The notes: generated by a model from the sequence alone, not told the origin. A stretch of DNA of 64,000 nt from a virus (IMGVR_UViG_3300014204_000115:51637-115636), one strand, 5' to 3'; shown: positions 1 to 64,000, numbered from the stretch's first letter. Numbers and translations are program-made.

Positions 1-109
1 GAGATACTCTATTTCTATCTTGAGTATCTAAAATTAATAAAAATGTTATTCCAGATATAATTAAAATAAGTAATACTACAATAAATAAACATACATAAGA
101 AAACATAAA

Positions 110-385
110 TTAATCCTTTATCACATCGTTATTATTTTTAACAGAAGTTTCTATATTAACATTTTCAATTTTACTATCTTTTTTAACTTTAGAATCTAAT
201 ACTAAAACTGAACTTATTTCTGATGGTTTTAAAATTACAACACCAGAACTTGTTTCAAGTATACAATTTTTAGATAGTTCCATAACCTTACTAATTTCTT
301 TTGTATAAACTAATAAATCTCTATTATCATTATCTGTAAGAATTATAGAATCTGAATTTTTTTGTTGAATTATAATTTTTTTCAT
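110..385 (-). CDS. hypothetical protein
   Basis: 91 aa ORF, co-oriented and tightly packed with neighbours. Confidence 0.6.
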   Translation of the reverse strand: MKKIIIQQKNSDSIILTDNDNRDLLVYTKEISKVMELSKNCILETSSGVVILKPSEISSVLVLDSKVKKDSKIENVNIETSVKNNNDVIKD

Positions 386-397
386 ATTTACTTTTTT

Positions 398-997
398 TTA
401 AAATTCACCTTTCATTATTTTTTCTAATATAGTAGATGACTTAACAGTTAATTCTTCAATTTTTACTTCTACATCTGTTAAATCATTTTCTTCACATAAA
501 TTCACATTATCAACTTTATCTATATTATTAATTATTTGTTCTCTATTTTCTTTTAAATCTCTAGTAATTTTCTTTTTCTCTACTTCAATATTTTTTAGAA
601 CTATTTGACTTGGTTCTTGTTTCTTATGAACTCGTTCTTCCTTTTTAATTATTTTTTGTTTAGGTTGTACTTCTTCTATAGTTTGATCTTTAAGTTTAGA
701 TACAACTTTAATGTTTGAAACTCTTCTTTCTTCAATTGTTTTTTTACTAACTTTTCTTTCTTGATTAATAAATGAGTAATCTTTTTTTTGATTTTCATTT
801 ATATTTTCATCTATTAATTCAATTTCATAATCTTTTGATAATAAACCATAAAATTTAATTCTTGATTGAATTATTTTTAAATAATCTTCAGTTACAATAC
901 ATTCAAAAGGGGATCTTACAGGTCTATCTTTTATAATAAACATTTTATTTACAGCTTTAATTTTTAATCTATAATTCATATTAATAAGCCTTTTCAA
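398..997 (-). CDS. hypothetical protein (N-terminal domain resembles 49131..49583)
   Basis: 199 aa ORF, true start possibly MNYRLK; charged low-complexity C-terminal half. Confidence 0.65.
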   Translation of the reverse strand: MKRLINMNYRLKIKAVNKMFIIKDRPVRSPFECIVTEDYLKIIQSRIKFYGLLSKDYEIELIDENINENQKKDYSFINQERKVSKKTIEERRVSNIKVVSKLKDQTIEEVQPKQKIIKKEERVHKKQEPSQIVLKNIEVEKKKITRDLKENREQIINNIDKVDNVNLCEENDLTDVEVKIEELTVKSSTILEKIMKGEF

Positions 998-1019
998 TTT
1001 TTAAATTTTAATCGTTAAA

Positions 1020-1057
1020 AAGAGGTGAGTGACTTAATTAAAAATCACTCACCTCTT
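1020..1057. terminator. 13-bp inverted repeat, probable intrinsic terminator
   Basis: AAGAGGTGAGTGA-N12-TCACTCACCTCTT downstream of the acidic-protein gene. Confidence 0.6.
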
Positions 1058-1163
1058 ATAAACTATAAAAAGATGATTTATAGTATTTTATTTGCTGCTC
1101 TTCCAACAGCACCTACCATTCTAGCAGGCGCTGATAGAGTTGCACCAATAATTCCTTCATCTT

Positions 1164-2036
1164 CTACTTTTTTTTTGAATCCTCGTCTTCTTCGTCATCT
1201 AAATCTACATCTATTTCTTCATCTTCTTCTATTTCTTCTTCCCCATCTTCTTTCTCTTTTTTCTCATCTTCTTCTTCTTTCTCTTCTTCCTCAATCTGCT
1301 CTTTAAATAAATTAAAAGCTTCCTCTACTTCTCTAGCAGCTTTGATTCTGATTGGACCCATTCCTTCGACCTCTGCCTCTATTTTCTTATCTACATCAAG
1401 ATCCTTATCATCCTTATCATCATCTTCTTCTTCCTCTGCATCAGCCTCTAATTCAGCTTCTAAAAGGTCGATATCTTCAAGCATATCTTCTGCTTCTTTA
1501 TCATCAACTAAATCTGTTCCTGCTTCTCCACCATCAGCTTTTTCCTCATCTTCCATTTCCTGAATCAATTTTTCAATTACTGTATTTTCAAGGGAAAGAA
1601 TCTCATTGTTCATTGGAGCAGCTTTTTCGTCCTCTAGAGGCTCATCTTTAGCAACAATATCAGGATCTTCTGGATCATAGTCTTCAAGTTCTAGATCCTC
1701 TTCCATAATATCATCTTCAAAATCTTCCATACTATCGTCTACATCATCAGGTTCCTCTCCAGTTACGATGTTATTTGGATCTTCTGCGTCAGCTTCCTCA
1801 TCTACATCAACTGGGTTATCAGGACCTACTTCCTCATCCTGCTCAATAAGTTTTTCTTTGTTTTCATCAAAGTAATATCTTTCAAGAATTGATGATGCAT
1901 CTTTATGTGTCTCTAATTCCCCATCACCGTCAAATGTAATAATAGGATCAGTTAATGGACCTTTATAATCCATTGACTTGGCATCATACTCAGAAATAGC
2001 TTCCTTTAATAGTTGAATATAAGATACTTTCTTCAT
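1164..2036 (-). CDS. extremely acidic (D/E-rich) protein; probably extends to 1078 through a frameshift at an A9 run
   Basis: 290 aa, long D/E tracts, SD AGGAGG upstream; see frameshift finding. Confidence 0.8.
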   Translation of the reverse strand: MKKVSYIQLLKEAISEYDAKSMDYKGPLTDPIITFDGDGELETHKDASSILERYYFDENKEKLIEQDEEVGPDNPVDVDEEADAEDPNNIVTGEEPDDVDDSMEDFEDDIMEEDLELEDYDPEDPDIVAKDEPLEDEKAAPMNNEILSLENTVIEKLIQEMEDEEKADGGEAGTDLVDDKEAEDMLEDIDLLEAELEADAEEEEDDDKDDKDLDVDKKIEAEVEGMGPIRIKAAREVEEAFNLFKEQIEEEEKEEEDEKKEKEDGEEEIEEDEEIDVDLDDEEDEDSKKK

Positions 2037-2146
2037 TTTTAAAATTCCTCCTAAGAATTATATATTTTCTTTAATAACACAATACTTTCAAAGTATTTGA
2101 TATATGTTCTATAATATTTTGAATATTGGAATGAGTTTGTTTCTTG

Positions 2147-3700
2147 TTAAAAAACATTCTGTAAATTTTCAACTTCTTCTGTTTTTGATTTATAATCCAT
2201 TCCTTTAAATGGATTATATTTTTTCATTTCTCCCATTGAATTGATTGAATCAATTTGAATCATTTGATCTGAGGTAACATCTGATCTCATATCATTTGAT
2301 GCCTTTAATCTATTTATAAATTTATAATGTTTGAAATTAACCTTAAAGTCAATTGAAACATTATCTTTTCCGCATCTATTTTTTGTTACTTTTAAATGAA
2401 CTTTATCATCACAAGTTTGATCTTTTGACATTAAAGCAATAAAATCAGCATGTTCAATCTTCTTAATTGATTCTGACATCATATCCATATTAAGACTTTT
2501 TGAGTCCTGATTTCTATAAACAGATCTTCCTAACTGAGATACTGTAATAACAGGAATATTATATTTAACTGCGATATCTTTAAGACCAGAAGTAATAAAA
2601 CCTAGTTCTAATCTATATAGTTCATTTGTAATATCTGCTTTTAGTAAATCTAAATAATCTACATAGAGTCCTCTAATTGAGTCTTTTCCATATTGATCTA
2701 TTGCATCATCCAAATGCATCATAATATCTGTACAACTAATTGAGTATTTTTGAAAATATTTAAAAATTACAGAGGAATCTGAAGCTCTTGTTCTGTCAAG
2801 AATAACTTTTTTGATATCTATTCCTGCATTAATATCTCTTAAAGTTGAAATTTGATCTTTTTCAAACATCATTTGATATAATCTTAAAAGACTTTCATCA
2901 ATTAAATTTTCTAATGTAATATACAAATAAATACCACTTTTATTAGTAGTATTATTATTTTTATTATTTGTTATATCATTATTGATAAAATTTAAAATTA
3001 AAGTTGATTTACCAGATCCAGAACCACCACCAAAGATATATAATCTAGATTTCTCAAATCCGCCATTATCAAAAACATCTTGATCAAAAATTGTATATCC
3101 AGTATGAATTGTATTTGTTTTATCATATTTCTTTTTAATCATTTCTAATACTGGAGAAAAATCATCATTATTCAAATCTAAACTTGCAGAAGATTCTAAC
3201 CCTATATTTCTGCTACACTCCATTAAATTATAATTTGCTTCTTTAATAATTTTTTCATAGTTAAAAATAACATTATCAATTGAATCAAAATTTCCAGATT
3301 TAATAATATCTAAAAATTTAGCTAATTCATCATAATTAGATACTACACCATTTAACTTTTTTCTCATTCTAATCTGAGTTATATGATCTGATAAAACTTC
3401 ATCTGGTAAAACTTCATTTCTTTTAACTGCAATAAAATCAGCTAATGATTTAAATTTCTGACCAAATAAAATACTATCAATTGTATTTTCATCTGTTTTA
3501 TCATTTAATTTAAGTTTGCATATTTCATTTAAACATTCAACTTTATTTTGAATATTAATTGGTATCTCATTCTTTTGTTTTTCTTTAAAAAAATTTAGAA
3601 TCTCAATAACATCTCTGTATATAGATTTATTTTTTTTAATCTTTGTTGACTTATTTAAAATTAAGCTATAACAGGAATTTAAAAATAGATCTGTAATCAA
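2147..3700 (-). CDS. dnaB: replicative DNA helicase, DnaB/T4 gp41-like
   Basis: Walker A GGSGSGKS, Walker B LYVDYLDLL, TVSQLGRS, SESIKKIEHADF, KVTKNRCG; TTG start. Confidence 0.9.
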   Translation of the reverse strand: MITDLFLNSCYSLILNKSTKIKKNKSIYRDVIEILNFFKEKQKNEIPINIQNKVECLNEICKLKLNDKTDENTIDSILFGQKFKSLADFIAVKRNEVLPDEVLSDHITQIRMRKKLNGVVSNYDELAKFLDIIKSGNFDSIDNVIFNYEKIIKEANYNLMECSRNIGLESSASLDLNNDDFSPVLEMIKKKYDKTNTIHTGYTIFDQDVFDNGGFEKSRLYIFGGGSGSGKSTLILNFINNDITNNKNNNTTNKSGIYLYITLENLIDESLLRLYQMMFEKDQISTLRDINAGIDIKKVILDRTRASDSSVIFKYFQKYSISCTDIMMHLDDAIDQYGKDSIRGLYVDYLDLLKADITNELYRLELGFITSGLKDIAVKYNIPVITVSQLGRSVYRNQDSKSLNMDMMSESIKKIEHADFIALMSKDQTCDDKVHLKVTKNRCGKDNVSIDFKVNFKHYKFINRLKASNDMRSDVTSDQMIQIDSINSMGEMKKYNPFKGMDYKSKTEEVENLQNVF

Positions 3701-3701
3701 T

Positions 3702-4097
3702 TTATTCTTCCTTTCTAAAAAAATTAAATATTTTTTTAATTAAACTTTTTCTTTTATGAGTTTTATATTGATGTTGTACAATTATTTCTATCTTTCCATT
3801 ATTACACGTATTATTATAAGTTGAAAATCCACTAATTCCTTGATAATTTGAAAATCCACTAAGGGAACCGCTATAACCAGGATAAATGGGTGATTCTTTA
3901 CCAAAAACATTTTCTAACCAAGATAGTTTTCCAATACCATAACATTTATCACAAATAACTCTCATTCTTTCTGATGCTGAAAAGAATAGCGATCCTTCTC
4001 CTTTACATTTCTCACAAATAATAAAACCCTCTTCGATTTTTAAATCTAATTTTGAATACCCATCTAATTTTGAAGTTTCTTGTTGTGTTAAATTCAT
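3702..4097 (-). CDS. small DnaJ-type zinc-finger (CxxCxGxG) protein
   Basis: CEKCKGEG ... CDKCYGIGKLSWLENVFG. Confidence 0.7.
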   Translation of the reverse strand: MNLTQQETSKLDGYSKLDLKIEEGFIICEKCKGEGSLFFSASERMRVICDKCYGIGKLSWLENVFGKESPIYPGYSGSLSGFSNYQGISGFSTYNNTCNNGKIEIIVQHQYKTHKRKSLIKKIFNFFRKEE

Positions 4098-5473
4098 ATT
4101 GTTAATAACTGTCCATTCTTAGTTAAATTTATAAATTCATCTTTTGATAAGAATTTATTAACTATATGTTTACAAAAATCTTCATCTAAATCAGTTAACA
4201 TGTTTAATGATTTAACAATACTATTTGATTTAGATATTTGTTTTCTGCTAATTTTTCCTTCATTTAAGTTCCTGGTAATTTGTTCTGACTTTGATGTAAA
4301 AGTTTCTATATCATTTGATTCATAAATTGGATAAATTTCTTCTGTTTTAGATCTCATTAATAATTCAATTTCTAAATAAAATTCTAACATATACAACATT
4401 AAATAAATTTTTACTTCTTCATAAAAAGTGCCTGTGTTAGGATCATAAATCTGAGTAGAATTAATTTTCTTAAAGTTATATTTATCAGATAAATTATCCA
4501 TTACATTTTTACAAAGATCATTTATTTTAATATTATCTTTAAATCTCATATTTAATTCACTGCTTCTTATATTTACCTTTCTAATTCTGTCAACATCTAA
4601 TGTACAAAAATATCTACCAATCATTAAACCTTTAAATAAACCAGATGAATCATAAGTAATGTTTAAGTCAATATTATGAACCTTTTTTACATGAATTTTA
4701 AACAATTCATAGAAAAATAAGTCCCTATATGTTGCTCCGCCTAGAACATGAAAATCTAATTTATTTCTTTTATGTTTAATTGTTTCGTTTAATAATGGAA
4801 TTAATGGTAATACATATATGATACAAGGAATTTCAGAATCTCCTGCGCTATTAGCAACAATACCACCAGTACCAAATAAATCAAATTTTGAATATAAATC
4901 ATTTTCTCGTAATATTTTTGTATATATTTCCCAAAGTTTTGGAGTTCTAAAATGATGAATGTAAATTATTTTTCTTCTTACTTCATCAGGTAAATTTGCT
5001 GCTATTAAATATGACTCTAGATTTTTATCATAAATCTGATCAAAATTTGTAAATAATTTACAACCAGGTCCAGGAGGAATATCTAGAATAAAAGCTTGAT
5101 CATATACATCTTTATAATCAACTAAAAAACTATAATATTTTTCTATTAATATTTCAGATTCTTTTACGGAAAGAAGTCCAATACTAGCTTGGAATCCGCC
5201 ACTATCACAAATAAAAGTAGAGGAATCAAAAAATTTTGATTTTCTTAATTTAATATATAACTCTGCTTCTTTTTGATTATAATTTGTATAATCTCTTTTT
5301 CCTCTAAAATTTTGTCCAAATGAATGAAGAAATCTATTACAAACTAAACCAAAAAAATTAGAAATGTCTTCTCTTGTAAACTGATTGTTAAAATCATTTT
5401 TTTTATTCAACATAAAATTATCTATAATAGTCATTAATGTTTCAAAACCAGCTACTGTGTATCCACTCGCCAT
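4094..5473 (-). CDS. dpdA: TGT-fold transglycosylase, DpdA-like (7-deazaguanine insertion into DNA)
   Basis: TGT-family motifs CDSGGFQ, ILDIP, FHVLGG, TYDSS; queE and queC in the same window. Confidence 0.7.
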   Translation of the reverse strand: MASGYTVAGFETLMTIIDNFMLNKKNDFNNQFTREDISNFFGLVCNRFLHSFGQNFRGKRDYTNYNQKEAELYIKLRKSKFFDSSTFICDSGGFQASIGLLSVKESEILIEKYYSFLVDYKDVYDQAFILDIPPGPGCKLFTNFDQIYDKNLESYLIAANLPDEVRRKIIYIHHFRTPKLWEIYTKILRENDLYSKFDLFGTGGIVANSAGDSEIPCIIYVLPLIPLLNETIKHKRNKLDFHVLGGATYRDLFFYELFKIHVKKVHNIDLNITYDSSGLFKGLMIGRYFCTLDVDRIRKVNIRSSELNMRFKDNIKINDLCKNVMDNLSDKYNFKKINSTQIYDPNTGTFYEEVKIYLMLYMLEFYLEIELLMRSKTEEIYPIYESNDIETFTSKSEQITRNLNEGKISRKQISKSNSIVKSLNMLTDLDEDFCKHIVNKFLSKDEFINLTKNGQLLTI

Positions 5474-5492
5474 TATTTCACCTTTTAAAAAA

Positions 5493-5939
5493 TTATTTGT
5501 TTATAATCCAAAACCTCTCATTTAATATTTGTTCTAATAGAGGTTTAATTAATCCAAACCAACTTAATCCGCCATTATTACAACCTGGTCTTGGTAATAT
5601 TACTTTTTTCCATTTCATTTGGTCTGTTAAAATTACTAATTCTTTTAAAGATTTTTCTATTAATTCAACTAAAGATTTTTCCCAGTAATTAAATTTTGTT
5701 GGAAATGAAATTATTGGTTTAGGTTCCCAAATTATAATTTGTACTATATGTCCATTTTCTTTAATAAGATTACCTAATTTTAAATCTATATCTTTAAATT
5801 TATATTTTGCTTCTAATGCACATCCTGCACCCATAACATTTCTTCCATCTTTTTTAACTATACCATTTGTAGTTACACAAATTGCATCAGAAAATTTTAT
5901 AATTTTATCAGATAAAAAATTATCATATATTTCTTTCAT
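5493..5939 (-). CDS. macrodomain protein, DarG/TARG1-like ADP-ribosylhydrolase
   Basis: TTNGIV..GRNVMGAGCA, ISFPTK..W, LPRPGCNNGGLSW. Confidence 0.75.
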   Translation of the reverse strand: MKEIYDNFLSDKIIKFSDAICVTTNGIVKKDGRNVMGAGCALEAKYKFKDIDLKLGNLIKENGHIVQIIIWEPKPIISFPTKFNYWEKSLVELIEKSLKELVILTDQMKWKKVILPRPGCNNGGLSWFGLIKPLLEQILNERFWIINK

Positions 5940-6195
5940 TTTTTATAATCTCATTTAATATTTCTTTATCTATATCATCACTTAATTCTTTTGCCATCTT
6001 TTTAACTGTTTTTTTATATCCTTCAAAAGATGAAGAAGATAAACCAAATTTATAGTCTATAAGTTTTCTGTTAACACCAAAAATATTTTGAATCCAATTT
6101 AATTCTTTTAATCCATGACATTTTGAACAAGAAAATGTGTAATCATTTTTACTTTCAAACCCTGTTCCATTACATTTATCGCATATATACTTCAT
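5923..6195 (-). CDS. small DnaJ-type zinc-finger protein
   Basis: CDKCNGTG ... CSKCHGLKELNWIQNIFG. Confidence 0.7.
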   Translation of the reverse strand: MKYICDKCNGTGFESKNDYTFSCSKCHGLKELNWIQNIFGVNRKLIDYKFGLSSSSFEGYKKTVKKMAKELSDDIDKEILNEIIKNERNI

Positions 6196-6375
6196 TTACT
6201 CACCACTATTAAGAATCGTCATTCTATATTTTTCATAAATAGAAGTTGGTATTGGAAAACCAATAATTTTTGTAGGATTATTTTGATTATTATTTGGAAA
6301 CATATTTTTATAATATTCTATTATTATACTTTGAATAATTGTAAATTTCAAATCTCTTTCATTGTCTATTATCAT
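6196..6375 (-). CDS. small hypothetical protein (59 aa, below ORF-track cutoff)
   Basis: manual translation MIIDNERDLKFTII...ILNSGE*; SD AGGA; stop abuts the next ATG. Confidence 0.5.
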   Translation of the reverse strand: MIIDNERDLKFTIIQSIIIEYYKNMFPNNNQNNPTKIIGFPIPTSIYEKYRMTILNSGE

Positions 6376-6388
6376 TATTTATCCTATT

Positions 6389-6420
6389 AAGATATAGTAA
6401 TTTTACAATTACTATATCTT
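6389..6420. terminator. 14-bp hairpin, terminator-like
   Basis: AAGATATAGTAATT-TTAC-AATTACTATATCTT followed by a T run on +. Confidence 0.45.
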
Positions 6421-6437
6421 TTTTTATTAGAAATATT

Positions 6438-6593
6438 TTAATTATCTCTCTTCTTTAAAAATAATTCTTTTAGATTTGAATACTCTTTAATTATTTCCTT
6501 TTCAAATGGACATTGTCCACAACATTTAACCCTTTGAGATTTTAAATTTTTAATACAAAGTTTTATATGATTTTTTAATTTTTCTTTATCCAT
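6438..6593 (-). CDS. small Cys-containing hypothetical protein (51 aa)
   Basis: manual translation MDKEKLKNHIKLCIKNLKSQRVKCCGQCPFEKE...; start overlaps the groES end. Confidence 0.45.
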   Translation of the reverse strand: MDKEKLKNHIKLCIKNLKSQRVKCCGQCPFEKEIIKEYSNLKELFLKKRDN

Positions 6594-6870
6594 CAACTAA
6601 AATTCCATATACTTCATCATTCTTTAAAATTCTAAGAATGATTCCGTTTATAATTACAGCTTGACCACCAGAAGGATGAAATACTACAATATCATCATAT
6701 TTAATATTGTCCACATCTTCTCCAACACTTAGAACCCTTCCATACTTCTGAGGTTCCATTTTTACAGTCTGAGGAATAATAATACCTGCATCTGTCTTAT
6801 CTTCTGTTTTAATTATTTCTTCTACAACAACATGATCATTTATCGCCTGAATTCTTTTCATTTTTAGCAA
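6586..6870 (-). CDS. groES: co-chaperonin GroES (Cpn10)
   Basis: IQAINDHVVV..EDKTDAGIIIP..GRVLSVG..DIVVF..ILKNDEVYGIL; likely start MKRIQ at 6861. Confidence 0.9.
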   Translation of the reverse strand: MLKMKRIQAINDHVVVEEIIKTEDKTDAGIIIPQTVKMEPQKYGRVLSVGEDVDNIKYDDIVVFHPSGGQAVIINGIILRILKNDEVYGILVDG

Positions 6871-7105
6871 AACTCCTTTTTAGTTTTAATTTCTGTTCTT
6901 CTTTTTCTCTTCTTACTTTTGCTTCATTTCTTTTACGTTTTTTAGCAACACTTGGTTTCTCATAGAATGCATTTCTTTTTACATCTATTAAAATTCCACT
7001 TCGATTAACTTTTTTCTTAAATCTTTTAATTAGACTTTCAATATCTTCATTTTCTCGTCTAACTACTTGAATTCCTTCTTTGTCATCTAAACTATTCAAA
7101 TACAT
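6836..7105 (-). CDS. rpsU: 30S ribosomal protein bS21
   Basis: VRRENEDIESLIKRFKKKV...YEKPSVAKKRKRNEAKVR. Confidence 0.9.
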   Translation of the reverse strand: MYLNSLDDKEGIQVVRRENEDIESLIKRFKKKVNRSGILIDVKRNAFYEKPSVAKKRKRNEAKVRREKEEQKLKLKRSFAKNEKNSGDK

Positions 7106-7130
7106 AAAATTAAAAATTCACCTCCGTTCT

Positions 7131-7439
7131 CTAACATTTTTTATTACCATGTCTGTATGGTCTTGTTTTATTAAATTCATGTTTTTTATTTACTTCTTCA
7201 ACTATATCAATCTTTAGATGTTCACACATATCCCAGATTCTAATTACTGCATCTGCCAACTCTTCGCCTAAATTTCCCTTTTCAGTACTAGGAATATCAT
7301 GTCTATAAGCTTCTAATGCTTCTGAAATTTCGCTATGAATTAAACATAATAATTCTGGTACTTCTCTTTTTGTAGTTTTATCATACCAACCTTTTTCAAT
7401 TGATAAATCATGAACTTCTTTTGGTGTTACAATATTCAT
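7131..7439 (-). CDS. MazG-like nucleotide pyrophosphohydrolase
   Basis: LCLIHSEISEALEAYR...GEELADAVIRIWDM..KHEFNKTRPYRHG. Confidence 0.85.
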   Translation of the reverse strand: MNIVTPKEVHDLSIEKGWYDKTTKREVPELLCLIHSEISEALEAYRHDIPSTEKGNLGEELADAVIRIWDMCEHLKIDIVEEVNKKHEFNKTRPYRHGNKKC

Positions 7440-7448
7440 TATATTCTC

Positions 7449-8102
7449 CTATACAAATCCATAAATTATATGTTCTCTTGAACTAAAATTTACTTTATAT
7501 TTTTCAGCTGCATCAAAAACCATTGGTGCATGAGATAATATTTCCTCTCTAGTTGTACCTTCAGGCATGAGAAAGATTCTTTGATTATCAAAATCAATTT
7601 TAATTGTAAGGTACTCTAAGAATAAATCTACAGGATATCTATTTTCATAAACTAACTTAATAATTACGTTTTTATTATCTTTTATTTTATTTACTAAAGT
7701 AGTATAATAATCATAATCTTCTTTTGTAAATATTTTTGGTGATAAGGAATATGTTACATTTTTATTTTTATCAACTCTATCTATAAGATCAATTAAATTA
7801 CATCCATTTGTTTCAACATTAAATATTGGACAATTTATTTCATTTATTAATTTTATTGTTTCTTCAAGATTTTTATTAAATGTTGGTTCTCCGCCAGTAA
7901 TCATTAAACCACATTTCTCATTATTAATAACATCTTGAATTTCTTGTATTGAAATTTCTGTTTCTAAAGATATTCTCATTTTTACAGAAGTATCACACCA
8001 TCGACACGCCCTATTACAACTCTTAAATCTTAAAATTAACATTCTTTTTCCTGTATCATTTCCTTCGCCCTGCCATGATACAAAATTTTCTATAGTCTTC
8101 AT
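7449..8102 (-). CDS. queE: 7-carboxy-7-deazaguanine synthase (radical SAM)
   Basis: FVSWQGEG..G..LILRFKSCNRACRWCDT, ITGGEP, VETNG, SLSPK, FLMPEG. Confidence 0.9.
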   Translation of the reverse strand: MKTIENFVSWQGEGNDTGKRMLILRFKSCNRACRWCDTSVKMRISLETEISIQEIQDVINNEKCGLMITGGEPTFNKNLEETIKLINEINCPIFNVETNGCNLIDLIDRVDKNKNVTYSLSPKIFTKEDYDYYTTLVNKIKDNKNVIIKLVYENRYPVDLFLEYLTIKIDFDNQRIFLMPEGTTREEILSHAPMVFDAAEKYKVNFSSREHIIYGFV

Positions 8103-8135
8103 TAAAATTCCTCTCTTATTTGTTTGTTCTTATTT

Positions 8136-9005
8136 TTATTTTAAAATTCTATTAATATCTTCTTTTAATTTTTCAATATTTGGAAATTTATCAAATATGG
8201 TATATCTTAAAAATTTCCATCCTTCTTTTTCAATTTTTTCTTGTCTAAGTTTATGATATTGTTTATGTTCTTCTGAATCAAAATGAAACCAACCATCAAA
8301 TTCAATAGCTATTTTATATTCAGGTATTGCAACATCTATAGCATAATTTAGTATTCCAAATTGAAATTCACAGCTTGGATATAATTCTTTAACCATATCT
8401 CTTAACATTACTTCTGGTTTTGATGGATTTTTTTGAGCTTTTAACATAACAATTGCATGACCATTTAAACATTTGTTTCTGATCTTCTCTTTTTCTAATT
8501 CAAATAAACTAGAATTCCAATATGAATTTGGATCTTGTCTTAATAATTTTTGAGTATTACTCATTTTTTTCAACGTTTCGTCTGAGAAACAACCTCTTTT
8601 ATTTTTATTCCATGGTATTTGTCCAATATGACTAATACTTAAATTTTTTATTCTCTCTTTAGAAAATTTTTTATTTTTTAGAGATTTTGATATTTTAATA
8701 TTTCTTTCTTTTGAATTTAACTTACTTTCATTTTTTTCCCATGTTTCTTTCATTGATAAACTTCTTTTATTATTTATTTCTTTATTTTTTGATAAATATT
8801 CATATAAACATTTATTTGAACAAAAAATTGAATATCCATTTATACCATATAAAATTGTTTCTTTTCCACAATTTTTACAAAAACCTTCTCCTTCTTTTTT
8901 TAAATATAAAAGATAATACTCTTTACTTAATATTTTATGTCTTCTTAAATGACTAGAAAGACTTTTTAAACTATTAAGATCTTTTTTACAAATCTTACAT
9001 TCCAT
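8136..9005 (-). CDS. free-standing homing endonuclease (Zn fingers, NUMOD3-like repeats, DUF559/Vsr-like nuclease domain)
   Basis: CKICK..HLRRH, CKNCGK..FCSNKC, SDETLKKMS, SKPEVML..IDVAIPEYKIAIEFDGWFH..EGWKFLRY. Confidence 0.8.
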   Translation of the reverse strand: MECKICKKDLNSLKSLSSHLRRHKILSKEYYLLYLKKEGEGFCKNCGKETILYGINGYSIFCSNKCLYEYLSKNKEINNKRSLSMKETWEKNESKLNSKERNIKISKSLKNKKFSKERIKNLSISHIGQIPWNKNKRGCFSDETLKKMSNTQKLLRQDPNSYWNSSLFELEKEKIRNKCLNGHAIVMLKAQKNPSKPEVMLRDMVKELYPSCEFQFGILNYAIDVAIPEYKIAIEFDGWFHFDSEEHKQYHKLRQEKIEKEGWKFLRYTIFDKFPNIEKLKEDINRILK

Positions 9006-9026
9006 TTTTCTTTTTTCCTATGATTT

Positions 9027-12000
9027 TTAAAATGTTAAAATTTCTTGTTTCTTTGTCAATAATGGTTCTAATAATAAATTATATCTATCAGTCCATGAAA
9101 AATTTAACATTGTTTTAACATCAATAATATAATAATTTGGAACAAATTCCACTTCTTCTGGTACAACTAATACATCTAATTTCACTCCTTTCTTAAGGAA
9201 ATTTTTATCATAATTTAATCTTACTTCATCTGGTGCCCTATCTAAATCTATACCCTTTAACTTAAATAGATAACCTCTTGCACCAACCTCAAAAGTTTTA
9301 AATTCTAGTTCATTCCATGCTACCATTCCACGTACCCCTTGTGGTAAAACTTTATACTCGTTAATTTTTTTTCCAAATGATACTGGTCTACCAATAACAG
9401 TATGTCCATTAGATATCAACTTTGCAAATAGTTTTTCTTTTTCTCTTACATATTCTAAAATTGGTGGTAATGAAAATCTTTCTGGTTTTAAAATTAATTC
9501 TAAAACTTCTTTTAAATATTGTTTAGTTGTATTTGCATAATCAGATCTTTTAGTATCTAAACCTTTTACATCAATTTCATCTTTTTTATTTCCCTCTTGA
9601 GAAATTACATAATTTGCATAATGTTTTGCTGATGTGTATAACCCTCTTTTTATAATAAATTCATTCTTTAAACTTAACCTGTTTTTATTATCTGATACAT
9701 TATGTTTATTTACTATTTTTTTTACAATATCATCATTTAAAAAATTTTGTACTTCTGTATTTAAATCATTTACAAACTTTATCTTATCCTCATTTGTTTT
9801 TGTTTTATCAATAATATGTTCATAACATAAGAATATAGAATCCGTATCTCCTGTCACAAGATTTTTAAATTTTATACCCATATTATCCGAAAACATTTGT
9901 TGTTTTGAAATATACTTAAGCTCAAATTCTTTTTTATTCTTTTTATCTTCAATATAGTTTTCTGCAGAAATCATTACATTTTTAATTGCTTCTTGACCAC
10001 TCAATGTAATTGATCTAGCTGAATCAACATTAAAGAATCTGAATACTTTATTTCCTAAAGCTCCATATAAACTATTAGCTAAAACTTTGTATACCAACTG
10101 TCTTGTATCATATAATTTTTCTTTTTCTTTTTCTCCACTATTCAAAGCTTCAAACATCTTCTTCTTATATATTTTTCTTGAACCTAATAACATTTCTAAT
10201 ACTTCAGCATAGAATGATAATTCATTATCATGCTTCTTAAAGAAACAACCATTAATAGTAAAAATTAATTCGCTAGATTTTATTTTATCTAACAATTGAT
10301 CCTTGGAGATAGTAACTTGTCTTTTTTCAAATGTTGGATCAAGAATTATATCAATTTGTTCTGGTAATTTCTCAGGATTATATGCTAAATCATAACCCAA
10401 TTTATAATCTTTTAATTTCATTACAAATGTATTAACACCAATATTATAAGTTAAAATTAGAGAAGGATATAGAGATGTAAAATCAAAATCAACAATATAT
10501 TCATGTACACCTACTAATGGAGATTGAACATATGCACCTTCAAATTTTTCGTCTTGTTCAATAATCTCTGAATTTTTAGAAGCAATTCCTTTTTCTTTCA
10601 AAAATGAAACTAACTTTGAATCGACTTGTCCTAATACAGATTTTGATCCTTTAAAACTTGATTTACAAATTCTTTTTAGTTCATCTTGGAAGAATACATG
10701 TTTTAGTTTTATATCTAATTCTTCTAATAAATCAACGTCATTTTTATTGTATAAAATTGCTCTGTTTACATCTGTTCTAAAAATTTCAGAAAATTCAGAT
10801 CCTTTTTCTGTCTTCCCTTTTTTTAATTCTAAATTACCAATAAAATCTAATGAATAACTTTCTCTTCCTCCAAATGTAAATTGTTTGTATAATTCCAACA
10901 TATCTAAAAATACAATTCCTGCAGCATCTGGAAAAAATTGATATTTATTATAATCTGCTTCGCCAAAATTTGACATCTTTGTAGCATCAACATTTATCTT
11001 TTTAGATCTATTAAAAATATATTGCATATCAAAGTCATTACTATACCAACCAGAAATTACATCTGGATCTAATTTTCTTACATCATTAAAAAATGTACTT
11101 AATAATGTAGTTTCAGAATTACAAACCATAATATCTTTAGATGATGTATCAATTACTTGATTTGTTATTCCTAAAATCTTTGGATCTAAAACTAATGATT
11201 TTTTAATATTATTATATGAATATCTAATAATAGCTATTGAATCATTAGCATCTTGAGCACTACTATGAACTCTTGTTTTTGTATAAGTTTCAATATCCAA
11301 AAACATAATATTCATTGGTAAATTTGGTTCTTCTTCTTTTTTTAATAAATAATAATCCATAGCATGTTTAGTTGTAATTTTTAAATCGCCTTCATATGTT
11401 ATCTTTGGATCTAAAGAATATTTTTGTTTATAGGAAACTTTTACCTGATTTAATTCATCATATTTTACAACTTTTCTAGCTTTAGATTCGTCATTAATTT
11501 GATAACAAACATATTCATCATTAGTTTTAAAATATTCTTTTTTATTATCTTTATCTCTAAATACATATAAAACTTCACTACTTTTACTTAAGAATTGAAC
11601 ATCGACTAACTTATAATCTGATGAATAATATTTATCTGGAACTTTATAATAAAAAACTCCCATTTTATTAGTATTATTAAATTTTGGTTTTTCATATGTC
11701 TCTTCAGTAGTTATACCAATTAACTCTGCAGCTTTTTTCATATGAGATTCAAAAGTAGGTTCTTGACTTTTACTTCTATTAATATAAGAAGGGTGTAGCA
11801 TTATTAAAACATCTATATCATTCCATTTAGAAACATTACCGCATATATTTGTTATTCCTGTTCCTTTTGGTAATAATCCAAAAGCAGATACTGGAGAAGC
11901 TCCTAACAATACAATTAGTTTTGGTTTGCATTCTTCAATTATTTTCATGCAATTTATCTTACACCTTTCAATAACTTCAGGTGTTGGGTTTCCTGTTGTT

Positions 12001-12290
12001 CCATCTGGGTTTAATGTTTGACATAATACAACATTTGTTAATAAATATTTTACTTTATTTAATTTATATTTTTCAAAATATTTTCTAAATAGTTTCCCAG
12101 CTTTTCCAACTAATGGTTTTCCAGATATAATTTCATCTTTTCCAGGATTTTCTGCAATAAATAATACTTCAACTTCACTTAAAATATCAACATTGGTTTC
12201 TAAAATACATGATGGTGACGAAAATAAAGAACATCCCATACAATCAGCAAATGAACTTTTAATACTAAACAAAAATAAATCTCCTTTCAT
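9027..12290 (-). CDS. polB: family-B DNA polymerase with N-terminal family-4 uracil-DNA glycosylase domain
   Basis: UDG4: CMGC, IAENPG, VGKAG, TNVVLC, IVLLG, HPSY; exonuclease: FLDIET, GWYSNDFD, YNKNDV; polymerase: DFTSLYPS, KVLANSLYG, GDTDS. Confidence 0.92.
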   Translation of the reverse strand: MKGDLFLFSIKSSFADCMGCSLFSSPSCILETNVDILSEVEVLFIAENPGKDEIISGKPLVGKAGKLFRKYFEKYKLNKVKYLLTNVVLCQTLNPDGTTGNPTPEVIERCKINCMKIIEECKPKLIVLLGASPVSAFGLLPKGTGITNICGNVSKWNDIDVLIMLHPSYINRSKSQEPTFESHMKKAAELIGITTEETYEKPKFNNTNKMGVFYYKVPDKYYSSDYKLVDVQFLSKSSEVLYVFRDKDNKKEYFKTNDEYVCYQINDESKARKVVKYDELNQVKVSYKQKYSLDPKITYEGDLKITTKHAMDYYLLKKEEEPNLPMNIMFLDIETYTKTRVHSSAQDANDSIAIIRYSYNNIKKSLVLDPKILGITNQVIDTSSKDIMVCNSETTLLSTFFNDVRKLDPDVISGWYSNDFDMQYIFNRSKKINVDATKMSNFGEADYNKYQFFPDAAGIVFLDMLELYKQFTFGGRESYSLDFIGNLELKKGKTEKGSEFSEIFRTDVNRAILYNKNDVDLLEELDIKLKHVFFQDELKRICKSSFKGSKSVLGQVDSKLVSFLKEKGIASKNSEIIEQDEKFEGAYVQSPLVGVHEYIVDFDFTSLYPSLILTYNIGVNTFVMKLKDYKLGYDLAYNPEKLPEQIDIILDPTFEKRQVTISKDQLLDKIKSSELIFTINGCFFKKHDNELSFYAEVLEMLLGSRKIYKKKMFEALNSGEKEKEKLYDTRQLVYKVLANSLYGALGNKVFRFFNVDSARSITLSGQEAIKNVMISAENYIEDKKNKKEFELKYISKQQMFSDNMGIKFKNLVTGDTDSIFLCYEHIIDKTKTNEDKIKFVNDLNTEVQNFLNDDIVKKIVNKHNVSDNKNRLSLKNEFIIKRGLYTSAKHYANYVISQEGNKKDEIDVKGLDTKRSDYANTTKQYLKEVLELILKPERFSLPPILEYVREKEKLFAKLISNGHTVIGRPVSFGKKINEYKVLPQGVRGMVAWNELEFKTFEVGARGYLFKLKGIDLDRAPDEVRLNYDKNFLKKGVKLDVLVVPEEVEFVPNYYIIDVKTMLNFSWTDRYNLLLEPLLTKKQEILTF

Positions 12291-12353
12291 TCCAATTTAT
12301 TATTTGTTCCATTTTAAAAAATAAAAATCCAAAAATCATTTAAAAACAACCAT

Positions 12354-12367
12354 CTATATATATTAAT
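12354..12367 (+). promoter_or_regulatory. class I upstream motif (variant CTATATATATTAAT)
   Basis: one of 9 copies; precedes 12425. Confidence 0.6.
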
Positions 12368-12424
12368 TTGTGAGAAGATAAAGTTTGTCTATGTGTTAAC
12401 TTATTTTTTAACCTAATTTTAGAA

Positions 12425-13114
12425 ATGGAGGATTTAAGAATGGGGTTTGTACAACAAACAGACTTGGTTAAAGCTTTTGAATATTTTGATTTGAAAGACA
12501 AAAAATTTGATGTACCAAAAATCATTAATAGATTCCTAAAGGGAAATGTTAATGATGAAGAAAGAATTGGTTTTAAGAATAATCTCTTAATCCATCTGAT
12601 GGAGTCAAAGAGGTTGAGTTGGGATTTAACAATTCCGGTTAAAAATCATTGTACTCATTGTGGCGGTAGGGGATTTGATGTTATTCTTTTTGCAATTGAA
12701 AAAGAAAAATGTCATCTCCGTATTTCAAAAGATTCGCAAGGAAAGACAATCTATTCCGGATGTAATGGAACTGGTTGGAAAATTGGAGAATGTCGTACCT
12801 GCAGTGGAACAGGTATATTTCAAGAGAATCTTTGTCCAACTTGTTGGGATAAGGTTACTTCTAAATCTCGCGGAACTTATCTCTACAAGAAAACAAATTT
12901 TTTCGAAGGAAAAAAATGTCTAATCTGCAATGGAACAGGGGAAGTCAACAAACTTGTTCAGAGAATGACAGATATTCAAGATGCTCGTATATGTAAAAAA
13001 TGTAATGGAAGTGGAATTTTGACTGAAATTGGAACCTCGGTTATCAGTAGTGCAATCGCTGATAAATTGAAAAACATGATTTCAGAAAATGCAGCTATGG
13101 GAAAAGTTGCTTAG
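12425..13114 (+). CDS. multi-repeat DnaJ-type zinc-finger protein
   Basis: about six CxxCxGxG-like units (CTHCGGRG, CRTCSGTG, CLICNGTG, CKKCNGSG and others); class I motif upstream. Confidence 0.75.
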   Translation: MEDLRMGFVQQTDLVKAFEYFDLKDKKFDVPKIINRFLKGNVNDEERIGFKNNLLIHLMESKRLSWDLTIPVKNHCTHCGGRGFDVILFAIEKEKCHLRISKDSQGKTIYSGCNGTGWKIGECRTCSGTGIFQENLCPTCWDKVTSKSRGTYLYKKTNFFEGKKCLICNGTGEVNKLVQRMTDIQDARICKKCNGSGILTEIGTSVISSAIADKLKNMISENAAMGKVA

Positions 13115-13181
13115 GTATTATTTTCATAAATAAAATGCACTATTATGATTGACAAAAATAATTCAAAGTCATAGAATTTTA

Positions 13182-13709
13182 TTATCGCACCTCTATGACT
13201 TTGAAATTATTTTTTAAAAAGTCTTTAACAGTTTCTTTTTCTTTTTTTGTTGTCTTTTTTAAACCCTTTTGCTTCTTAACTGTTTCTTGTTTTTCCAATC
13301 CTAATGAATAATAAATTTTATCTTTTTCTTCCATTTTATCAACCATAGTACAAAGAAGAGCGACATCGTTTCTTTTAAAAAGCGGAATCTTTCTTCTTAA
13401 TGATTCAAATAGTTTAGTATTTTTTGATCTTGGAATAAATGGTAAACTTTTCCTTTGGATTTTAAAATCAATTACACATTTTTTTATAAATTTCATTAAT
13501 TCTTCTTTACTTAAATAATACAAACTAATGTTATTAAAATATTCATTCAAGAAATGATTTAATTTTCCTTGATTTAAAAATAATGAAATCATGTATTGAT
13601 GGTTAATTGGTGATTTATAACTTAATAAATCAGGAATCCCTTTACCTTGCGGAATTGGTGATTTTATATTTGAATCAAAAATCCAATCTTGAAAAGTTTT
13701 ATATGGCAT
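13182..13709 (-). CDS. hypothetical protein (weakly reminiscent of the clamp-loader small subunit gp62)
   Basis: 175 aa; size and Lys-rich C-terminus only. Confidence 0.4.
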   Translation of the reverse strand: MPYKTFQDWIFDSNIKSPIPQGKGIPDLLSYKSPINHQYMISLFLNQGKLNHFLNEYFNNISLYYLSKEELMKFIKKCVIDFKIQRKSLPFIPRSKNTKLFESLRRKIPLFKRNDVALLCTMVDKMEEKDKIYYSLGLEKQETVKKQKGLKKTTKKEKETVKDFLKNNFKVIEVR

Positions 13710-13711
13710 TA

Positions 13712-14434
13712 TTATCTAATAGTCTCCTGAACTTCATATATCATTCTTAGAATATCTAAATCATCCTGAACACAAGTTAATCTGGATATTAACATTTCTC
13801 TTAATTTTCTTTGTAAATCTAATTCTTTCTGTAAAAATAAATTATTTTTATTTGTTATTAATTGAGATTCTAATGTTTGGATTCTTTGATTTCTATTTTT
13901 TAATTCTCGATGAACATCAAAGTGCCAATCAGAAAAAACAATTTTTATAGTATTTGGAGAATCATTATATCTATCTAATGTAGAATGATGCAAAACCCAA
14001 TTATTGGTATATGTAGTTCTTACAATAAATTCAAACTCTGGATGATCTAACAACCATACTAAATTTGGTCTTGATAAATAAATTGATCCTTCTTTATTTT
14101 TTCCATGTTTTAATTCCATAACTGGTGCTAAATCAGGATTAGTTTTACTACCTCTTTTATGTTTTCTAAAATTACAATTTAGGTCTTTACTACAATTCAT
14201 CGGTCGAATTCCGTCTTCTCCAGAACAAATATAACATTCAGGTTTATTAAAAAGTTCTCTATAATCTTGAGTTATTTTTGTAATGCAATTAATGTTGTAA
14301 TCAAAGGAAAAAACATGAAATGGATCATAAGGTCTATTATTATAATCTAATAATCCATTTTTGTGATTTAGCCTGTGTTCTTTTACAACTTCTAAAATGC
14401 TCTTTCCGGAAATACTTTTTTTCAAACGTTTCAT
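13712..14434 (-). CDS. putative HNH-type endonuclease
   Basis: WVLHHSTLDRYNDSPNTIKIVFSDWHFDVH resembles the HH..ND..NL..H motif. Confidence 0.5.
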   Translation of the reverse strand: MKRLKKSISGKSILEVVKEHRLNHKNGLLDYNNRPYDPFHVFSFDYNINCITKITQDYRELFNKPECYICSGEDGIRPMNCSKDLNCNFRKHKRGSKTNPDLAPVMELKHGKNKEGSIYLSRPNLVWLLDHPEFEFIVRTTYTNNWVLHHSTLDRYNDSPNTIKIVFSDWHFDVHRELKNRNQRIQTLESQLITNKNNLFLQKELDLQRKLREMLISRLTCVQDDLDILRMIYEVQETIR

Positions 14435-14522
14435 CTTTAAATCTCCTTATGAAGTTAAAATATTTGGACATATGTCCATTACAGTTTTTCTCAATGAAAA
14501 ACCACTCATTTTTATTTAAAAT

Positions 14523-15470
14523 TTAAATCATTTCACTTATAATATTTTTATAAAAATCTTCACATCTATCTTGACACAATAATTTTTCTAAAGGTTTATT
14601 ATCTTTTAAATTCTGCCATATTTTTACAGCTAATTCATCATAATTATCATATAAAAATTCTCTTGGTAATAGTTCAGGAAATGCTAATCTATTGGGAGCT
14701 AATACAACTGTTCCATTCATTACTGCTTCCATAATTGAATAGTTGAATGTGTCTTCTTTACTAGTAATTAATAAAATTTTTGCTTGACTAAGGAATTTAT
14801 AATATTGTTCCCATGTATTACATTTTATTCTAATTATTTTACTAAAATCTTTTTCAACTTCTTTTTCAATTGATTTAGTAATTTTTTGAGGATTTGGTCT
14901 TGCTACTGAAATTATATCATAATATTTCTTTTCTCTGTAAGTTTCATAAGGAGGAATTGGTAATCCAATAACTTTAGTATTATACCAAAACTTTCTATTT
15001 TTATTAACTAATTTTCTTTGATGATAATAACTACCAATAAAAATCTTTTTAAATAATTTTGAATGAGATAATTCACATGAATATTTTAATTTTCTTACTG
15101 GTTGAAAATAATCAAATCTATTTAAACTTGTTGCGTGACAATATGCAAAAGAATTTTTAATTGGTTTATGATATAAAATATTTGCAAATAAACCAGGAAA
15201 TGATAAATCAGAAAGAAATAAAGTATCATCATTGTATAATTTTAATTTTAAAAAATCAATAATTTGATTTTCTTCAAAATAGATTGAATTTTCAATAGGT
15301 GCAAACATACCAGAACTTCTAATTGGATCTTCAAATTGTTTTAGATAATTATCCCCTAATACTATTACTTCATCAAATTCTTTTTTAAATTGTTTTGGAA
15401 ATTCTTCAAACCAAGTTTCTTGATATCTTAACCTGGTTGGAAATTGAGGAACAAATATTAATCTTCCCAT
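14523..15470 (-). CDS. GT-B (GT4-like) glycosyltransferase
   Basis: EDTFNYSIME (Ex7E), AVMNGTVVLAPNRLAFPELL. Confidence 0.8.
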   Translation of the reverse strand: MGRLIFVPQFPTRLRYQETWFEEFPKQFKKEFDEVIVLGDNYLKQFEDPIRSSGMFAPIENSIYFEENQIIDFLKLKLYNDDTLFLSDLSFPGLFANILYHKPIKNSFAYCHATSLNRFDYFQPVRKLKYSCELSHSKLFKKIFIGSYYHQRKLVNKNRKFWYNTKVIGLPIPPYETYREKKYYDIISVARPNPQKITKSIEKEVEKDFSKIIRIKCNTWEQYYKFLSQAKILLITSKEDTFNYSIMEAVMNGTVVLAPNRLAFPELLPREFLYDNYDELAVKIWQNLKDNKPLEKLLCQDRCEDFYKNIISEMI

Positions 15471-15796
15471 TTATTTTCCTCTATAATTTTTAATATTTCA
15501 TCATGAGTTGGAATAAATCTTTTATTTTCAAAATCATAATACCTAAAGTTTAAGTGTTTTATACTGGCTTCTTCTTTATTATCTGTAACGATATTTGATA
15601 TAGATAAATGATTAATAGTTTCTCCATTTTTAAGTTTAATAAAATTTTCATCAATAATTTCTTCTACTCTACTTATTAATACATGAATATCAACTTTATC
15701 AATATGTTTATGATAAACAATATATAAACCAACTTTTATTAAATTTGGATCAATTGTTGGTTTAATCCATTTTTCTATTATTTTATTGTAATTCAT
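15458..15796 (-). CDS. hypothetical protein
   Basis: 112 aa ORF in operon. Confidence 0.6.
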   Translation of the reverse strand: MNYNKIIEKWIKPTIDPNLIKVGLYIVYHKHIDKVDIHVLISRVEEIIDENFIKLKNGETINHLSISNIVTDNKEEASIKHLNFRYYDFENKRFIPTHDEILKIIEENKWED

Positions 15797-15800
15797 ATTA

Positions 15801-16253
15801 CTATCCTTTCACAGTTTGTTTACAGTTACTACAAGAATCACCTTCTCCACAAGAACAAATTTTAACTGGCGATGTTTCTATAAAAGTATATTTATTGTTT
15901 ATTTCTAGAGGTACTAATTCATTCTTAATAATTGCATTTTTTATTTTTTCCCAAGTTTCTATTTTTAATTTTCCATGTGATAAATATTTGCTCCTAATCC
16001 AATCTTCTCCTGTTCTTGATTTTCTATTTGAAACCATGCAACTTAAATATGATTTTAATGGATTTTCTCTTTCTATTGCAACAATAGAATAACGATATGA
16101 ATCTGTATAAATATATACTTTAATATATACTTTATATTTTTCAAAATAAGATACTGGGGGCGAGTCTGATCTGCGTTCTTCAACTTTAATATATTTTGAA
16201 TTATCATAACAAATTTCTTTTAACCATTCTTTAAAATCACTAATACTACTCAT
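15801..16253 (-). CDS. hypothetical protein
   Basis: 150 aa ORF, SD AGGAG, ends in TAG. Confidence 0.65.
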   Translation of the reverse strand: MSSISDFKEWLKEICYDNSKYIKVEERRSDSPPVSYFEKYKVYIKVYIYTDSYRYSIVAIERENPLKSYLSCMVSNRKSRTGEDWIRSKYLSHGKLKIETWEKIKNAIIKNELVPLEINNKYTFIETSPVKICSCGEGDSCSNCKQTVKG

Positions 16254-16263
16254 TTTATTCTCC

Positions 16264-16440
16264 TTATTCTTCAGATTCTACTATATAACATTTTTCTTTT
16301 TCATCTAATTTTAATGTTTTTAAAAGACCATTCCATGTTTTTATAACTAATTTACTCTCATCTTTACTTTTTGAAATAACATCTAAATCATAATAACTTT
16401 TAACTCCAAACATATTCTTAGCAAGAACTGATTCTGTCAT
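16264..16440 (-). CDS. small hypothetical protein (58 aa)
   Basis: manual translation MTESVLAKNMFGVKSYYD...VESEE*; SD AGGAGG and class II motif upstream. Confidence 0.6.
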   Translation of the reverse strand: MTESVLAKNMFGVKSYYDLDVISKSKDESKLVIKTWNGLLKTLKLDEKEKCYIVESEE

Positions 16441-16483
16441 AAATCTTTAATTCCTCCTATTTTATTTTTTGTTCTATAAAAAT

Positions 16484-16714
16484 TTATTTTATACCCTTCT
16501 TTTTCCAACTGTATATTGCATAACAATCAAATAAAAAAACGTATATATTTTGAAGTAAAAAATAATTATGGTTAGTGGTATAAGCAAAAATTATCCAAAA
16601 AATTGTAGCTACAATTAAAATCCACATTCCAATTAATCTAGGAATTGATATTATTGGAATACCAATTAATGTTAGAATTGTAGCTACAATTTCAAGACAT
16701 GTTACATTATCCAT
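16484..16714 (-). CDS. small membrane protein, PnuC-like
   Basis: two to three hydrophobic helices, ends YAIYSWKKK; ORF track starts at 16732. Confidence 0.55.
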   Translation of the reverse strand: MDNVTCLEIVATILTLIGIPIISIPRLIGMWILIVATIFWIIFAYTTNHNYFLLQNIYVFLFDCYAIYSWKKKGIK

Positions 16715-17196
16715 CTGCAATAACCTTCCCATAGGAAATATTTATATTCATACTTCCAGAGACTCTTTTGACTAGGATAAACTTTTTCTAATAAACGTTT
16801 CTTTCCTTTAATATCTTTAACTTCATGAATATAAGGAGCTTGCATATTGACGTTATAAAAAACAACATTTAAACCTTGTCTTAATAATTTTTCTCCTTCT
16901 GCTCCCCATTTTCTATGATCAGGATGAAACTCAAATATTGGATCTGGAAAATATAAAACATTATTTGGATTTAAAAACATATTAGGAATACTTTTTTGAA
17001 ATAATTGAACTTGAATATTTTCAATATGTGTTTTTAATTTTAAAGATTCTTTTTTTCTTTCTTCGTCATCTTGCATATAAATAACAATTGGTTTAATAAT
17101 TGGATTTGAAATTACCTCCCAACATCCAATAATTTCATCATCATAGTGAGGCGCAATAATTATAATATCAGACTTCTTATTTTCCTGCATTTTCAA
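16702..17196 (-). CDS. PIG-L/LmbE-family de-N-acetylase
   Basis: IIIAPHYDDEIIGC and FHPDH metal motifs. Confidence 0.8.
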   Translation of the reverse strand: MKMQENKKSDIIIIAPHYDDEIIGCWEVISNPIIKPIVIYMQDDEERKKESLKLKTHIENIQVQLFQKSIPNMFLNPNNVLYFPDPIFEFHPDHRKWGAEGEKLLRQGLNVVFYNVNMQAPYIHEVKDIKGKKRLLEKVYPSQKSLWKYEYKYFLWEGYCRWIM

Positions 17197-17503
17197 TCCT
17201 TTCTTTACATTTTTTACATCTTCTTTTTAATTCTTCAATATTTTGTTCTATATTTACATAACCTGTTTCTATATAATCAAATTCTTCTATTGGACTTTTA
17301 TGATTATAATTTCTTGTTGAAAAAGATTTAGCAAGTTCATCATGTCTTTTTTTAATATTATGAACTTCTACCATCCCTTTATCTATGTATCCTTTTAATG
17401 AAATTCCTTTTTTTAAACAACCAATAAACATATGCATTTCTAAATGTTCACCAAGAGCATGATTTCTGCATAAATATTCAACTGGTACATTCCACATTCT
17501 CAT
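17177..17503 (-). CDS. pyrimidine-dimer DNA glycosylase (T4 endonuclease V-like)
   Basis: MRMWNV..YLCRNHALGEHLEMHMF..RHDELAK..RNYNHKSP. Confidence 0.7.
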   Translation of the reverse strand: MRMWNVPVEYLCRNHALGEHLEMHMFIGCLKKGISLKGYIDKGMVEVHNIKKRHDELAKSFSTRNYNHKSPIEEFDYIETGYVNIEQNIEELKRRCKKCKERIENAGK

Positions 17504-17567
17504 AGATAAACCTCTTTTTATTTTTATGTTCTAATTATTAAAAAAAATATCCTTTTTAAGTAAAATA

Positions 17568-17581
17568 CTACATATATTAAT
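17568..17581 (+). promoter_or_regulatory. class I upstream motif CTACATATATTAAT
   Basis: exact copy; precedes 17600. Confidence 0.75.
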
Positions 17582-17599
17582 ATTAAAATAAAATAGGAG

Positions 17600-18259
17600 G
17601 TGGTTGTTGTGTCTAAACCTATCGTTAGAACTCTTCAAACTGAATTGATTAATAAAATGGGTGCAACAGGGAAAGATAAATCTTCCTATCTTATTGACGA
17701 TTCAAAAGGTGAAATGCAAGAAAGAATTGCAGAAGTAAATAAAATGAGAAGGAGAACAACAAGAATGAATCAGCAACCAAAAAACTCGGAAGCGGCAGCA
17801 AAAAGAGCAAAAAAAGAATTAACTACAAGTCAGATTTTAAATCTTCTGTATCAGGGCAAGTTTACCTTTGATGAAATTTATGAGAAACTCTATGGTACGG
17901 GAACGAGGATCCAATCAAAGGTCAAATACTTACAAAACATGTTACAAGAGGTAAGAATTCGTACAGATGAGATTGTCAGAACAGTCAAGCAAAAAGACAA
18001 AGATGGAAAACTTATCCGATATTGGGGAACCCATAACTACGAAGGTACTCTAGATGCTCTAAAAGATAAGTTCAAGAGGACAAAAAGGAAATTCAAGAGG
18101 TCGCCAGAAGCAGAAGATAGGAGGGCAGCCAAACAAAAAGAAAAATCAAAAGAAAAGGAAATCGTTATTCCCAATCTGGTTGTCAAAGGAAAACATGGAG
18201 CGGAAATCAATATCAAGGCGGAAGGCTTTGAGATTACTATAAAAATTACCAGAGAATAA
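17600..18259 (+). CDS. basic hypothetical protein, possibly DNA-binding
   Basis: GTG start with SD AGGAGG, class I motif upstream, Lys/Arg-rich. Confidence 0.7.
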   Translation: MVVVSKPIVRTLQTELINKMGATGKDKSSYLIDDSKGEMQERIAEVNKMRRRTTRMNQQPKNSEAAAKRAKKELTTSQILNLLYQGKFTFDEIYEKLYGTGTRIQSKVKYLQNMLQEVRIRTDEIVRTVKQKDKDGKLIRYWGTHNYEGTLDALKDKFKRTKRKFKRSPEAEDRRAAKQKEKSKEKEIVIPNLVVKGKHGAEINIKAEGFEITIKITRE

Positions 18260-18300
18260 AAATATTAGGGGAGAAATAAACACTCTCCCCTAATATTTTT
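18258..18300. terminator. bidirectional intrinsic terminator between convergent genes
   Basis: AAAAATATTAGGGGAGA-N9-TCTCCCCTAATATTTTT. Confidence 0.8.
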
Positions 18301-18310
18301 TGTTTATTTT

Positions 18311-19645
18311 TTACTTGAAAACACTATTATATACTTCTTCAAATTTATCTTTTCCACAAGCTAAAATCATACCAATAGGACAAACTTCAGATGCTTGTCT
18401 ATGCATCTCATTAGCTATTCCTCTAATCTCCCATTGAGCATGACCATCCATTCTCATTCTACAAAAATGATACATTTCTCGTAAATTAATTTTAACATAT
18501 ACAATTCTTCTATGAGCATTTGTAGCTATATATGGAAAAATCTTTTCATTTCTATAAGAAAATTTAGTTGCTTTATTAATAATCATAGTAAACTCTTCTT
18601 TTAATCCAGTTTTTATAAATGATTCAGGAATAACACCACCTTCATAAATTGAATATGGTTTTGGAAGAATAGTCATCATTCTATGTCTTTTTAATTGAGC
18701 AAAACAAGAAGAACTCATTCTCAGCAAAAATTCAAAATCAACTACTTCAAATTCTCTTGGTGCAGAATCATAAACTTTCATATTTTTTAATGAATTTAAA
18801 ATTATTTCTTTTTCGGTATTTCCACCTTCAAGAAATTCATGTAATCTATTATATTTTAGTTCTTCATTATTTATTAAGTTTACATCTTTAGTCATAATAT
18901 TCATAGTAAAATATCTAAATTTTGAATTAAATAATCTTTCCTTATTTTTATATTCAATTTCGGTTGGTGTTATATATGGAAACAATGATGGAGTTATTGC
19001 TGAAACTTTATCATATAATTTATATGCTAATTCAATATGTTCCCAATAAGGACAAGCTCTTAATCTCCTAATCATTAATTCTAAATTTCTAGCACTAATA
19101 GTCATTCCTAATTGAGTTTGAGTAGCCATTGGAATAATATATCTAGCATCTTCTTTTGCCCAGCCCTCAACTGTTTTTGGATCTTTTTCATATTTTTCTG
19201 GATTTTCTTTTTTAAAATATTCTAATAGAATTGGATATGAGTATTTATAAAATTCATTTTGTTGTTCTACTAAACTTATAAAAATTGGTTTATCTCTAAC
19301 ATTTAATTCATCTGGAATTGTATAATCTCCGTCAAATAAAACATATCTCTGAGATTTTTCTGTATATGATGCTAATCTATGACTTTCAATCTCTTCAACT
19401 AAAAATCTTGAAACACCAATAATATCAATATTAAATACTACATGTTCAGCTATAGAAGCATGGCCCATTTCAAAAACAATACTTTTATTTGATTTTCTAG
19501 CTTTTTCTATATCTAATTTTGCATCTTCTCTAATTTCTGGAATTGGTCTTGGGTCTCTACTTGTTCTTGCATATGAAGCTGAGATAATTTCTGGATTTAA
19601 ATTATCCAATGCTGTTTTATTATAACCCGCAATTATTACTTCCAT
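18311..19645 (-). CDS. thyX: flavin-dependent thymidylate synthase, two-domain form
   Basis: MGHASIAEH, SHRLASYTEKSQRY; second repeat FAQLKRHR..NLREMYHFCRMR..HAQWEIR. Confidence 0.9.
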   Translation of the reverse strand: MEVIIAGYNKTALDNLNPEIISASYARTSRDPRPIPEIREDAKLDIEKARKSNKSIVFEMGHASIAEHVVFNIDIIGVSRFLVEEIESHRLASYTEKSQRYVLFDGDYTIPDELNVRDKPIFISLVEQQNEFYKYSYPILLEYFKKENPEKYEKDPKTVEGWAKEDARYIIPMATQTQLGMTISARNLELMIRRLRACPYWEHIELAYKLYDKVSAITPSLFPYITPTEIEYKNKERLFNSKFRYFTMNIMTKDVNLINNEELKYNRLHEFLEGGNTEKEIILNSLKNMKVYDSAPREFEVVDFEFLLRMSSSCFAQLKRHRMMTILPKPYSIYEGGVIPESFIKTGLKEEFTMIINKATKFSYRNEKIFPYIATNAHRRIVYVKINLREMYHFCRMRMDGHAQWEIRGIANEMHRQASEVCPIGMILACGKDKFEEVYNSVFK

Positions 19646-19663
19646 TACAATAATATTCCTTTC

Positions 19664-20236
19664 TTAACAATTTAAACCTGAATTATAATCTAATTTTATA
19701 ATATGAAAAGGTGGTCTTACTAATGAGAAATTTGATGAACATTCTAAAGCTTTAACTACTCTATTTTCAGGTTTTATTTTTTTATTATTTTCCATCATCC
19801 AAAAAGCAGCATTTGCATATTCTGCTCCACAACCTATAGCATCATAATTGCTACTAAATTCTGTAAGTTGAAAATTTTGTTCAATATTAAAAATTTTTTT
19901 ATTATAACCAACCAAGAAGTCTGTTTCATTTAATAACGCTACATTACTTTCAATTATTATTGAGTTTGTTTCTTCTAATTTTTTAATAAATTCATCTAAA
20001 AAAACAGAGATTAAATACTCATAATCACTAATTCTTGGATCATGTTGTGGAATCTCAAATTGATATTGTAGAACTTGAGTTGCTCTTAAATATCCAGAAA
20101 AACCAAAAATCATGTTATCTCTTCTAAAAATTTTAGGGTTTAAATTTTTATATTGATTTGTGCCACTTAAACAAAGTGAGTCACCGCCCATCCAAATATT
20201 TCCAAGTAAATCCTTATAAGCAGCAATACAAGTCAT
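19664..20236 (-). CDS. Ntn-hydrolase, HslV/proteasome-beta-like peptidase
   Basis: N-terminal M-T-C, GGDS, KIF, GFSG, AIGCGAEYA. Confidence 0.75.
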   Translation of the reverse strand: MTCIAAYKDLLGNIWMGGDSLCLSGTNQYKNLNPKIFRRDNMIFGFSGYLRATQVLQYQFEIPQHDPRISDYEYLISVFLDEFIKKLEETNSIIIESNVALLNETDFLVGYNKKIFNIEQNFQLTEFSSNYDAIGCGAEYANAAFWMMENNKKIKPENRVVKALECSSNFSLVRPPFHIIKLDYNSGLNC

Positions 20237-20251
20237 TAATATTCTCCAAGT

Positions 20252-20530
20252 TTAATTTTTATATTTCCTTTTTTTCATTTCTGCAGATATTTCTCCTCTT
20301 AATTTAATTACACAATCTGGTTTAATTCTACCACTTCTAAATCCTGTTCCGGTTAAGTAATTCATAAGTATTCTTAATTTATCATCACTTGTTGAATTTA
20401 TAGATCCCATATAATGTCTTAATTGTTGACAACACCATTCTGGTTCTCCATTCCATTTTCCTAATAATGATTTTCTTACATTCTGCCACTCTGAATTATT
20501 TACTAATTCCATCATTGATTTTTTATTCAT
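20252..20530 (-). CDS. hypothetical protein
   Basis: 92 aa ORF in operon. Confidence 0.6.
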   Translation of the reverse strand: MNKKSMMELVNNSEWQNVRKSLLGKWNGEPEWCCQQLRHYMGSINSTSDDKLRILMNYLTGTGFRSGRIKPDCVIKLRGEISAEMKKRKYKN

Positions 20531-20877
20531 TTTAATTCCTTAATAATTGCTCCAGTAGAATATGATACCCAATCTGCCACTAAACGTCTATGACAAAAAC
20601 TACCTGGTTTTTCCCAACATAAAATAATTGAACCTTTTAAATCTTCATAAACTTTAAACGGATCCAATTTATTTAATTGTTCTTTATATATTCTTGTATA
20701 TTCTTGTATTGATATTTTTTTTGATTTATAATCTAGAACTAATTGTTTTGGTGGGATTAAATCTTTATATACTCTATATGAAAATTTTTTTCTAAATTCT
20801 TCAGGGGTTTGTCCAGCTATAGATACTAAATCTTCATAAATATTTAGTTTATCTGAAAAGAAATATGATGTTTTCAT
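20527..20877 (-). CDS. DUF488-like protein
   Basis: QEYTRIYKEQL..ILCWEKPGSFCHRRLVADW. Confidence 0.7.
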   Translation of the reverse strand: MKTSYFFSDKLNIYEDLVSIAGQTPEEFRKKFSYRVYKDLIPPKQLVLDYKSKKISIQEYTRIYKEQLNKLDPFKVYEDLKGSIILCWEKPGSFCHRRLVADWVSYSTGAIIKELK

Positions 20878-20892
20878 AATAACTCCTATGTG

Positions 20893-20965
20893 AGGTCCAG
20901 AAGAGAATTGAACTCTTAACGTCGATTTTTTAGAGAAATCCGTTCTACCATTGGACTACTGGACC
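20893..20965 (-). tRNA. tRNA with CUA anticodon (amber suppressor)
   Basis: acceptor GGTCCAG/CTGGACC; D arm GTCC-AATGGTA-GAAC (one mismatch); anticodon stem GATTT/AAATC with loop CT-CTA-AA; T arm AAGAG-TTCAATT-CTCTT; CCA not encoded. Confidence 0.85.
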
Positions 20966-20972
20966 TATTTTA

Positions 20973-21287
20973 TTACACTAATAATTTTAAATCACTTAAA
21001 AATCCTGCTTCATCTTCATCTAATAAACAACAAATTGCAGTTATTTCATTATCTAAATCTGGCTCCTTAAAAAGAAAAAATTCAATATTTCTTTTCTTAA
21101 ATTTAAATAACCAATTATTTAACCTATCTAAATTTTCAACTTCTAAATAGATTAAATATTGATTATTCCAGATTTTAGAATTCCTGGAGCTCAAACAAAA
21201 CTCTGCAACGCAATGTCCAGCCTGAACCCCAGGTGAAGAACATTTTAAATCTTTACGCACAATTACATATAACCTGTTGTTCTTCAT
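20973..21287 (-). CDS. peptidyl-tRNA hydrolase type 2 (Pth2)-like protein
   Basis: LYVIVRKDL..GVQAGHCVAE..FKEPDLDNEITAIC. Confidence 0.75.
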   Translation of the reverse strand: MKNNRLYVIVRKDLKCSSPGVQAGHCVAEFCLSSRNSKIWNNQYLIYLEVENLDRLNNWLFKFKKRNIEFFLFKEPDLDNEITAICCLLDEDEAGFLSDLKLLV

Positions 21288-21567
21288 ACTTCTTTAAAAT
21301 TTCCTTCTTGATTTTATCAATATAAAAATTATTAGCTGGATTTGAATCTGCAGGTTTTTCAATCTCTTCTCTTGTTCTTCCTCTTAATTCACAATAAGCT
21401 ATATGAGTGTGACGAAATTCATATTTCATTTGATTTATTACAGATTCAATAGTCCATAATTCTTTACCATTACGATTCTCAAAGGGTCTCTGATTTTTAA
21501 ATTCTCTAATTTCCTTGCCTAATTTTTTTAACTCTATTTTGGTATCTTTTAACATTTTTCTTGACAT
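21253..21567 (-). CDS. hypothetical phage protein
   Basis: 104 aa, FRHTHIAYCELRGRTREEIE; its SD lies in a hairpin. Confidence 0.7.
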   Translation of the reverse strand: MSRKMLKDTKIELKKLGKEIREFKNQRPFENRNGKELWTIESVINQMKYEFRHTHIAYCELRGRTREEIEKPADSNPANNFYIDKIKKEILKKYEEQQVICNCA

Positions 21568-21576
21568 TGTTTTAAT

Positions 21577-21630
21577 CCTCCTAAGATTGTTATTAAAATA
21601 TTATTTTTTATTTTAATAATTCTTAGGAGG
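21577..21630 (-). promoter_or_regulatory. SD-sequestering hairpin upstream of 21253..21567
   Basis: on - strand CCTCCTAAGA..TATTAAAATA / TATTTTAATA..TCTTAGGAGG; the 3' arm holds the AGGAGG 9 nt before the ATG at 21567. Confidence 0.75.
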
Positions 21631-21666
21631 GCCTCTAAATTGAACTTTATACTTAATCTACTTCAA
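21613..21666 (-). CDS. candidate 17-codon leader peptide with in-frame amber: M-K-(TAG)-IKYKVQFRGPPKNY
   Basis: SD-like GGGGGTGA (21672-21679), TTG start, TAG at codon 3, runs over the anti-SD arm. Confidence 0.4.
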
Positions 21667-21687
21667 TTTATTCACCCCCTTTTTTTA

Positions 21688-21897
21688 TTACTTTGTCCTC
21701 TTCTTTGTGGGCATCGACTTTAGTTCATCCATAACCTGAATTCTAAAATCCTGCCAGAGTGACTTGCTTACCTGAGCAAGTTTTCGAAGTTCTGGAGCTG
21801 AAACCTTTCTACCCTTTTCAAATTCTGCAAGCTCGGTTTTTGTATTATTTAATACCTGTTCCAATTCTCCAATTACACCTCTTAGTTTTTCTGACAT
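21688..21897 (-). CDS. histone H1-like (Hc1-type) nucleoid protein
   Basis: AEFEKGRKVSAPELRKLAQ..FR resembles the Hc1 ENGNKAAGTRARK pattern. Confidence 0.6.
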   Translation of the reverse strand: MSEKLRGVIGELEQVLNNTKTELAEFEKGRKVSAPELRKLAQVSKSLWQDFRIQVMDELKSMPTKKRTK

Positions 21898-21936
21898 TTT
21901 TATTACTCCTTTTCTTTTTTATTATTTTACTACAAA

Positions 21937-22398
21937 TTAAATATGAGGCATCATATTTAAAATACTATAAAACTCAGCTGCACATTTTTCATGGGTCATT
22001 AGATCACCAAATGCTGATGAACAAAACATCTTATCAACATACCAACAAACAATAACTCCTTCTGCACAACCTCGTTTAATTTTATTATAATGATTTACAA
22101 TTTCATCATTTAAAAAACCACAATAATTTCTTACACCCTGAATACTTCCATCCATGAAACCATTTTCTTCCGCTTTATCTGTTATTTCATAAACTAACTT
22201 ATCTAAATCATTTAAATTTGCATCACAAATAATTCCAATAAATAATGGCCAGCCATTCATCTGATATTTACGAACAATTAAAGGACTCCAATTTTTATCA
22301 AATAATCTAGTTGCAGTTTTACTATCATCTCTTTTTACAAATCCTGCATTTGCTTCTTTACCCATATCTTTTTTGTTTTCATCCATTCTTACTAACAC
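21937..22398 (-). CDS. hypothetical protein
   Basis: 153 aa ORF. Confidence 0.6.
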   Translation of the reverse strand: MLVRMDENKKDMGKEANAGFVKRDDSKTATRLFDKNWSPLIVRKYQMNGWPLFIGIICDANLNDLDKLVYEITDKAEENGFMDGSIQGVRNYCGFLNDEIVNHYNKIKRGCAEGVIVCWYVDKMFCSSAFGDLMTHEKCAAEFYSILNMMPHI

Positions 22399-22455
22399 AC
22401 CTTTCCTTTCTATAACCTAAATTTTATATATGTTCATGGTTTAAAGAATAGTTTC

Positions 22456-22890
22456 CTAATTTTTATTTAAAATAAATTCAAAACAATCTTCAATTGTTTT
22501 AAACCCTTTTCTATAATGAAATTTAAACCAAGCGTTATTTAAAATATTATCATTTGAACTTATTAAATAAACAGGAATTCCTTTATCATAAGCATACATA
22601 ATTTCCATAGGAGTTCCAATCATCATTTCCCCATAAGGAAGATATTCAACATTTGCTACTAAAATATCACATTGATCAATAAGTTTTTTATCTCTTCTTA
22701 CTAACCAAAGTTCTGATACATTTTTACAAATGTTAGTATTAACATCATCCCATGTTATACACATTGGATCGATAAAATCAATTTTATTTCCATATTTTTC
22801 AATTGATTCTTTTCTATATTTTAAATCTTTACTATAACCAGCTAAATAAATTTTAAATTTCCAGTTTTCTTTAGTATTCATTCTATTCAT
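22456..22890 (-). CDS. nucleoside 2-deoxyribosyltransferase-like protein
   Basis: KIYLAG..FIDP..RDKKLIDQCDILVA..GTPMEIMYAYDKGIPV. Confidence 0.8.
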   Translation of the reverse strand: MNRMNTKENWKFKIYLAGYSKDLKYRKESIEKYGNKIDFIDPMCITWDDVNTNICKNVSELWLVRRDKKLIDQCDILVANVEYLPYGEMMIGTPMEIMYAYDKGIPVYLISSNDNILNNAWFKFHYRKGFKTIEDCFEFILNKN

Positions 22891-23383
22891 TTATAAAAAA
22901 CTCCTCTTTATTCTTTCTTGATTTAATAACACTAATAATTTTATCATTATAAATTCTAAATTTTATATTTGCTTCTTTAAATAATGTTAAACTTTTTTTA
23001 GCGTGCTCATTCCAAATTTCTATATTTGAGTCATCCCATTTTTTATGAGTAATAACTTCACTTATTCCTGATTGTACTATACCTCTTGCACAATCCATAC
23101 AAGGAGTTCCTAATGTATACATTCTACAATCTTTTAATGATACACCAATTCTAGCTGCATTATATATAGAATTTCTCTCCCCGTGTTCCAGCCAATAATA
23201 TTTCTCAGGTCTTTCCTGTCTTTCTTGTAAATTATCATTGATTCCTCTTGGAAAAGAATTATATCCAGTAGACCTTATTTCATTATCTGGTCCAACAATA
23301 ACAGATCCATTTTTTGTATTTTGGTCTTTACTTTTCATAGCTATAAAATAACACATTGACATAAAATATTCATCCCAATTCAT
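22883..23383 (-). CDS. dCMP deaminase
   Basis: WDEYFM..KSKD..GYNSFPRG..HGERNSI..TPCMDCARGI. Confidence 0.9.
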   Translation of the reverse strand: MNWDEYFMSMCYFIAMKSKDQNTKNGSVIVGPDNEIRSTGYNSFPRGINDNLQERQERPEKYYWLEHGERNSIYNAARIGVSLKDCRMYTLGTPCMDCARGIVQSGISEVITHKKWDDSNIEIWNEHAKKSLTLFKEANIKFRIYNDKIISVIKSRKNKEEFFINE

Positions 23384-23748
23384 ACTAATACAATCTCCCC
23401 ATTTGGTTTCATCTTTTTAAACTTCTTTATTGTATCTTCTGTTCCACCTTTTCTATCAGATGCAACACAAGCTATTAATATATCTGAAGTTTCTGCAATA
23501 TAAGTATTTCTAATAAATCCAGCTATTCTTCCATTTTTATTCCAATCAGCTTTATAAATTATTTTTGGAATTCTATATTTTAAAGCTAATTCCTCTGCAA
23601 ATTTATCTCCACCTTTTGGACATCCTCCGCTACAAATTTTTAAATTTTCTACTCCATAATCATTAATTAAATTAATCAGTTTAGTTTCAATTAATTGTTT
23701 ATCTGATGTTTCATTTCTTCTTCTTGATCCAATTATTCCTATTATCAT
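23380..23748 (-). CDS. SLOG-family (DUF2493/YspA-like) protein
   Basis: IIGSRR..SGGCPKGGDKFAE..ADWNKNGRIAGFIRN..GGTEDTI. Confidence 0.75.
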   Translation of the reverse strand: MIIGIIGSRRRNETSDKQLIETKLINLINDYGVENLKICSGGCPKGGDKFAEELALKYRIPKIIYKADWNKNGRIAGFIRNTYIAETSDILIACVASDRKGGTEDTIKKFKKMKPNGEIVLV

Positions 23749-23762
23749 TATTTTTCCTATTC

Positions 23763-24320
23763 TTATAACTTTCCATAACCACTAAAAACTTCACTGTTTT
23801 TAATGTCAAATTGTTTTAAAAAATGTTTAATCATTTCTTTACTCATTCCCAATAAAGGAGCATAAACTTTAATTGGTTTAACTGCTGCAACTTCTAACAT
23901 TTTATTAAATCTTCCAATATATTCTTGTGTACAATCTGGGAACAAATGTTCATAATCTTCAAAATTAGCACCAAACCAAATTTCATTAATATTTCTTGAT
24001 TCAGCTATTCCATAAGCAATTGTAAGAAAAATACTATTTCTTGCAGGAACATTAAATTCTGAAACTCCTTCATATAGTCCCTTTTTTCCGCTTCCTGTTA
24101 ATCCTGAATTTACATTATATCCATTAATTTCAACAGTCATATTTTTAATATTATAATTATCTAAAAAATCTTTTGCATAAACTAGTTCTTCAATATGAAG
24201 TTGTTTATAATCTATCATTAAAGCTAAAGGTTCTCTTTTCATCTCTATAGCCATACTTAACAAAAGAGTTGAATCAGCTCCACCTGAATATAAAACTACT
24301 AAATCTTCCATAAGTTGCAT
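23763..24320 (-). CDS. queC: QueC-family ATP pyrophosphatase lacking the C-terminal Zn-binding Cys cluster
   Basis: LYSGGADS, DYKQLH..E, VPARN, FPDC, APLL..SK; ends at FSGYGKL. Confidence 0.85.
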   Translation of the reverse strand: MQLMEDLVVLYSGGADSTLLLSMAIEMKREPLALMIDYKQLHIEELVYAKDFLDNYNIKNMTVEINGYNVNSGLTGSGKKGLYEGVSEFNVPARNSIFLTIAYGIAESRNINEIWFGANFEDYEHLFPDCTQEYIGRFNKMLEVAAVKPIKVYAPLLGMSKEMIKHFLKQFDIKNSEVFSGYGKL

Positions 24321-24397
24321 TATCCTTCCTTTTTGTTTATTTGTTCTAATAAAAAAAATAAAAATCCTGTTTAAAAAATTCAGTTTAAAAATTACTA

Positions 24398-24411
24398 CTA
24401 AATATATTAAT
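24398..24411 (+). promoter_or_regulatory. class I upstream motif (variant CTAAATATATTAAT)
   Basis: precedes 24440. Confidence 0.7.
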
Positions 24412-24439
24412 TATTGAAATAAATGAAAGGGGATTGGAT

Positions 24440-24562
24440 ATGTTTAAAAAAATCAGAAATGATTTAAGAATGTGTTGGAGAGAAAATTCAGGAAAATGTA
24501 TTTCAACCTTAATTTCTTTTGGAGTAACAGTCACATTTATAATGTGGCTTTTATTAAAATAA
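24440..24562 (+). CDS. 40 aa membrane peptide
   Basis: manual translation MFKKIRNDLRMCW...FGVTVTFIMWLLLK*; SD AAAGGGG, class I motif upstream. Confidence 0.5.
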   Translation: MFKKIRNDLRMCWRENSGKCISTLISFGVTVTFIMWLLLK

Positions 24563-24585
24563 CAAATTTCGAAAGGAGAAAAGAG

Positions 24586-24798
24586 ATGGAAAAGGAAGAA
24601 GCAAGGGGCGGAAAAAAAGAGGAAAAGATCGAAGAGGAATGCTGCAGGATTCCATTTTACAAATGGAAGTGTTTCAAGATCGGTGGCTATCTTTTCGGAC
24701 TGACCGCCATCTTCGGCGCCGGTTTCTTGGCTGGAAAGAAGTGGGGAAACTCAGAATACAACATGGATCACTCTGCAGCCGACACATTGGATCAGTAA
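24586..24798 (+). CDS. small single-pass membrane protein
   Basis: SD AAGGAG before ATG at 24586 (in frame with track ORF 24472); hydrophobic GGYLFGLTAIFGAGFLAG. Confidence 0.65.
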   Translation: MEKEEARGGKKEEKIEEECCRIPFYKWKCFKIGGYLFGLTAIFGAGFLAGKKWGNSEYNMDHSAADTLDQ

Positions 24799-24820
24799 TC
24801 GTCGGTCCTAAGAAGGGAAG

Positions 24821-24846
24821 AATGAGAGAGTTATCTCTCATTTTTT
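24821..24846 (+). terminator. intrinsic terminator
   Basis: AATGAGAGA-GTTA-TCTCTCATT followed by a T run. Confidence 0.75.
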
Positions 24847-24885
24847 GGTTATTTTTAAAAATTATTTTTTGTTTAGATTTATTTA

Positions 24886-24899
24886 CTACATATATTAAT
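24886..24899 (+). promoter_or_regulatory. class I upstream motif CTACATATATTAAT
   Basis: exact copy; precedes 24963. Confidence 0.75.
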
Positions 24900-24962
24900 T
24901 TCTAGAATAATAATAATAAAATAGAGGGAGTCTTTGTAAATAAATAAAAGGAGAGAAAAATC

Positions 24963-25157
24963 ATGAAAGAAAAAACTAAACGAAAGTATCAAATCATATG
25001 GGCGGATTCAAAGAGAGAACCAACAATAGTAGAGGAATACAATATCATTGATGTATTCCTAAATCATGTTCCTCAAACTGATGGCTCCACAAAAATAGTC
25101 GATGCAGTTAAAATGGTTCATCTAAAAATTCTACCAAAAGAGACCAGGGAGGATTAA
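24963..25157 (+). CDS. hypothetical protein
   Basis: 64 aa, SD AGGAG, class I motif upstream. Confidence 0.65.
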   Translation: MKEKTKRKYQIIWADSKREPTIVEEYNIIDVFLNHVPQTDGSTKIVDAVKMVHLKILPKETRED

Positions 25158-25159
25158 TC

Positions 25160-25588
25160 ATGTATAGTGATGCAATGAAACATCCTTTCGAAGTAGCAGT
25201 TGAGAATCTTCCAAAGGTTTTTATGAAGATGATGGAAATCGAAAGGATTGAAAGAAGGAAACGAAAAGAAGAAATCGAAGACAAAGCAAATGAAACTTTG
25301 GGAAAACCGAAGATTGAGAGGGAGTTTAGATCAGATGAAATCATAAAGGATCTATTAAGATCCTCTGGTGAGAATGGTTTTGTGGATTATGCTGCAACTG
25401 TTGCATTAAACTCAAGATTCGGAAAACCATTCTTTAAGATTGCATCTTCAATCAATGATTGGATTGATGATGCAAGGGAAGAGACTGAGAAAGAAATTAA
25501 CAGAACAATCAATAAGATGCAAGCGAGCGACCATGGGATATTTAAGAAGTTTGGGAAAGCTGCAGCATCTGGAAAATCATGGATGTAA
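25160..25588 (+). CDS. hypothetical protein
   Basis: 142 aa, SD GGAGG. Confidence 0.7.
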   Translation: MYSDAMKHPFEVAVENLPKVFMKMMEIERIERRKRKEEIEDKANETLGKPKIEREFRSDEIIKDLLRSSGENGFVDYAATVALNSRFGKPFFKIASSINDWIDDAREETEKEINRTINKMQASDHGIFKKFGKAAASGKSWM

Positions 25589-25595
25589 ATATGAA

Positions 25596-25639
25596 AGGAA
25601 ATATACTCTATATAATTCATTATATAGAGTATATTTCCT
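25596..25639. repeat. perfect 21-bp inverted repeat
   Basis: AGGAAATATACTCTATATAAT-TC-ATTATATAGAGTATATTTCCT. Confidence 0.85.
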
Positions 25640-25689
25640 AAAATAGTTTTATTAAACTTTATTCTTACTAAAATTTAAGGAGATGTAAT

Positions 25690-26247
25690 ATGAAGATTGA
25701 GATTTCATCAGTTATCAATAGCATAGCCGAAGATATTCTAAAACGAGGAACAGAAAAAAAGATCTTATTTATTAGCGTTAAATTGTCATATAATTATTAT
25801 GATACAATAAAAGGACGATTATTTCAAGTTGAATCTCCATTAACTAGTGTAAACTTTATTTTTTATCGTCCAAGTAATTATATGAAAGTATTATTTAATA
25901 ATCCAAATAAAGGATTTTTTGGTCCTATGGATTTTGAAGGTTCTTCAAATTGGGAATTAAAAGCTAATCATGATTCTTGCTGGAGAACAGATGGTGTAGA
26001 AAATACATTACGAGAATTTCATAATTTTCAATGCAAAGAATTAGAAAGATTAGCAAATAAAACTTATGGAAATAAAATCTCTGGTGTAGATATAAGGGAT
26101 AAGTTCTATAATCAACAACCAAGTTTTTCTAAAATTCAACGAATTGAGATACTAGATGGTGAAGTTTCATTATTAGGTAATGATGAAATACGTCATTTTA
26201 GTTGTAAACAAATTAATAGGTTTTTTTCATTTTATAGAATTTCATAA
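25690..26247 (+). CDS. hypothetical protein
   Basis: 185 aa, SD AAGGAG. Confidence 0.7.
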   Translation: MKIEISSVINSIAEDILKRGTEKKILFISVKLSYNYYDTIKGRLFQVESPLTSVNFIFYRPSNYMKVLFNNPNKGFFGPMDFEGSSNWELKANHDSCWRTDGVENTLREFHNFQCKELERLANKTYGNKISGVDIRDKFYNQQPSFSKIQRIEILDGEVSLLGNDEIRHFSCKQINRFFSFYRIS

Positions 26248-26292
26248 AATGAACGATAATTTTAAAAGAGAATGGGGAAATAGTATAATATA

Positions 26293-27297
26293 CTATTTCC
26301 CAATCCATAATTCTATATTTTTTTTGCAAATTTTATCAATTTTAAATCTATCTAAATTATTAATTAAATCTTTTTTTAATGAAGAATCTTTAAAAGAATT
26401 TATAATTTTATCTATAAAATTCAATTCGTTAAATTCAACTACACCATATTTTTTATAATATTTTAAAACTCTTGTTTTTTCATTAATTAATAATGGAGTA
26501 CCACTAGTTAATATTTCAGTAATAACTCTAGGACATCCATCTGTTCTATTTGAATTTACTATTCCAAATTTACTTTGATTTAAAACTATATTTATTTTTT
26601 CTCTATCTAATAATCCCAAAAATTCTATATTAGAAACACCATATTTTTTACATAATTCAATTCCAACTTTGCTATTATTTCCGATATGACATATTTTTAA
26701 TTTTCTTAAAAATTTTTCTTTTGGTATCTGACTAATTATAAAATCTGTTCCTTTATATTTAAGTTGTGAAAAATTTGAAATAATGCATAAATCATATTTT
26801 TTTTCTAAATCTAATGGTTTAAAAATATTTTGATTAGTTGTTTTATAAAATGGAATAGAATTGTTAACCTGATCTTTTTCATCTTCAATTAAAATTTTAT
26901 CATATATTCCACCATATTGAGGAAGCAATCTTTTTCCTGCAGCTAGATATAATTTTAATCCAAAAAAATTAGGATTCTTTTTTGTTAATTCACAATACTC
27001 AGGAAAACCACCTCTAAAAAAAGACATAGAAGATTTTTGAAATTTAAATATTTCATTAAAATTTTTAACCCATCTTTGAATAAATTGCTTACCATTTATA
27101 TCAAATATAATATCATCATGAATAATATTAGATAATCTCCAAATAATACACTGATCAAAGATATTATTTTCTAGAAACCAAATACATTGATTTAAATAGA
27201 AATCATGACAATTTTTTTTAAATGTATTTAAGTCTAAAAAATCGTGATAATATTCTAAGTTTTTTAGATTTGATCGGAAAATATATAAGGTTTTCAT
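26293..27297 (-). CDS. GT-B (GT4-like) glycosyltransferase
   Basis: KYKGTD..IEFLGLLDRE..LNQSKFGIVNS..DGCPRVITEILTSGTPLL. Confidence 0.8.
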   Translation of the reverse strand: MKTLYIFRSNLKNLEYYHDFLDLNTFKKNCHDFYLNQCIWFLENNIFDQCIIWRLSNIIHDDIIFDINGKQFIQRWVKNFNEIFKFQKSSMSFFRGGFPEYCELTKKNPNFFGLKLYLAAGKRLLPQYGGIYDKILIEDEKDQVNNSIPFYKTTNQNIFKPLDLEKKYDLCIISNFSQLKYKGTDFIISQIPKEKFLRKLKICHIGNNSKVGIELCKKYGVSNIEFLGLLDREKINIVLNQSKFGIVNSNRTDGCPRVITEILTSGTPLLINEKTRVLKYYKKYGVVEFNELNFIDKIINSFKDSSLKKDLINNLDRFKIDKICKKNIELWIGK

Positions 27298-27863
27298 TTA
27301 CATTTATCGCAAATGATATAATTTCTTCCATAACTTTTACCGCATTTACATATCTTTCCTTTGTATATAGCTGGATTTCCTACAAACATATTATGCGGAT
27401 CTACATCTTTTGTTACTACTGCTCCTGCTGCAACTAATGCATATTCTCCAATTACGTTTCCACAAATAATAGTTGAGTTAGCACCAATTGAACAACCCTT
27501 TTTTAAAATTGTAATCTTAAATTCATTTTTTCTGGATACTGTTGCTCTTGGATTTATAACATTTGTAAATACTGCACTGGGTCCAATAAAAACATCATCT
27601 TCAACAATTAAACCTTCATATAAAGAAACATTATTTTGAATTTTAACATTATTTCCGATAATTACGTTTGGACCTATTACACAATTTTGTCCAATAGAGC
27701 AATTTTTTCCAATTCTAGTTTTTCCCATAATGTGGCAAAAGTGCCATATTTTTGTTCCTTCACCAATTTCAACATTATCATCTATATAACATGATTCATG
27801 AACAAAATAAAGTTTTTCTAATTTTTTAAAAATTTTAATAGCATCTTTAATTTTATCAAACAT
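27294..27863 (-). CDS. hexapeptide-repeat sugar N-acetyltransferase, WbpD-like
   Basis: IGEGTKIWHFCH, KIQNNVSLY, VFIGPSAVFTNVINPR, VGNPA..G.IC.CG. Confidence 0.85.
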   Translation of the reverse strand: MFDKIKDAIKIFKKLEKLYFVHESCYIDDNVEIGEGTKIWHFCHIMGKTRIGKNCSIGQNCVIGPNVIIGNNVKIQNNVSLYEGLIVEDDVFIGPSAVFTNVINPRATVSRKNEFKITILKKGCSIGANSTIICGNVIGEYALVAAGAVVTKDVDPHNMFVGNPAIYKGKICKCGKSYGRNYIICDKCK

Positions 27864-27874
27864 ATAATCCCTTT

Positions 27875-28573
27875 CTAAAAATCTTTTCTAATGTAAATTG
27901 GTTTGTTTAACATATCTTTTCCATAACCATAAATATCACTATGTTTTTCTAACCACCAATGAAGATACATTACATCTTCTGGTTTAATTCCCTTATTTTC
28001 AAAAATAATTTTTTTATACATTTCAAAATATAAATCATCCATATTTATAGAATCAAGATTAAAATTTCCAACAAGTCTTTCTTGTTTTCCTTCTGTTGCA
28101 ACCATTCCTTCAAAATCAACTTTTAATTTTAATGCTAAAGAAACACCATGAATAAATAAATTATACCACAATCCTCCAGTAATTTTAGAATCTCCTTTAT
28201 TAGAATTCATATATTTTTCATCTCTGACCATTCTTATTTTTACTGTTTCGTGTGGAAGATTCTCTAAATAATTATATTGTAAAACAATATTAATTCTGTC
28301 ATCATCAATTGGGATCTGCCAGGGAAGCCATGATGGTTTTTCACATATAATATTCTTATTATTTTTTAAACCCATCTTTAAATAATTATAGTGTGTATTA
28401 CTTGGACTACATATTATTAGCCAATCAAATTCATACATAAATAAATCTTCTGGTTTTTGTAAATTTGATAATACTGGATCATATATATTTACTATTCTTC
28501 CACCAATTCTTTCTATGGCTTGTTTGTGTTTTTGAAAAATATATCCTGATCCAAGAACTCCAAATGTTAACAT
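27875..28573 (-). CDS. Gfo/Idh/MocA-family sugar oxidoreductase, WbpB-like
   Basis: FGVLGSGYI..H, ICSPSNTH, IICEKP, VLQY, NLFIH. Confidence 0.75.
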   Translation of the reverse strand: MLTFGVLGSGYIFQKHKQAIERIGGRIVNIYDPVLSNLQKPEDLFMYEFDWLIICSPSNTHYNYLKMGLKNNKNIICEKPSWLPWQIPIDDDRINIVLQYNYLENLPHETVKIRMVRDEKYMNSNKGDSKITGGLWYNLFIHGVSLALKLKVDFEGMVATEGKQERLVGNFNLDSINMDDLYFEMYKKIIFENKGIKPEDVMYLHWWLEKHSDIYGYGKDMLNKPIYIRKDF

Positions 28574-28608
28574 AATTTCTCCTTAAAAATTCATTATAAT
28601 TTTAACTA

Positions 28609-28622
28609 CTAAATATATTAAT
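28609..28622 (+). promoter_or_regulatory. class I upstream motif (variant CTAAATATATTAAT)
   Basis: precedes ncRNA candidate. Confidence 0.65.
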
Positions 28623-28624
28623 TA

Positions 28625-28860
28625 CTGTATAATAAGAAAAGAGTTTTTGGTATACTGTATTTCAGAAAACGTAAACTTCTTTTAAGCTTACTCCTCAGGA
28701 GGTGGAGTCCAATGATTCGATAACATTCTATATTAATAAAACATTTTATTATAATACTTAGCGGCCATGATGGAATAGAACTGAAGGTTGTAAATCGTTA
28801 CGAGCGCAAGTTCGCAACGTACCTTCAGTTTTATTCCTAGCCATTAAAATTATTTTTTTT
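28625..28860 (+). ncRNA. candidate structured non-coding RNA
   Basis: class I motif at 28609-28622; 17-bp helix 28772-88/28821-37 enclosing CGAGC-GCAA-GTTCG; no ORF >=60 aa. Confidence 0.5.
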
Positions 28861-28861
28861 G

Positions 28862-29545
28862 TTAAATTTTAGAATTCTCTTTTCTAAAATTTTTTACTCT
28901 ATTTAATGGTAATTCCATACATCTTAATCCAGTTACAGATAGAGAATATAACGTTATATATCCAGCATTATATACGTTTCTATTTAAATCTATATTTGGA
29001 GTATTTTTTATTCTTTTATGTAAAAATGTATATTTATTATCAATATTACTTGATAATAAAAATTCAGTTATAGCTCTTTTAATATAATCAATTGGATATT
29101 CATTTTTAAATTCTATTTTAATATGAAATGAATTTTTTCCAGTAAACCTAACTTTTAAATCATTTGCAAATTTAAATCTAGTTAATAAATTATATAATTC
29201 TAAGGTTGCTTCTTTAGCTTTGTTAAAATCATCTGTATCAATATCTACAATTCCAAAACCAGAATAATTATCCATTACAGAATGAAAACTCAATGTTCTT
29301 CCACTAACAATTGTATTATAATCTGATGGTGTTAATCTTATTAAACCTTTAGATTTATTTTTTCTTAAAACTGTTGTTTTATTTAAATCTGTTGCAAAAA
29401 ATACAATTAAACTTTTACCTAATGTTTCTCTTAATAAATTATTTTTATTTTTTTGATAATAATTCCAGATATCTATTTCTTTTAATCCTTCCGGATAATA
29501 TTCATTCGTAAGAATTATAGTTTCTGGATTTTGTGGATAAGACAT
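28862..29545 (-). CDS. AEP-superfamily primase-polymerase, LigD polymerase-domain-like
   Basis: IWNYY, GIVDIDT (DxD), RFTGKNSFHI, IDLNRN..ITLYSL. Confidence 0.75.
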   Translation of the reverse strand: MSYPQNPETIILTNEYYPEGLKEIDIWNYYQKNKNNLLRETLGKSLIVFFATDLNKTTVLRKNKSKGLIRLTPSDYNTIVSGRTLSFHSVMDNYSGFGIVDIDTDDFNKAKEATLELYNLLTRFKFANDLKVRFTGKNSFHIKIEFKNEYPIDYIKRAITEFLLSSNIDNKYTFLHKRIKNTPNIDLNRNVYNAGYITLYSLSVTGLRCMELPLNRVKNFRKENSKI

Positions 29546-29589
29546 TTATTTAAATCTCCTTTATTTTTTGTTCATTATATTAACAAAAA

Positions 29590-29603
29590 CTACATATATT
29601 AAT
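29590..29603 (+). promoter_or_regulatory. class I upstream motif CTACATATATTAAT
   Basis: exact copy; precedes small ORFs. Confidence 0.75.
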
Positions 29604-29725
29604 TTTTGAAAAAATAAAATTTATGGAGATATTTTATGAAAAAAAAATATGTTTCGAGTTCAGAACCATCTGCTATCCAGAAATATTAATAATTGATTAA
29701 ATAAATAGAAAGGGGGGAAAATAAA

Positions 29726-29899
29726 ATGTCGGAATCTACATTAAAGTTGATTAAATCTGATCTGGATCGTATTGAAGATTTAATATCTATGATTCCAGAT
29801 TATGATGAGAAGAAAGAATTTTTAAAGTTGAGATATGAATCTCTCAAAAGATCATTCGAAAGTGTAGTAGAAATGGATGTAATTCTAAATAAAAGGTGA
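29726..29899 (+). CDS. small hypothetical protein (57 aa)
   Basis: manual translation MSESTLKLIKSDLDRIEDL...ILNKR*; SD AAAGGGGGG. Confidence 0.6.
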   Translation: MSESTLKLIKSDLDRIEDLISMIPDYDEKKEFLKLRYESLKRSFESVVEMDVILNKR

Positions 29900-29958
29900 G
29901 AATAGTTTAAAAAATAGGCGAAATATTTTCGCTTATTTTTTCATTATAAAATCATTAT

Positions 29959-29972
29959 CTACATATATTAAT
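29959..29972 (+). promoter_or_regulatory. class I upstream motif CTACATATATTAAT
   Basis: exact copy; precedes the 340-nt ncRNA candidate. Confidence 0.75.
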
Positions 29973-29977
29973 ATTTG

Positions 29978-30317
29978 AATTAAGAGAGAAGGGTTGTTGG
30001 GTCTGATTCTCCTGGATCTCTTTAGGTATCTATTAAAACTGTGGGAGGTTTTAGTTGGATACTGAAAACTTGTTATATATTTGTTAGTATTGGCCGCTAC
30101 TATACACGCGCAAAATATATAGCAACGTAAGGCGGCACACTATGGTGGTAAAAGATGCCCGGGCATACGTCCGTTGCTTTCGGGCCGAAGAGTTGGGAAT
30201 GCTATTATGACGGCGTTCCATGTAAGAGGTATTATCGTACAGACAATTCAAGTTATTGAATAGTCGAAAAACTGCGTCAACCAGACTTCATGAACCCATC
30301 ATGAACGCAGTTTTTTT
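29978..30317 (+). ncRNA. candidate ~340-nt structured non-coding RNA
   Basis: class I motif at 29959-29972; six or more helices with G-U pairs; terminator-like end; no ORF >=60 aa. Confidence 0.55.
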
Positions 30318-30358
30318 GTTCAAATTTAAAGAATTTTTTTTCAGTATTAAGTAAGTTA

Positions 30359-30372
30359 CTACATATATTAAT
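30359..30372 (+). promoter_or_regulatory. class I upstream motif CTACATATATTAAT
   Basis: exact copy; precedes the tRNA-like RNA. Confidence 0.75.
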
Positions 30373-30376
30373 TATT

Positions 30377-30513
30377 GAATGGAGAAGGAAGTTGTTTTTA
30401 AATTTTCTTACTGGGAGAATAGTTAGTGGTTATCCAGGAAACCAATGATGACAAGTTTAAATAAACAATTGGCCTCATTGTCCAAATCAAGGTTCGATTC
30501 CTTGACTCCATTC
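30377..30513 (+). ncRNA. tRNA-like RNA (intact T arm plus acceptor-like stem)
   Basis: CAAGG-TTCGATT-CCTTG at 30488-30504; GAATGGAG (30377-84) pairs with CTCCATTC (30506-13); class I motif at 30359-72. Confidence 0.5.
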
Positions 30514-30573
30514 TTACATAATAATGAAGGGATATATAAATATATCCCATATAATAAATAAAAGGAGAAAAAT

Positions 30574-30867
30574 ATGATAGAATTTCAAGCATCTTCTAAT
30601 GGTTCTGGTAATATATGGATTGAACTTCGTAATATGAGGTTTCGTAATAAACAGATTCGAAACAAAAAAACCTGGGAAAAAAAGTATCTTTTGGAGAGAA
30701 GAAGCTGGGCTTTTTACTGCAGAGAAATTTCCAAAATATCTAGGCATTTTGGAAATGTAACAATTTATCTTCATGATGGGTCAAAAGAAGTATTCAATTG
30801 TATTCTGGGATTTAAGTCTAAAAAACTTGAATCTAGATTGCGTTACATAATGAGAACTGAACGATGA
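30574..30867 (+). CDS. hypothetical protein (paralogue of 30901..31293)
   Basis: 97 aa, SD AGGAG. Confidence 0.65.
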   Translation: MIEFQASSNGSGNIWIELRNMRFRNKQIRNKKTWEKKYLLERRSWAFYCREISKISRHFGNVTIYLHDGSKEVFNCILGFKSKKLESRLRYIMRTER

Positions 30868-30900
30868 TATAAGGAATAAAAATAAAAGGAGAATGGAGAA

Positions 30901-31293
30901 ATGAAAAACATCGGAATAATCGACAGAGGTGGATATTTGACAATAACAATTTCAGATGCTTGGGAATCGAAAGAAATTTCTTTTCATGCTTCTGATGTGG
31001 AATCGATCTCAAGAGATTGGTCAACGGTCAACATCAACTTCAACAACGGAACAAAAAAGCGAGTTGAGTTAACGTTTCAGTCGGATGCAATAAACTTTGA
31101 GTGCAGACTGCGAAATGCAATTGACCCTTATCGTTATCGTCACAATGTAGTTACAGAACGGGTCACCAGATATGTCCCGGGCAACAGTGATATGACAGTT
31201 GCAGCAGTTGGTGCTGGTGTAGTTGCTGTGGCTGCTGCGGCAGCATCTATCATTGATAGACTCTGCAATAAGAAGAGTAACAAACATCGATAA
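30901..31293 (+). CDS. hypothetical protein with C-terminal hydrophobic segment
   Basis: 130 aa; VAAVGAGVVAVAAAAASII. Confidence 0.7.
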   Translation: MKNIGIIDRGGYLTITISDAWESKEISFHASDVESISRDWSTVNINFNNGTKKRVELTFQSDAINFECRLRNAIDPYRYRHNVVTERVTRYVPGNSDMTVAAVGAGVVAVAAAAASIIDRLCNKKSNKHR

Positions 31294-31307
31294 GGAAAAA
31301 ATCAATA

Positions 31308-31501
31308 TGAAAATGGATAGGTCTAAAAGAACGATTGAGAATTGGCAGGAGTGGTGCAAGTTTATTCGTCAACAGTTAAATAATCAGAAGTTTGACATTA
31401 TCTTCGCTGGTCATCAATGGCGTCTTTACTGGACTGGTTACAGAGGTATTGACCTCTCTGATTTGGCTATTCATCTCATCGATCGGTATGGATATAGATA
31501 A
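31308..31501 (+). CDS. small hypothetical protein
   Basis: C-terminal part of track ORF 31223..31501; likely start MKMDRS after AAGGAA. Confidence 0.5.
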
Positions 31502-31502
31502 T

Positions 31503-31531
31503 AAAAAAGGAGACTCAACATCTCCTTTTTT
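31503..31531. terminator. bidirectional intrinsic terminator
   Basis: AAAAAAGGAGA-N7-TCTCCTTTTTT between convergent genes. Confidence 0.8.
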
Positions 31532-31550
31532 ATTACAATTTATTTTTTGT

Positions 31551-32699
31551 TTAAATAAATATTTTATTTCTAATTTCTTTTAAAACATCAATAGTATAAT
31601 CTATATCTTTTCTTGATAATTTATAAAACATTGGTAATCTAATTGATCTATTATAAACATCTAAAGAATTAAAACAATTATCTTCTTCGTTATTATAGCA
31701 AGGTTGAATATAAGAAGAATAGGTTCCTATCTGACACTGTATCCCATTATCTTTTAGAATTTGAATTAATTTATTTCTATCTACTGATTCTGAAACTAAA
31801 CAATTATATCCCTGAAAGTTATGAATATTTCCTTTACCCTTTCTAACGTATGGAGCATAAATATAATCTATTTCTTTTAATCTTTTATTCCAATATCTTG
31901 CAAGAGCATTTTTCTTTTTAATAATTTTATCTAATTTATTAAACTGAGCAATTCCAATGGCTGCAGCAATATCACTTAGTTTATAATTAAAACCAATAGT
32001 TTCAAAAACTGGAATTTCAAAATCTTTACTAATTTCTCTGCTCCATGTGTTTAGTCCAAATGATCCAAGACTTCTAGCTCTTTTAGCTATTTCATTATCA
32101 TCTGTAACTAATAGTCCTCCTTCTCCAACTCCAACTCCTTTAGTTGCATGCATTGAGAAACATCCAATTTTTCCAATTGTTCCGCAAAAAGTTCCTTTAT
32201 ATTTTGACCCCATAGCACATGCAGCATCTTCAATAACAGGAATATTTTTTTTGTATGAAAAGTTCATAATTTTATCCATATCACATGATTGACCAAAAGC
32301 ATGAACAACTATAATAGCTTTAGTTTTCTTTCTATCATATTTCTTCTTAATATCCTTTATATCTATATTATATGTTTTAGGATCTATATCAACAAAAACA
32401 GGTTTTAATCCACAATATAAAACAGAATGTCCTGTAGCAGGATATGTATAATCAGCTACAAGAATCTCACCTTTCTCGTCATCTTTATTTTCAATTCCCA
32501 GACTTAAAATTGCTAAATGTAAAGCTGTTGTACATGATGAAGTACAAATTACATTTCCAACTCCTAAATATTCAGAAACCATTCTTTCTAATTCAATATT
32601 TTTTGGTCCTTTTGTTAACCATCCAGTATCTAATACTTTTTTAACTTCTGTTAATTCATTTTTATCAATCCATAATCTTGATAATGGCACATTTCTCAT
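31551..32699 (-). CDS. DegT/DnrJ/EryC1/StrS sugar aminotransferase
   Basis: GWLTKGP, TSSCTTALHLA, PVFVDID, VIEDAACAMG, CFSMHATK..VGEGG, GFNYKLSD. Confidence 0.92.
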   Translation of the reverse strand: MRNVPLSRLWIDKNELTEVKKVLDTGWLTKGPKNIELERMVSEYLGVGNVICTSSCTTALHLAILSLGIENKDDEKGEILVADYTYPATGHSVLYCGLKPVFVDIDPKTYNIDIKDIKKKYDRKKTKAIIVVHAFGQSCDMDKIMNFSYKKNIPVIEDAACAMGSKYKGTFCGTIGKIGCFSMHATKGVGVGEGGLLVTDDNEIAKRARSLGSFGLNTWSREISKDFEIPVFETIGFNYKLSDIAAAIGIAQFNKLDKIIKKKNALARYWNKRLKEIDYIYAPYVRKGKGNIHNFQGYNCLVSESVDRNKLIQILKDNGIQCQIGTYSSYIQPCYNNEEDNCFNSLDVYNRSIRLPMFYKLSRKDIDYTIDVLKEIRNKIFI

Positions 32700-33562
32700 T
32701 TTTTTAGTTTCTCCTTATCATATTTCTTTTTTAAATCTTGTTGTAATTTCTTAATTATATCATCTAAATCTTTTACATGTGTATTAATATATTTTTTTGA
32801 ATCTTTTAATTTGTTAATAATTTCTTTTGGTATATAATCTTCTAATTTATAATCAATTGGATAATAATTTTTTTCAATAACATTTTCTGATATTCTTTTT
32901 CCTCTTTTAGCTCCAGATAAATTATTTAAACCATGTGTAGAAAATCCATATTTCCAACTATCAGAAATATTTTCATAAACTTTTAAATTATTATTGGTTA
33001 TTCTTAATAATTCAAAATATAAATGTTTATCAACACCTCTCCCAAATTTTTTTAATCCAGTAATTTCTCTTGCAATTTTTAATGATATTCCTCTTTCAGA
33101 TGTATCACCTCTGTATTCATTTTTACTAGTATCATATAAACTAATTTTTTCATCTTCAATATTATAAAAAATAGTTTTTGATGATCTATAACAATCATAA
33201 TCTTGATCTATTAAAACATTATATTGATTTGAAAAACTTGTAGGTGGTAAATAAAAATCTGTGGCTGCAAAAGTAATAATTTTTGAATCTTCATTACAAT
33301 AATTTATTAAATGTAATGTTTTTAATCCTAACGGTATCCATTTTTTTAATGAATAGTATTTAATATCAACACATCCAATCTTTTCTAATTGAGGTTTATA
33401 TTTTAAAATTTCATCTAATCCAAAAGATTCTTCATTTTCTTCCTCTTCTAATATTAACTCCCATTCAAAATTAATATCTTCTTGTCTGATCATTGATTCA
33501 AATAACAACCAAGCAATGTATTTAGATCTAAACATTGGAATACAAACAGAAAATTCAATCAT
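32696..33562 (-). CDS. GT-A (GT2-like) glycosyltransferase
   Basis: FSVCIPMFRS..ESMIRQE..WELIL. Confidence 0.65.
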   Translation of the reverse strand: MIEFSVCIPMFRSKYIAWLLFESMIRQEDINFEWELILEEEENEESFGLDEILKYKPQLEKIGCVDIKYYSLKKWIPLGLKTLHLINYCNEDSKIITFAATDFYLPPTSFSNQYNVLIDQDYDCYRSSKTIFYNIEDEKISLYDTSKNEYRGDTSERGISLKIAREITGLKKFGRGVDKHLYFELLRITNNNLKVYENISDSWKYGFSTHGLNNLSGAKRGKRISENVIEKNYYPIDYKLEDYIPKEIINKLKDSKKYINTHVKDLDDIIKKLQQDLKKKYDKEKLKK

Positions 33563-33564
33563 TT

Positions 33565-34329
33565 TTAATTTAACTCCAAATATGAGATTGATGTACCAAA
33601 ATTAAGAATTTTCTTAATAGATATATTATTAAATCCATTAAAAACATCAAATACAGCTTTTGTTTCACCAGGCCATTGAGGATTATTTAATTGATCGAAA
33701 GCTATAATTGAACCTTTTGTCATTCTTGGTAAAAATAATTCCAAACAATATTTTGTTGGTTCATAGATATCAAAATCTAAATATAACAAACTAATTACAA
33801 TATGTTTATTTTCTTCTAAAAATTTTGGAACAGTATTTAAAACATCACCTCTTATTAAACTAATTTTTTCTATATTATTAAAAAATCTAGTCTTATCATA
33901 GATACTAATAGCTTTATTTAAATCATCTTCTGAATCAATATATAATTCTCCTTCTTTACAAAATTTAGATGAAAAATCAGATTTATCATTCTTTGTAATA
34001 TTTGGAAATCCTGTAAAAGTGTCAAATCCAAAAATTCTTCTTTGATGGTTTGCTGGTTCTAATATTGAACTAAAATGTGCCCAACTCATTAATCCTCCAC
34101 CAAACAGAACTCCACATTCTATAATTGAACCCTGAACATCTAATACTTTTTTAAAAATTTCATATTTAGTAAGAAATCTTGACATTGATGTTCTTGTAAT
34201 ATATTTTGGAAAATTATCAAGTTTATCAGCAATTGTTCCAATACTATTTTCAAAATAATCTGACATGGAATTAATTTGATCAATATTATTTTTAGATAAC
34301 TTCTCCTTAAAACTAGCTTTTGACTCCAT
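33565..34329 (-). CDS. TylF/MycF-family sugar O-methyltransferase
   Basis: GSIIECGVLFGGG, FGFDTFTGFP, ISLLYLDFDIYEPT, IAFD. Confidence 0.85.
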   Translation of the reverse strand: MESKASFKEKLSKNNIDQINSMSDYFENSIGTIADKLDNFPKYITRTSMSRFLTKYEIFKKVLDVQGSIIECGVLFGGGLMSWAHFSSILEPANHQRRIFGFDTFTGFPNITKNDKSDFSSKFCKEGELYIDSEDDLNKAISIYDKTRFFNNIEKISLIRGDVLNTVPKFLEENKHIVISLLYLDFDIYEPTKYCLELFLPRMTKGSIIAFDQLNNPQWPGETKAVFDVFNGFNNISIKKILNFGTSISYLELN

Positions 34330-34330
34330 T

Positions 34331-34990
34331 TTATTTTCCTTTCCTTTTAGCTGGCGATCCCATTACTATTTCATCATCTAAAACATCTTTTGTAACTACA
34401 GAATTTGCGCCAATTGTTGCATTTTCTCCAATTATTATATTTGGTAGTAAACAAGAACCTTGCCCAATTTTTACCCCTCTTTTAATTATTGGACCTCTTT
34501 GATCCTCTAGTTTTGCATTTCCTTTTCCCATTGAGTTATCGTTAGCAGAAGTTGTCAACATTCCTATAAATACATTATCTTCTATAATTGCATTTCCTGT
34601 AATATGACAATTATCCATAATCTTAACATTCTTTCCAATTTTGGTATTTACATTAATAGTAACACCTTGAGCAATCAGAGAATTTTCTCCAATTATAACC
34701 AATTCTCTAATACAAGCTGTATCACAAATCATAGTATTTTTTCCAATTTTTGCTCCTTTATATATTACAGAATTTGATCCAATAATACAATTACTTTCAA
34801 TTGTTGTTGTTGGTAATTTATTAATATCTATTTTTCTTTTAGTTGCTCCAGATGAAAGAGGTGGTCTTCCAATAACAGCGCCAGGAAAAATAGTAACATT
34901 AGGACCAATAAAAACATCTGGATAAATAAAACAAATTTGTTTAGCTTTACTAATTCCTCTCCATAAATTCATTAAATTTTTAAAGATCAT
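34331..34990 (-). CDS. hexapeptide-repeat acetyltransferase
   Basis: repeated [IV]GxxxI hexads, IGANSVVTKDV..GSPAK. Confidence 0.85.
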   Translation of the reverse strand: MIFKNLMNLWRGISKAKQICFIYPDVFIGPNVTIFPGAVIGRPPLSSGATKRKIDINKLPTTTIESNCIIGSNSVIYKGAKIGKNTMICDTACIRELVIIGENSLIAQGVTINVNTKIGKNVKIMDNCHITGNAIIEDNVFIGMLTTSANDNSMGKGNAKLEDQRGPIIKRGVKIGQGSCLLPNIIIGENATIGANSVVTKDVLDDEIVMGSPAKRKGK

Positions 34991-34993
34991 AAA

Positions 34994-35749
34994 TTATTTT
35001 CCTAAAATAGATAATATATTTTTATATAGAATTTTATCATATGATTCCTTTGTCATTATTGCTAAACTTAAACAATATTTTGTAACCAATGTATCACTAT
35101 ATGGTTCATCCGATGCAAATAGTATTTTATCATCTCCAATTTTTTGTATTGCTCTTTCTATCAACCATGGTAATTTAGAAGTTGAAATATCAATAAATAC
35201 GTTATCTAATTTAGAGTTATTAATTAAATTAAGAGCTTCTTCAATTAAATCAGTAGCATTACCAGCCATATGTGCTGCAATAAAATTTAAATGTTTAAAA
35301 TCAGATGCAGCTTTTAATATATAACTAATATGACTTCTCCAATTTCTTCCACAATGAACTAATATTATAAAATTATCTGGAAAGGATTCAAAAATAGAAT
35401 AAACTTTTTTATCAGTACAAAGTGTTGTTGTAATACTCGGATGATACTTAACCCCTTTAATTTTATTTAAATTATCTTGAATTTCTTTTTTTGTTAAATC
35501 ATCATTTGGATCAATTAATAAAAATGGATAAAACTTGTTTTTATCTAATTTTGTTAATTCGTCATATTTTTTTAAAAATTCAAAATTTAATAATCTTGAT
35601 TTAATAATACTAGATACATTGGGCATAATTATAGATTTATCAATTAAATATTTTTTCATTGCTTCTAAATAAGAATCAAAAGAAAAATATCTTTCAGTTT
35701 TTTCTGTTTTTCCAATATGAACATGACTATCAATTATCATAATTTTCAA
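34994..35749 (-). CDS. amidohydrolase-family (TIM-barrel) metal hydrolase
   Basis: IDSHVHIG, KYHP, VHCG, AAHMAG, FIDIS, FASDEP. Confidence 0.85.
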   Translation of the reverse strand: MKIMIIDSHVHIGKTEKTERYFSFDSYLEAMKKYLIDKSIIMPNVSSIIKSRLLNFEFLKKYDELTKLDKNKFYPFLLIDPNDDLTKKEIQDNLNKIKGVKYHPSITTTLCTDKKVYSIFESFPDNFIILVHCGRNWRSHISYILKAASDFKHLNFIAAHMAGNATDLIEEALNLINNSKLDNVFIDISTSKLPWLIERAIQKIGDDKILFASDEPYSDTLVTKYCLSLAIMTKESYDKILYKNILSILGK

Positions 35750-36330
35750 CCTATGTATGATTTAAATAAAAATAATTTATGGTGAGGTTTATTTTTTTTA
35801 ATTATTTGAAATTTTTCTTCTGAAAATTGTAATACATCGTTATATCTTTCTATAACTTGATTTTGATTTTCAAACCATCTGACATGTCCATGTCCAGAAA
35901 TATTTGGTACTGAAAAAATAAATAAAGAATTTTTGGGTATTTTTTTTATAATTTCTTTATCATTTTCTATGTGTTCTAAAACTTCAAAACAAACAAAAAT
36001 CTTTCCTTTTTTAATAATTTTTTCAAAAATTTTATCATTTACTAAATTACCACATATAAATCTATAATCAGGAAACCTCTCTTTTGCTCTAATAATTGAT
36101 TTTTCAGAAAAATCTAATCCAATATAATTTTTAAAACCAAAACTTTTTAAATATTTAGAAAATGATCCAATACCACATCCAAGATCAATAACAGATTCAT
36201 TTAAAGAAATTTCATTATTAATTAATATTTTACAAGCTGTTGTATATAATTCTTCATATCTATACTCGCTTTTTTCCATATCAAGAATATTTTTATCATA
36301 ATATTTTGATTGTTTCTCTAGTGATTTCAA
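35746..36330 (-). CDS. class I SAM-dependent methyltransferase
   Basis: VIDLGCGIG, GLDFS, FEVLEHIEND. Confidence 0.85.
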   Translation of the reverse strand: MKSLEKQSKYYDKNILDMEKSEYRYEELYTTACKILINNEISLNESVIDLGCGIGSFSKYLKSFGFKNYIGLDFSEKSIIRAKERFPDYRFICGNLVNDKIFEKIIKKGKIFVCFEVLEHIENDKEIIKKIPKNSLFIFSVPNISGHGHVRWFENQNQVIERYNDVLQFSEEKFQIIKKNKPHHKLFLFKSYIG

Positions 36331-37284
36331 TTATATTTTTCCTTTGAATAATTCTTTATTGATTATATCAGTTAATTGTTTAACTCTAATATCTGTAGTA
36401 TGATTATTTATTACAAATTCATATCCTTTTTTTCCAATTTTTTCTCTTAGATTAGAATGATTTAAATAATAACCAATTTTATCTTTTAAATCAATTAATC
36501 CTTTATACAATACTAAATGTTTTCCGTCTATATAACCTAATTTTTCAAAATCTTCTGGTTTATCAGCTAATAAAAAACTCTTACATGCTAAAACTTCTGT
36601 ATATCTCATACTTAAAGAATTCCAAAGATTGTTACTAGTAATAATTATTTTTGATTGATTAATAATTTTAACATGGTCCATATGTTTCATTTTTTTAATA
36701 ATAGCTTTAATATTTGGTATTTTTTGAACCATTTTTTGAATATTTTTTCTTAGTGGATAAGCAGATGAAGAATTAGAAAATACAGCCATTACATCTATAA
36801 CTTTTTCTTCCTTTATTGGTTTATAAGTTTGTATGTCTACTGAAAATGGTAATAAATAATTTTTTTCACATAATTTATGATCAATCAAACCTTTTAATAC
36901 AGTTGTTACTGGTGCAAAAATAATTTGCGGTTTATATTCTTTGTAAAAATTTTCATATGTATTAAATTTATTATTACTATCATATTGACCCTTATATTGT
37001 CCAGTTTTATCAAAAAAATCAATTTCAATATGAACTCTTTTAATATCTTCTGGTATATCATTTAATCCTTTAAACACATAACACCTTTTTGCTAAATATG
37101 TTAATATTAAATCTGGTTTTCCATATTTTTTAATTACTTCTGTTATAGAAATATTCTCATCAAAATTTTCATGACCATCTCCCCAATATATACAATCATG
37201 CAGTCTGTTAATTGAATTTAAAAATAATTGATGTCCCCAATTTTTTCTATGAATTCCATTTTTTCCTAGAATTAAGATTTTCAT
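36331..37284 (-). CDS. glycosyltransferase (CgeB/GT-B-like)
   Basis: INQSKIII..MRYTEVLACKSFLL..DGKHLVLY..DKIGYYL. Confidence 0.8.
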   Translation of the reverse strand: MKILILGKNGIHRKNWGHQLFLNSINRLHDCIYWGDGHENFDENISITEVIKKYGKPDLILTYLAKRCYVFKGLNDIPEDIKRVHIEIDFFDKTGQYKGQYDSNNKFNTYENFYKEYKPQIIFAPVTTVLKGLIDHKLCEKNYLLPFSVDIQTYKPIKEEKVIDVMAVFSNSSSAYPLRKNIQKMVQKIPNIKAIIKKMKHMDHVKIINQSKIIITSNNLWNSLSMRYTEVLACKSFLLADKPEDFEKLGYIDGKHLVLYKGLIDLKDKIGYYLNHSNLREKIGKKGYEFVINNHTTDIRVKQLTDIINKELFKGKI

Positions 37285-38153
37285 TATCTCTCCAATGCAA
37301 CATATCTACATATTTTTTTAGAATCTTTTTTATTAGGAACTTTTTGAATGTGTTCTCTACAAGAAACATATATCATATCTTCGTTATTAAAGTTGTCATA
37401 TACACCTCTTGATTTAAAAATATCAATTGGTTTGTTATATCCAAGCTCTTTAAACTTATCGGGAACTGGAACTCCAGCAGATATTACATATTTTGTTTTA
37501 AATCCAATATTTAAAAATTTTTTAAATTCAATTTCTAGATCTCTTTCTTTAGAATAAAACATTGGGTGCATTTCCAATACTATTAAACATTTTCCTTTAT
37601 TATTATTTATAAAATAATCATACATTCCTTTAAATATTTCTACTTCTGCACCTTCTGTATCCATTTTTATAAAATTAGGGTATTTTTTTTCTTTTAAAAA
37701 ATTTGTTAATGTTTCTGTTTTTACTTTAACTTTTTTTAAAGTTGTATTTCTGTTACTAAATAAACCTGATAAATTAGATGATTTTCCAATAAAAAAATCA
37801 GATATAGTATTAGATTCAGAAATAGCTATATTATATGCTTCTACATTTTTTAATTTATTTATCTCAATATTATATTGTAGAATATTAAAATTTTCTGGTT
37901 CTGGTTCTATTGCATAGACAATTCCATTTTTTCCACATAAATCTGATAATAATAAAGTTATATAACCTATGTTTGATCCTAGATCAATTGCTGTAAATCC
38001 TTCTTTAACTTCTTTTTTTATTAAATTTATTAATTCTGGTTCTCTTTCTTTATTTGAACCTTCTTTCATCTTTCTTAAATCTGCATGTATTCCTCCTTCT
38101 TTTGATTTTATTCTCATTTTAAATTTACCTATTTTCTTTTCTATATATTTCAT
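37284..38153 (-). CDS. FkbM-family methyltransferase
   Basis: IDLGSNIGY, YAIEPEPEN, NFIKMDTEGAE. Confidence 0.9.
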   Translation of the reverse strand: MKYIEKKIGKFKMRIKSKEGGIHADLRKMKEGSNKEREPELINLIKKEVKEGFTAIDLGSNIGYITLLLSDLCGKNGIVYAIEPEPENFNILQYNIEINKLKNVEAYNIAISESNTISDFFIGKSSNLSGLFSNRNTTLKKVKVKTETLTNFLKEKKYPNFIKMDTEGAEVEIFKGMYDYFINNNKGKCLIVLEMHPMFYSKERDLEIEFKKFLNIGFKTKYVISAGVPVPDKFKELGYNKPIDIFKSRGVYDNFNNEDMIYVSCREHIQKVPNKKDSKKICRYVALER

Positions 38154-39075
38154 TACAATTCTCCATAACTTTTAAATATTTTATAGCAGTGTTTTTTACA
38201 TTTAGTTCATATGGTAGTTCTACTCGTCTTTTATCTTTACTAATTAGAATCATTGATTTTATCATTCTAGATCTTAGTTCATCAGAAACATAATTCCAAT
38301 TATCTTGATATACATAATCTGGATCTGTATTTATTTTATCTCCTTTACAAATTATACAACCTTTTGTCATCAAAGACATTTCTGTTGCACCACCACAAGC
38401 GAGAGATGTTACAACTGGAATGCCTGCCCCAATTGCTTCAACAACAGTTTTTGGACAAGGATCATTTTTTGCTAAATGAATAAACATATCACCTATTTTA
38501 TAAATTTTTGACATATCTTTAAATTTTGTCATTCCATAATAGATAAGATTTTTATTATCTATAATTTTATTATTATGTAATTTACCAAAAATATGTAATT
38601 TAGAATTTGGAACATATTTATTAAATTCTAAAAAAATACTAATTATTTCTTCTAATCTTTTCCATCTTCTCCATTTAGCAGAAGTTATTATATTTATTCC
38701 TTCATGTTTTTCAAATTCTCCACACCATTTATTTTGAATACCATTATAAATTATATCGAAATTTGAAGTTGTTTTTTCCGCTAAATATTTTTCACACATA
38801 TTTTTAGATAAATTACTTTGATATATTAATCCTTTAGATATAACATGAGCTTTTGAAATAGGTAAATTTTTTTTTGTAAATGCAATAGCTTTATCGTAAT
38901 ATATTCCATCTAATCTTGTAACAATTGGTAAACCAGAATTTTGTTTAATAGAAACTAATGATAATTGAACATCACATCCTTTTGGATCTTGAGATATATC
39001 ATGTCCCATTTCTTTCCAGATAGGAATCAATCTTTGAATCATTATGTGCATTTTTGAATCTAAAAATATTTTCAT
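38125..39075 (-). CDS. GT4-like glycosyltransferase
   Basis: IIYNGI, KWRRWKR, DPCPKTVVEAIGAGIPVV. Confidence 0.85.
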   Translation of the reverse strand: MKIFLDSKMHIMIQRLIPIWKEMGHDISQDPKGCDVQLSLVSIKQNSGLPIVTRLDGIYYDKAIAFTKKNLPISKAHVISKGLIYQSNLSKNMCEKYLAEKTTSNFDIIYNGIQNKWCGEFEKHEGINIITSAKWRRWKRLEEIISIFLEFNKYVPNSKLHIFGKLHNNKIIDNKNLIYYGMTKFKDMSKIYKIGDMFIHLAKNDPCPKTVVEAIGAGIPVVTSLACGGATEMSLMTKGCIICKGDKINTDPDYVYQDNWNYVSDELRSRMIKSMILISKDKRRVELPYELNVKNTAIKYLKVMENCNEIYRKENR

Positions 39076-39488
39076 TAGTGTTCAACATCTCCAATTTTTT
39101 TAGCAGGATTACCTGCCCATATTTCATAATCCGGTATATTTTTAGTTATAACAGATGCTGTTGCAACTACAGAACTTATACCAATATATTTACATGAATG
39201 TAAAATAATTGCATTTGTTCCTAAAAAACATTTTTTCTTTAAAATAGTTGGTTTTGAATTTAATATAGTTTTTAATTCTCTCCAGTTTTCTTTTTTAAAA
39301 TTATGACTATGTGTAAAAATATAAATTCCACTAGAAAATGCTACATCTTCTTCAATAATTATATTAGAACCTTGTGTGTCAAAATAAACAAACGGTTCTT
39401 TAGGAAATCTTGTATTTTTTGATATTTTTAATTTATATTTTCCTGTTTGTATGTAAAATGATTTTCCAAACTTAAATAAACCTTTCAT
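39075..39488 (-). CDS. hexapeptide-repeat acetyltransferase
   Basis: IFTHSH, FLGTNAIIL, SVITKNIPDYEIWAGNPAK. Confidence 0.85.
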   Translation of the reverse strand: MKGLFKFGKSFYIQTGKYKLKISKNTRFPKEPFVYFDTQGSNIIIEEDVAFSSGIYIFTHSHNFKKENWRELKTILNSKPTILKKKCFLGTNAIILHSCKYIGISSVVATASVITKNIPDYEIWAGNPAKKIGDVEH

Positions 39489-40411
39489 TTTATTATCTCC
39501 AAAATTTTTTTAACAGTATTTTTATAGTTATTTTTATCCCATACTCTAGATTCTTTTAATTTTTCTTTTAATAATTTTTGATCACTTAATAATTTAAATA
39601 ATTCATTAAATAAATCATCCTCTGTATTTACATTTATTACTGGTGGAATACAATCAATTTCCTTTAGTTTTTTAAAGCTATTTACAGATGATAATGTTAC
39701 ACATCCTAAAGCCAATCCTTCATAACCATTTTTTCCGATTCCGCCTACAGAAGGATTTATTTGATCTATAAAAATATGAGATTTACCTTTTCTATATAAA
39801 CATTCTTTAAAATCAACTCCAACAATATGTTCATAATTAAAATCAAATTTACATTTTAATTTATCTATCGTAGATAAAATAATTGGTGTTCCTTTTTTTT
39901 CAGGTCTTTCTACTAATCCTGGCGCATGAGAAATTGTAATTATATTTTCTTTTTCAGGTATTAAATACTCCATTGGATGACATAAAAAAATATTACTACT
40001 TGATAAAGATACCATTTCTGCTTCTGCAAATTTATAATGAAAGTTATATTTATATAAAAAAATATTCCATTTCTTATAGTTCCTTAAATATTCAGTTCCT
40101 GTTATAAAAATTATTTTTTTTCTAATATTTGAAAAATAATTACAAATAACTTCTTTACCAAATTTTTTTATTAATGATTGGATTGTAGTTGGAGAGCAAA
40201 TAAATAATGCATTATCTTTTTCTTTACATTTATTTAACCAAAAATTAATATTAGTTTTATCAAGTTTTGTTACAATTTTTTCTTGTCCTGTTCTATTATA
40301 TTTATCATCTTTTAAACATAATAAGACACTGGGATATCCTTGACTTTTAAAAGCCCTATAAAAATTATCAGCAGCACCCCAAGCAGCATGTTTTGCAATT
40401 ATTATTATCAT
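39485..40411 (-). CDS. GT-B glycosyltransferase
   Basis: SHAP...KKGT, IFIDQI..GKNGYEGLALG. Confidence 0.75.
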   Translation of the reverse strand: MIIIIAKHAAWGAADNFYRAFKSQGYPSVLLCLKDDKYNRTGQEKIVTKLDKTNINFWLNKCKEKDNALFICSPTTIQSLIKKFGKEVICNYFSNIRKKIIFITGTEYLRNYKKWNIFLYKYNFHYKFAEAEMVSLSSSNIFLCHPMEYLIPEKENIITISHAPGLVERPEKKGTPIILSTIDKLKCKFDFNYEHIVGVDFKECLYRKGKSHIFIDQINPSVGGIGKNGYEGLALGCVTLSSVNSFKKLKEIDCIPPVINVNTEDDLFNELFKLLSDQKLLKEKLKESRVWDKNNYKNTVKKILEIIK

Positions 40412-41064
40412 TATTTTTCAACTACAAGAATTCTATGTTTATAATTTTCTGTTTTTGGTCTTGATTCATAACGATATGTTTTAATCTTTTTTTCTTCCAT
40501 TAATCTATCTAATTCTTTATTCAACATTGGTACACTAATAGCCCACGATATTTTACCTATTTGTTTATCAATATCTACATATTCTGTAATTTCAAAAGAT
40601 GGTCCTGTAAATACCACATATTTTTTAGATACTCTAATCATTTCTAAAATAGATTCATATGATCCACCAACATGCATACAAACATCAACTTGAAAAACTA
40701 AATCATATAAATTATCATCTAAAGGAATTTTCCAACAACTGCCATTTATAAAACTAACATTTTTATTATCCTTAAATTTATCTTTAGCAATTTCAATCAT
40801 ATATTGTGAGTTATCAAGACCTACCAATGATGAACCAATATCTTTTAAAACCCATAAAAAATGTCCAGGACCTGATCCAATTTCTAAAATTGATGGTGGT
40901 TGTGAAAATAAAGAAGTTAAACTTTTTAAAACTCTAATTATTGATTTTTTATTTTCGCCTCTCCCACCTCCTGTTTTTTCATATGTTTCATATGACCCAA
41001 ATCTTTCTTGTAGTTTTAAACATTTTTCTTTATTCATCCAGCGTTCTGTTGCTTTTTTTCCCAT
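40411..41064 (-). CDS. class I SAM-dependent methyltransferase
   Basis: ILEIGSGPG, GLDNS..MI, DLVF, EMIRVSKK. Confidence 0.85.
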   Translation of the reverse strand: MGKKATERWMNKEKCLKLQERFGSYETYEKTGGGRGENKKSIIRVLKSLTSLFSQPPSILEIGSGPGHFLWVLKDIGSSLVGLDNSQYMIEIAKDKFKDNKNVSFINGSCWKIPLDDNLYDLVFQVDVCMHVGGSYESILEMIRVSKKYVVFTGPSFEITEYVDIDKQIGKISWAISVPMLNKELDRLMEEKKIKTYRYESRPKTENYKHRILVVEK

Positions 41065-41828
41065 TCTTGTATCTCCTCAATATTTTTTAATTGTAATCCT
41101 CTTCTTTGTCTTGCATCATTATAAACTTTGTATCTCATAATTTTAATAAAAATTCTATAATCTTTTTCTTTTTTTCTAATTGATTTTGTAAGATTATCAT
41201 TTCTTTGTCTGTATAAATATAATTCATGATCAGTATGAATTAATTTTCCAACTTCTTCTAGTTTTAAAACTAAATCTTTATCTACTGTTTGTCTTAATTG
41301 TCTATTAACTCCAACTGTTTTGGCGTAAAATGATCTTTTAAAAACCTTAAAATGACTAATTCTAATTTTAGTTCCAAGATATGTTTCATTTTCAGATATT
41401 TGTCTGGTCTTATATTTTTTTATTTTTTGAAGGTTTTCTCTACATTCCCAATAATTACTATAAACTAATGATGCTTCAGGATGTTTTAGATGTTCATCAA
41501 CCATTATTTTTAAAGAATTTTTTGAAGCTAATGCATCGTCTGAATCTAAAATTGCTATTAATTCTCCATGTGAATTTATAATAGCATCACTCAAACTTGT
41601 GCCACAACCATAATTAACAGGATGATAAACAAGTGTAACTTTATCTTCAAATTTTTTAATATATTTTCTAATAACTTTTAATGATTTATCAGTTGAATAA
41701 TCATCTACTATTACTATTTCCCAATTTTGATATGTTTGTGTTATAACGCTTTTAATTGCTTCTGTAACATATTTCTCAGAATTATAACAAGACATCACTA
41801 TACTGATTAAAGGATTTTTAGATATCAT
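41034..41828 (-). CDS. GT2 glycosyltransferase
   Basis: ISIVMSCYN, QTYQNWEIVIVDDYSTD, IAILDSDD. Confidence 0.92.
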   Translation of the reverse strand: MISKNPLISIVMSCYNSEKYVTEAIKSVITQTYQNWEIVIVDDYSTDKSLKVIRKYIKKFEDKVTLVYHPVNYGCGTSLSDAIINSHGELIAILDSDDALASKNSLKIMVDEHLKHPEASLVYSNYWECRENLQKIKKYKTRQISENETYLGTKIRISHFKVFKRSFYAKTVGVNRQLRQTVDKDLVLKLEEVGKLIHTDHELYLYRQRNDNLTKSIRKKEKDYRIFIKIMRYKVYNDARQRRGLQLKNIEEIQEWEKKQQNAG

Positions 41829-42673
41829 ATGTATTTAGAAAACTCCTTTCCATTTTCAGTAAATACTAATTTTAACGGATCATGAATAGTTGTTGCAAGA
41901 TATGGTTTCAATCTTGATGGTAATTCTTCTCCGCACCAAAAATCTATAAGAGATCCAATATCTAGAGCTCTGCCACCTTTAAACTTAATTAATCCTGGAT
42001 AGATTCTTCCTAACTCACCTGCAGCTATCAACCATAAATCATAATCTGTCGAATGCAAATCTATTTCATTTATTACATCAGAAAATGAATTATTAAATTG
42101 GTTATCAAATTTTCCGGAAATTTGAAAAAAATTAATATCAAAATAATTAGATAATTTTTTCTTTACGTCATTTCTTGAAGTTATACAGTATATTTTTCTA
42201 TCTTTTAATATATCTGGCAAACATTTTTTTATAGTAGATCCTATTATACAAGATAAAAAATTTACTTCTGGATTACAATAATTAGTATTTGTTATTCCAA
42301 TTTTATCATATAATTCTTTCCACATTTTTAAACGCATAATGGTTTTACTGCTCATTTGCTTTTTTTTAATTCCTTTTGTTCTATCCCAAAATTTATCAGA
42401 GAAATAAACTTCTGGTGTATCAATATAATCACAGTAATTAGCTGATGCTGCCCAAAAATTAATTATTTTTTTAAAACCACTAACTGGTATACCTTCTTGT
42501 TCAGATATATTAATAATTTGTTTATAATCATTATTCAAATAAGCGTGTATAGCTTTTATAGTTCCATCACCAAATCTTGTTAAACCAAAAGATTGTTTAT
42601 TATTAATTGCAAATTCTAACTTATTTAAAATATGTAATGTTTTTACAATATTTATTTTATTTATTATTGTCAT
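41825..42673 (-). CDS. putative GT-D-fold-like glycosyltransferase
   Basis: LTRFGDG, WLIAAG..G, ALDIGS. Confidence 0.6.
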   Translation of the reverse strand: MTIINKINIVKTLHILNKLEFAINNKQSFGLTRFGDGTIKAIHAYLNNDYKQIINISEQEGIPVSGFKKIINFWAASANYCDYIDTPEVYFSDKFWDRTKGIKKKQMSSKTIMRLKMWKELYDKIGITNTNYCNPEVNFLSCIIGSTIKKCLPDILKDRKIYCITSRNDVKKKLSNYFDINFFQISGKFDNQFNNSFSDVINEIDLHSTDYDLWLIAAGELGRIYPGLIKFKGGRALDIGSLIDFWCGEELPSRLKPYLATTIHDPLKLVFTENGKEFSKYI

Positions 42674-43655
42674 TTATATCCCCTTTAAAAAAGGTAATTA
42701 GTTTTAACATATTTTCCTTTCTGTTTCCAAGAGATAAAACTTTTTCCCTCCCAACTATCCCCAACTTATTTCTTAATTCTTTATCTTTAACTAATTTCTC
42801 AACATTATCTAAAAATGAATAAAAATTATCTCTAGAAGAAATTAAACCTGTTTCATTGTTTATTAAATAATCTTGTGTTCCTGACATTTTACTACAATTT
42901 CCACAAACACAACATTCTGTTAACATTGCTTCCGCAGGAGCTATATGTAAACCTTCTAATTCACTTGTTGATAACCAAATATCTATATTATTATAAATTT
43001 TATTTTTTGTTTTAATATCAGGATTTTTAAAATATTTATCTAAAAATGTTGAAGGAGTACCATCTGATCCAAACATCCATAATTTAATATTATACTTTTC
43101 TTTTAATATATTATAACAATCTAATATCCAATTAGTTCTTTTTTTACTTCTTTTTTTTCCTTGATTATATAAACCGCCCAATATAATTGATTTATTATTT
43201 TCTCTAATATTTAAAGGAAAAATTTCTTCAAAATTATGACCAGGTCTAAATATTAAACTTTCAATCCCATATTGTTGTAATTTATTTTTTAAACAAATAC
43301 TATTTACTATTTTTTTAGCTTTAGATTCTTTTAATATTTTAACTAAGTTTGGTTCTGGTGTATTCCACGTTTCCCAGCCACGAATCCAAATATATTTATT
43401 TTTTATTTTTGAACTATTTGTCGAAGGAATACTTTTAATACCAGTACCAATAATTATATCGCTTTTAATTTGATTAATATTATTTGTTTTTATATAAGGA
43501 ACTTTTATTTTATCCCATGTATAAGTAGGATTTCCTGAATCAACTATTACTACATTCTCTCCTAATTCATTTAATGTATTAGCAGATTGAATTAATGTAT
43601 GAGAACCACCATTATTTCCAGCACCTACATTCATTAAATTAATAACTATTCTCAT
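42657..43655 (-). CDS. GT4-like glycosyltransferase
   Basis: GGSHTLI, IDIWLSTSELEGLHIAPAEAML, NNETGL. Confidence 0.85.
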   Translation of the reverse strand: MRIVINLMNVGAGNNGGSHTLIQSANTLNELGENVVIVDSGNPTYTWDKIKVPYIKTNNINQIKSDIIIGTGIKSIPSTNSSKIKNKYIWIRGWETWNTPEPNLVKILKESKAKKIVNSICLKNKLQQYGIESLIFRPGHNFEEIFPLNIRENNKSIILGGLYNQGKKRSKKRTNWILDCYNILKEKYNIKLWMFGSDGTPSTFLDKYFKNPDIKTKNKIYNNIDIWLSTSELEGLHIAPAEAMLTECCVCGNCSKMSGTQDYLINNETGLISSRDNFYSFLDNVEKLVKDKELRNKLGIVGREKVLSLGNRKENMLKLITFFKGDINDNNK

Positions 43656-43961
43656 TTATCCTCCAACTTCTATTGTTGAGAGTCCTGTTATAATATAGCC
43701 TATAAAAACTCCTGTAAAAAAACTTCCTATTCTTCCTTTTTTCAAATTATTAACAATTACATTTGGAGCAGCATCAACAATTATTCCAATATGTCCACAA
43801 TGACCAAGAACAATACTAGTTATATAAGAAGAAGCTTTATCACCTTCTATAACATTTGGTGATCCTGTTATTATTGTACCAGTCATTGGTATTGAAGTTG
43901 CAGGAGGATGATTATAACATAAACCACTACCGATACAAGTTAATGTAGATGCATAAGACAT
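43656..43961 (-). CDS. PAAR-like spike-tip protein (T4 gp5.4-like)
   Basis: C..H, GTIITGSPNV, CGH.GII..A.PNV.VN, GR.G..ITG...V. Confidence 0.75.
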   Translation of the reverse strand: MSYASTLTCIGSGLCYNHPPATSIPMTGTIITGSPNVIEGDKASSYITSIVLGHCGHIGIIVDAAPNVIVNNLKKGRIGSFFTGVFIGYIITGLSTIEVGG

Positions 43962-43971
43962 TTTATTTTTC

Positions 43972-44214
43972 CTAGGTTATATTTTCTAAACTTATAATTT
44001 TATCTTCTAAAATTTTAACTTTTTCTTCTAGTTTTTTATTTTCTATTGTTATATTTTTAACTATAAATTGATAATTTGAAATCATCTTAATAACTGTATT
44101 TAAATCTACTTTTGTATCCCAAGATCCTGCATATTTACATTCTTGTAAAAAATGTATAAAGTTATCAGTTTGTAAGTACATCTTTAGTAACGTTTCATCT
44201 GTATATTTTAACAT
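43972..44214 (-). CDS. small coiled-coil hypothetical protein
   Basis: 80 aa; C-terminal ENKKLEEKVKILEDKIISLE. Confidence 0.6.
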   Translation of the reverse strand: MLKYTDETLLKMYLQTDNFIHFLQECKYAGSWDTKVDLNTVIKMISNYQFIVKNITIENKKLEEKVKILEDKIISLENIT

Positions 44215-44227
44215 TATTCAATCTCCT

Positions 44228-44734
44228 TTACTTAAATGGATCTAAAATTGTTATAGAATTATTAATTTTAGATTTATTTGCTGTTAATAAACTTTTTGCA
44301 GTATTTAATTTTGCAATATTATCTAAAGTTCCATAAGTACCAGAAGTACTCATAGGAAGAGTTATATAATCATGACCAAAATCCCATTGAATTTTATAAC
44401 CATCAATAACCGAATCATCACCAGGGATATATGAATAAATAATATTTCCAGTAGAATCTATAACATTCCAGTCAGTTATAGTTCCTGTTAATGACAACGA
44501 ATCATTAAATGTTGATCCCTTGCTTAAAGTATAATCTAAATCTGGATCATACTTAATTGTTGTTAAATATAATTCCAAATCTGTAGCTACTTTACTACAA
44601 ACGTTATTTTGTAATGAATCTTGTTGACTTTGAATTAGAGATATTTGAGAATCAATACTAGCGATACTATTAGTTAATTGTACTACTTGCTCTGGTGCGT
44701 CTGCAATCATTGCAGTTATAATAGGATCTGCCAT
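44228..44734 (-). CDS. hypothetical protein, possibly virion-associated
   Basis: 168 aa, S/T/D-rich and Lys-poor composition. Confidence 0.55.
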   Translation of the reverse strand: MADPIITAMIADAPEQVVQLTNSIASIDSQISLIQSQQDSLQNNVCSKVATDLELYLTTIKYDPDLDYTLSKGSTFNDSLSLTGTITDWNVIDSTGNIIYSYIPGDDSVIDGYKIQWDFGHDYITLPMSTSGTYGTLDNIAKLNTAKSLLTANKSKINNSITILDPFK

Positions 44735-44747
44735 TTTTTATATACCT

Positions 44748-45635
44748 CTATTTTAAAATTCTAATCATTTCTTTATAAACTTCTTTTGGTGAAATTTTAT
44801 ACTTCATATCTTCTATAAAAGTAACCTTTGTTCTTCTAATATTATAATTTATTGTATGTAATTGCTTTTGATGTCCCCATTCTAAAGCATGAACACCAAA
44901 CAATAAAGATATATTTGGAATAGCTGATTGTGAACCAATAGTCAAAATAGATTTTTTCATAAATTCCATGGTTAACCCAATAAGACTTGTATTCATATTT
45001 TGATTCATAAAATTAATATCTAAAAATCTATTTCTATTATCTGGTACATAATCTGGAGATCTTCCACAAATTATAAAATTATATTTATTAAATAAATCTT
45101 CATTTTCTATAATTAAGTCATAGAAATCATTCCAATATGGCCAATTTCTTTTTAAACCTTCTCTATATCTTGGAGCTAATACAATAACTGGTTTATCATT
45201 AGTCAAATATTTATTAACTAATTCATAATTTGATAGTCTTGGTTTATATTCATATATCATTTTATCTTTTGTAAATTGATTCTTATTTGAATATTGATTT
45301 TTAGATATATCTGGATAAATTGTTTCTAAAATATTATATCTATTTTTAAACTGATTTTTAAAAGTATTTATTATGCTAAAATAATCAATTTCTTTTAAAT
45401 TATCCATTCTAAAACAATTTGGTTTATATGTATCATTGTTTTTTAATCTAAGTGGAACTAATATATTAGCATATCTTCCATACATATCAAAATTTTCTGG
45501 TTTTGTTAAAACAATAAATTCAACATCTTTATTTTTATATTGTTTTTTTCTTTTCCAAATAAAGTGTGGAACAAAACGTCCAAACTCCCAATAAAGTTCA
45601 CCAAGAAAAGGTCCAAATAATATTGCATCTTTCAT
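44748..45635 (-). CDS. GT9-like glycosyltransferase
   Basis: GPFLGELYWE, VLAPR..KRNWPYW, TIGSQSAIPNISLLFG. Confidence 0.6.
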   Translation of the reverse strand: MKDAILFGPFLGELYWEFGRFVPHFIWKRKKQYKNKDVEFIVLTKPENFDMYGRYANILVPLRLKNNDTYKPNCFRMDNLKEIDYFSIINTFKNQFKNRYNILETIYPDISKNQYSNKNQFTKDKMIYEYKPRLSNYELVNKYLTNDKPVIVLAPRYREGLKRNWPYWNDFYDLIIENEDLFNKYNFIICGRSPDYVPDNRNRFLDINFMNQNMNTSLIGLTMEFMKKSILTIGSQSAIPNISLLFGVHALEWGHQKQLHTINYNIRRTKVTFIEDMKYKISPKEVYKEMIRILK

Positions 45636-45639
45636 TAAT

Positions 45640-46476
45640 TTACCAATTATTTATCATTTGATTATTATTAAAAATACTTTTATAAAATTCATCAAACGAC
45701 ATAGAATTAATTTTTTCTTCCGCATCTACAAATTTTATTATTTCTTCTGGATCTCTTTGTCTTGAGTTTTTATTCCTAGTAAGAGTATTACAAATACTAC
45801 CAGCTATTGAACCAGTATGTATACATAATTTATGATCTAATCCTAAAATATAATCTTTTCCTTTTGTTGCTTGTTCTAATTTAACCCAGTAATTCTGATC
45901 ATGTTTTTTATTATGTCCGACTAATTGAGGAATATCTAAATATCCAATTTCTCTTGCAAAATTTGTTCTTACTGACCAAAAACCACTTCCTCCAGCTTTA
46001 CCAGTATTTGCTTTAAAACCACCAATTTTTTCAACTATTTCTTTTTTTGAAATTATTCCACCAGGTAATTGTCCAATAATTTTAATATTATCCATCTTAT
46101 ATTTTTTTACATCACTCCATGCATTACTAAGTATTTGATCAAATTGTGGTGTAACAATTATATCATTATCAAGAAATAAAAGAAAATCATATTTATCTTT
46201 ATTGGGATCTTGTTCATGATTAAATAAAAAATTATTACAAGCTACTGCCTTACTAAAAGCATTAAATGTTGATTCTTTAGTATTTACAGTATATTGAGAA
46301 ATAATTTCTTTCTCATATAATACAGAAAAATACATAAAATGCTCTTGTATCATATAATTTGTTAAATTATCAAAAACGTAAATCTGTGGTTTTATAGTAG
46401 AAAATTTACGAATAGCAGAAATACATTTAGTTGTAATTGATAATCTATTTCTACAAGTTATAAAAATTTTAAACAT
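45640..46476 (-). CDS. GT2-like glycosyltransferase
   Basis: IFITCRNR, YVFDN, LLFLDNDIIV. Confidence 0.75.
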   Translation of the reverse strand: MFKIFITCRNRLSITTKCISAIRKFSTIKPQIYVFDNLTNYMIQEHFMYFSVLYEKEIISQYTVNTKESTFNAFSKAVACNNFLFNHEQDPNKDKYDFLLFLDNDIIVTPQFDQILSNAWSDVKKYKMDNIKIIGQLPGGIISKKEIVEKIGGFKANTGKAGGSGFWSVRTNFAREIGYLDIPQLVGHNKKHDQNYWVKLEQATKGKDYILGLDHKLCIHTGSIAGSICNTLTRNKNSRQRDPEEIIKFVDAEEKINSMSFDEFYKSIFNNNQMINNW

Positions 46477-47764
46477 TTAATAACCTTTCAATTTTTTCTA
46501 CACATAGATCATAATCTAAATTATTATAACATGCAGAATAACCATTAAAAGAATTTTTACAAGGTTGACTTCCATGGATAAAACATGGAGAACAATTCTC
46601 TCTTGTAACATCAATGTAATCATTATTTTTATAAGTAGAAAATCTAACTCTACCAGGAAATGGACCCATAATGGAAAAAGATTTTATAGAAAGAGATTCT
46701 GCTATATGATTTAAAGCTGAATCAGTTGCAATTGTTAATTTAGACATTGATACTATTGAAATTGTATCTGATATAGTATTTGAAAATTTACAAAAATTCT
46801 TAACTTTGTCTTTATTTTCTAATTTTAAAATAAAATTATCAATATCTTTAGAATAATGTGGTGAATCTGTAATTAAAATATTATGACCTTTTGAAGTCAA
46901 AATATTTATTAATTTTTTCCATATTTCTGGATTTGGTGTTCTAATTGGAGATGAAGCTCTCATTTGAATTACAATATAATCTTTCTCATTTATATTTAAT
47001 TCTTCTAAAATTTTTCTATTTTTAATAATAGATTCTTCATTGGGTTTTTGATTTGGGATCAATAGATTATCTTCAAGATTTAATCCCATCCATTTTGTAA
47101 ATAGATTGTATGAACAAATATTTTCTGCTTCTTTACACCGTTCAATAACACCTTCAAATACACATTGATAATCTGAACCTGTTATTAATTCTGAAGCTTC
47201 AAATGGAAGCTCCAAAACTTTATCTACACAATCCCACTCTTTTACCATAGATTGATATTGCGGACCACATGCAAATTTAATTGTACATGAGGGATATTTT
47301 TGTTTTAGATAAATTAAATTTGGTTGGATAAACAGTAGATCACCAATACCACCTTGTCTAAAAACTAATAATGTTTTATCACTTAAATCTTCACCATTGT
47401 ATTGTTTATATAATTTTTTAAATTGTATTGAAGCAGGTTTAAGAATTTCAGTATTTGATCTCATATCGTAATGTAATTGCATGTAGATCCCAGCTCCCAT
47501 TACGTATATATGTTTTCTAATTAATGATTGCTGGGTAAACTTATTTTGACTATATTTTACTTCTTTGAATGTTTTTTTCTGTTTATTTTTTCCATGACTA
47601 ACATTAACACATTCTGCAATTATAATATTTGGCGGATTTTTCTTTAAATCATCCAATGTATTAACCGTCTTAAAATTATCTTCTGGAATACCCAAATAAT
47701 ATAATTCATTTGCTGTTAACTTCTTAGGATAGAAATTTGATTCATTTGGATTATTTATATTCAC
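46469..47764 (-). CDS. GT9 (heptosyltransferase-like) glycosyltransferase
   Basis: VFRQGGIGDLL, YIVIQ.RAS..R, IATDSALNHIAES..SIMGP. Confidence 0.85.
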   Translation of the reverse strand: MNINNPNESNFYPKKLTANELYYLGIPEDNFKTVNTLDDLKKNPPNIIIAECVNVSHGKNKQKKTFKEVKYSQNKFTQQSLIRKHIYVMGAGIYMQLHYDMRSNTEILKPASIQFKKLYKQYNGEDLSDKTLLVFRQGGIGDLLFIQPNLIYLKQKYPSCTIKFACGPQYQSMVKEWDCVDKVLELPFEASELITGSDYQCVFEGVIERCKEAENICSYNLFTKWMGLNLEDNLLIPNQKPNEESIIKNRKILEELNINEKDYIVIQMRASSPIRTPNPEIWKKLINILTSKGHNILITDSPHYSKDIDNFILKLENKDKVKNFCKFSNTISDTISIVSMSKLTIATDSALNHIAESLSIKSFSIMGPFPGRVRFSTYKNNDYIDVTRENCSPCFIHGSQPCKNSFNGYSACYNNLDYDLCVEKIERLLNV

Positions 47765-47795
47765 TTTTTCACAATTCCTTTCTTAGAAAATTTTA

Positions 47796-48008
47796 TTAAA
47801 TTCTATTCTTTTTTCTTTGCCACCCTGACTTAACAGCAGAAAAGAATTTCTTTTTATCTTCAGGACTTAATGAGTTTGGGGAAGAAACTCCATATTTTTT
47901 TAACATCTGTTTAAAATAGTCATGATATTCTGATTCTATTAATATTAAGTCTAAAGACTTATCTACAATAGAATCTAAAAGAATAGATTGTTTTTTAGTT
48001 AATTTCAT
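47796..48008 (-). CDS. small hypothetical phage protein
   Basis: 70 aa; YFKQMLKKYGVSSPNSLSPEDKKKFF. Confidence 0.6.
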   Translation of the reverse strand: MKLTKKQSILLDSIVDKSLDLILIESEYHDYFKQMLKKYGVSSPNSLSPEDKKKFFSAVKSGWQRKKNRI

Positions 48009-48063
48009 TTAATATATCTCCTATTTATTTATTATTTGTTCTAAAATTAAATTATAATCTTTT

Positions 48064-49119
48064 TTATTTTCCAACATCTTGAATTGTTTTCTTTAATAAT
48101 CCTTGAGCAACTGCAGTCAAAGGATTTATTGCTCTTCTTACTTCTGAAATTTCAAAAGGTAATTCATATCTTGATAAAATATTTTTATATAATTCTAGAA
48201 ATCCATTAGGGAGTGATGTACCTCCACTTATAATAATTGGCACAGGATCATCCAATTCTACATCTATTTTTTCATTAAATTCTTTAATTAATCTCTTAAT
48301 TGAATACTCAATCATTGACTCATAGTAATAAGTTAAGGATTCTAAAACTCTTCTAATTTTTTTATTTGATTCATTTTGAAAACCTTTTTCTAAATCTAAA
48401 CTTTTTTCTTTAATAGCTGTAACTCTATTTTTAATCATACTCAATGAATCTGCAACATTTTTATCTATCCAATCACCACTTCTTGAAGTTGAAAATTTAA
48501 AAGCTTCAACTTTCTTATAGGCTAATGCAACATTTACCATTCCTGCACCAAAAGAAATACCAATACCACTATATTTTTCTTTTTCACATTCTGAATAAAT
48601 TATAGCCATTCCTTCGTTTAATGATGAAAAATTTACACCAATTGCAGAAAAAATTCTAGCGAATACTTTCTCATGGTATGTTATAGATTTTCCTTCATCA
48701 ATTGCTTCTGCAGGTATACTATATGTTAAATAAGCATCTTGGTCTTTTATATCACCGATTAAATCTTTAATCATAATTGCTATTACATCAATTGAACTAA
48801 TTTCTTTTGAAGAAATTAAACCTCGTTCCATAGGTCTTTGAACTTCTTTAGAGAAAATATTTGATAATCTAAAAGCATCATTTCCAATAATAAAAATCTT
48901 TCCATCAGATTCAACATAGTTAATATCAGAAAGATCAGAAATATTAATTTCGTCAGGGTTTAATTCTAGAAAAACATTTCTCATAATATTAACATTATTT
49001 AAATCACTTCTTGCAGCCTGAATGGTTCCTGTTCCAACATCAAAACCTATACAAAGTTTTTTAGATTTCTTAATATTTTCAGAATCTTCGATTTCTATAT
49101 TAACAACCTCTTCACTCAT
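48064..49119 (-). CDS. actin-like ATPase (ParM/MreB/FtsA superfamily)
   Basis: phosphate-1 IGFDVGTG, connect-1 LNEG, phosphate-2 ISFGAGMVN, adenosine IIISGGTS, connect-2 AVAQG. Confidence 0.85.
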   Translation of the reverse strand: MSEEVVNIEIEDSENIKKSKKLCIGFDVGTGTIQAARSDLNNVNIMRNVFLELNPDEINISDLSDINYVESDGKIFIIGNDAFRLSNIFSKEVQRPMERGLISSKEISSIDVIAIMIKDLIGDIKDQDAYLTYSIPAEAIDEGKSITYHEKVFARIFSAIGVNFSSLNEGMAIIYSECEKEKYSGIGISFGAGMVNVALAYKKVEAFKFSTSRSGDWIDKNVADSLSMIKNRVTAIKEKSLDLEKGFQNESNKKIRRVLESLTYYYESMIEYSIKRLIKEFNEKIDVELDDPVPIIISGGTSLPNGFLELYKNILSRYELPFEISEVRRAINPLTAVAQGLLKKTIQDVGK

Positions 49120-49130
49120 TTTTAAACTCC

Positions 49131-49583
49131 TTATTTTTTAGATTTTCTAATTACGTTATCTAGATTAATTGATGGTATAAAATCATCCATGTCTTCTTCC
49201 TCATCAATTACTTTTTTATTTATACTAATATTTTGATTATTAGAATCATTATTTGAACTGCTTAGAAATTTTAATAATAATTGTTCTATATTATTAATTG
49301 ATTCTTTTTGATTATTAAGCGCGCTTATAATTTTTCCTTGATCAAAATTATTTTCAATATCATCATTATTTTTCAACGCTTTAATTTTTTCTTTTTCTTT
49401 TTTTATCCTATCTTCATCTACTGTAATAATATCATATTTTTCAATTCCATTGGATTTTAACCAAGAATTAATAAATTTAATATCTAATTTTGTTATATCT
49501 AAAATTCCTGGACTTCTAAATTGAGTTATACCAGGTATATTTAAAAATAATCCAGGATCTTTTATTATTAATTTAATACTCAT
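49131..49583 (-). CDS. hypothetical protein (N-terminal domain resembles 398..997)
   Basis: 150 aa, immediately upstream of the actin-like gene. Confidence 0.6.
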   Translation of the reverse strand: MSIKLIIKDPGLFLNIPGITQFRSPGILDITKLDIKFINSWLKSNGIEKYDIITVDEDRIKKEKEKIKALKNNDDIENNFDQGKIISALNNQKESINNIEQLLLKFLSSSNNDSNNQNISINKKVIDEEEDMDDFIPSINLDNVIRKSKK

Positions 49584-50117
49584 TTATTTCCACCTATTTT
49601 GAGTTTCCTCAATTACTTCCTCAGTTTTAGGATAAACTACAATTTGTTCATCTTTATTTAAAACACGAGAAATTGTTTTTTTCATTTCTGATGGAACAAG
49701 AAGTTCAATTTCTCCAACACTTTGAACCCATTTATAATCTTGGTGTTCTTTTGATAATTTAATTTTTTGATTTGGATTTGTCATTTTACATAAAAAGTTA
49801 AATTGTGTTGATTTTCTAGAACCACCATCAGCTAGATATTCATATTTATCTATGTATTCAATAATATCTATATCTAAACCAGTCTCTTCTTTAACCTCTC
49901 TTTTTAAACATTCTTTTAATTGATTTTCATCCCCTTTATCGCAGCGACCTCTTGGATACTCCCAGACATTAGGCCAGTTATCATCTTCTGATCTCTGTAT
50001 TAATAAAACAGATTTTGACTGTTCATCATTTACTTTAATTATAACTGCTCCTGTAACATTAACTTCTTTTTCAACTTCTGAATCTACTCCCATTAAAAAT
50101 TCTTGATATAATTTCAT
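49584..50117 (-). CDS. Nudix hydrolase
   Basis: WEYPRG..KECLKREVKEETGL, LSKEHQDYKW. Confidence 0.9.
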   Translation of the reverse strand: MKLYQEFLMGVDSEVEKEVNVTGAVIIKVNDEQSKSVLLIQRSEDDNWPNVWEYPRGRCDKGDENQLKECLKREVKEETGLDIDIIEYIDKYEYLADGGSRKSTQFNFLCKMTNPNQKIKLSKEHQDYKWVQSVGEIELLVPSEMKKTISRVLNKDEQIVVYPKTEEVIEETQNRWK

Positions 50118-50126
50118 ATTTATCTC

Positions 50127-51344
50127 CTATTGATATTCATAAATATATATTTCTAAAATATCATTAGTTTGTAAAGATACATATACTTTATCAACTCTAA
50201 TTATTGTACCTCCAGAAACTATTGTATAATGATCTCCATATTTTAGTTCTCCATATTTTCCAACAAATTTTAATAAATTATGATCAGTAACTACTTCTGG
50301 TAAATTAATATCAATAGTGGTAACAGAAGTAGCTTCAGAATCTGTTACTATATGATAATACCTAGTTTTAAATACTCTAGTTTTTCTATTATCAATTGTT
50401 GCTTCATCAGGAAATGTTATTGTTGAATTTGAAGTTGAATCTAAACCATGATCAATATTTGAATCAAATGAATCTATATCAACTGAAATTTCATCTGATT
50501 CAGAATATACTTGATTTGAAGAATAACAGGATCCATATCCAACATTAACTGTTAATTTTTCTGCTAAATAATCACTTTCTAAAATAAGAAAAGTTGGAAT
50601 TTCAATTTCATAAGAAATTGTAAAACCTAATTTCCAATCTGGTAAACCTTCAACACCTCCTAATTTAGAAGATGAATCTGTAATACCTGTTAATTTATAT
50701 CTTGGTAAAATAGTACAAGGATATACTAATTCATTTGTATTTGCTGTTTTTATTAATTTACTATAAGCTTCGTCAATATTTATTGTATATTGTAATCCTG
50801 TTACATCATTATTATAACTGTAATTATAAATTTCTTCTGGTAAAATAATAAAAGAATTAAACCATCTTGGATAAATGAATCTTTCTAGTCCTCCAAAGAT
50901 TAGATTTAAATATACTCTCATATCACAATATTCATAGAATGATGACATAAGACCAATAAAACTAAATTCACCAATCATTCTACCAAAAGCAACAGTTATT
51001 AAAACATTTTTATCTTGATAAATTGGTTGATACATATATTTTACAAGACCTGGAGCTAGATTTGGAAATCTATATAGCATTTTACCATAAGTTTCATCAA
51101 ATCCAAAATCTCCACTTGGATCTAAAATTAATCCTGGTCTCATTGGTTGATCTGTTTCTCTATTATATTTAGCTTGTTTATTTAAATATTCTACAGCTTT
51201 GTCATATGTGGCAACAACTTGCCACTCAAATCTTGGGTAAAGATAATCTCCAAAATATGATAATGTATCTTTAGCAAAACCTGCAAAAACATTATGTATC
51301 CAATAATAGTTATATCTAGTTTCAATTTTATCTGAATCTGCCAT
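50127..51344 (-). CDS. hypothetical protein, possibly virion/tail-associated
   Basis: 405 aa; Lys-poor, S/T/D-rich C-terminus. Confidence 0.55.
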   Translation of the reverse strand: MADSDKIETRYNYYWIHNVFAGFAKDTLSYFGDYLYPRFEWQVVATYDKAVEYLNKQAKYNRETDQPMRPGLILDPSGDFGFDETYGKMLYRFPNLAPGLVKYMYQPIYQDKNVLITVAFGRMIGEFSFIGLMSSFYEYCDMRVYLNLIFGGLERFIYPRWFNSFIILPEEIYNYSYNNDVTGLQYTINIDEAYSKLIKTANTNELVYPCTILPRYKLTGITDSSSKLGGVEGLPDWKLGFTISYEIEIPTFLILESDYLAEKLTVNVGYGSCYSSNQVYSESDEISVDIDSFDSNIDHGLDSTSNSTITFPDEATIDNRKTRVFKTRYYHIVTDSEATSVTTIDINLPEVVTDHNLLKFVGKYGELKYGDHYTIVSGGTIIRVDKVYVSLQTNDILEIYIYEYQ

Positions 51345-51360
51345 TTATGAAATCCTCAAT

Positions 51361-51972
51361 CTACTCTATTACTATGACCTCATTATTAGGTATTTTTTTA
51401 TCAACTTTTAATATTTTACTTTCCTTACTTTCTTTAGAAAATTCTTCAATTAAATCAATAGCTGATGATGTTGAGATTTGAATAGCACTACTTCTTACGA
51501 TTTTCTTTTGTAATTTGGTAACTATATTTTGTCTTTCAGCTATTAAAAAAATAAATTCATCTGTATATGATGATAAAGTAAAACAGTATAAATTTAAGTT
51601 ATCAAAAAAAGTAGAGTTTTCAACTACAATTTTTGACATTGTTAAAGTCTCATTAAATAAAAAATTTACATCTAATGTATAATCTGGTTTTATCTCTTTA
51701 AATTGATTTATAATATCCAAAGATTGACTTCTATAACTATGTAAATTTAAAAAAGTTTCACAGAATATTGAAGATTCTATATTCTTAAACATATTAACTT
51801 TAATTCCATATTTTACATCTTTAGATTTAGATTGAGAAAAATCAGAATCTACGCTAAAAAGTAAAAAAGATGATTTATTATTATAATATAAACCAACATC
51901 ATAAAATCCATCTAAAAATGGTAATCTAATTGTATAATTTCTATTAAATGATCTTCCAAGTTTTAAACTCAC
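51361..51972 (-). CDS. hypothetical protein
   Basis: 203 aa ORF, SD AAGGAG. Confidence 0.65.
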   Translation of the reverse strand: MSLKLGRSFNRNYTIRLPFLDGFYDVGLYYNNKSSFLLFSVDSDFSQSKSKDVKYGIKVNMFKNIESSIFCETFLNLHSYRSQSLDIINQFKEIKPDYTLDVNFLFNETLTMSKIVVENSTFFDNLNLYCFTLSSYTDEFIFLIAERQNIVTKLQKKIVRSSAIQISTSSAIDLIEEFSKESKESKILKVDKKIPNNEVIVIE

Positions 51973-51986
51973 TTTTATCTCCTTTT

Positions 51987-53996
51987 TTATTCAAAACTTA
52001 AATCCCATTCTTCTGTATTTTCTTTATTTGAGCTAGGTGGAAAAGTTCCTCTATATTTTGCAATGATTAACTCTTTTGTTAATAAACAATCTTCTAATTT
52101 TGTTCTAAATGTAGTTAATGGTTCTTTTTTATCAACACTTTCATTCCAAATATATAAAGTTTTAATAATATTTTCACCTAATTCATCTGCATTAAATTGA
52201 TTTACAAAAAAGTTATAATTCTCAAATTTTAAATCTTCAATAAATTTAAAGAATTCATCTCTATAAGTTTCTGGAATTTCATTATTAAAAAATTTAACTG
52301 TTTTTAGAAGATTGCTTATTGGTTCTTTCTTTGTTTCAACCTTTTCTTTAACTATATCTTTTCTATGAAAAATATTTAATACAGTTTCTGATACAGGTAT
52401 ATTTTCAAGAATTTTAGTTAAAGTTTCACTACCTTCAGATACATCAATACCAATTTTTTCATAAACTTCTAATGGAACAAGTTCATTTATAATTTGTTCT
52501 ATACTAAGATTATTATTAGATTTTATTCTTAAAAATCCAGTTTTATACATATCCTCATGTTTACCATTAATATTTATAGATAAAATACCTTTACTAAAAA
52601 CTTTTTCATTTAATTCATTACAAAACTGTTTAATATCATTTAAATTAATTTCATCAAAATCATTACTTTTTAAAATATTTTGATAATGATTAAAGAAACC
52701 TAATTCACTATATTTCTCAAAATTTGTAGCAATATTATTAAATAAAATTTTACTATTAGATATATCAATAAATGAATATACTATTGGATCTAAGAAACTT
52801 CTTAATTTTAAATAAAATAATGAACCATTTTTATTAGCATCTGATTCTCTTGATTCCATTCTACTTCTAAAAATTTTTATAAATCCAGCAATTAATAGAA
52901 GATCACAAGATAAATTAACATTTAATAAATCAACTGGACCTGAACAATTATATTTTAAAATTTGAAATCCGCTTGGAATTGAGGTATTTTTAGTTAAATA
53001 TAAATTTAAATATAAATCATGACTTACCTTTGAAATATATAATAATGATTTTAAATCCTCTTTTGATATATTTGGTAAAAATGAAAAATCATTACTTAAA
53101 TTCATGCTTCTTCTAAAACCTTCAAACATAGTAATCATTGGATCTGGTCTAGTACTTGAAGATATTAACATTGATTCTAAAACTGATAAATCATTAGTTA
53201 AAGTTTTGGTAACTAATAAACTATTAATTTCTAGATTTTTAGGTTTTTCTTCTAGAACAATCTTACTTTCAAGATCTGGAATATTAATATTTTCCATATC
53301 TTTACCTAAAAATTTATCAAAATCATCTATAGTTTCACTTATTGGATTTGGTATTTCATCTATAGTTTCATTATTATCAATTATAGAGTTATTTGTTAAT
53401 AATGGATTATTTACTAAATTAGATGGTAAAATCATAATACCATTTTTAATCATTTTATTTTGCTCTAAAATTTCTGTTAATAAATTTCTAGAAGAAAAGC
53501 TAAAAGAAATATTAACAAAATCACTAATAAAATATTTTAAAATTCCAATAGAAAAAGCAGAAAAAACTGAATATGGAACTATTACTTTTGCAAAATCACT
53601 ATTACTATGTATTACTGAAATTACAACTACTCTATCTCCCATATTTTGAATTGTTACAAATTCAAATTTTAAACTTCTATCATACTGATATTTCTTTAAT
53701 AGAATATTAGATCTCCCTGTTGAATATATTGTTTCTACATTTTGAAGTATTTCCTTAATTGACATAAACAAATCTACTGAATCAATATAGTTTAAACTAC
53801 ACAATCTTCTTAGGTAATTTTCTCCAATAACTGATATATGTAAACTTGGAGCTGAAAATGATTTATAATCAGTTGTATTATTACAAATACTTATTTCTAA
53901 ACTACCTCCTGAATTATAAGTCTTATCTTTATGAAAAATCATATTTTGGTTAAAGTAAACTCTTTCTATATCGTTTTGATTCATCTTTTTACACAT
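51987..53996 (-). CDS. large hypothetical protein
   Basis: 669 aa ORF; no motif recognised. Confidence 0.75.
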   Translation of the reverse strand: MCKKMNQNDIERVYFNQNMIFHKDKTYNSGGSLEISICNNTTDYKSFSAPSLHISVIGENYLRRLCSLNYIDSVDLFMSIKEILQNVETIYSTGRSNILLKKYQYDRSLKFEFVTIQNMGDRVVVISVIHSNSDFAKVIVPYSVFSAFSIGILKYFISDFVNISFSFSSRNLLTEILEQNKMIKNGIMILPSNLVNNPLLTNNSIIDNNETIDEIPNPISETIDDFDKFLGKDMENINIPDLESKIVLEEKPKNLEINSLLVTKTLTNDLSVLESMLISSSTRPDPMITMFEGFRRSMNLSNDFSFLPNISKEDLKSLLYISKVSHDLYLNLYLTKNTSIPSGFQILKYNCSGPVDLLNVNLSCDLLLIAGFIKIFRSRMESRESDANKNGSLFYLKLRSFLDPIVYSFIDISNSKILFNNIATNFEKYSELGFFNHYQNILKSNDFDEINLNDIKQFCNELNEKVFSKGILSININGKHEDMYKTGFLRIKSNNNLSIEQIINELVPLEVYEKIGIDVSEGSETLTKILENIPVSETVLNIFHRKDIVKEKVETKKEPISNLLKTVKFFNNEIPETYRDEFFKFIEDLKFENYNFFVNQFNADELGENIIKTLYIWNESVDKKEPLTTFRTKLEDCLLTKELIIAKYRGTFPPSSNKENTEEWDLSFE

Positions 53997-54582
53997 TCCT
54001 TTCGCATTGTCATCTAAGTTGAATTTTAAACTTATTATTGAATTACTACTATCTAAATGTTTGTTCTAATATTTAAAAATTTTTTCTTTAAAAAATTTAA
54101 ATACAAAGATGAGAAAGTCCTACTGAAAGAGTGCCCGCACCAGGCGTGGTCGATTGAAGTAGAGGACTTTCTCTATTATTTGTTTTTTAGATTTTCTCAT
54201 TTTTAATTAGAACAAATTACTTTAGTACTTTAATTTTTGTTCCTATTAATTTAATTATTATCTTAGATTTTAATCTAGGGAACGGCGTACTGCGCGGGGG
54301 CGCAACGCATTCCTACTTACGTTACATTAAATTATTTTTGATTCTTAGATTTAAATTTTTATTCTAAGTTTCTCCTCCCTCTCAACCAAGAGTTTGTTCT
54401 AATAATAAAAGAAAGTTTCCTAAATTTTTATTTCTAAATTATTTCTAGTTAAAACTTAATTCAATATGAACAAAAAATAAATCAGTTTTTACATAAATTA
54501 CTACATATATTAATATTTAGAAAAAGGAGGATATAAGTCTTTACGTTGTAAAAAAGAAAAACAAGAAAGGGAGGAAAGAGAA
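53997..54582. other. ~590-bp intergenic strand-switch region with two GC-rich stem-loops
   Basis: hairpins at 54111-54173 and 54277-54314; TTAGATTT at 54187, 54263 and 54345; both promoter-like motifs present. Confidence 0.6.
54501..54514 (+). promoter_or_regulatory. class I upstream motif CTACATATATTAAT
   Basis: exact copy; precedes the SLT operon. Confidence 0.75.
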
Positions 54583-55107
54583 ATGATCAAACATTTTATA
54601 TTTCCGAGCATAGCTTGGTTAATAAAATTATTTTTGTTGTTATGTTGTGTATCTTTAATTACAGTACAACATATTGAAACAACAAAAATTTGGATTCCAT
54701 TGAGAGGCCCAGTTGAAGATCAAAAAATAACTATGATAAAAGAAGATCTTAAAAAACTGGGTGCTCCGGAAAGAAATCTAAACTCATATAGCAAGTCGAT
54801 TAAAATAGCATCAGAAGCAAGTAATATAGATGACAGAATTTTAACAACTGTAATTTGTAAAGAGTCAACTTTTAAAATAAATGCAAAATCTAAAAAAGGA
54901 TATAAAGGGTTAATGCAAACAAGAATTGCTTCAATGGAGCATCCAGAGGTTGATATTATGATGGGTGCAAAAGAGTTACAAAAATGGATTCTACATAGAA
55001 AGGGTAATATGGAATATGCATTGGCTTCCTACAATGGTGGAAATAAACCACCAAAAGAATCATGGGATTACGCAAATAAAGTTATAAAAATAGCTCAATC
55101 ATTATAA
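54583..55107 (+). CDS. lytic transglycosylase (SLT) with N-terminal hydrophobic anchor
   Basis: VICKESTF (catalytic Glu), GLMQ, ALASYNGG. Confidence 0.85.
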   Translation: MIKHFIFPSIAWLIKLFLLLCCVSLITVQHIETTKIWIPLRGPVEDQKITMIKEDLKKLGAPERNLNSYSKSIKIASEASNIDDRILTTVICKESTFKINAKSKKGYKGLMQTRIASMEHPEVDIMMGAKELQKWILHRKGNMEYALASYNGGNKPPKESWDYANKVIKIAQSL

Positions 55108-55134
55108 AATAAAATTCAGAAAGGATTAAGAATC

Positions 55135-55422
55135 ATGGAAGAGAAATTTATTATCAACAAAGGGAAATCACTGTGGATTAAATTTCAAAGGGCTAGTACA
55201 TTGTTAATAATTATATTCGCTATTGGTTTTTATTGTGGTCAACTGTATACAAATAAAACCAATAATGATCTAAGAGAGGAAGCTATCAATCTCAAAGCAA
55301 TGAGCTACCTAGATTCAAATTATCAAATCACATATCTTGGTCCAAGATTGAGGTTTGATAATTCGAGACAAAATAAAGTTTCATCTCCTGTTATACCTTC
55401 AGAAACAGGTGAGAAAAAATAA
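55135..55422 (+). CDS. single-pass membrane protein
   Basis: STLLIIIFAIGFYCG; adjacent to SLT. Confidence 0.6.
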   Translation: MEEKFIINKGKSLWIKFQRASTLLIIIFAIGFYCGQLYTNKTNNDLREEAINLKAMSYLDSNYQITYLGPRLRFDNSRQNKVSSPVIPSETGEKK

Positions 55423-56664
55423 ATGGATATTTCACTTACAAACGATCAACAGTTTGTATTTGAAAAGATCATGGGGAGACTTGGTTATAAACAATCTTCA
55501 ACCAAGTTCTCCCCAGATTTTAAATACATTACAGTTGGTGGATATGCAGGAACAGGTAAAACATTTTTAATTTCAATAATTAGGAAAGAAATTTTTAATC
55601 ATAATAAATCATTAAGTGTAGCATTTGTTACTTTTACTGGAAAAGCTAGTAGTGTTTTAAAAATAAAATTAACTGAAAATGATTCTGTTTTTAATCATGA
55701 TTATTGTGGAACTATTCATTCATTGATTTATAAACCAGAATTAAAATATGATAAAAATTTAAAAAGAATGGTTGTTTTTAAATGGATCAAAAAAGAAAAA
55801 TTAGATTTTGATTTGATTTTTTTAGATGAAGCATCTATGGTTAATAAACAGTTATGGGAAGATTTAATTGGTTATAAAATTCCAATTATAGCTGTAGGAG
55901 ACCATGGACAATTACCACCCGTTGGAGATCAATTTAACTTAATTGAGAATCCACTTTATAAATTAACTGAAATAAAAAGACAAGCTTTAGATAATCCAAT
56001 TATTAGATTAAGTCAAGATGTTAGGACAGGAAAAGAAATTCAATATGGTTTTTATGATAATAATAACAAGAATGTTTTTAAATTATCATGGAATTCAATT
56101 GAATGTAAAAATATTTTTAATAATTTAAATTATTTAGATGATGATATGATAATTTTATGTGGTTTAAATAAAACAAGAGCATCTATAAATAAAATGATTC
56201 GACAAAAATTATGTTTTAATAATGTTGAACCTTATCCTGGAGAAAGAGTTGTATTTTTAAAAAATAATTATGAGTCTGGTGTTTTAAATGGGATTTTAGG
56301 AAAAGTTTTATTTTTTACATATGAAGCAAAAAGTATTTATAATTTATCAGTTTTAATAGATGGATATAAAGATCCATATTCAGGTTTAGTTTCTGATATA
56401 TGTTTTGGTAAAGAACAGTATGATGTAATGATTGATTTTCATGATAAGAAAATTAAAAAAGTAATTAAAAATTCAAAGTTTGGTACAATTGATTTATGTG
56501 ATTGGGGATATTCTATTTCAACTCATAAAAGTCAAGGCAGTGAATTTAAAAAAGTTGTATGTTTTGTAGAAAGATCATATTACTGGGATGATGAATATAT
56601 GAAAAAATGGTTATATACTGCAGTAACTAGAGCAAAGGAAAAATTATTTATTATTACACCTTAG
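55423..56664 (+). CDS. dda: SF1B helicase, Dda/RecD-like
   Basis: GYAGTGKT, FLDEASMV, VGDHGQLPPV, STHKSQGSEF, LYTAVTRAK. Confidence 0.9.
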   Translation: MDISLTNDQQFVFEKIMGRLGYKQSSTKFSPDFKYITVGGYAGTGKTFLISIIRKEIFNHNKSLSVAFVTFTGKASSVLKIKLTENDSVFNHDYCGTIHSLIYKPELKYDKNLKRMVVFKWIKKEKLDFDLIFLDEASMVNKQLWEDLIGYKIPIIAVGDHGQLPPVGDQFNLIENPLYKLTEIKRQALDNPIIRLSQDVRTGKEIQYGFYDNNNKNVFKLSWNSIECKNIFNNLNYLDDDMIILCGLNKTRASINKMIRQKLCFNNVEPYPGERVVFLKNNYESGVLNGILGKVLFFTYEAKSIYNLSVLIDGYKDPYSGLVSDICFGKEQYDVMIDFHDKKIKKVIKNSKFGTIDLCDWGYSISTHKSQGSEFKKVVCFVERSYYWDDEYMKKWLYTAVTRAKEKLFIITP

Positions 56665-56674
56665 AAAGGAATTT

Positions 56675-56875
56675 ATGAAAGAGTTTAAAGTTGTTCGAAA
56701 TTGTGAATTTATAATGGTAGCAATTGTTATGATTTTAGCTGCAATTTTCTTTAACTGGAAATTATCAATAATTTTGTTTTTAACTATTTTTGCATCTAAT
56801 ATTTCTAGTTCTAGAATTAGACTACAAGAAAAACTAAGATATAAAATATGGCCATTTTCAGGATTTAAAAAATGA
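56675..56875 (+). CDS. small membrane protein
   Basis: two hydrophobic helices. Confidence 0.6.
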   Translation: MKEFKVVRNCEFIMVAIVMILAAIFFNWKLSIILFLTIFASNISSSRIRLQEKLRYKIWPFSGFKK

Positions 56876-57249
56876 AGAAAATAATTGATATAAAATATTT
56901 AGGAATTCCAAATATATGTTTTTCTTTAACAGACCCAAATGATTCTAGAGAGAAAGGTTATTCCAAACAAAGAAAAGAAAGAGGATTCGATAATAGTGAA
57001 TTATGGTCTTTGGATTCTACAATAACAAAATTTATTTTACCTAGATTAAAAGTTTTTAGAGAAATTCAAGCGGGTCATCCTGGTTGTGTAAAAAATGAAA
57101 AAGAATGGAATAAAATATTAGATAAAATAATTAAAGCATTTGAAATAGCTGATTCATCTATCTCAGGTTTAATTAGTGATGAAGAATATAAAGATTGGAA
57201 AAAAGGAATGAATCTTTTTGTAAAATATTATTTTTGTTTATGGATTTAA
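56872..57249 (+). CDS. hypothetical phage protein
   Basis: 125 aa; ELWSLD..ILPRLKVF..EWNKILDKII.AFE. Confidence 0.7.
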   Translation: MKKIIDIKYLGIPNICFSLTDPNDSREKGYSKQRKERGFDNSELWSLDSTITKFILPRLKVFREIQAGHPGCVKNEKEWNKILDKIIKAFEIADSSISGLISDEEYKDWKKGMNLFVKYYFCLWI

Positions 57250-57251
57250 AA

Positions 57252-57731
57252 ATGAGAGAAACAATAATTTGTAGATTATCATGGTTGTTACTTTTTTCAT
57301 TTCATCTAACTGCACCAATTATTTTATTTTTAAAATATGGTGATATTGATTTTAGTATTGGTATTTTTTCTCTTTCCTTTCTTTTATTACCATTCTCTAT
57401 CTATATAAGTATGATTTTTTATACATTTTTTATTGAATTTTATTTCTCAACATGTAAACATTCTTTTAAAGAAATTGAAGATGATATAAAATGTTCTAAA
57501 TGTGGAGTTATATCTAGAAATCCTCATCATAATGATTGGTGGTGTAAACATAATTTTATAACTAAAAAAGATTTATGTTATTCTTTTTGTACCAACTGCG
57601 GAAGATTGGTAACTTCTCATTTATGGGGAATAAGAGGAAGTGGACACTTTCCAAGTAATATTTTTTCTCCTATGTATATAGAATCATGTAAAAGATGTGG
57701 TGTTCGTAAACATTTTCGTAAATTTTATTAA
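57252..57731 (+). CDS. membrane protein with C-terminal Cys/His (Zn-binding) motifs
   Basis: two TM helices, then CKHSF..CSKCG, CKHNF..CTNCG, CKRCG; track ORF starts at 57195. Confidence 0.65.
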   Translation: MRETIICRLSWLLLFSFHLTAPIILFLKYGDIDFSIGIFSLSFLLLPFSIYISMIFYTFFIEFYFSTCKHSFKEIEDDIKCSKCGVISRNPHHNDWWCKHNFITKKDLCYSFCTNCGRLVTSHLWGIRGSGHFPSNIFSPMYIESCKRCGVRKHFRKFY

Positions 57732-57739
57732 GGAGAAAT

Positions 57740-58885
57740 ATGACAACAATAGAAGAAGCAGCTAAAATTTTAGATACTAAAATTGAAAGTTTAGATAAAT
57801 TTAAAGTAGTTGATGATTTTAATGATAATATTTTAGAAGGTTTTCTGTGTAGAGAACCAAATCATAAATATGGCGCTTTATTTTTAACAAGAGTAAATGA
57901 TGAATATTGTAAACAATTAATATATTGTACACCAAAATTAGAATATCCTTTTGACAGAAAAGGCGAATATCATTTTCCAGAATGTAAAGAAATTCAATTT
58001 TATGAAAAAGTAGATGGTACAAATATTTTTTCATATCATTATTATTACAAAGATGTTGAATATATAACTTTTAAAACAAGATTGACCCCAGTTGTAAAAG
58101 ATCAAAAGTTTGGAACTTTCAAATCAATGTGGAAAGAGTATTTAAAAGAAAATGATTGGGCTATGCAAGTTATAAAAGATAATCCACTTTTTAATTTATC
58201 ATTTGAACTATTTGGTTTAAGAAATCCAATAACAATTCAATATGATGAGTTGTTAGAAGTTAATTTATTATTTGGCGTAAAAAGAGGAAGTTCAATTATT
58301 AAACCACCAAATGAATTAAATATTTCAGATAAAGTAAAGATACCAATGAATTATACAATGGTTGGTGATGACAATTTATCTGATTTAGTTGAAAGATATA
58401 ATAAACATAGAGAACATATGTCAATAAAAAATAAAGAAAAATTAACCATTGAAGGAATGGTGCAGTATTGTCATGTGGGTTTACCAAGTTGGAAAATGTT
58501 TAAATGTAAACCAGAAGAAATAGAAAAAATACATTGGACTGCTTCTGGATATATACCAAACCTGTCCTTATTTAATACTGCATTAAATGTTTTTGAAAGT
58601 TATGATAATCCAACAATTAATGATTTTGTAGAATTGTTAAAAGAAGAATATCCAGATACAATTATAATAAAATCTTTACCAAGAATTCAAAATAATTGGG
58701 AAAAGGCTGTAAATAGAATTGAGTTTACACAAACTGTAAATGAAATTTGGATGTTGGCTAAAAAAGAAGGACTTGATATTACAAAAGATAAAAATGAAAC
58801 AATGAGATTTATTTCAAAATATTTTCCAAAAAATATTATGAATAAAGTAGGAGGAACGGTTTTAAGATTAGCTGGATTATTATAA
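57740..58885 (+). CDS. ATP-dependent RNA ligase (Rnl-like)
   Basis: TPKL, motif I EKVDGT, FELFG, EGMV, KCK. Confidence 0.8.
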   Translation: MTTIEEAAKILDTKIESLDKFKVVDDFNDNILEGFLCREPNHKYGALFLTRVNDEYCKQLIYCTPKLEYPFDRKGEYHFPECKEIQFYEKVDGTNIFSYHYYYKDVEYITFKTRLTPVVKDQKFGTFKSMWKEYLKENDWAMQVIKDNPLFNLSFELFGLRNPITIQYDELLEVNLLFGVKRGSSIIKPPNELNISDKVKIPMNYTMVGDDNLSDLVERYNKHREHMSIKNKEKLTIEGMVQYCHVGLPSWKMFKCKPEEIEKIHWTASGYIPNLSLFNTALNVFESYDNPTINDFVELLKEEYPDTIIIKSLPRIQNNWEKAVNRIEFTQTVNEIWMLAKKEGLDITKDKNETMRFISKYFPKNIMNKVGGTVLRLAGLL

Positions 58886-58900
58886 AAATAATGGAGAATA

Positions 58901-59401
58901 ATGATGAAAGTTAACAAATTTAGAGCTAAAATGCAAGATGAAAATTATAAAGGATTTTTCGCTTATAGTATATATCCAAGTGTATCATGGTTTACAAAAG
59001 ATCATATTCTTTATCCAGGTAAAATAGATTATGATACAGTTGGACAATATATTGGAATTTCAGATAAATATAAACAGGATATATTTGAAGATGATATTAT
59101 AGAAGAAGGATTAATAGGTGAAATAATATGGGATGGAAATGGTATTATTGAACTACTTCCTAATGGTTTAGTTATCATGTCACCTCTTCATACAAACTTA
59201 AAACAATTATCAACAGGTTTGGTAAAACTAATAGGTGAAGGAGTTGATAGTGTTTTGGATAGAATTGCAACACCTGGTTATTCAGAACTTAATTTAAATT
59301 GTTATGATGGTTTATTTTGGTGGTGTGAGGATATTAAGATAATAGGGAATAAATATCAAAATCCTGAATTAATAAATACAGGAGCAAAACTCAATGTGTA
59401 A
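58901..59401 (+). CDS. YopX-family protein
   Basis: KFRA, TVGQYIG.SDK...IFEDDI, IIGNKYQNPEL. Confidence 0.8.
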   Translation: MMKVNKFRAKMQDENYKGFFAYSIYPSVSWFTKDHILYPGKIDYDTVGQYIGISDKYKQDIFEDDIIEEGLIGEIIWDGNGIIELLPNGLVIMSPLHTNLKQLSTGLVKLIGEGVDSVLDRIATPGYSELNLNCYDGLFWWCEDIKIIGNKYQNPELINTGAKLNV

Positions 59402-59783
59402 TTATTTACATGAAGATTCAAAACCAATTGATGAAGATGGAATTGGATATAAAGTATTTTCAAAAATTTATGGTGAATATAAAACAGCATTTTTAGCAAA
59501 TGATTATCTAAATATTTATAGTGAAATAGTTGATCCTAGAAAAGAAAAAATAATCTGGAATAATGATAAATATGAGGATACAGGATTTTGTTTCTTTATA
59601 AGTAAAGAAGAAGCTCTTAGGTTTTTAAATAATCCAAATACTATATCAAGATATTTTGTACTTGCAGAAATAAAATATAATAAAGGATTGGGTAAGCATC
59701 AAGAAGATAGAATACAAGCTTCAGAAAGATATGAAACAGGTCTTTGTAAAGAATTTATAGTTTCAAAAGAAATTTCTTATTAA
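59394..59783 (+). CDS. hypothetical protein
   Basis: 129 aa ORF. Confidence 0.65.
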   Translation: MCNYLHEDSKPIDEDGIGYKVFSKIYGEYKTAFLANDYLNIYSEIVDPRKEKIIWNNDKYEDTGFCFFISKEEALRFLNNPNTISRYFVLAEIKYNKGLGKHQEDRIQASERYETGLCKEFIVSKEISY

Positions 59784-59793
59784 GAAATTTCTT

Positions 59794-59823
59794 AAAAAAT
59801 GGGAACTTTTGTTCCCATTTTTT
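59794..59823. terminator. intrinsic terminator
   Basis: AAAAAATGGGAAC-TTTT-GTTCCCATTTTTT. Confidence 0.8.
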
Positions 59824-59882
59824 TGTTAGAATTTTTTTTGTTTGTATAGAACAAAAAAATAAAAAGAGAAAGGAATGATTAT

Positions 59883-60140
59883 ATGGCAATAGAAATGAGT
59901 TTTTCTCAATGTCCACAATGCGGTTTATCTCATCCCCCAATAGCTTCTGGTGCTAGGTGTCCTATGGCGAAAGAAAAAGCTCCATCTGGAGACGTTATAG
60001 ACTATAATGCTTTTTTTAAATCTTTAAGAGATATTCTAACTAGTCAAATTCATAGTAAAAATATTAAAGATACTAAAAAATTTTTAGGGAACATATTAGT
60101 GAGGATAACGAAAATATCGGAGGAATATAAAGAAAATTAA
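59883..60140 (+). CDS. small Cys/His-motif protein
   Basis: CPQCGLSHP..CP; SD AAGGA and class II motif upstream. Confidence 0.65.
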   Translation: MAIEMSFSQCPQCGLSHPPIASGARCPMAKEKAPSGDVIDYNAFFKSLRDILTSQIHSKNIKDTKKFLGNILVRITKISEEYKEN

Positions 60141-60526
60141 TGACTTCAAAAAAAGATTTAATAAAATCTAAATTAGAAGAGTACGGAATTGAAGTTTATA
60201 AAGATTTTCAATTTAAAGATGAAGATATAATTATGTCTGAAAATATGACTATATCATGTAAAAATAATGATTTATTTATAAATTTTCATGTTGTTACAAA
60301 ACCATCTCATTCTGCTAGAATAATTTTAATTCTAAAAGATATTAAGGGAATTGAAAATTTTACTGTTGGAAACGATTATTTATTTGATGAAACAGGTAAA
60401 TTTATAGATGGAGAAGAGGCTTATAAATATCATGAAGATATTTTAAAAAAAACAACAATTTCTAAATTTATGGATGAACAATCACAACTTTATTATTTAA
60501 ATAATGCAAAACCATATCATTGTTAG
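60140..60526 (+). CDS. hypothetical protein
   Basis: 128 aa ORF in operon. Confidence 0.65.
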   Translation: MTSKKDLIKSKLEEYGIEVYKDFQFKDEDIIMSENMTISCKNNDLFINFHVVTKPSHSARIILILKDIKGIENFTVGNDYLFDETGKFIDGEEAYKYHEDILKKTTISKFMDEQSQLYYLNNAKPYHC

Positions 60527-60534
60527 GAGACTAT

Positions 60535-61518
60535 ATGAAAATTGAGAATTCATTGTGGGTGGAAAAATATAGACCTAAAAAAATAAAAGATTTGATACTA
60601 CCAGAAAATTATAGAAAAGATTTTGAATCTTGTATCCAAAGAAAAGAAATATCTCATTTATTATTAAGTGGATCACCAGGAAGCGGTAAAACTGCTTTAA
60701 CTAGAATTATTTGCTCTGATGAAGGAATTATTTTAAACAGAGAAGATAATGTATTAGAAGTAAATGGATCTGCAAAAGAGACTAGAAGTATTACATATGT
60801 AAATGATGTTATTGAACCATATTTAAAAATTCCTCAAGGTAGACCTGATAAATATAAAATTGTTTTTATTGATGAAGCTGACTTCTTAACTGATGCATCA
60901 TTTTCCTCTATGAGAAATATAATGGAAAAATATTCAGCTCATGCAAGATTTATTTTTACATGTAATTATATATCTAAAATACCAGAAGCAATTCAATCTA
61001 GATGTCAACATTATATTTTTAAACAGATGCCTGTTGAATTTGTTTTAGATTATTGTAAAAATATTTTAACAAAAGAAGAAATAACTTTTGAAGAAAAAGA
61101 TTTAAAATTTATAATCGATACTTTATATCCAGATATTAGAAGAATTGTTAACTCAATTCAAAAGTGTTCATTGACTGGAAAATTAAACTCTGATAGAAAT
61201 GTATCTTTATCAACTGAAAAAGTAATTATCAGTAATATTGTTGAAATTATAAGTTTCATACAAAATAGTGAAGATCATAAAATAAATGCGGTTATAAATA
61301 ATCTAGTAAAGGTTTTAGGAGATTTAGATTTAGATTTTAGAGCAATATATTCTGATTTATTTTTTAGAGATAATGTTCCAACTACTGCTAAAATTATTAT
61401 TAATAAGTATAGTAATAGTCATGCAGATTGTCTATTACCAAATATGCATTTTCTTGGAATGTTGTTTGAAGTAATTCAAGCTTTACAGAAGTATAAATCA
61501 TTAATAGGAAAAAAGTAA
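60535..61518 (+). CDS. sliding-clamp loader ATPase subunit (T4 gp44/RFC-like)
   Basis: WVEKYRP, GSPGSGKT, FIDEAD, FTCNY, IQSRC; SD AGGAG supports start at 60535. Confidence 0.92.
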   Translation: MKIENSLWVEKYRPKKIKDLILPENYRKDFESCIQRKEISHLLLSGSPGSGKTALTRIICSDEGIILNREDNVLEVNGSAKETRSITYVNDVIEPYLKIPQGRPDKYKIVFIDEADFLTDASFSSMRNIMEKYSAHARFIFTCNYISKIPEAIQSRCQHYIFKQMPVEFVLDYCKNILTKEEITFEEKDLKFIIDTLYPDIRRIVNSIQKCSLTGKLNSDRNVSLSTEKVIISNIVEIISFIQNSEDHKINAVINNLVKVLGDLDLDFRAIYSDLFFRDNVPTTAKIIINKYSNSHADCLLPNMHFLGMLFEVIQALQKYKSLIGKK

Positions 61519-61862
61519 TGAAATTATCAGATTTTCAAATTGAATCAAGAACAAAACTTAGATCATATATTATTTCTCATTTTTCTGATTCATATTTAAA
61601 AAAACATGAATGTATAATTTGTCATGGAACCGGTCTTGATAAGGTTTACAAAACCCTTGGGGGAAGTTATTGTGGAGATTTAGATTCATATTGTTTTAAA
61701 TGTAATGGTATTGGATATATAGATTTGGAAATTAATGGAATGTTGAAATGTTTTAAATGTAATGGTTCTGGTCGAATTAGTGATTCTTTTGGAAATCCTT
61801 TTTGTAATCTTTGTAAAGGTACAGGATTAATTAATTGGCTTGAAAATGTTTTAGGAGATTAA
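61518..61862 (+). CDS. DnaJ-type zinc-finger protein
   Basis: four CxxCxGxG units, ends LCKGTGLINWLENVLG. Confidence 0.75.
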   Translation: MKLSDFQIESRTKLRSYIISHFSDSYLKKHECIICHGTGLDKVYKTLGGSYCGDLDSYCFKCNGIGYIDLEINGMLKCFKCNGSGRISDSFGNPFCNLCKGTGLINWLENVLGD

Positions 61863-61863
61863 A

Positions 61864-62202
61864 ATGTTTTTAGAAACAAATCAAGCTTCAACTGTAATTA
61901 GAATTAGAGATTTTATAGAAAAAAATAATTCTAAAAAAGAAATAAATAAATTTAAATGTAAGATATGTGGTGGAACAGGATTAAGAGATTATCAAAAAAT
62001 GTCAGATGAATCTGGATATTTTTGGCCTGGAGAATATTGTAATACATGTAATGGAATTGGATATATAAATGTTAATAAAATTAATTCAGAATTTTTTTAT
62101 TGTTACAAATGTAAAGGAAAGTGCTTTGATGATAAAATGAATGAATGTTCTTTTTGTAAAGGAACAGGATTTATTAATTGGATAAAGAATGTAATAGGAT
62201 AA
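61864..62202 (+). CDS. DnaJ-type zinc-finger protein
   Basis: four CxxCxG units, ends FCKGTGFINWIKNVIG. Confidence 0.75.
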   Translation: MFLETNQASTVIRIRDFIEKNNSKKEINKFKCKICGGTGLRDYQKMSDESGYFWPGEYCNTCNGIGYINVNKINSEFFYCYKCKGKCFDDKMNECSFCKGTGFINWIKNVIG

Positions 62203-62203
62203 T

Positions 62204-63184
62204 ATGATAGGAATATATCAAGATTCATTTTTAAATTATTTAAAAGAATTTCTTGGAGATCCAATAAAAGTTTCAAGTAAAAATATAATTTGCAGATGTC
62301 CATATTGTGAATTTAATGAAAGAAAAACACACTATCATCTATATATTTCTACAGAAGCACCAATGTTTCATTGTTTTCATTCTGATTGCAATAAATCTGG
62401 TTCTATAGCTAAACTTTGTAATAAATTAGAGGGTAGAGATACATCTGAGAAATATATTGATAAAGAAAAAATTAAAGAAAAAGAAAATACTAATGTTAAA
62501 TTTAGTTTACCACTACAAAAAAATAAGTTAATAATTCCAGAATTAAATGAAGATCAATTCAAACTAAAAACATTATATTTAAAAGGAAGATTAAAATATT
62601 CAGTTCATAATTTAAAAAATGTTAAAGGTTTAATATTTGATTCTGATAAATTTATATTAGAGAATAAGATACCTATAAATGATAGATTATTAAAAGTTAA
62701 AGATTTCTTACAATCAAATTTTATAGGATTTTTAACAGAAAAAGAATCATTAGTAGTTTTTAGAAATATAGATAGTTCGTCAGATTTTAGATTTTTTAAA
62801 TTATTTATAGATCAAACAAGATATTTAGATTATTATAAACTTCCTGGTGGTAATTATAACTCAAACCATGTAGTTATAGGAGAAGGAATATTTGATATTT
62901 ATAATGAACAAATATTTGACTATACTTCATTAAGGAATAACACAAAATTATATGCAGCAGGATTATCTACTTCATATGAATCTTTAATTAAAAGTTTAGT
63001 TTTCAATGAAAAATTATATAGGATAAATGTTTCTATTTTATCTGATAGAGGTATTGATTTAAATTACTATAAAAAAATTAAAAGAAATAATTCTCATATT
63101 ATTGATATTATGAATATTTACTATAATAAAGATGCAAAAGATTTCGCAGATGGATCAGTATCTGTAGAAAAATTTATTTTATAA
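62204..63184 (+). CDS. DNA primase (T4 gp61/DnaG-like)
   Basis: Zn-binding CPYC..HLYI..FHCFHSDC; TOPRIM VIGEGIFD, SDRG, KDFAD. Confidence 0.8.
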   Translation: MIGIYQDSFLNYLKEFLGDPIKVSSKNIICRCPYCEFNERKTHYHLYISTEAPMFHCFHSDCNKSGSIAKLCNKLEGRDTSEKYIDKEKIKEKENTNVKFSLPLQKNKLIIPELNEDQFKLKTLYLKGRLKYSVHNLKNVKGLIFDSDKFILENKIPINDRLLKVKDFLQSNFIGFLTEKESLVVFRNIDSSSDFRFFKLFIDQTRYLDYYKLPGGNYNSNHVVIGEGIFDIYNEQIFDYTSLRNNTKLYAAGLSTSYESLIKSLVFNEKLYRINVSILSDRGIDLNYYKKIKRNNSHIIDIMNIYYNKDAKDFADGSVSVEKFIL

Positions 63185-63207
63185 AATTAAGACTGGAGAA
63201 AATAAAA

Positions 63208-63618
63208 TTGAATAACATTCATCCAAAAGATCGAATTAGACAAATCTTTGAAAGCACAATTGATTCAGGATTAACACACACCGGAAATATTGACGAAATT
63301 GACTTCTATTCTTTATTGTGTAAATCTACTTCTAACAATCAATTATATAAGATTTTTAGCTGTAATTTAATAATGTTTAAATATACTTATGAGAATGAAG
63401 ATTCAATTTTAATAATTTTTTCAATTCCAGCTTCTCTAAATACAGAAAGTATAAGTGTAAATCAACAAGATAATAAACATATTTCTGAAAGAATAATGGA
63501 TATTTTAAAAATTGTAGAAGAGTGTTTTATAACAGTTGATTATATGGATTTAAAAAATATTAAAGAAGAAAAATTTTTGTATATGGTTATTGTTAAGAAA
63601 TTAAAGGATAATGAATGA
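63208..63618 (+). CDS. hypothetical protein
   Basis: 136 aa, TTG start, SD GGAG. Confidence 0.6.
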   Translation: MNNIHPKDRIRQIFESTIDSGLTHTGNIDEIDFYSLLCKSTSNNQLYKIFSCNLIMFKYTYENEDSILIIFSIPASLNTESISVNQQDNKHISERIMDILKIVEECFITVDYMDLKNIKEEKFLYMVIVKKLKDNE

Positions 63619-63995
63619 ATTATACAGAAAGATTAAAAATATCAGTTGACGGAGATGAAATAACTGATTTTTATTCAAAATCAAAAGTATTTATAGCTAG
63701 AGGATATAAAAGAATAGTTATTGGAGAAAGAGGACCGTATATTGAATTTGAAAGAAAAAACTTTTCTTCAGAATCAAATTTAATTATTCCTTTAACTGAA
63801 TCATGGAGAACTAAGTCAAAAAATGTATATTATGTTGAATGGAGAGCTTGTCCTAATTTAGATAATATAAAAGTTTATTTTCAAAAACGAGTAGTTGATT
63901 ATGCAGATTATAAAATTGGAAAATTTTATATTTCTCCATTTGATTTATATGTAAATAAAAAACCCGTGATTTCTAAAAAAGTAAAGGGAACATAA
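63615..63995 (+). CDS. hypothetical phage protein
   Basis: 126 aa; RIVIGERGPYIEF..YFQKRVVDYADYKIGKFYISP. Confidence 0.7.
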   Translation: MNYTERLKISVDGDEITDFYSKSKVFIARGYKRIVIGERGPYIEFERKNFSSESNLIIPLTESWRTKSKNVYYVEWRACPNLDNIKVYFQKRVVDYADYKIGKFYISPFDLYVNKKPVISKKVKGT

Positions 63996-64000
63996 TAATG

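What the first reader, a model, noticed from the sequence alone, without database searches (positions are those of the whole stretch)
21565..21680. Candidate amber-gated leader peptide unlocking an anti-SD hairpin upstream of the Pth2-like and suppressor-tRNA genes
Seen: right after the Hc1-like gene, the - strand reads GGGGGTGA-ATAAA-TTG AAG TAG ATT AAG TAT AAA GTT CAA TTT AGA GGC CCT CCT AAG AAT TAT TAA, i.e. M-K-amber-IKYKVQFRGPPKNY. The CCTCCTAAGA inside this ORF is the 5' arm of a ~20-bp hairpin whose 3' arm is the TCTTAGGAGG Shine-Dalgarno of gene 21253..21567. The next two genes are a Pth2-like protein and the CUA-anticodon tRNA. Known: ribosome melting of an SD-sequestering hairpin is how secM controls secA, and RAGP/RAPP-like motifs cause elongation arrest. 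Inference: only when the amber is suppressed can ribosomes reach (and perhaps stall at RGPP on) the anti-SD arm and free the SD, giving a tRNA-sensing switch or feedback loop on a translation-rescue module. Caveats: the start is TTG, PP is forced by any CCTCCT anti-SD, and the ORF is short.
Basis: partly seen in the sequence, partly recalled or inferred. Interest (0 to 1): 0.8.

Follow-up and report, generated by a model that had tools for sequence, protein, structure and literature searches.

The report
Stop-codon-gated leader switch in phage
A 17-codon leader with an early UAG stop sits before a small phage operon that ends in the phage's own UAG-reading tRNA; about 80 divergent phage loci keep this design, so it most likely switches the operon on only when that tRNA reads through UAG, a natural switch I found in no paper.

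Summary

**Window.** On the - strand there is an SD, a TTG-AAG-TAG leader ORF (21613-21666), R-G-P-P codons, and a 10+11 bp hairpin that buries the SD of gene X (21253-21567). A Pth2-fold gene and the phage's only tRNA (anticodon CUA) follow.

**Relatives.**
- About 70 of 73 distinct upstream regions have an SD, a start codon and one or two in-frame TAGs, with the anti-SD read as Pro-Pro. The strict pattern occurs in 58/73, against 1 with TAA as gate, 0 with TGA, and 0.18 in shuffles.
- Nine further loci fetched afterwards all fit.
- Arg of R-x-P-P uses AGA, AGG, CGT and CGA. The motifs are RGPP, RSPP, RAPP and RDPP, all published arrest or arrest-permissive motifs.
- One locus gates with TAA and carries a tRNA-UUA instead.
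- The Pth2-like gene follows X in 60/60 loci, and tRNA-CUA follows in 40/43.

**Folding.** Median SD accessibility is 0.005 free, 0.003 with a ribosome at the TAG, and 0.56 with one stalled on Pro-Pro.

**Status.** The phage is not TAG-recoded. Everything is computational. I found no paper describing this. Earlier agents of this scan noted the same design in at least 8 other genomes.

The parts
21673..21680 (-). Shine-Dalgarno-like GGGGGTGA of the leader ORF, 6 nt before its TTG start
   Evidence: Most relatives have a canonical SD (GGAG, AGGAG or GGAGG) 4-10 nt before the leader's ATG.
21613..21666 (-). Leader ORF of 17 codons plus stop: TTG 21664-21666, gate codon TAG 21658-21660, R-G-P-P codons 21625-21636, TAA 21613-21615
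   Evidence: The homologous leader in L001 starts with ATG AAG TAG ATT and ends in FRGPP.
21621..21630 (-). Anti-SD arm of the hairpin (CCTCCTAAGA). Its first six bases are the two Pro codons of the leader.
   Evidence: I2: 10 nt, 100% complementary.
21590..21619 (-). Inner 11-bp A/U stem and 8-nt loop of the hairpin
   Evidence: I1.
21577..21586 (-). SD arm of the hairpin (TCTTAGGAGG), holding the SD of gene X
   Evidence: Unpaired probability is 0.0009, rank 1 of 152 genes.
21253..21567 (-). Gene X, 104 aa, a phage-only family with the motif FRHxHIAYCELRGRxRxQIE. The model shows three long helices; function unknown.
   Evidence: No Pfam or PHROG match. Alignment A1. AF2 pLDDT 89.9. 1296 clusters at E<=0.001. 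Natural fusions to the Pth2-like protein exist.
20973..21287 (-). Pth2-fold protein, 104 aa, overlapping the end of gene X by 35 nt
   Evidence: Pfam PTH2 E 0.0026, below cut-off. Profile against PDB Pth2 E 3e-4. AF2 pLDDT 95.3. Foldseek hits archaeal Pth2 at E 4e-6, TM 0.74-0.81. It follows X in 60 of 60 loci.
20892..20965 (-). tRNA with anticodon CUA (amber suppressor), the only tRNA in the held 179.6 kb
   Evidence: It lies downstream on the same strand in 40 of 43 relatives with enough sequence.
21688..21897 (-). Upstream 69-aa gene, whose stop lies 21 nt before the leader start. It is conserved in L001.
   Evidence: In L022 the homologue ends in TAG and runs in frame into the RAPP leader.

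Best explanation
This is a translational on-switch whose input is read-through of the UAG stop codon. The mRNA carries a short leader ORF with its own SD. In the window its third codon is UAG; relatives have one or two UAGs. Without a suppressor, ribosomes terminate there, about 30 nt before the hairpin. The SD of gene X then stays buried, and X and the overlapping Pth2-like gene are not translated. When the operon's own tRNA(CUA) decodes the UAG, the ribosome moves on to the Arg-Gly-Pro-Pro codons, which are themselves the anti-SD arm. [quoted passage not shown] In the K-P-P-stop variants it may simply sit or terminate slowly. Either way the stem is held open, the SD is freed, and X and the Pth2-like protein are made. 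Expression of the two proteins therefore reports that the suppressor tRNA is present, charged and out-competing release factor 1. Shown: the anatomy, its conservation, the frame coherence, the amino-acid-level selection, and the thermodynamic logic. Inferred: read-through, stalling, the direction of regulation, and what X and the Pth2-like protein do.
For: (1) The anatomy in the window is real, and the SD is the most sequestered of 152 genes. (2) The pattern 'ATG, 0-6 codons, TAG, open frame, Pro-Pro' occurs in 58 of 73 distinct upstream regions. With TAA as the gate it occurs in 1, with TGA in 0, and shuffles give a mean of 0.18 and a maximum of 2. Most of the remaining regions fit on inspection: the TAG lies later, or the upstream gene's TAG stop serves as the gate. 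(3) Of 69 leaders, 36 have one gate TAG and 33 have two, all in frame. The context is ACR-TAG-RTT, and the next base is a purine in 97 of 102 cases. (4) Most leaders have a canonical SD. (5) Selection acts on the peptide. Arg codons are AGA 30, CGT 6, AGG 4, CGA 1, and Ser uses both AGT and TCN. Motifs are RGPP 19, RSPP 9, RAPP 5, RGSP 4, RDPP 1. RGPP and RAPP give robust, EF-P-refractory arrest, and RSPP and RDPP are arrest-permissive (PMC12992588). The stall geometry comes from PMC10951233. (6) The hairpin arms covary: 0 of 5000 permutations reach the own-locus complementarity. The SD core is paired in the MFE structure in 64 of 73 regions. (7) Constrained folding of 68 leaders gives a median SD-unpaired probability of 0.005 free, 0.003 with a ribosome at the first or last TAG, and 0.56 with the first Pro codon in the P site. 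(8) Locus L057 has TAA at the gate position and a tRNA with anticodon UUA in the usual tRNA slot. (9) The cassette is fixed: Pth2-like in 60 of 60 loci and tRNA-CUA in 40 of 43. (10) All nine loci fetched later fit. (11) The Pth2-like gene itself carries an in-frame TAG near codon 33 in 19 loci. In the cultured phages RAS14, XacN1 and fHe-Yen9-03 it appears to begin M-K-TAG or M-S-H-TAG, and all three encode a tRNA-CUA. (12) The phage itself is not recoded. It is 92% coding in code 11, TAG ends 28 of 227 ORFs, and the CUA tRNA is its only tRNA.
Against: There are no experimental data of any kind, and no RNA data set holds this DNA. In the window the start is TTG and lies in a weak 9-bp A/U stem. 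Without a ribosome the leader's own G-run can compete for the anti-SD, giving an SD-unpaired probability of 0.31 in one context. In 33 of 69 leaders Pro-Pro is directly followed by a stop, mostly K-P-P-stop without the Arg, and some of these are only 8 codons long. A nascent-chain arrest therefore cannot be the universal mechanism. Three regions do not fit cleanly: L045 has an in-frame TAA, L085 has a 1-nt indel, and 9 of 73 lack SD pairing in the MFE structure. The TAA/UUA covariation rests on a single locus. The loci are related, so the counts are not independent events. The host, the amino acid inserted and the efficiency of the tRNA are unknown. No other target of the suppressor was found in this phage.
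Confidence: 0.78

Rival explanations
1. The device is the same, but the variable it measures is release factor 1 rather than the tRNA. The leader would report the balance between RF1 termination and read-through, for example a fall in host RF1 activity during infection.
For: Read-through at UAG always depends on competition between tRNA and RF1. The conserved context (Thr or Pro before the TAG, a purine after it) could tune that competition.
Against: The gate is physically linked to a tRNA-CUA in 40 of 43 loci. It switches to TAA where the tRNA is UUA. UAA is read by both RF1 and RF2, so that change points to the tRNA as the matched partner. No RF gene or RF inhibitor was identified.
Confidence: 0.08
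2. It is an ordinary arrest-peptide leader in phages that read TAG as a plain sense codon. The TAGs would be incidental and nothing would be sensed.
For: Some relatives have an in-frame TAG inside the Pth2-like gene, so TAG is decoded in these modules. TAG-recoded phages are known (bioRxiv 10.1101/2021.08.26.457843).
Against: This phage uses TAG as a stop in 28 of 227 ORFs and is 92% coding in code 11. Leaders of 8-35 codons carry one or two TAGs in about 70 of 73 regions, usually at codon 2-5, in a conserved context, while gene X carries none. The flanks gain as much ORF cover from reading TGA as sense as from TAG, so they show no sign of recoding.
Confidence: 0.06
3. The TAG simply ends a 2-5-codon mini-ORF, like the lambda bar minigenes that shed peptidyl-tRNA. 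The sequence behind it would be conserved only as RNA structure, and the mini-ORF would sense or load peptidyl-tRNA hydrolase activity.
For: Two- to four-codon ORFs upstream of a peptidyl-tRNA-hydrolase-like gene recall minigene and Pth biology (recalled from memory, not tested here).
Against: The frame stays open, and coherent with ATG and TAG, through a second TAG and through the Pro-Pro codons up to a TAA or TGA. Arg is conserved through synonymous codon families. A ribosome placed at the TAG does not open the hairpin in the folding model. The gate codon follows the tRNA anticodon in L057.
Confidence: 0.04
4. The hairpin is a transcription terminator or an RNA-stability or processing element for the upstream gene, and the short ORF is chance.
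For: A strong hairpin lies in a 120-nt intergenic spacer directly after a gene.
Against: No U-tract follows the stem, and the terminator scan finds nothing. The 3' arm is the SD of the next gene in nearly all relatives. The ORF pattern is far beyond chance.
Confidence: 0.02

Closest known systems
RAPP/RGPP-type regulatory arrest peptides (ApdA, ApdP, ApcA; SecM with RAGP; Streptomyces RAPP/RGPP uORFs)
   Same: A small upstream ORF ends in Arg-(Gly/Ala/Ser)-Pro-Pro. The ribosome stalled there keeps a downstream SD-sequestering stem open, as in secM-secA. The motif set RGPP > RSPP > RAPP matches the published arrest-competent set (PMC12992588, PMC10951233).
   Different: Known examples are 'monitoring substrates': much longer proteins with signal or membrane segments, whose arrest is released by the secretion machinery. 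Here the leader has 8-35 codons and no targeting signal. Control lies before the arrest site, in whether the ribosome can pass one or two stop codons. A third of the family has K-P-P-stop in place of the Arg motif.
Leader-peptide attenuators that sense tRNA supply (trp, his, pheST leaders), and the engineered version with amber codons in a leader that responds to a suppressor tRNA (Liu, Qi, Yanofsky and Arkin 2011; recalled from memory, not read here)
   Same: Ribosome progress through a few diagnostic codons of a leader reports the availability of one tRNA and decides the fate of a downstream RNA hairpin.
   Different: Those act on transcription terminators and sense charged sense-codon tRNAs. 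This one acts on an SD hairpin and senses a stop-codon suppressor. A natural amber-codon version was not found in the literature searches.
prfB (RF2) autoregulation through an early in-frame UGA
   Same: An in-frame stop codon near the start of translation serves as a sensor of decoding capacity at that stop codon.
   Different: prfB senses a release factor and escapes by +1 frameshifting within the gene itself. Here the frame continues straight through the stop, the escape is by a suppressor tRNA, and the regulated genes are separate cistrons behind a hairpin.
Stop-codon-recoded phages and their 'code change modules' (suppressor tRNA, aaRS, release factor; Borges et al., bioRxiv 10.1101/2021.08.26.457843)
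   Same: A phage-encoded suppressor tRNA occurs together with the idea that genes containing the recoded stop are expressed only after the tRNA acts.
   Different: This phage is not recoded, and the only clear in-frame TAG in the window is in the leader. The gate is a dedicated cis-regulatory element, not dispersed in-frame stops in late genes. That paper does not mention leaders, hairpins or Pth.

Membership tests
RAPP-like ribosome arrest peptides | C-terminal core R-(A/G)-P-P, or a permissive variant, in a small ORF | tested here: met
   RGPP in the window. RGPP 19, RSPP 9, RAPP 5, RDPP 1 among 69 leaders. The motifs are as listed in PMC12992588.
RAPP-like ribosome arrest peptides | Encoded directly upstream of, and in the same direction as, the regulated gene, whose SD is masked by a structure that the stalled ribosome opens | tested here: met
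RAPP-like ribosome arrest peptides | Ribosome stalling demonstrated (toeprint, peptidyl-tRNA accumulation) | not testable with these tools
   This needs in vitro translation or ribosome profiling.
RAPP-like ribosome arrest peptides | Monitoring-substrate architecture: N-terminal signal or membrane segment, with arrest released by Sec/YidC | tested here: not met
   The leader has 17 codons in the window and 8-35 in relatives, and no hydrophobic segment.
Peptidyl-tRNA hydrolase 2 (Pfam PF01981) | Score above the Pfam gathering cut-off | tested here: not met
   18.4 bits against a cut-off of 23, E 0.0026.
Peptidyl-tRNA hydrolase 2 (Pfam PF01981) | Pth2 fold | tested here: met
   AF2 pLDDT 95.3. 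Foldseek hits 2zv3, 3erj, 1xty, 1wn2 and 1q7s at E 4e-6 to 8e-4, TM 0.67-0.81. The family profile against PDB Pth2 gives E 3e-4.
Peptidyl-tRNA hydrolase 2 (Pfam PF01981) | Catalytic residues of Pth2 | tested here: inconclusive
   The Q-x-x-H and E-P-D motifs are invariant and align with Pth2. The Gly-Lys loop region of Pth2 aligns to a shorter, variable stretch. Which residues are catalytic is recalled from memory only.
Amber suppressor tRNA | Canonical cloverleaf with a 7-nt anticodon loop carrying CUA | tested here: met
   ARAGORN; Rfam tRNA 52.9 bits; loop C-U-CUA-A-A. Suppression activity and amino-acid identity are not testable here.
TAG-recoded (code 15) phage | Many genes interrupted by in-frame TAG, low coding density in code 11, and TAG not used as a stop | tested here: not met
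   92% coding in code 11; stops are TAA 168, TGA 31, TAG 28. TAG-joined ORF pairs are separate genes. Only 58% of the genome is held.
Transcription attenuator or intrinsic terminator | G+C-rich stem followed by a U-tract | tested here: not met
   No site in the scan. The stem is followed by ATTAAAACAATG.

The most novel reading that the evidence does not exclude
The four-part cassette is a self-contained homeostat for stop-codon suppression. The leader measures UAG read-through by the cassette's own tRNA. The two proteins made only when read-through is on are gene X and the Pth2-fold protein, which are fused in some phages. They would act back on the system, for example by hydrolysing peptidyl- or aminoacyl-tRNA(CUA), by releasing the arrested leader peptidyl-tRNA, or by rescuing ribosomes that ran through stop codons. 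A phage with a standard genetic code could then hold suppression at a set level. This would give 'orphan' suppressor tRNAs of large phages, such as those of XacN1, a target and a control circuit.
Probability: 0.25. Interest if true: 0.9.

Novelty: new variant of a known kind. Interest (0 to 1): 0.8.

Why it matters
Leader-peptide switches are known to sense amino-acid supply, antibiotics, secretion capacity and release factor 2. A natural switch that senses whether a stop codon is being read through has, as far as I could find, not been described; only engineered versions exist.

It would explain why many large phages with a standard code carry a lone amber-suppressor tRNA. The authors of phage XacN1 could not find its targets (PMC5852040).

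It also ties a large phage-only protein family (gene X, at least 1296 clusters) and a Pth2-fold family to suppression. It extends RGPP-type arrest motifs to phages and to very short peptides. Finally, it offers a compact natural part for genetic-code-expansion circuits.

Cultured phages with a simpler, in-gene version of the gate (XacN1, RAS14, fHe-Yen9-03) make the idea directly testable.

Tried and rejected
- **DNA and protein searches in cultured phages.** DNA search of the region in the cultured-phage collection found no match. tblastn of gene X, two members, against that collection found no match.
- **Bacterial and archaeal genomes.** The gene X pattern scan of species genomes found no relative. 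The scan is pattern-limited, so this is not proof of absence.
- **Fold of gene X.** Only generic helical hairpins matched: Foldseek E > 1 and VIA Z <= 7. The profile against PDB gave nothing.
- **RNA families.** Rfam on the window found only the tRNA.
- **Other amber leaders in the 179.6-kb genome.** One intergenic hit at 29712-29741 was rejected after reading it: it has no SD, no hairpin and no gene nearby.
- **Other targets of the suppressor.** Read-through extensions after TAG stops are no longer than after TAA. The two TAG-joined ORF pairs in the window have their domains wholly on one side of the TAG.
- **ORF cover of the relatives' flanks with TAG read as sense.** Uninformative, because TGA gives the same gain.
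- **Sequencing runs.** No RNA holder is listed. Contigs of a second metagenome laid on the region are identical where they cover the leader, so they add no variation.
- **Amino acid inserted by the tRNA.** Discriminator bases vary, and the TAG column of the Pth2-like alignment lies in a variable loop, so no call was made.
- **Technical notes.** A first SD-accessibility ranking used a fixed -14..-6 window that missed the SD and was replaced.
- **Not run.** Complex prediction for X with the Pth2-like protein was not run, because natural fusions already argue that they work together.

Full report
**1. What is in the window**

All features lie on the - strand. After a 69-aa gene (21688-21897) comes a 120-nt spacer with these elements:
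- an SD-like GGGGGTGA (21673-21680);
- a short ORF, TTG AAG TAG ATT ... TTT AGA GGC CCT CCT AAG AAT TAT TAA (21666 down to 21613);
- a hairpin whose 5' arm begins with the two Pro codons (CCTCCTAAGA, 21621-21630) and whose 3' arm (TCTTAGGAGG, 21577-21586) holds the SD of the next gene, ATG at 21567.

An inner 11-bp stem brings the hairpin to 21 bp. The region folds at -33.3 kcal/mol, z = -6.4. No U-tract follows the stem, and no terminator-like site is found.

Downstream lie three genes:
- Gene X (21253-21567, 104 aa) has no Pfam or PHROG family.
- An overlapping 104-aa protein (20973-21287) has a Pth2 fold: Pfam PTH2 E 0.0026, below the cut-off; model pLDDT 95.3; Foldseek hits archaeal Pth2 at E 4e-6 with TM up to 0.81.
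- A tRNA with anticodon CUA lies at 20892-20965.

Among the 152 genes of the held genome with a recognisable SD, that of gene X is the most sequestered. Its unpaired probability is 0.0009, against a median of 0.52. Only the label 'Hc1-like' for the upstream gene could not be confirmed.

**2. The genome**

The window is part of a 179.6-kb viral record from a landfill metagenome, estimated 58% complete, with 26% G+C. In code 11 it is 92% coding. Of 227 ORFs, 168 end in TAA, 31 in TGA and 28 in TAG. The CUA tRNA is its only tRNA.

TAG-terminated genes do not have unusually long in-frame extensions. The two TAG-joined ORF pairs in the window are separate genes. This is not a TAG-recoded phage. In the window, the only clear in-frame TAG is the one in the leader.

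**3. Relatives**

Gene X served as the anchor.
- A first scan gave three viral loci at 39-63% identity. All three have, upstream of X, an SD, an ATG, a short ORF with one or two in-frame TAGs, R-G-P-P, and an anti-SD hairpin. Each has a tRNA-CUA downstream.
- An alignment of 19 homologues (A1) then brought in 12 viral and 80 metagenomic loci, giving 73 distinct upstream regions.
- The strict pattern 'ATG, 0-6 codons, TAG, no TAA or TGA, Pro-Pro' within 160 nt occurs in 58 of 73. The same pattern with TAA as the gate occurs in 1, and with TGA in 0. Shuffled sequences give a mean of 0.18 and a maximum of 2.

Reading the exceptions shows that most fit once the limit on TAG position is relaxed:
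- L014, L033 and L062 have the TAG at codons 9-16.
- L022 uses the TAG stop of the upstream gene as its gate, running in frame into RAPP.
- L085 differs from a fitting relative by one base in a G-run.
- L045 has an in-frame TAA.
- L057 is discussed in section 5.

Nine further loci were fetched afterwards from distant members of the family. All carry the leader: for example MFK-TAG-VHLCHNRAPP..., MTH-TAG-IFKPP-stop and MT-TAG-IQIPP-TAG-IRGPP-stop.

**4. Evidence that the leader is translated and selected as a peptide**

- Most leaders have a canonical SD 4-10 nt before the ATG.
- Of 69 leaders, 36 have one gate TAG and 33 have two, always in the frame that reads the anti-SD as Pro-Pro. An anti-SD alone would be free to sit in any of three frames.
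- The TAG context is conserved as ACR-TAG-RTT. The next base is a purine in 97 of 102 cases, and the preceding residue is Thr in 54 and Pro in 12.
- The residues before Pro-Pro form two classes. One is R-(G/S/A/D)-P-P: RGPP 19, RSPP 9, RAPP 5, RDPP 1, plus RGSP 4. The other is x-K-P-P, followed directly by a stop. In all, Pro-Pro is immediately followed by a stop in 33 of 69 leaders.
- Arg is encoded by AGA (30), CGT (6), AGG (4) and CGA (1). Ser is encoded by AGT and by TCN. The amino acid is therefore conserved, not the nucleotides.
- The first class matches what Fujiwara et al. report. RGPP and RAPP are the most robust arrest cores, are refractory to EF-P, and tolerate varied and short N-terminal contexts. 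RSPP and RDPP are arrest-permissive (PMC12992588).
[quoted passage not shown] Here that places the anti-SD inside the ribosome.

**5. Link to the tRNA**

- The Pth2-like gene follows X in 60 of 60 loci with enough sequence.
- A tRNA-CUA lies downstream on the same strand in 40 of 43, usually within 100 nt of the Pth2-like stop.
- In two loci (L016, L174) the order is rearranged, but the leader stays with X.
- In L057 the gate codon is TAA (M-Y-P-S-G-F-T-TAA-A-V-R-G-S-P), and the tRNA in the usual slot has anticodon UUA. This is the covariation the model predicts, but it rests on one locus.
- In 19 loci the Pth2-like gene itself has an in-frame stop near codon 33, and it is TAG in every case.
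- X and the Pth2-like protein are fused into one polypeptide in several phages.

**6. The hairpin**

- The SD core is paired with the upstream segment in the minimum-energy fold of 64 of 73 regions.
- The 10 nt flanking the CCNCC and GGNGG cores differ widely between loci: there are 59 distinct 5' flanks among 69. They nevertheless match their own partner better than partners from other loci. The own mean is 6.0 against a cross mean of 5.35, and 0 of 5000 permutations reach the observed value.
- Partition-function folding with a ribosome footprint held single-stranded gives these median SD-unpaired probabilities over 68 leaders: 0.005 for free RNA, 0.003 with the first TAG in the A site, 0.003 with the last TAG in the A site, and 0.56 with the first Pro codon in the P site.
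- Termination at the gate therefore leaves the switch closed. Arrival at Pro-Pro opens it.

**7. Interpretation**

I put it at about 0.78. I would modify it in three ways:
- The arrest peptide is probable for the R-x-P-P class, which includes the window. It cannot be general, because a third of the family has very short K-P-P-stop leaders. What is universal is that a ribosome must pass the gate and occupy the anti-SD.
- The element belongs to a fixed four-part cassette (leader, X, Pth2-like, tRNA), not just to a neighbourhood.
- The gating of the Pth2-fold protein by UAG is wider than this leader. In the cultured jumbo phages Stenotrophomonas RAS14, Xanthomonas XacN1 and Yersinia fHe-Yen9-03, the Pth2-like reading frame appears to start M-K-TAG or M-S-H-TAG. 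In RAS14 and XacN1 the amino-acid conservation runs up to the TAG, upstream of the annotated starts. RAS14 and fHe-Yen9-03 each encode a tRNA-CUA, and XacN1 does so according to its paper, whose authors could not find targets for its suppressors (PMC5852040). None of these phages has gene X.

What X and the Pth2-like protein do remains open.
- X is a confident three-helix model with an invariant H-x-H-I-A-Y-C-E-x-R-G-R motif and no informative structural match.
- A feedback role on the suppressor, or on ribosomes that have read through stops, is attractive but untested.
- One relative has a tmRNA gene in the tRNA slot, which fits a ribosome-rescue theme.

**8. Novelty**

Full-text searches for combinations of suppressor tRNA, amber codon, leader peptide, anti-SD, phage and peptidyl-tRNA hydrolase found no description of such a switch. 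The main paper on recoded phages mentions neither leaders, hairpins nor Pth.

The mechanism combines known parts: an SD-sequestering hairpin, a leader ORF and an RxPP arrest core. The new element is the input. I therefore rate it a new variant of a known kind.

Within this scan the design has been reported before on other DNA. At least eight earlier AI notes describe the same cassette in other genomes. I read them only after my own analysis, and they agree with it.

**9. Limits**

- Everything here is computational.
- The loci are related, so counts overstate the number of independent events.
- The host, the inserted amino acid and the tRNA's efficiency are unknown.
- Only 58% of the genome is held, so suppressor targets may lie elsewhere.
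- The window's leader starts with TTG.

Noticed in passing
L014, L017, L044, L053, L056, L058, L061, L064, L065, L071, L072, L075, L077, L080, L083, L085, L092, L093, L096 (Pth2-like genes): The Pth2-like gene carries a single in-frame stop near codon 33, in a variable loop after the QAGHA helix. It is TAG in all 19 cases, so gene callers will split or miss these genes.
   Followed up: partly
L102 940-1800 (Stenotrophomonas phage RAS14), L103 940-1800 (Xanthomonas phage XacN1 ORF364), L105 about 1480-1800 (Yersinia phage fHe-Yen9-03): In these cultured jumbo phages the Pth2-like reading frame appears to begin M-K-TAG or M-S-H-TAG. In RAS14 and XacN1 amino-acid conservation runs upstream of the annotated starts, and in Yen9-03 the gene is unannotated. 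All three phages encode a tRNA-CUA, and RAS14 also a tRNA-UUA.
   Followed up: partly
L077 3422-3828: A tmRNA gene (Rfam 102 bits, tag ANAPMAIAA) lies after the Pth2-like gene, where relatives have the tRNA-CUA.
   Followed up: no
L061 2141-2219 and L083 2422-2500: In the slot of the suppressor tRNA sits a tRNA called Tyr(GTA) by ARAGORN. Its anticodon stem appears to close a 9-nt loop (AATGTACAC). Its decoding is unclear.
   Followed up: no
L176 324-397: ARAGORN reports a tRNA with a four-base anticodon (cttg) near the cassette.
   Followed up: no
L016 and L174: The cassette is rearranged: tRNA-CUA and the Pth2-like gene lie upstream of the leader and gene X. The leader stays attached to X.
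   Followed up: partly
window 21636-21670 (- strand): A second, weak 9-bp A/U hairpin encloses the leader's TTG start in its 5' arm and the TAG in its loop. The leader's G-run can also compete for the anti-SD. Conservation in relatives was not examined.
   Followed up: no
window 20527-20877 (- strand): A DUF488-family gene (PF22751, E 1e-7) follows the tRNA directly. Whether it belongs to the cassette in relatives was not checked.
   Followed up: no
L104 734-806 (Prevotella phage Lak-A2): A tRNA with anticodon UUA lies about 700 nt upstream of the Lak phage's Pth2-like gene. No gene X and no leader of this kind were seen there.
   Followed up: no
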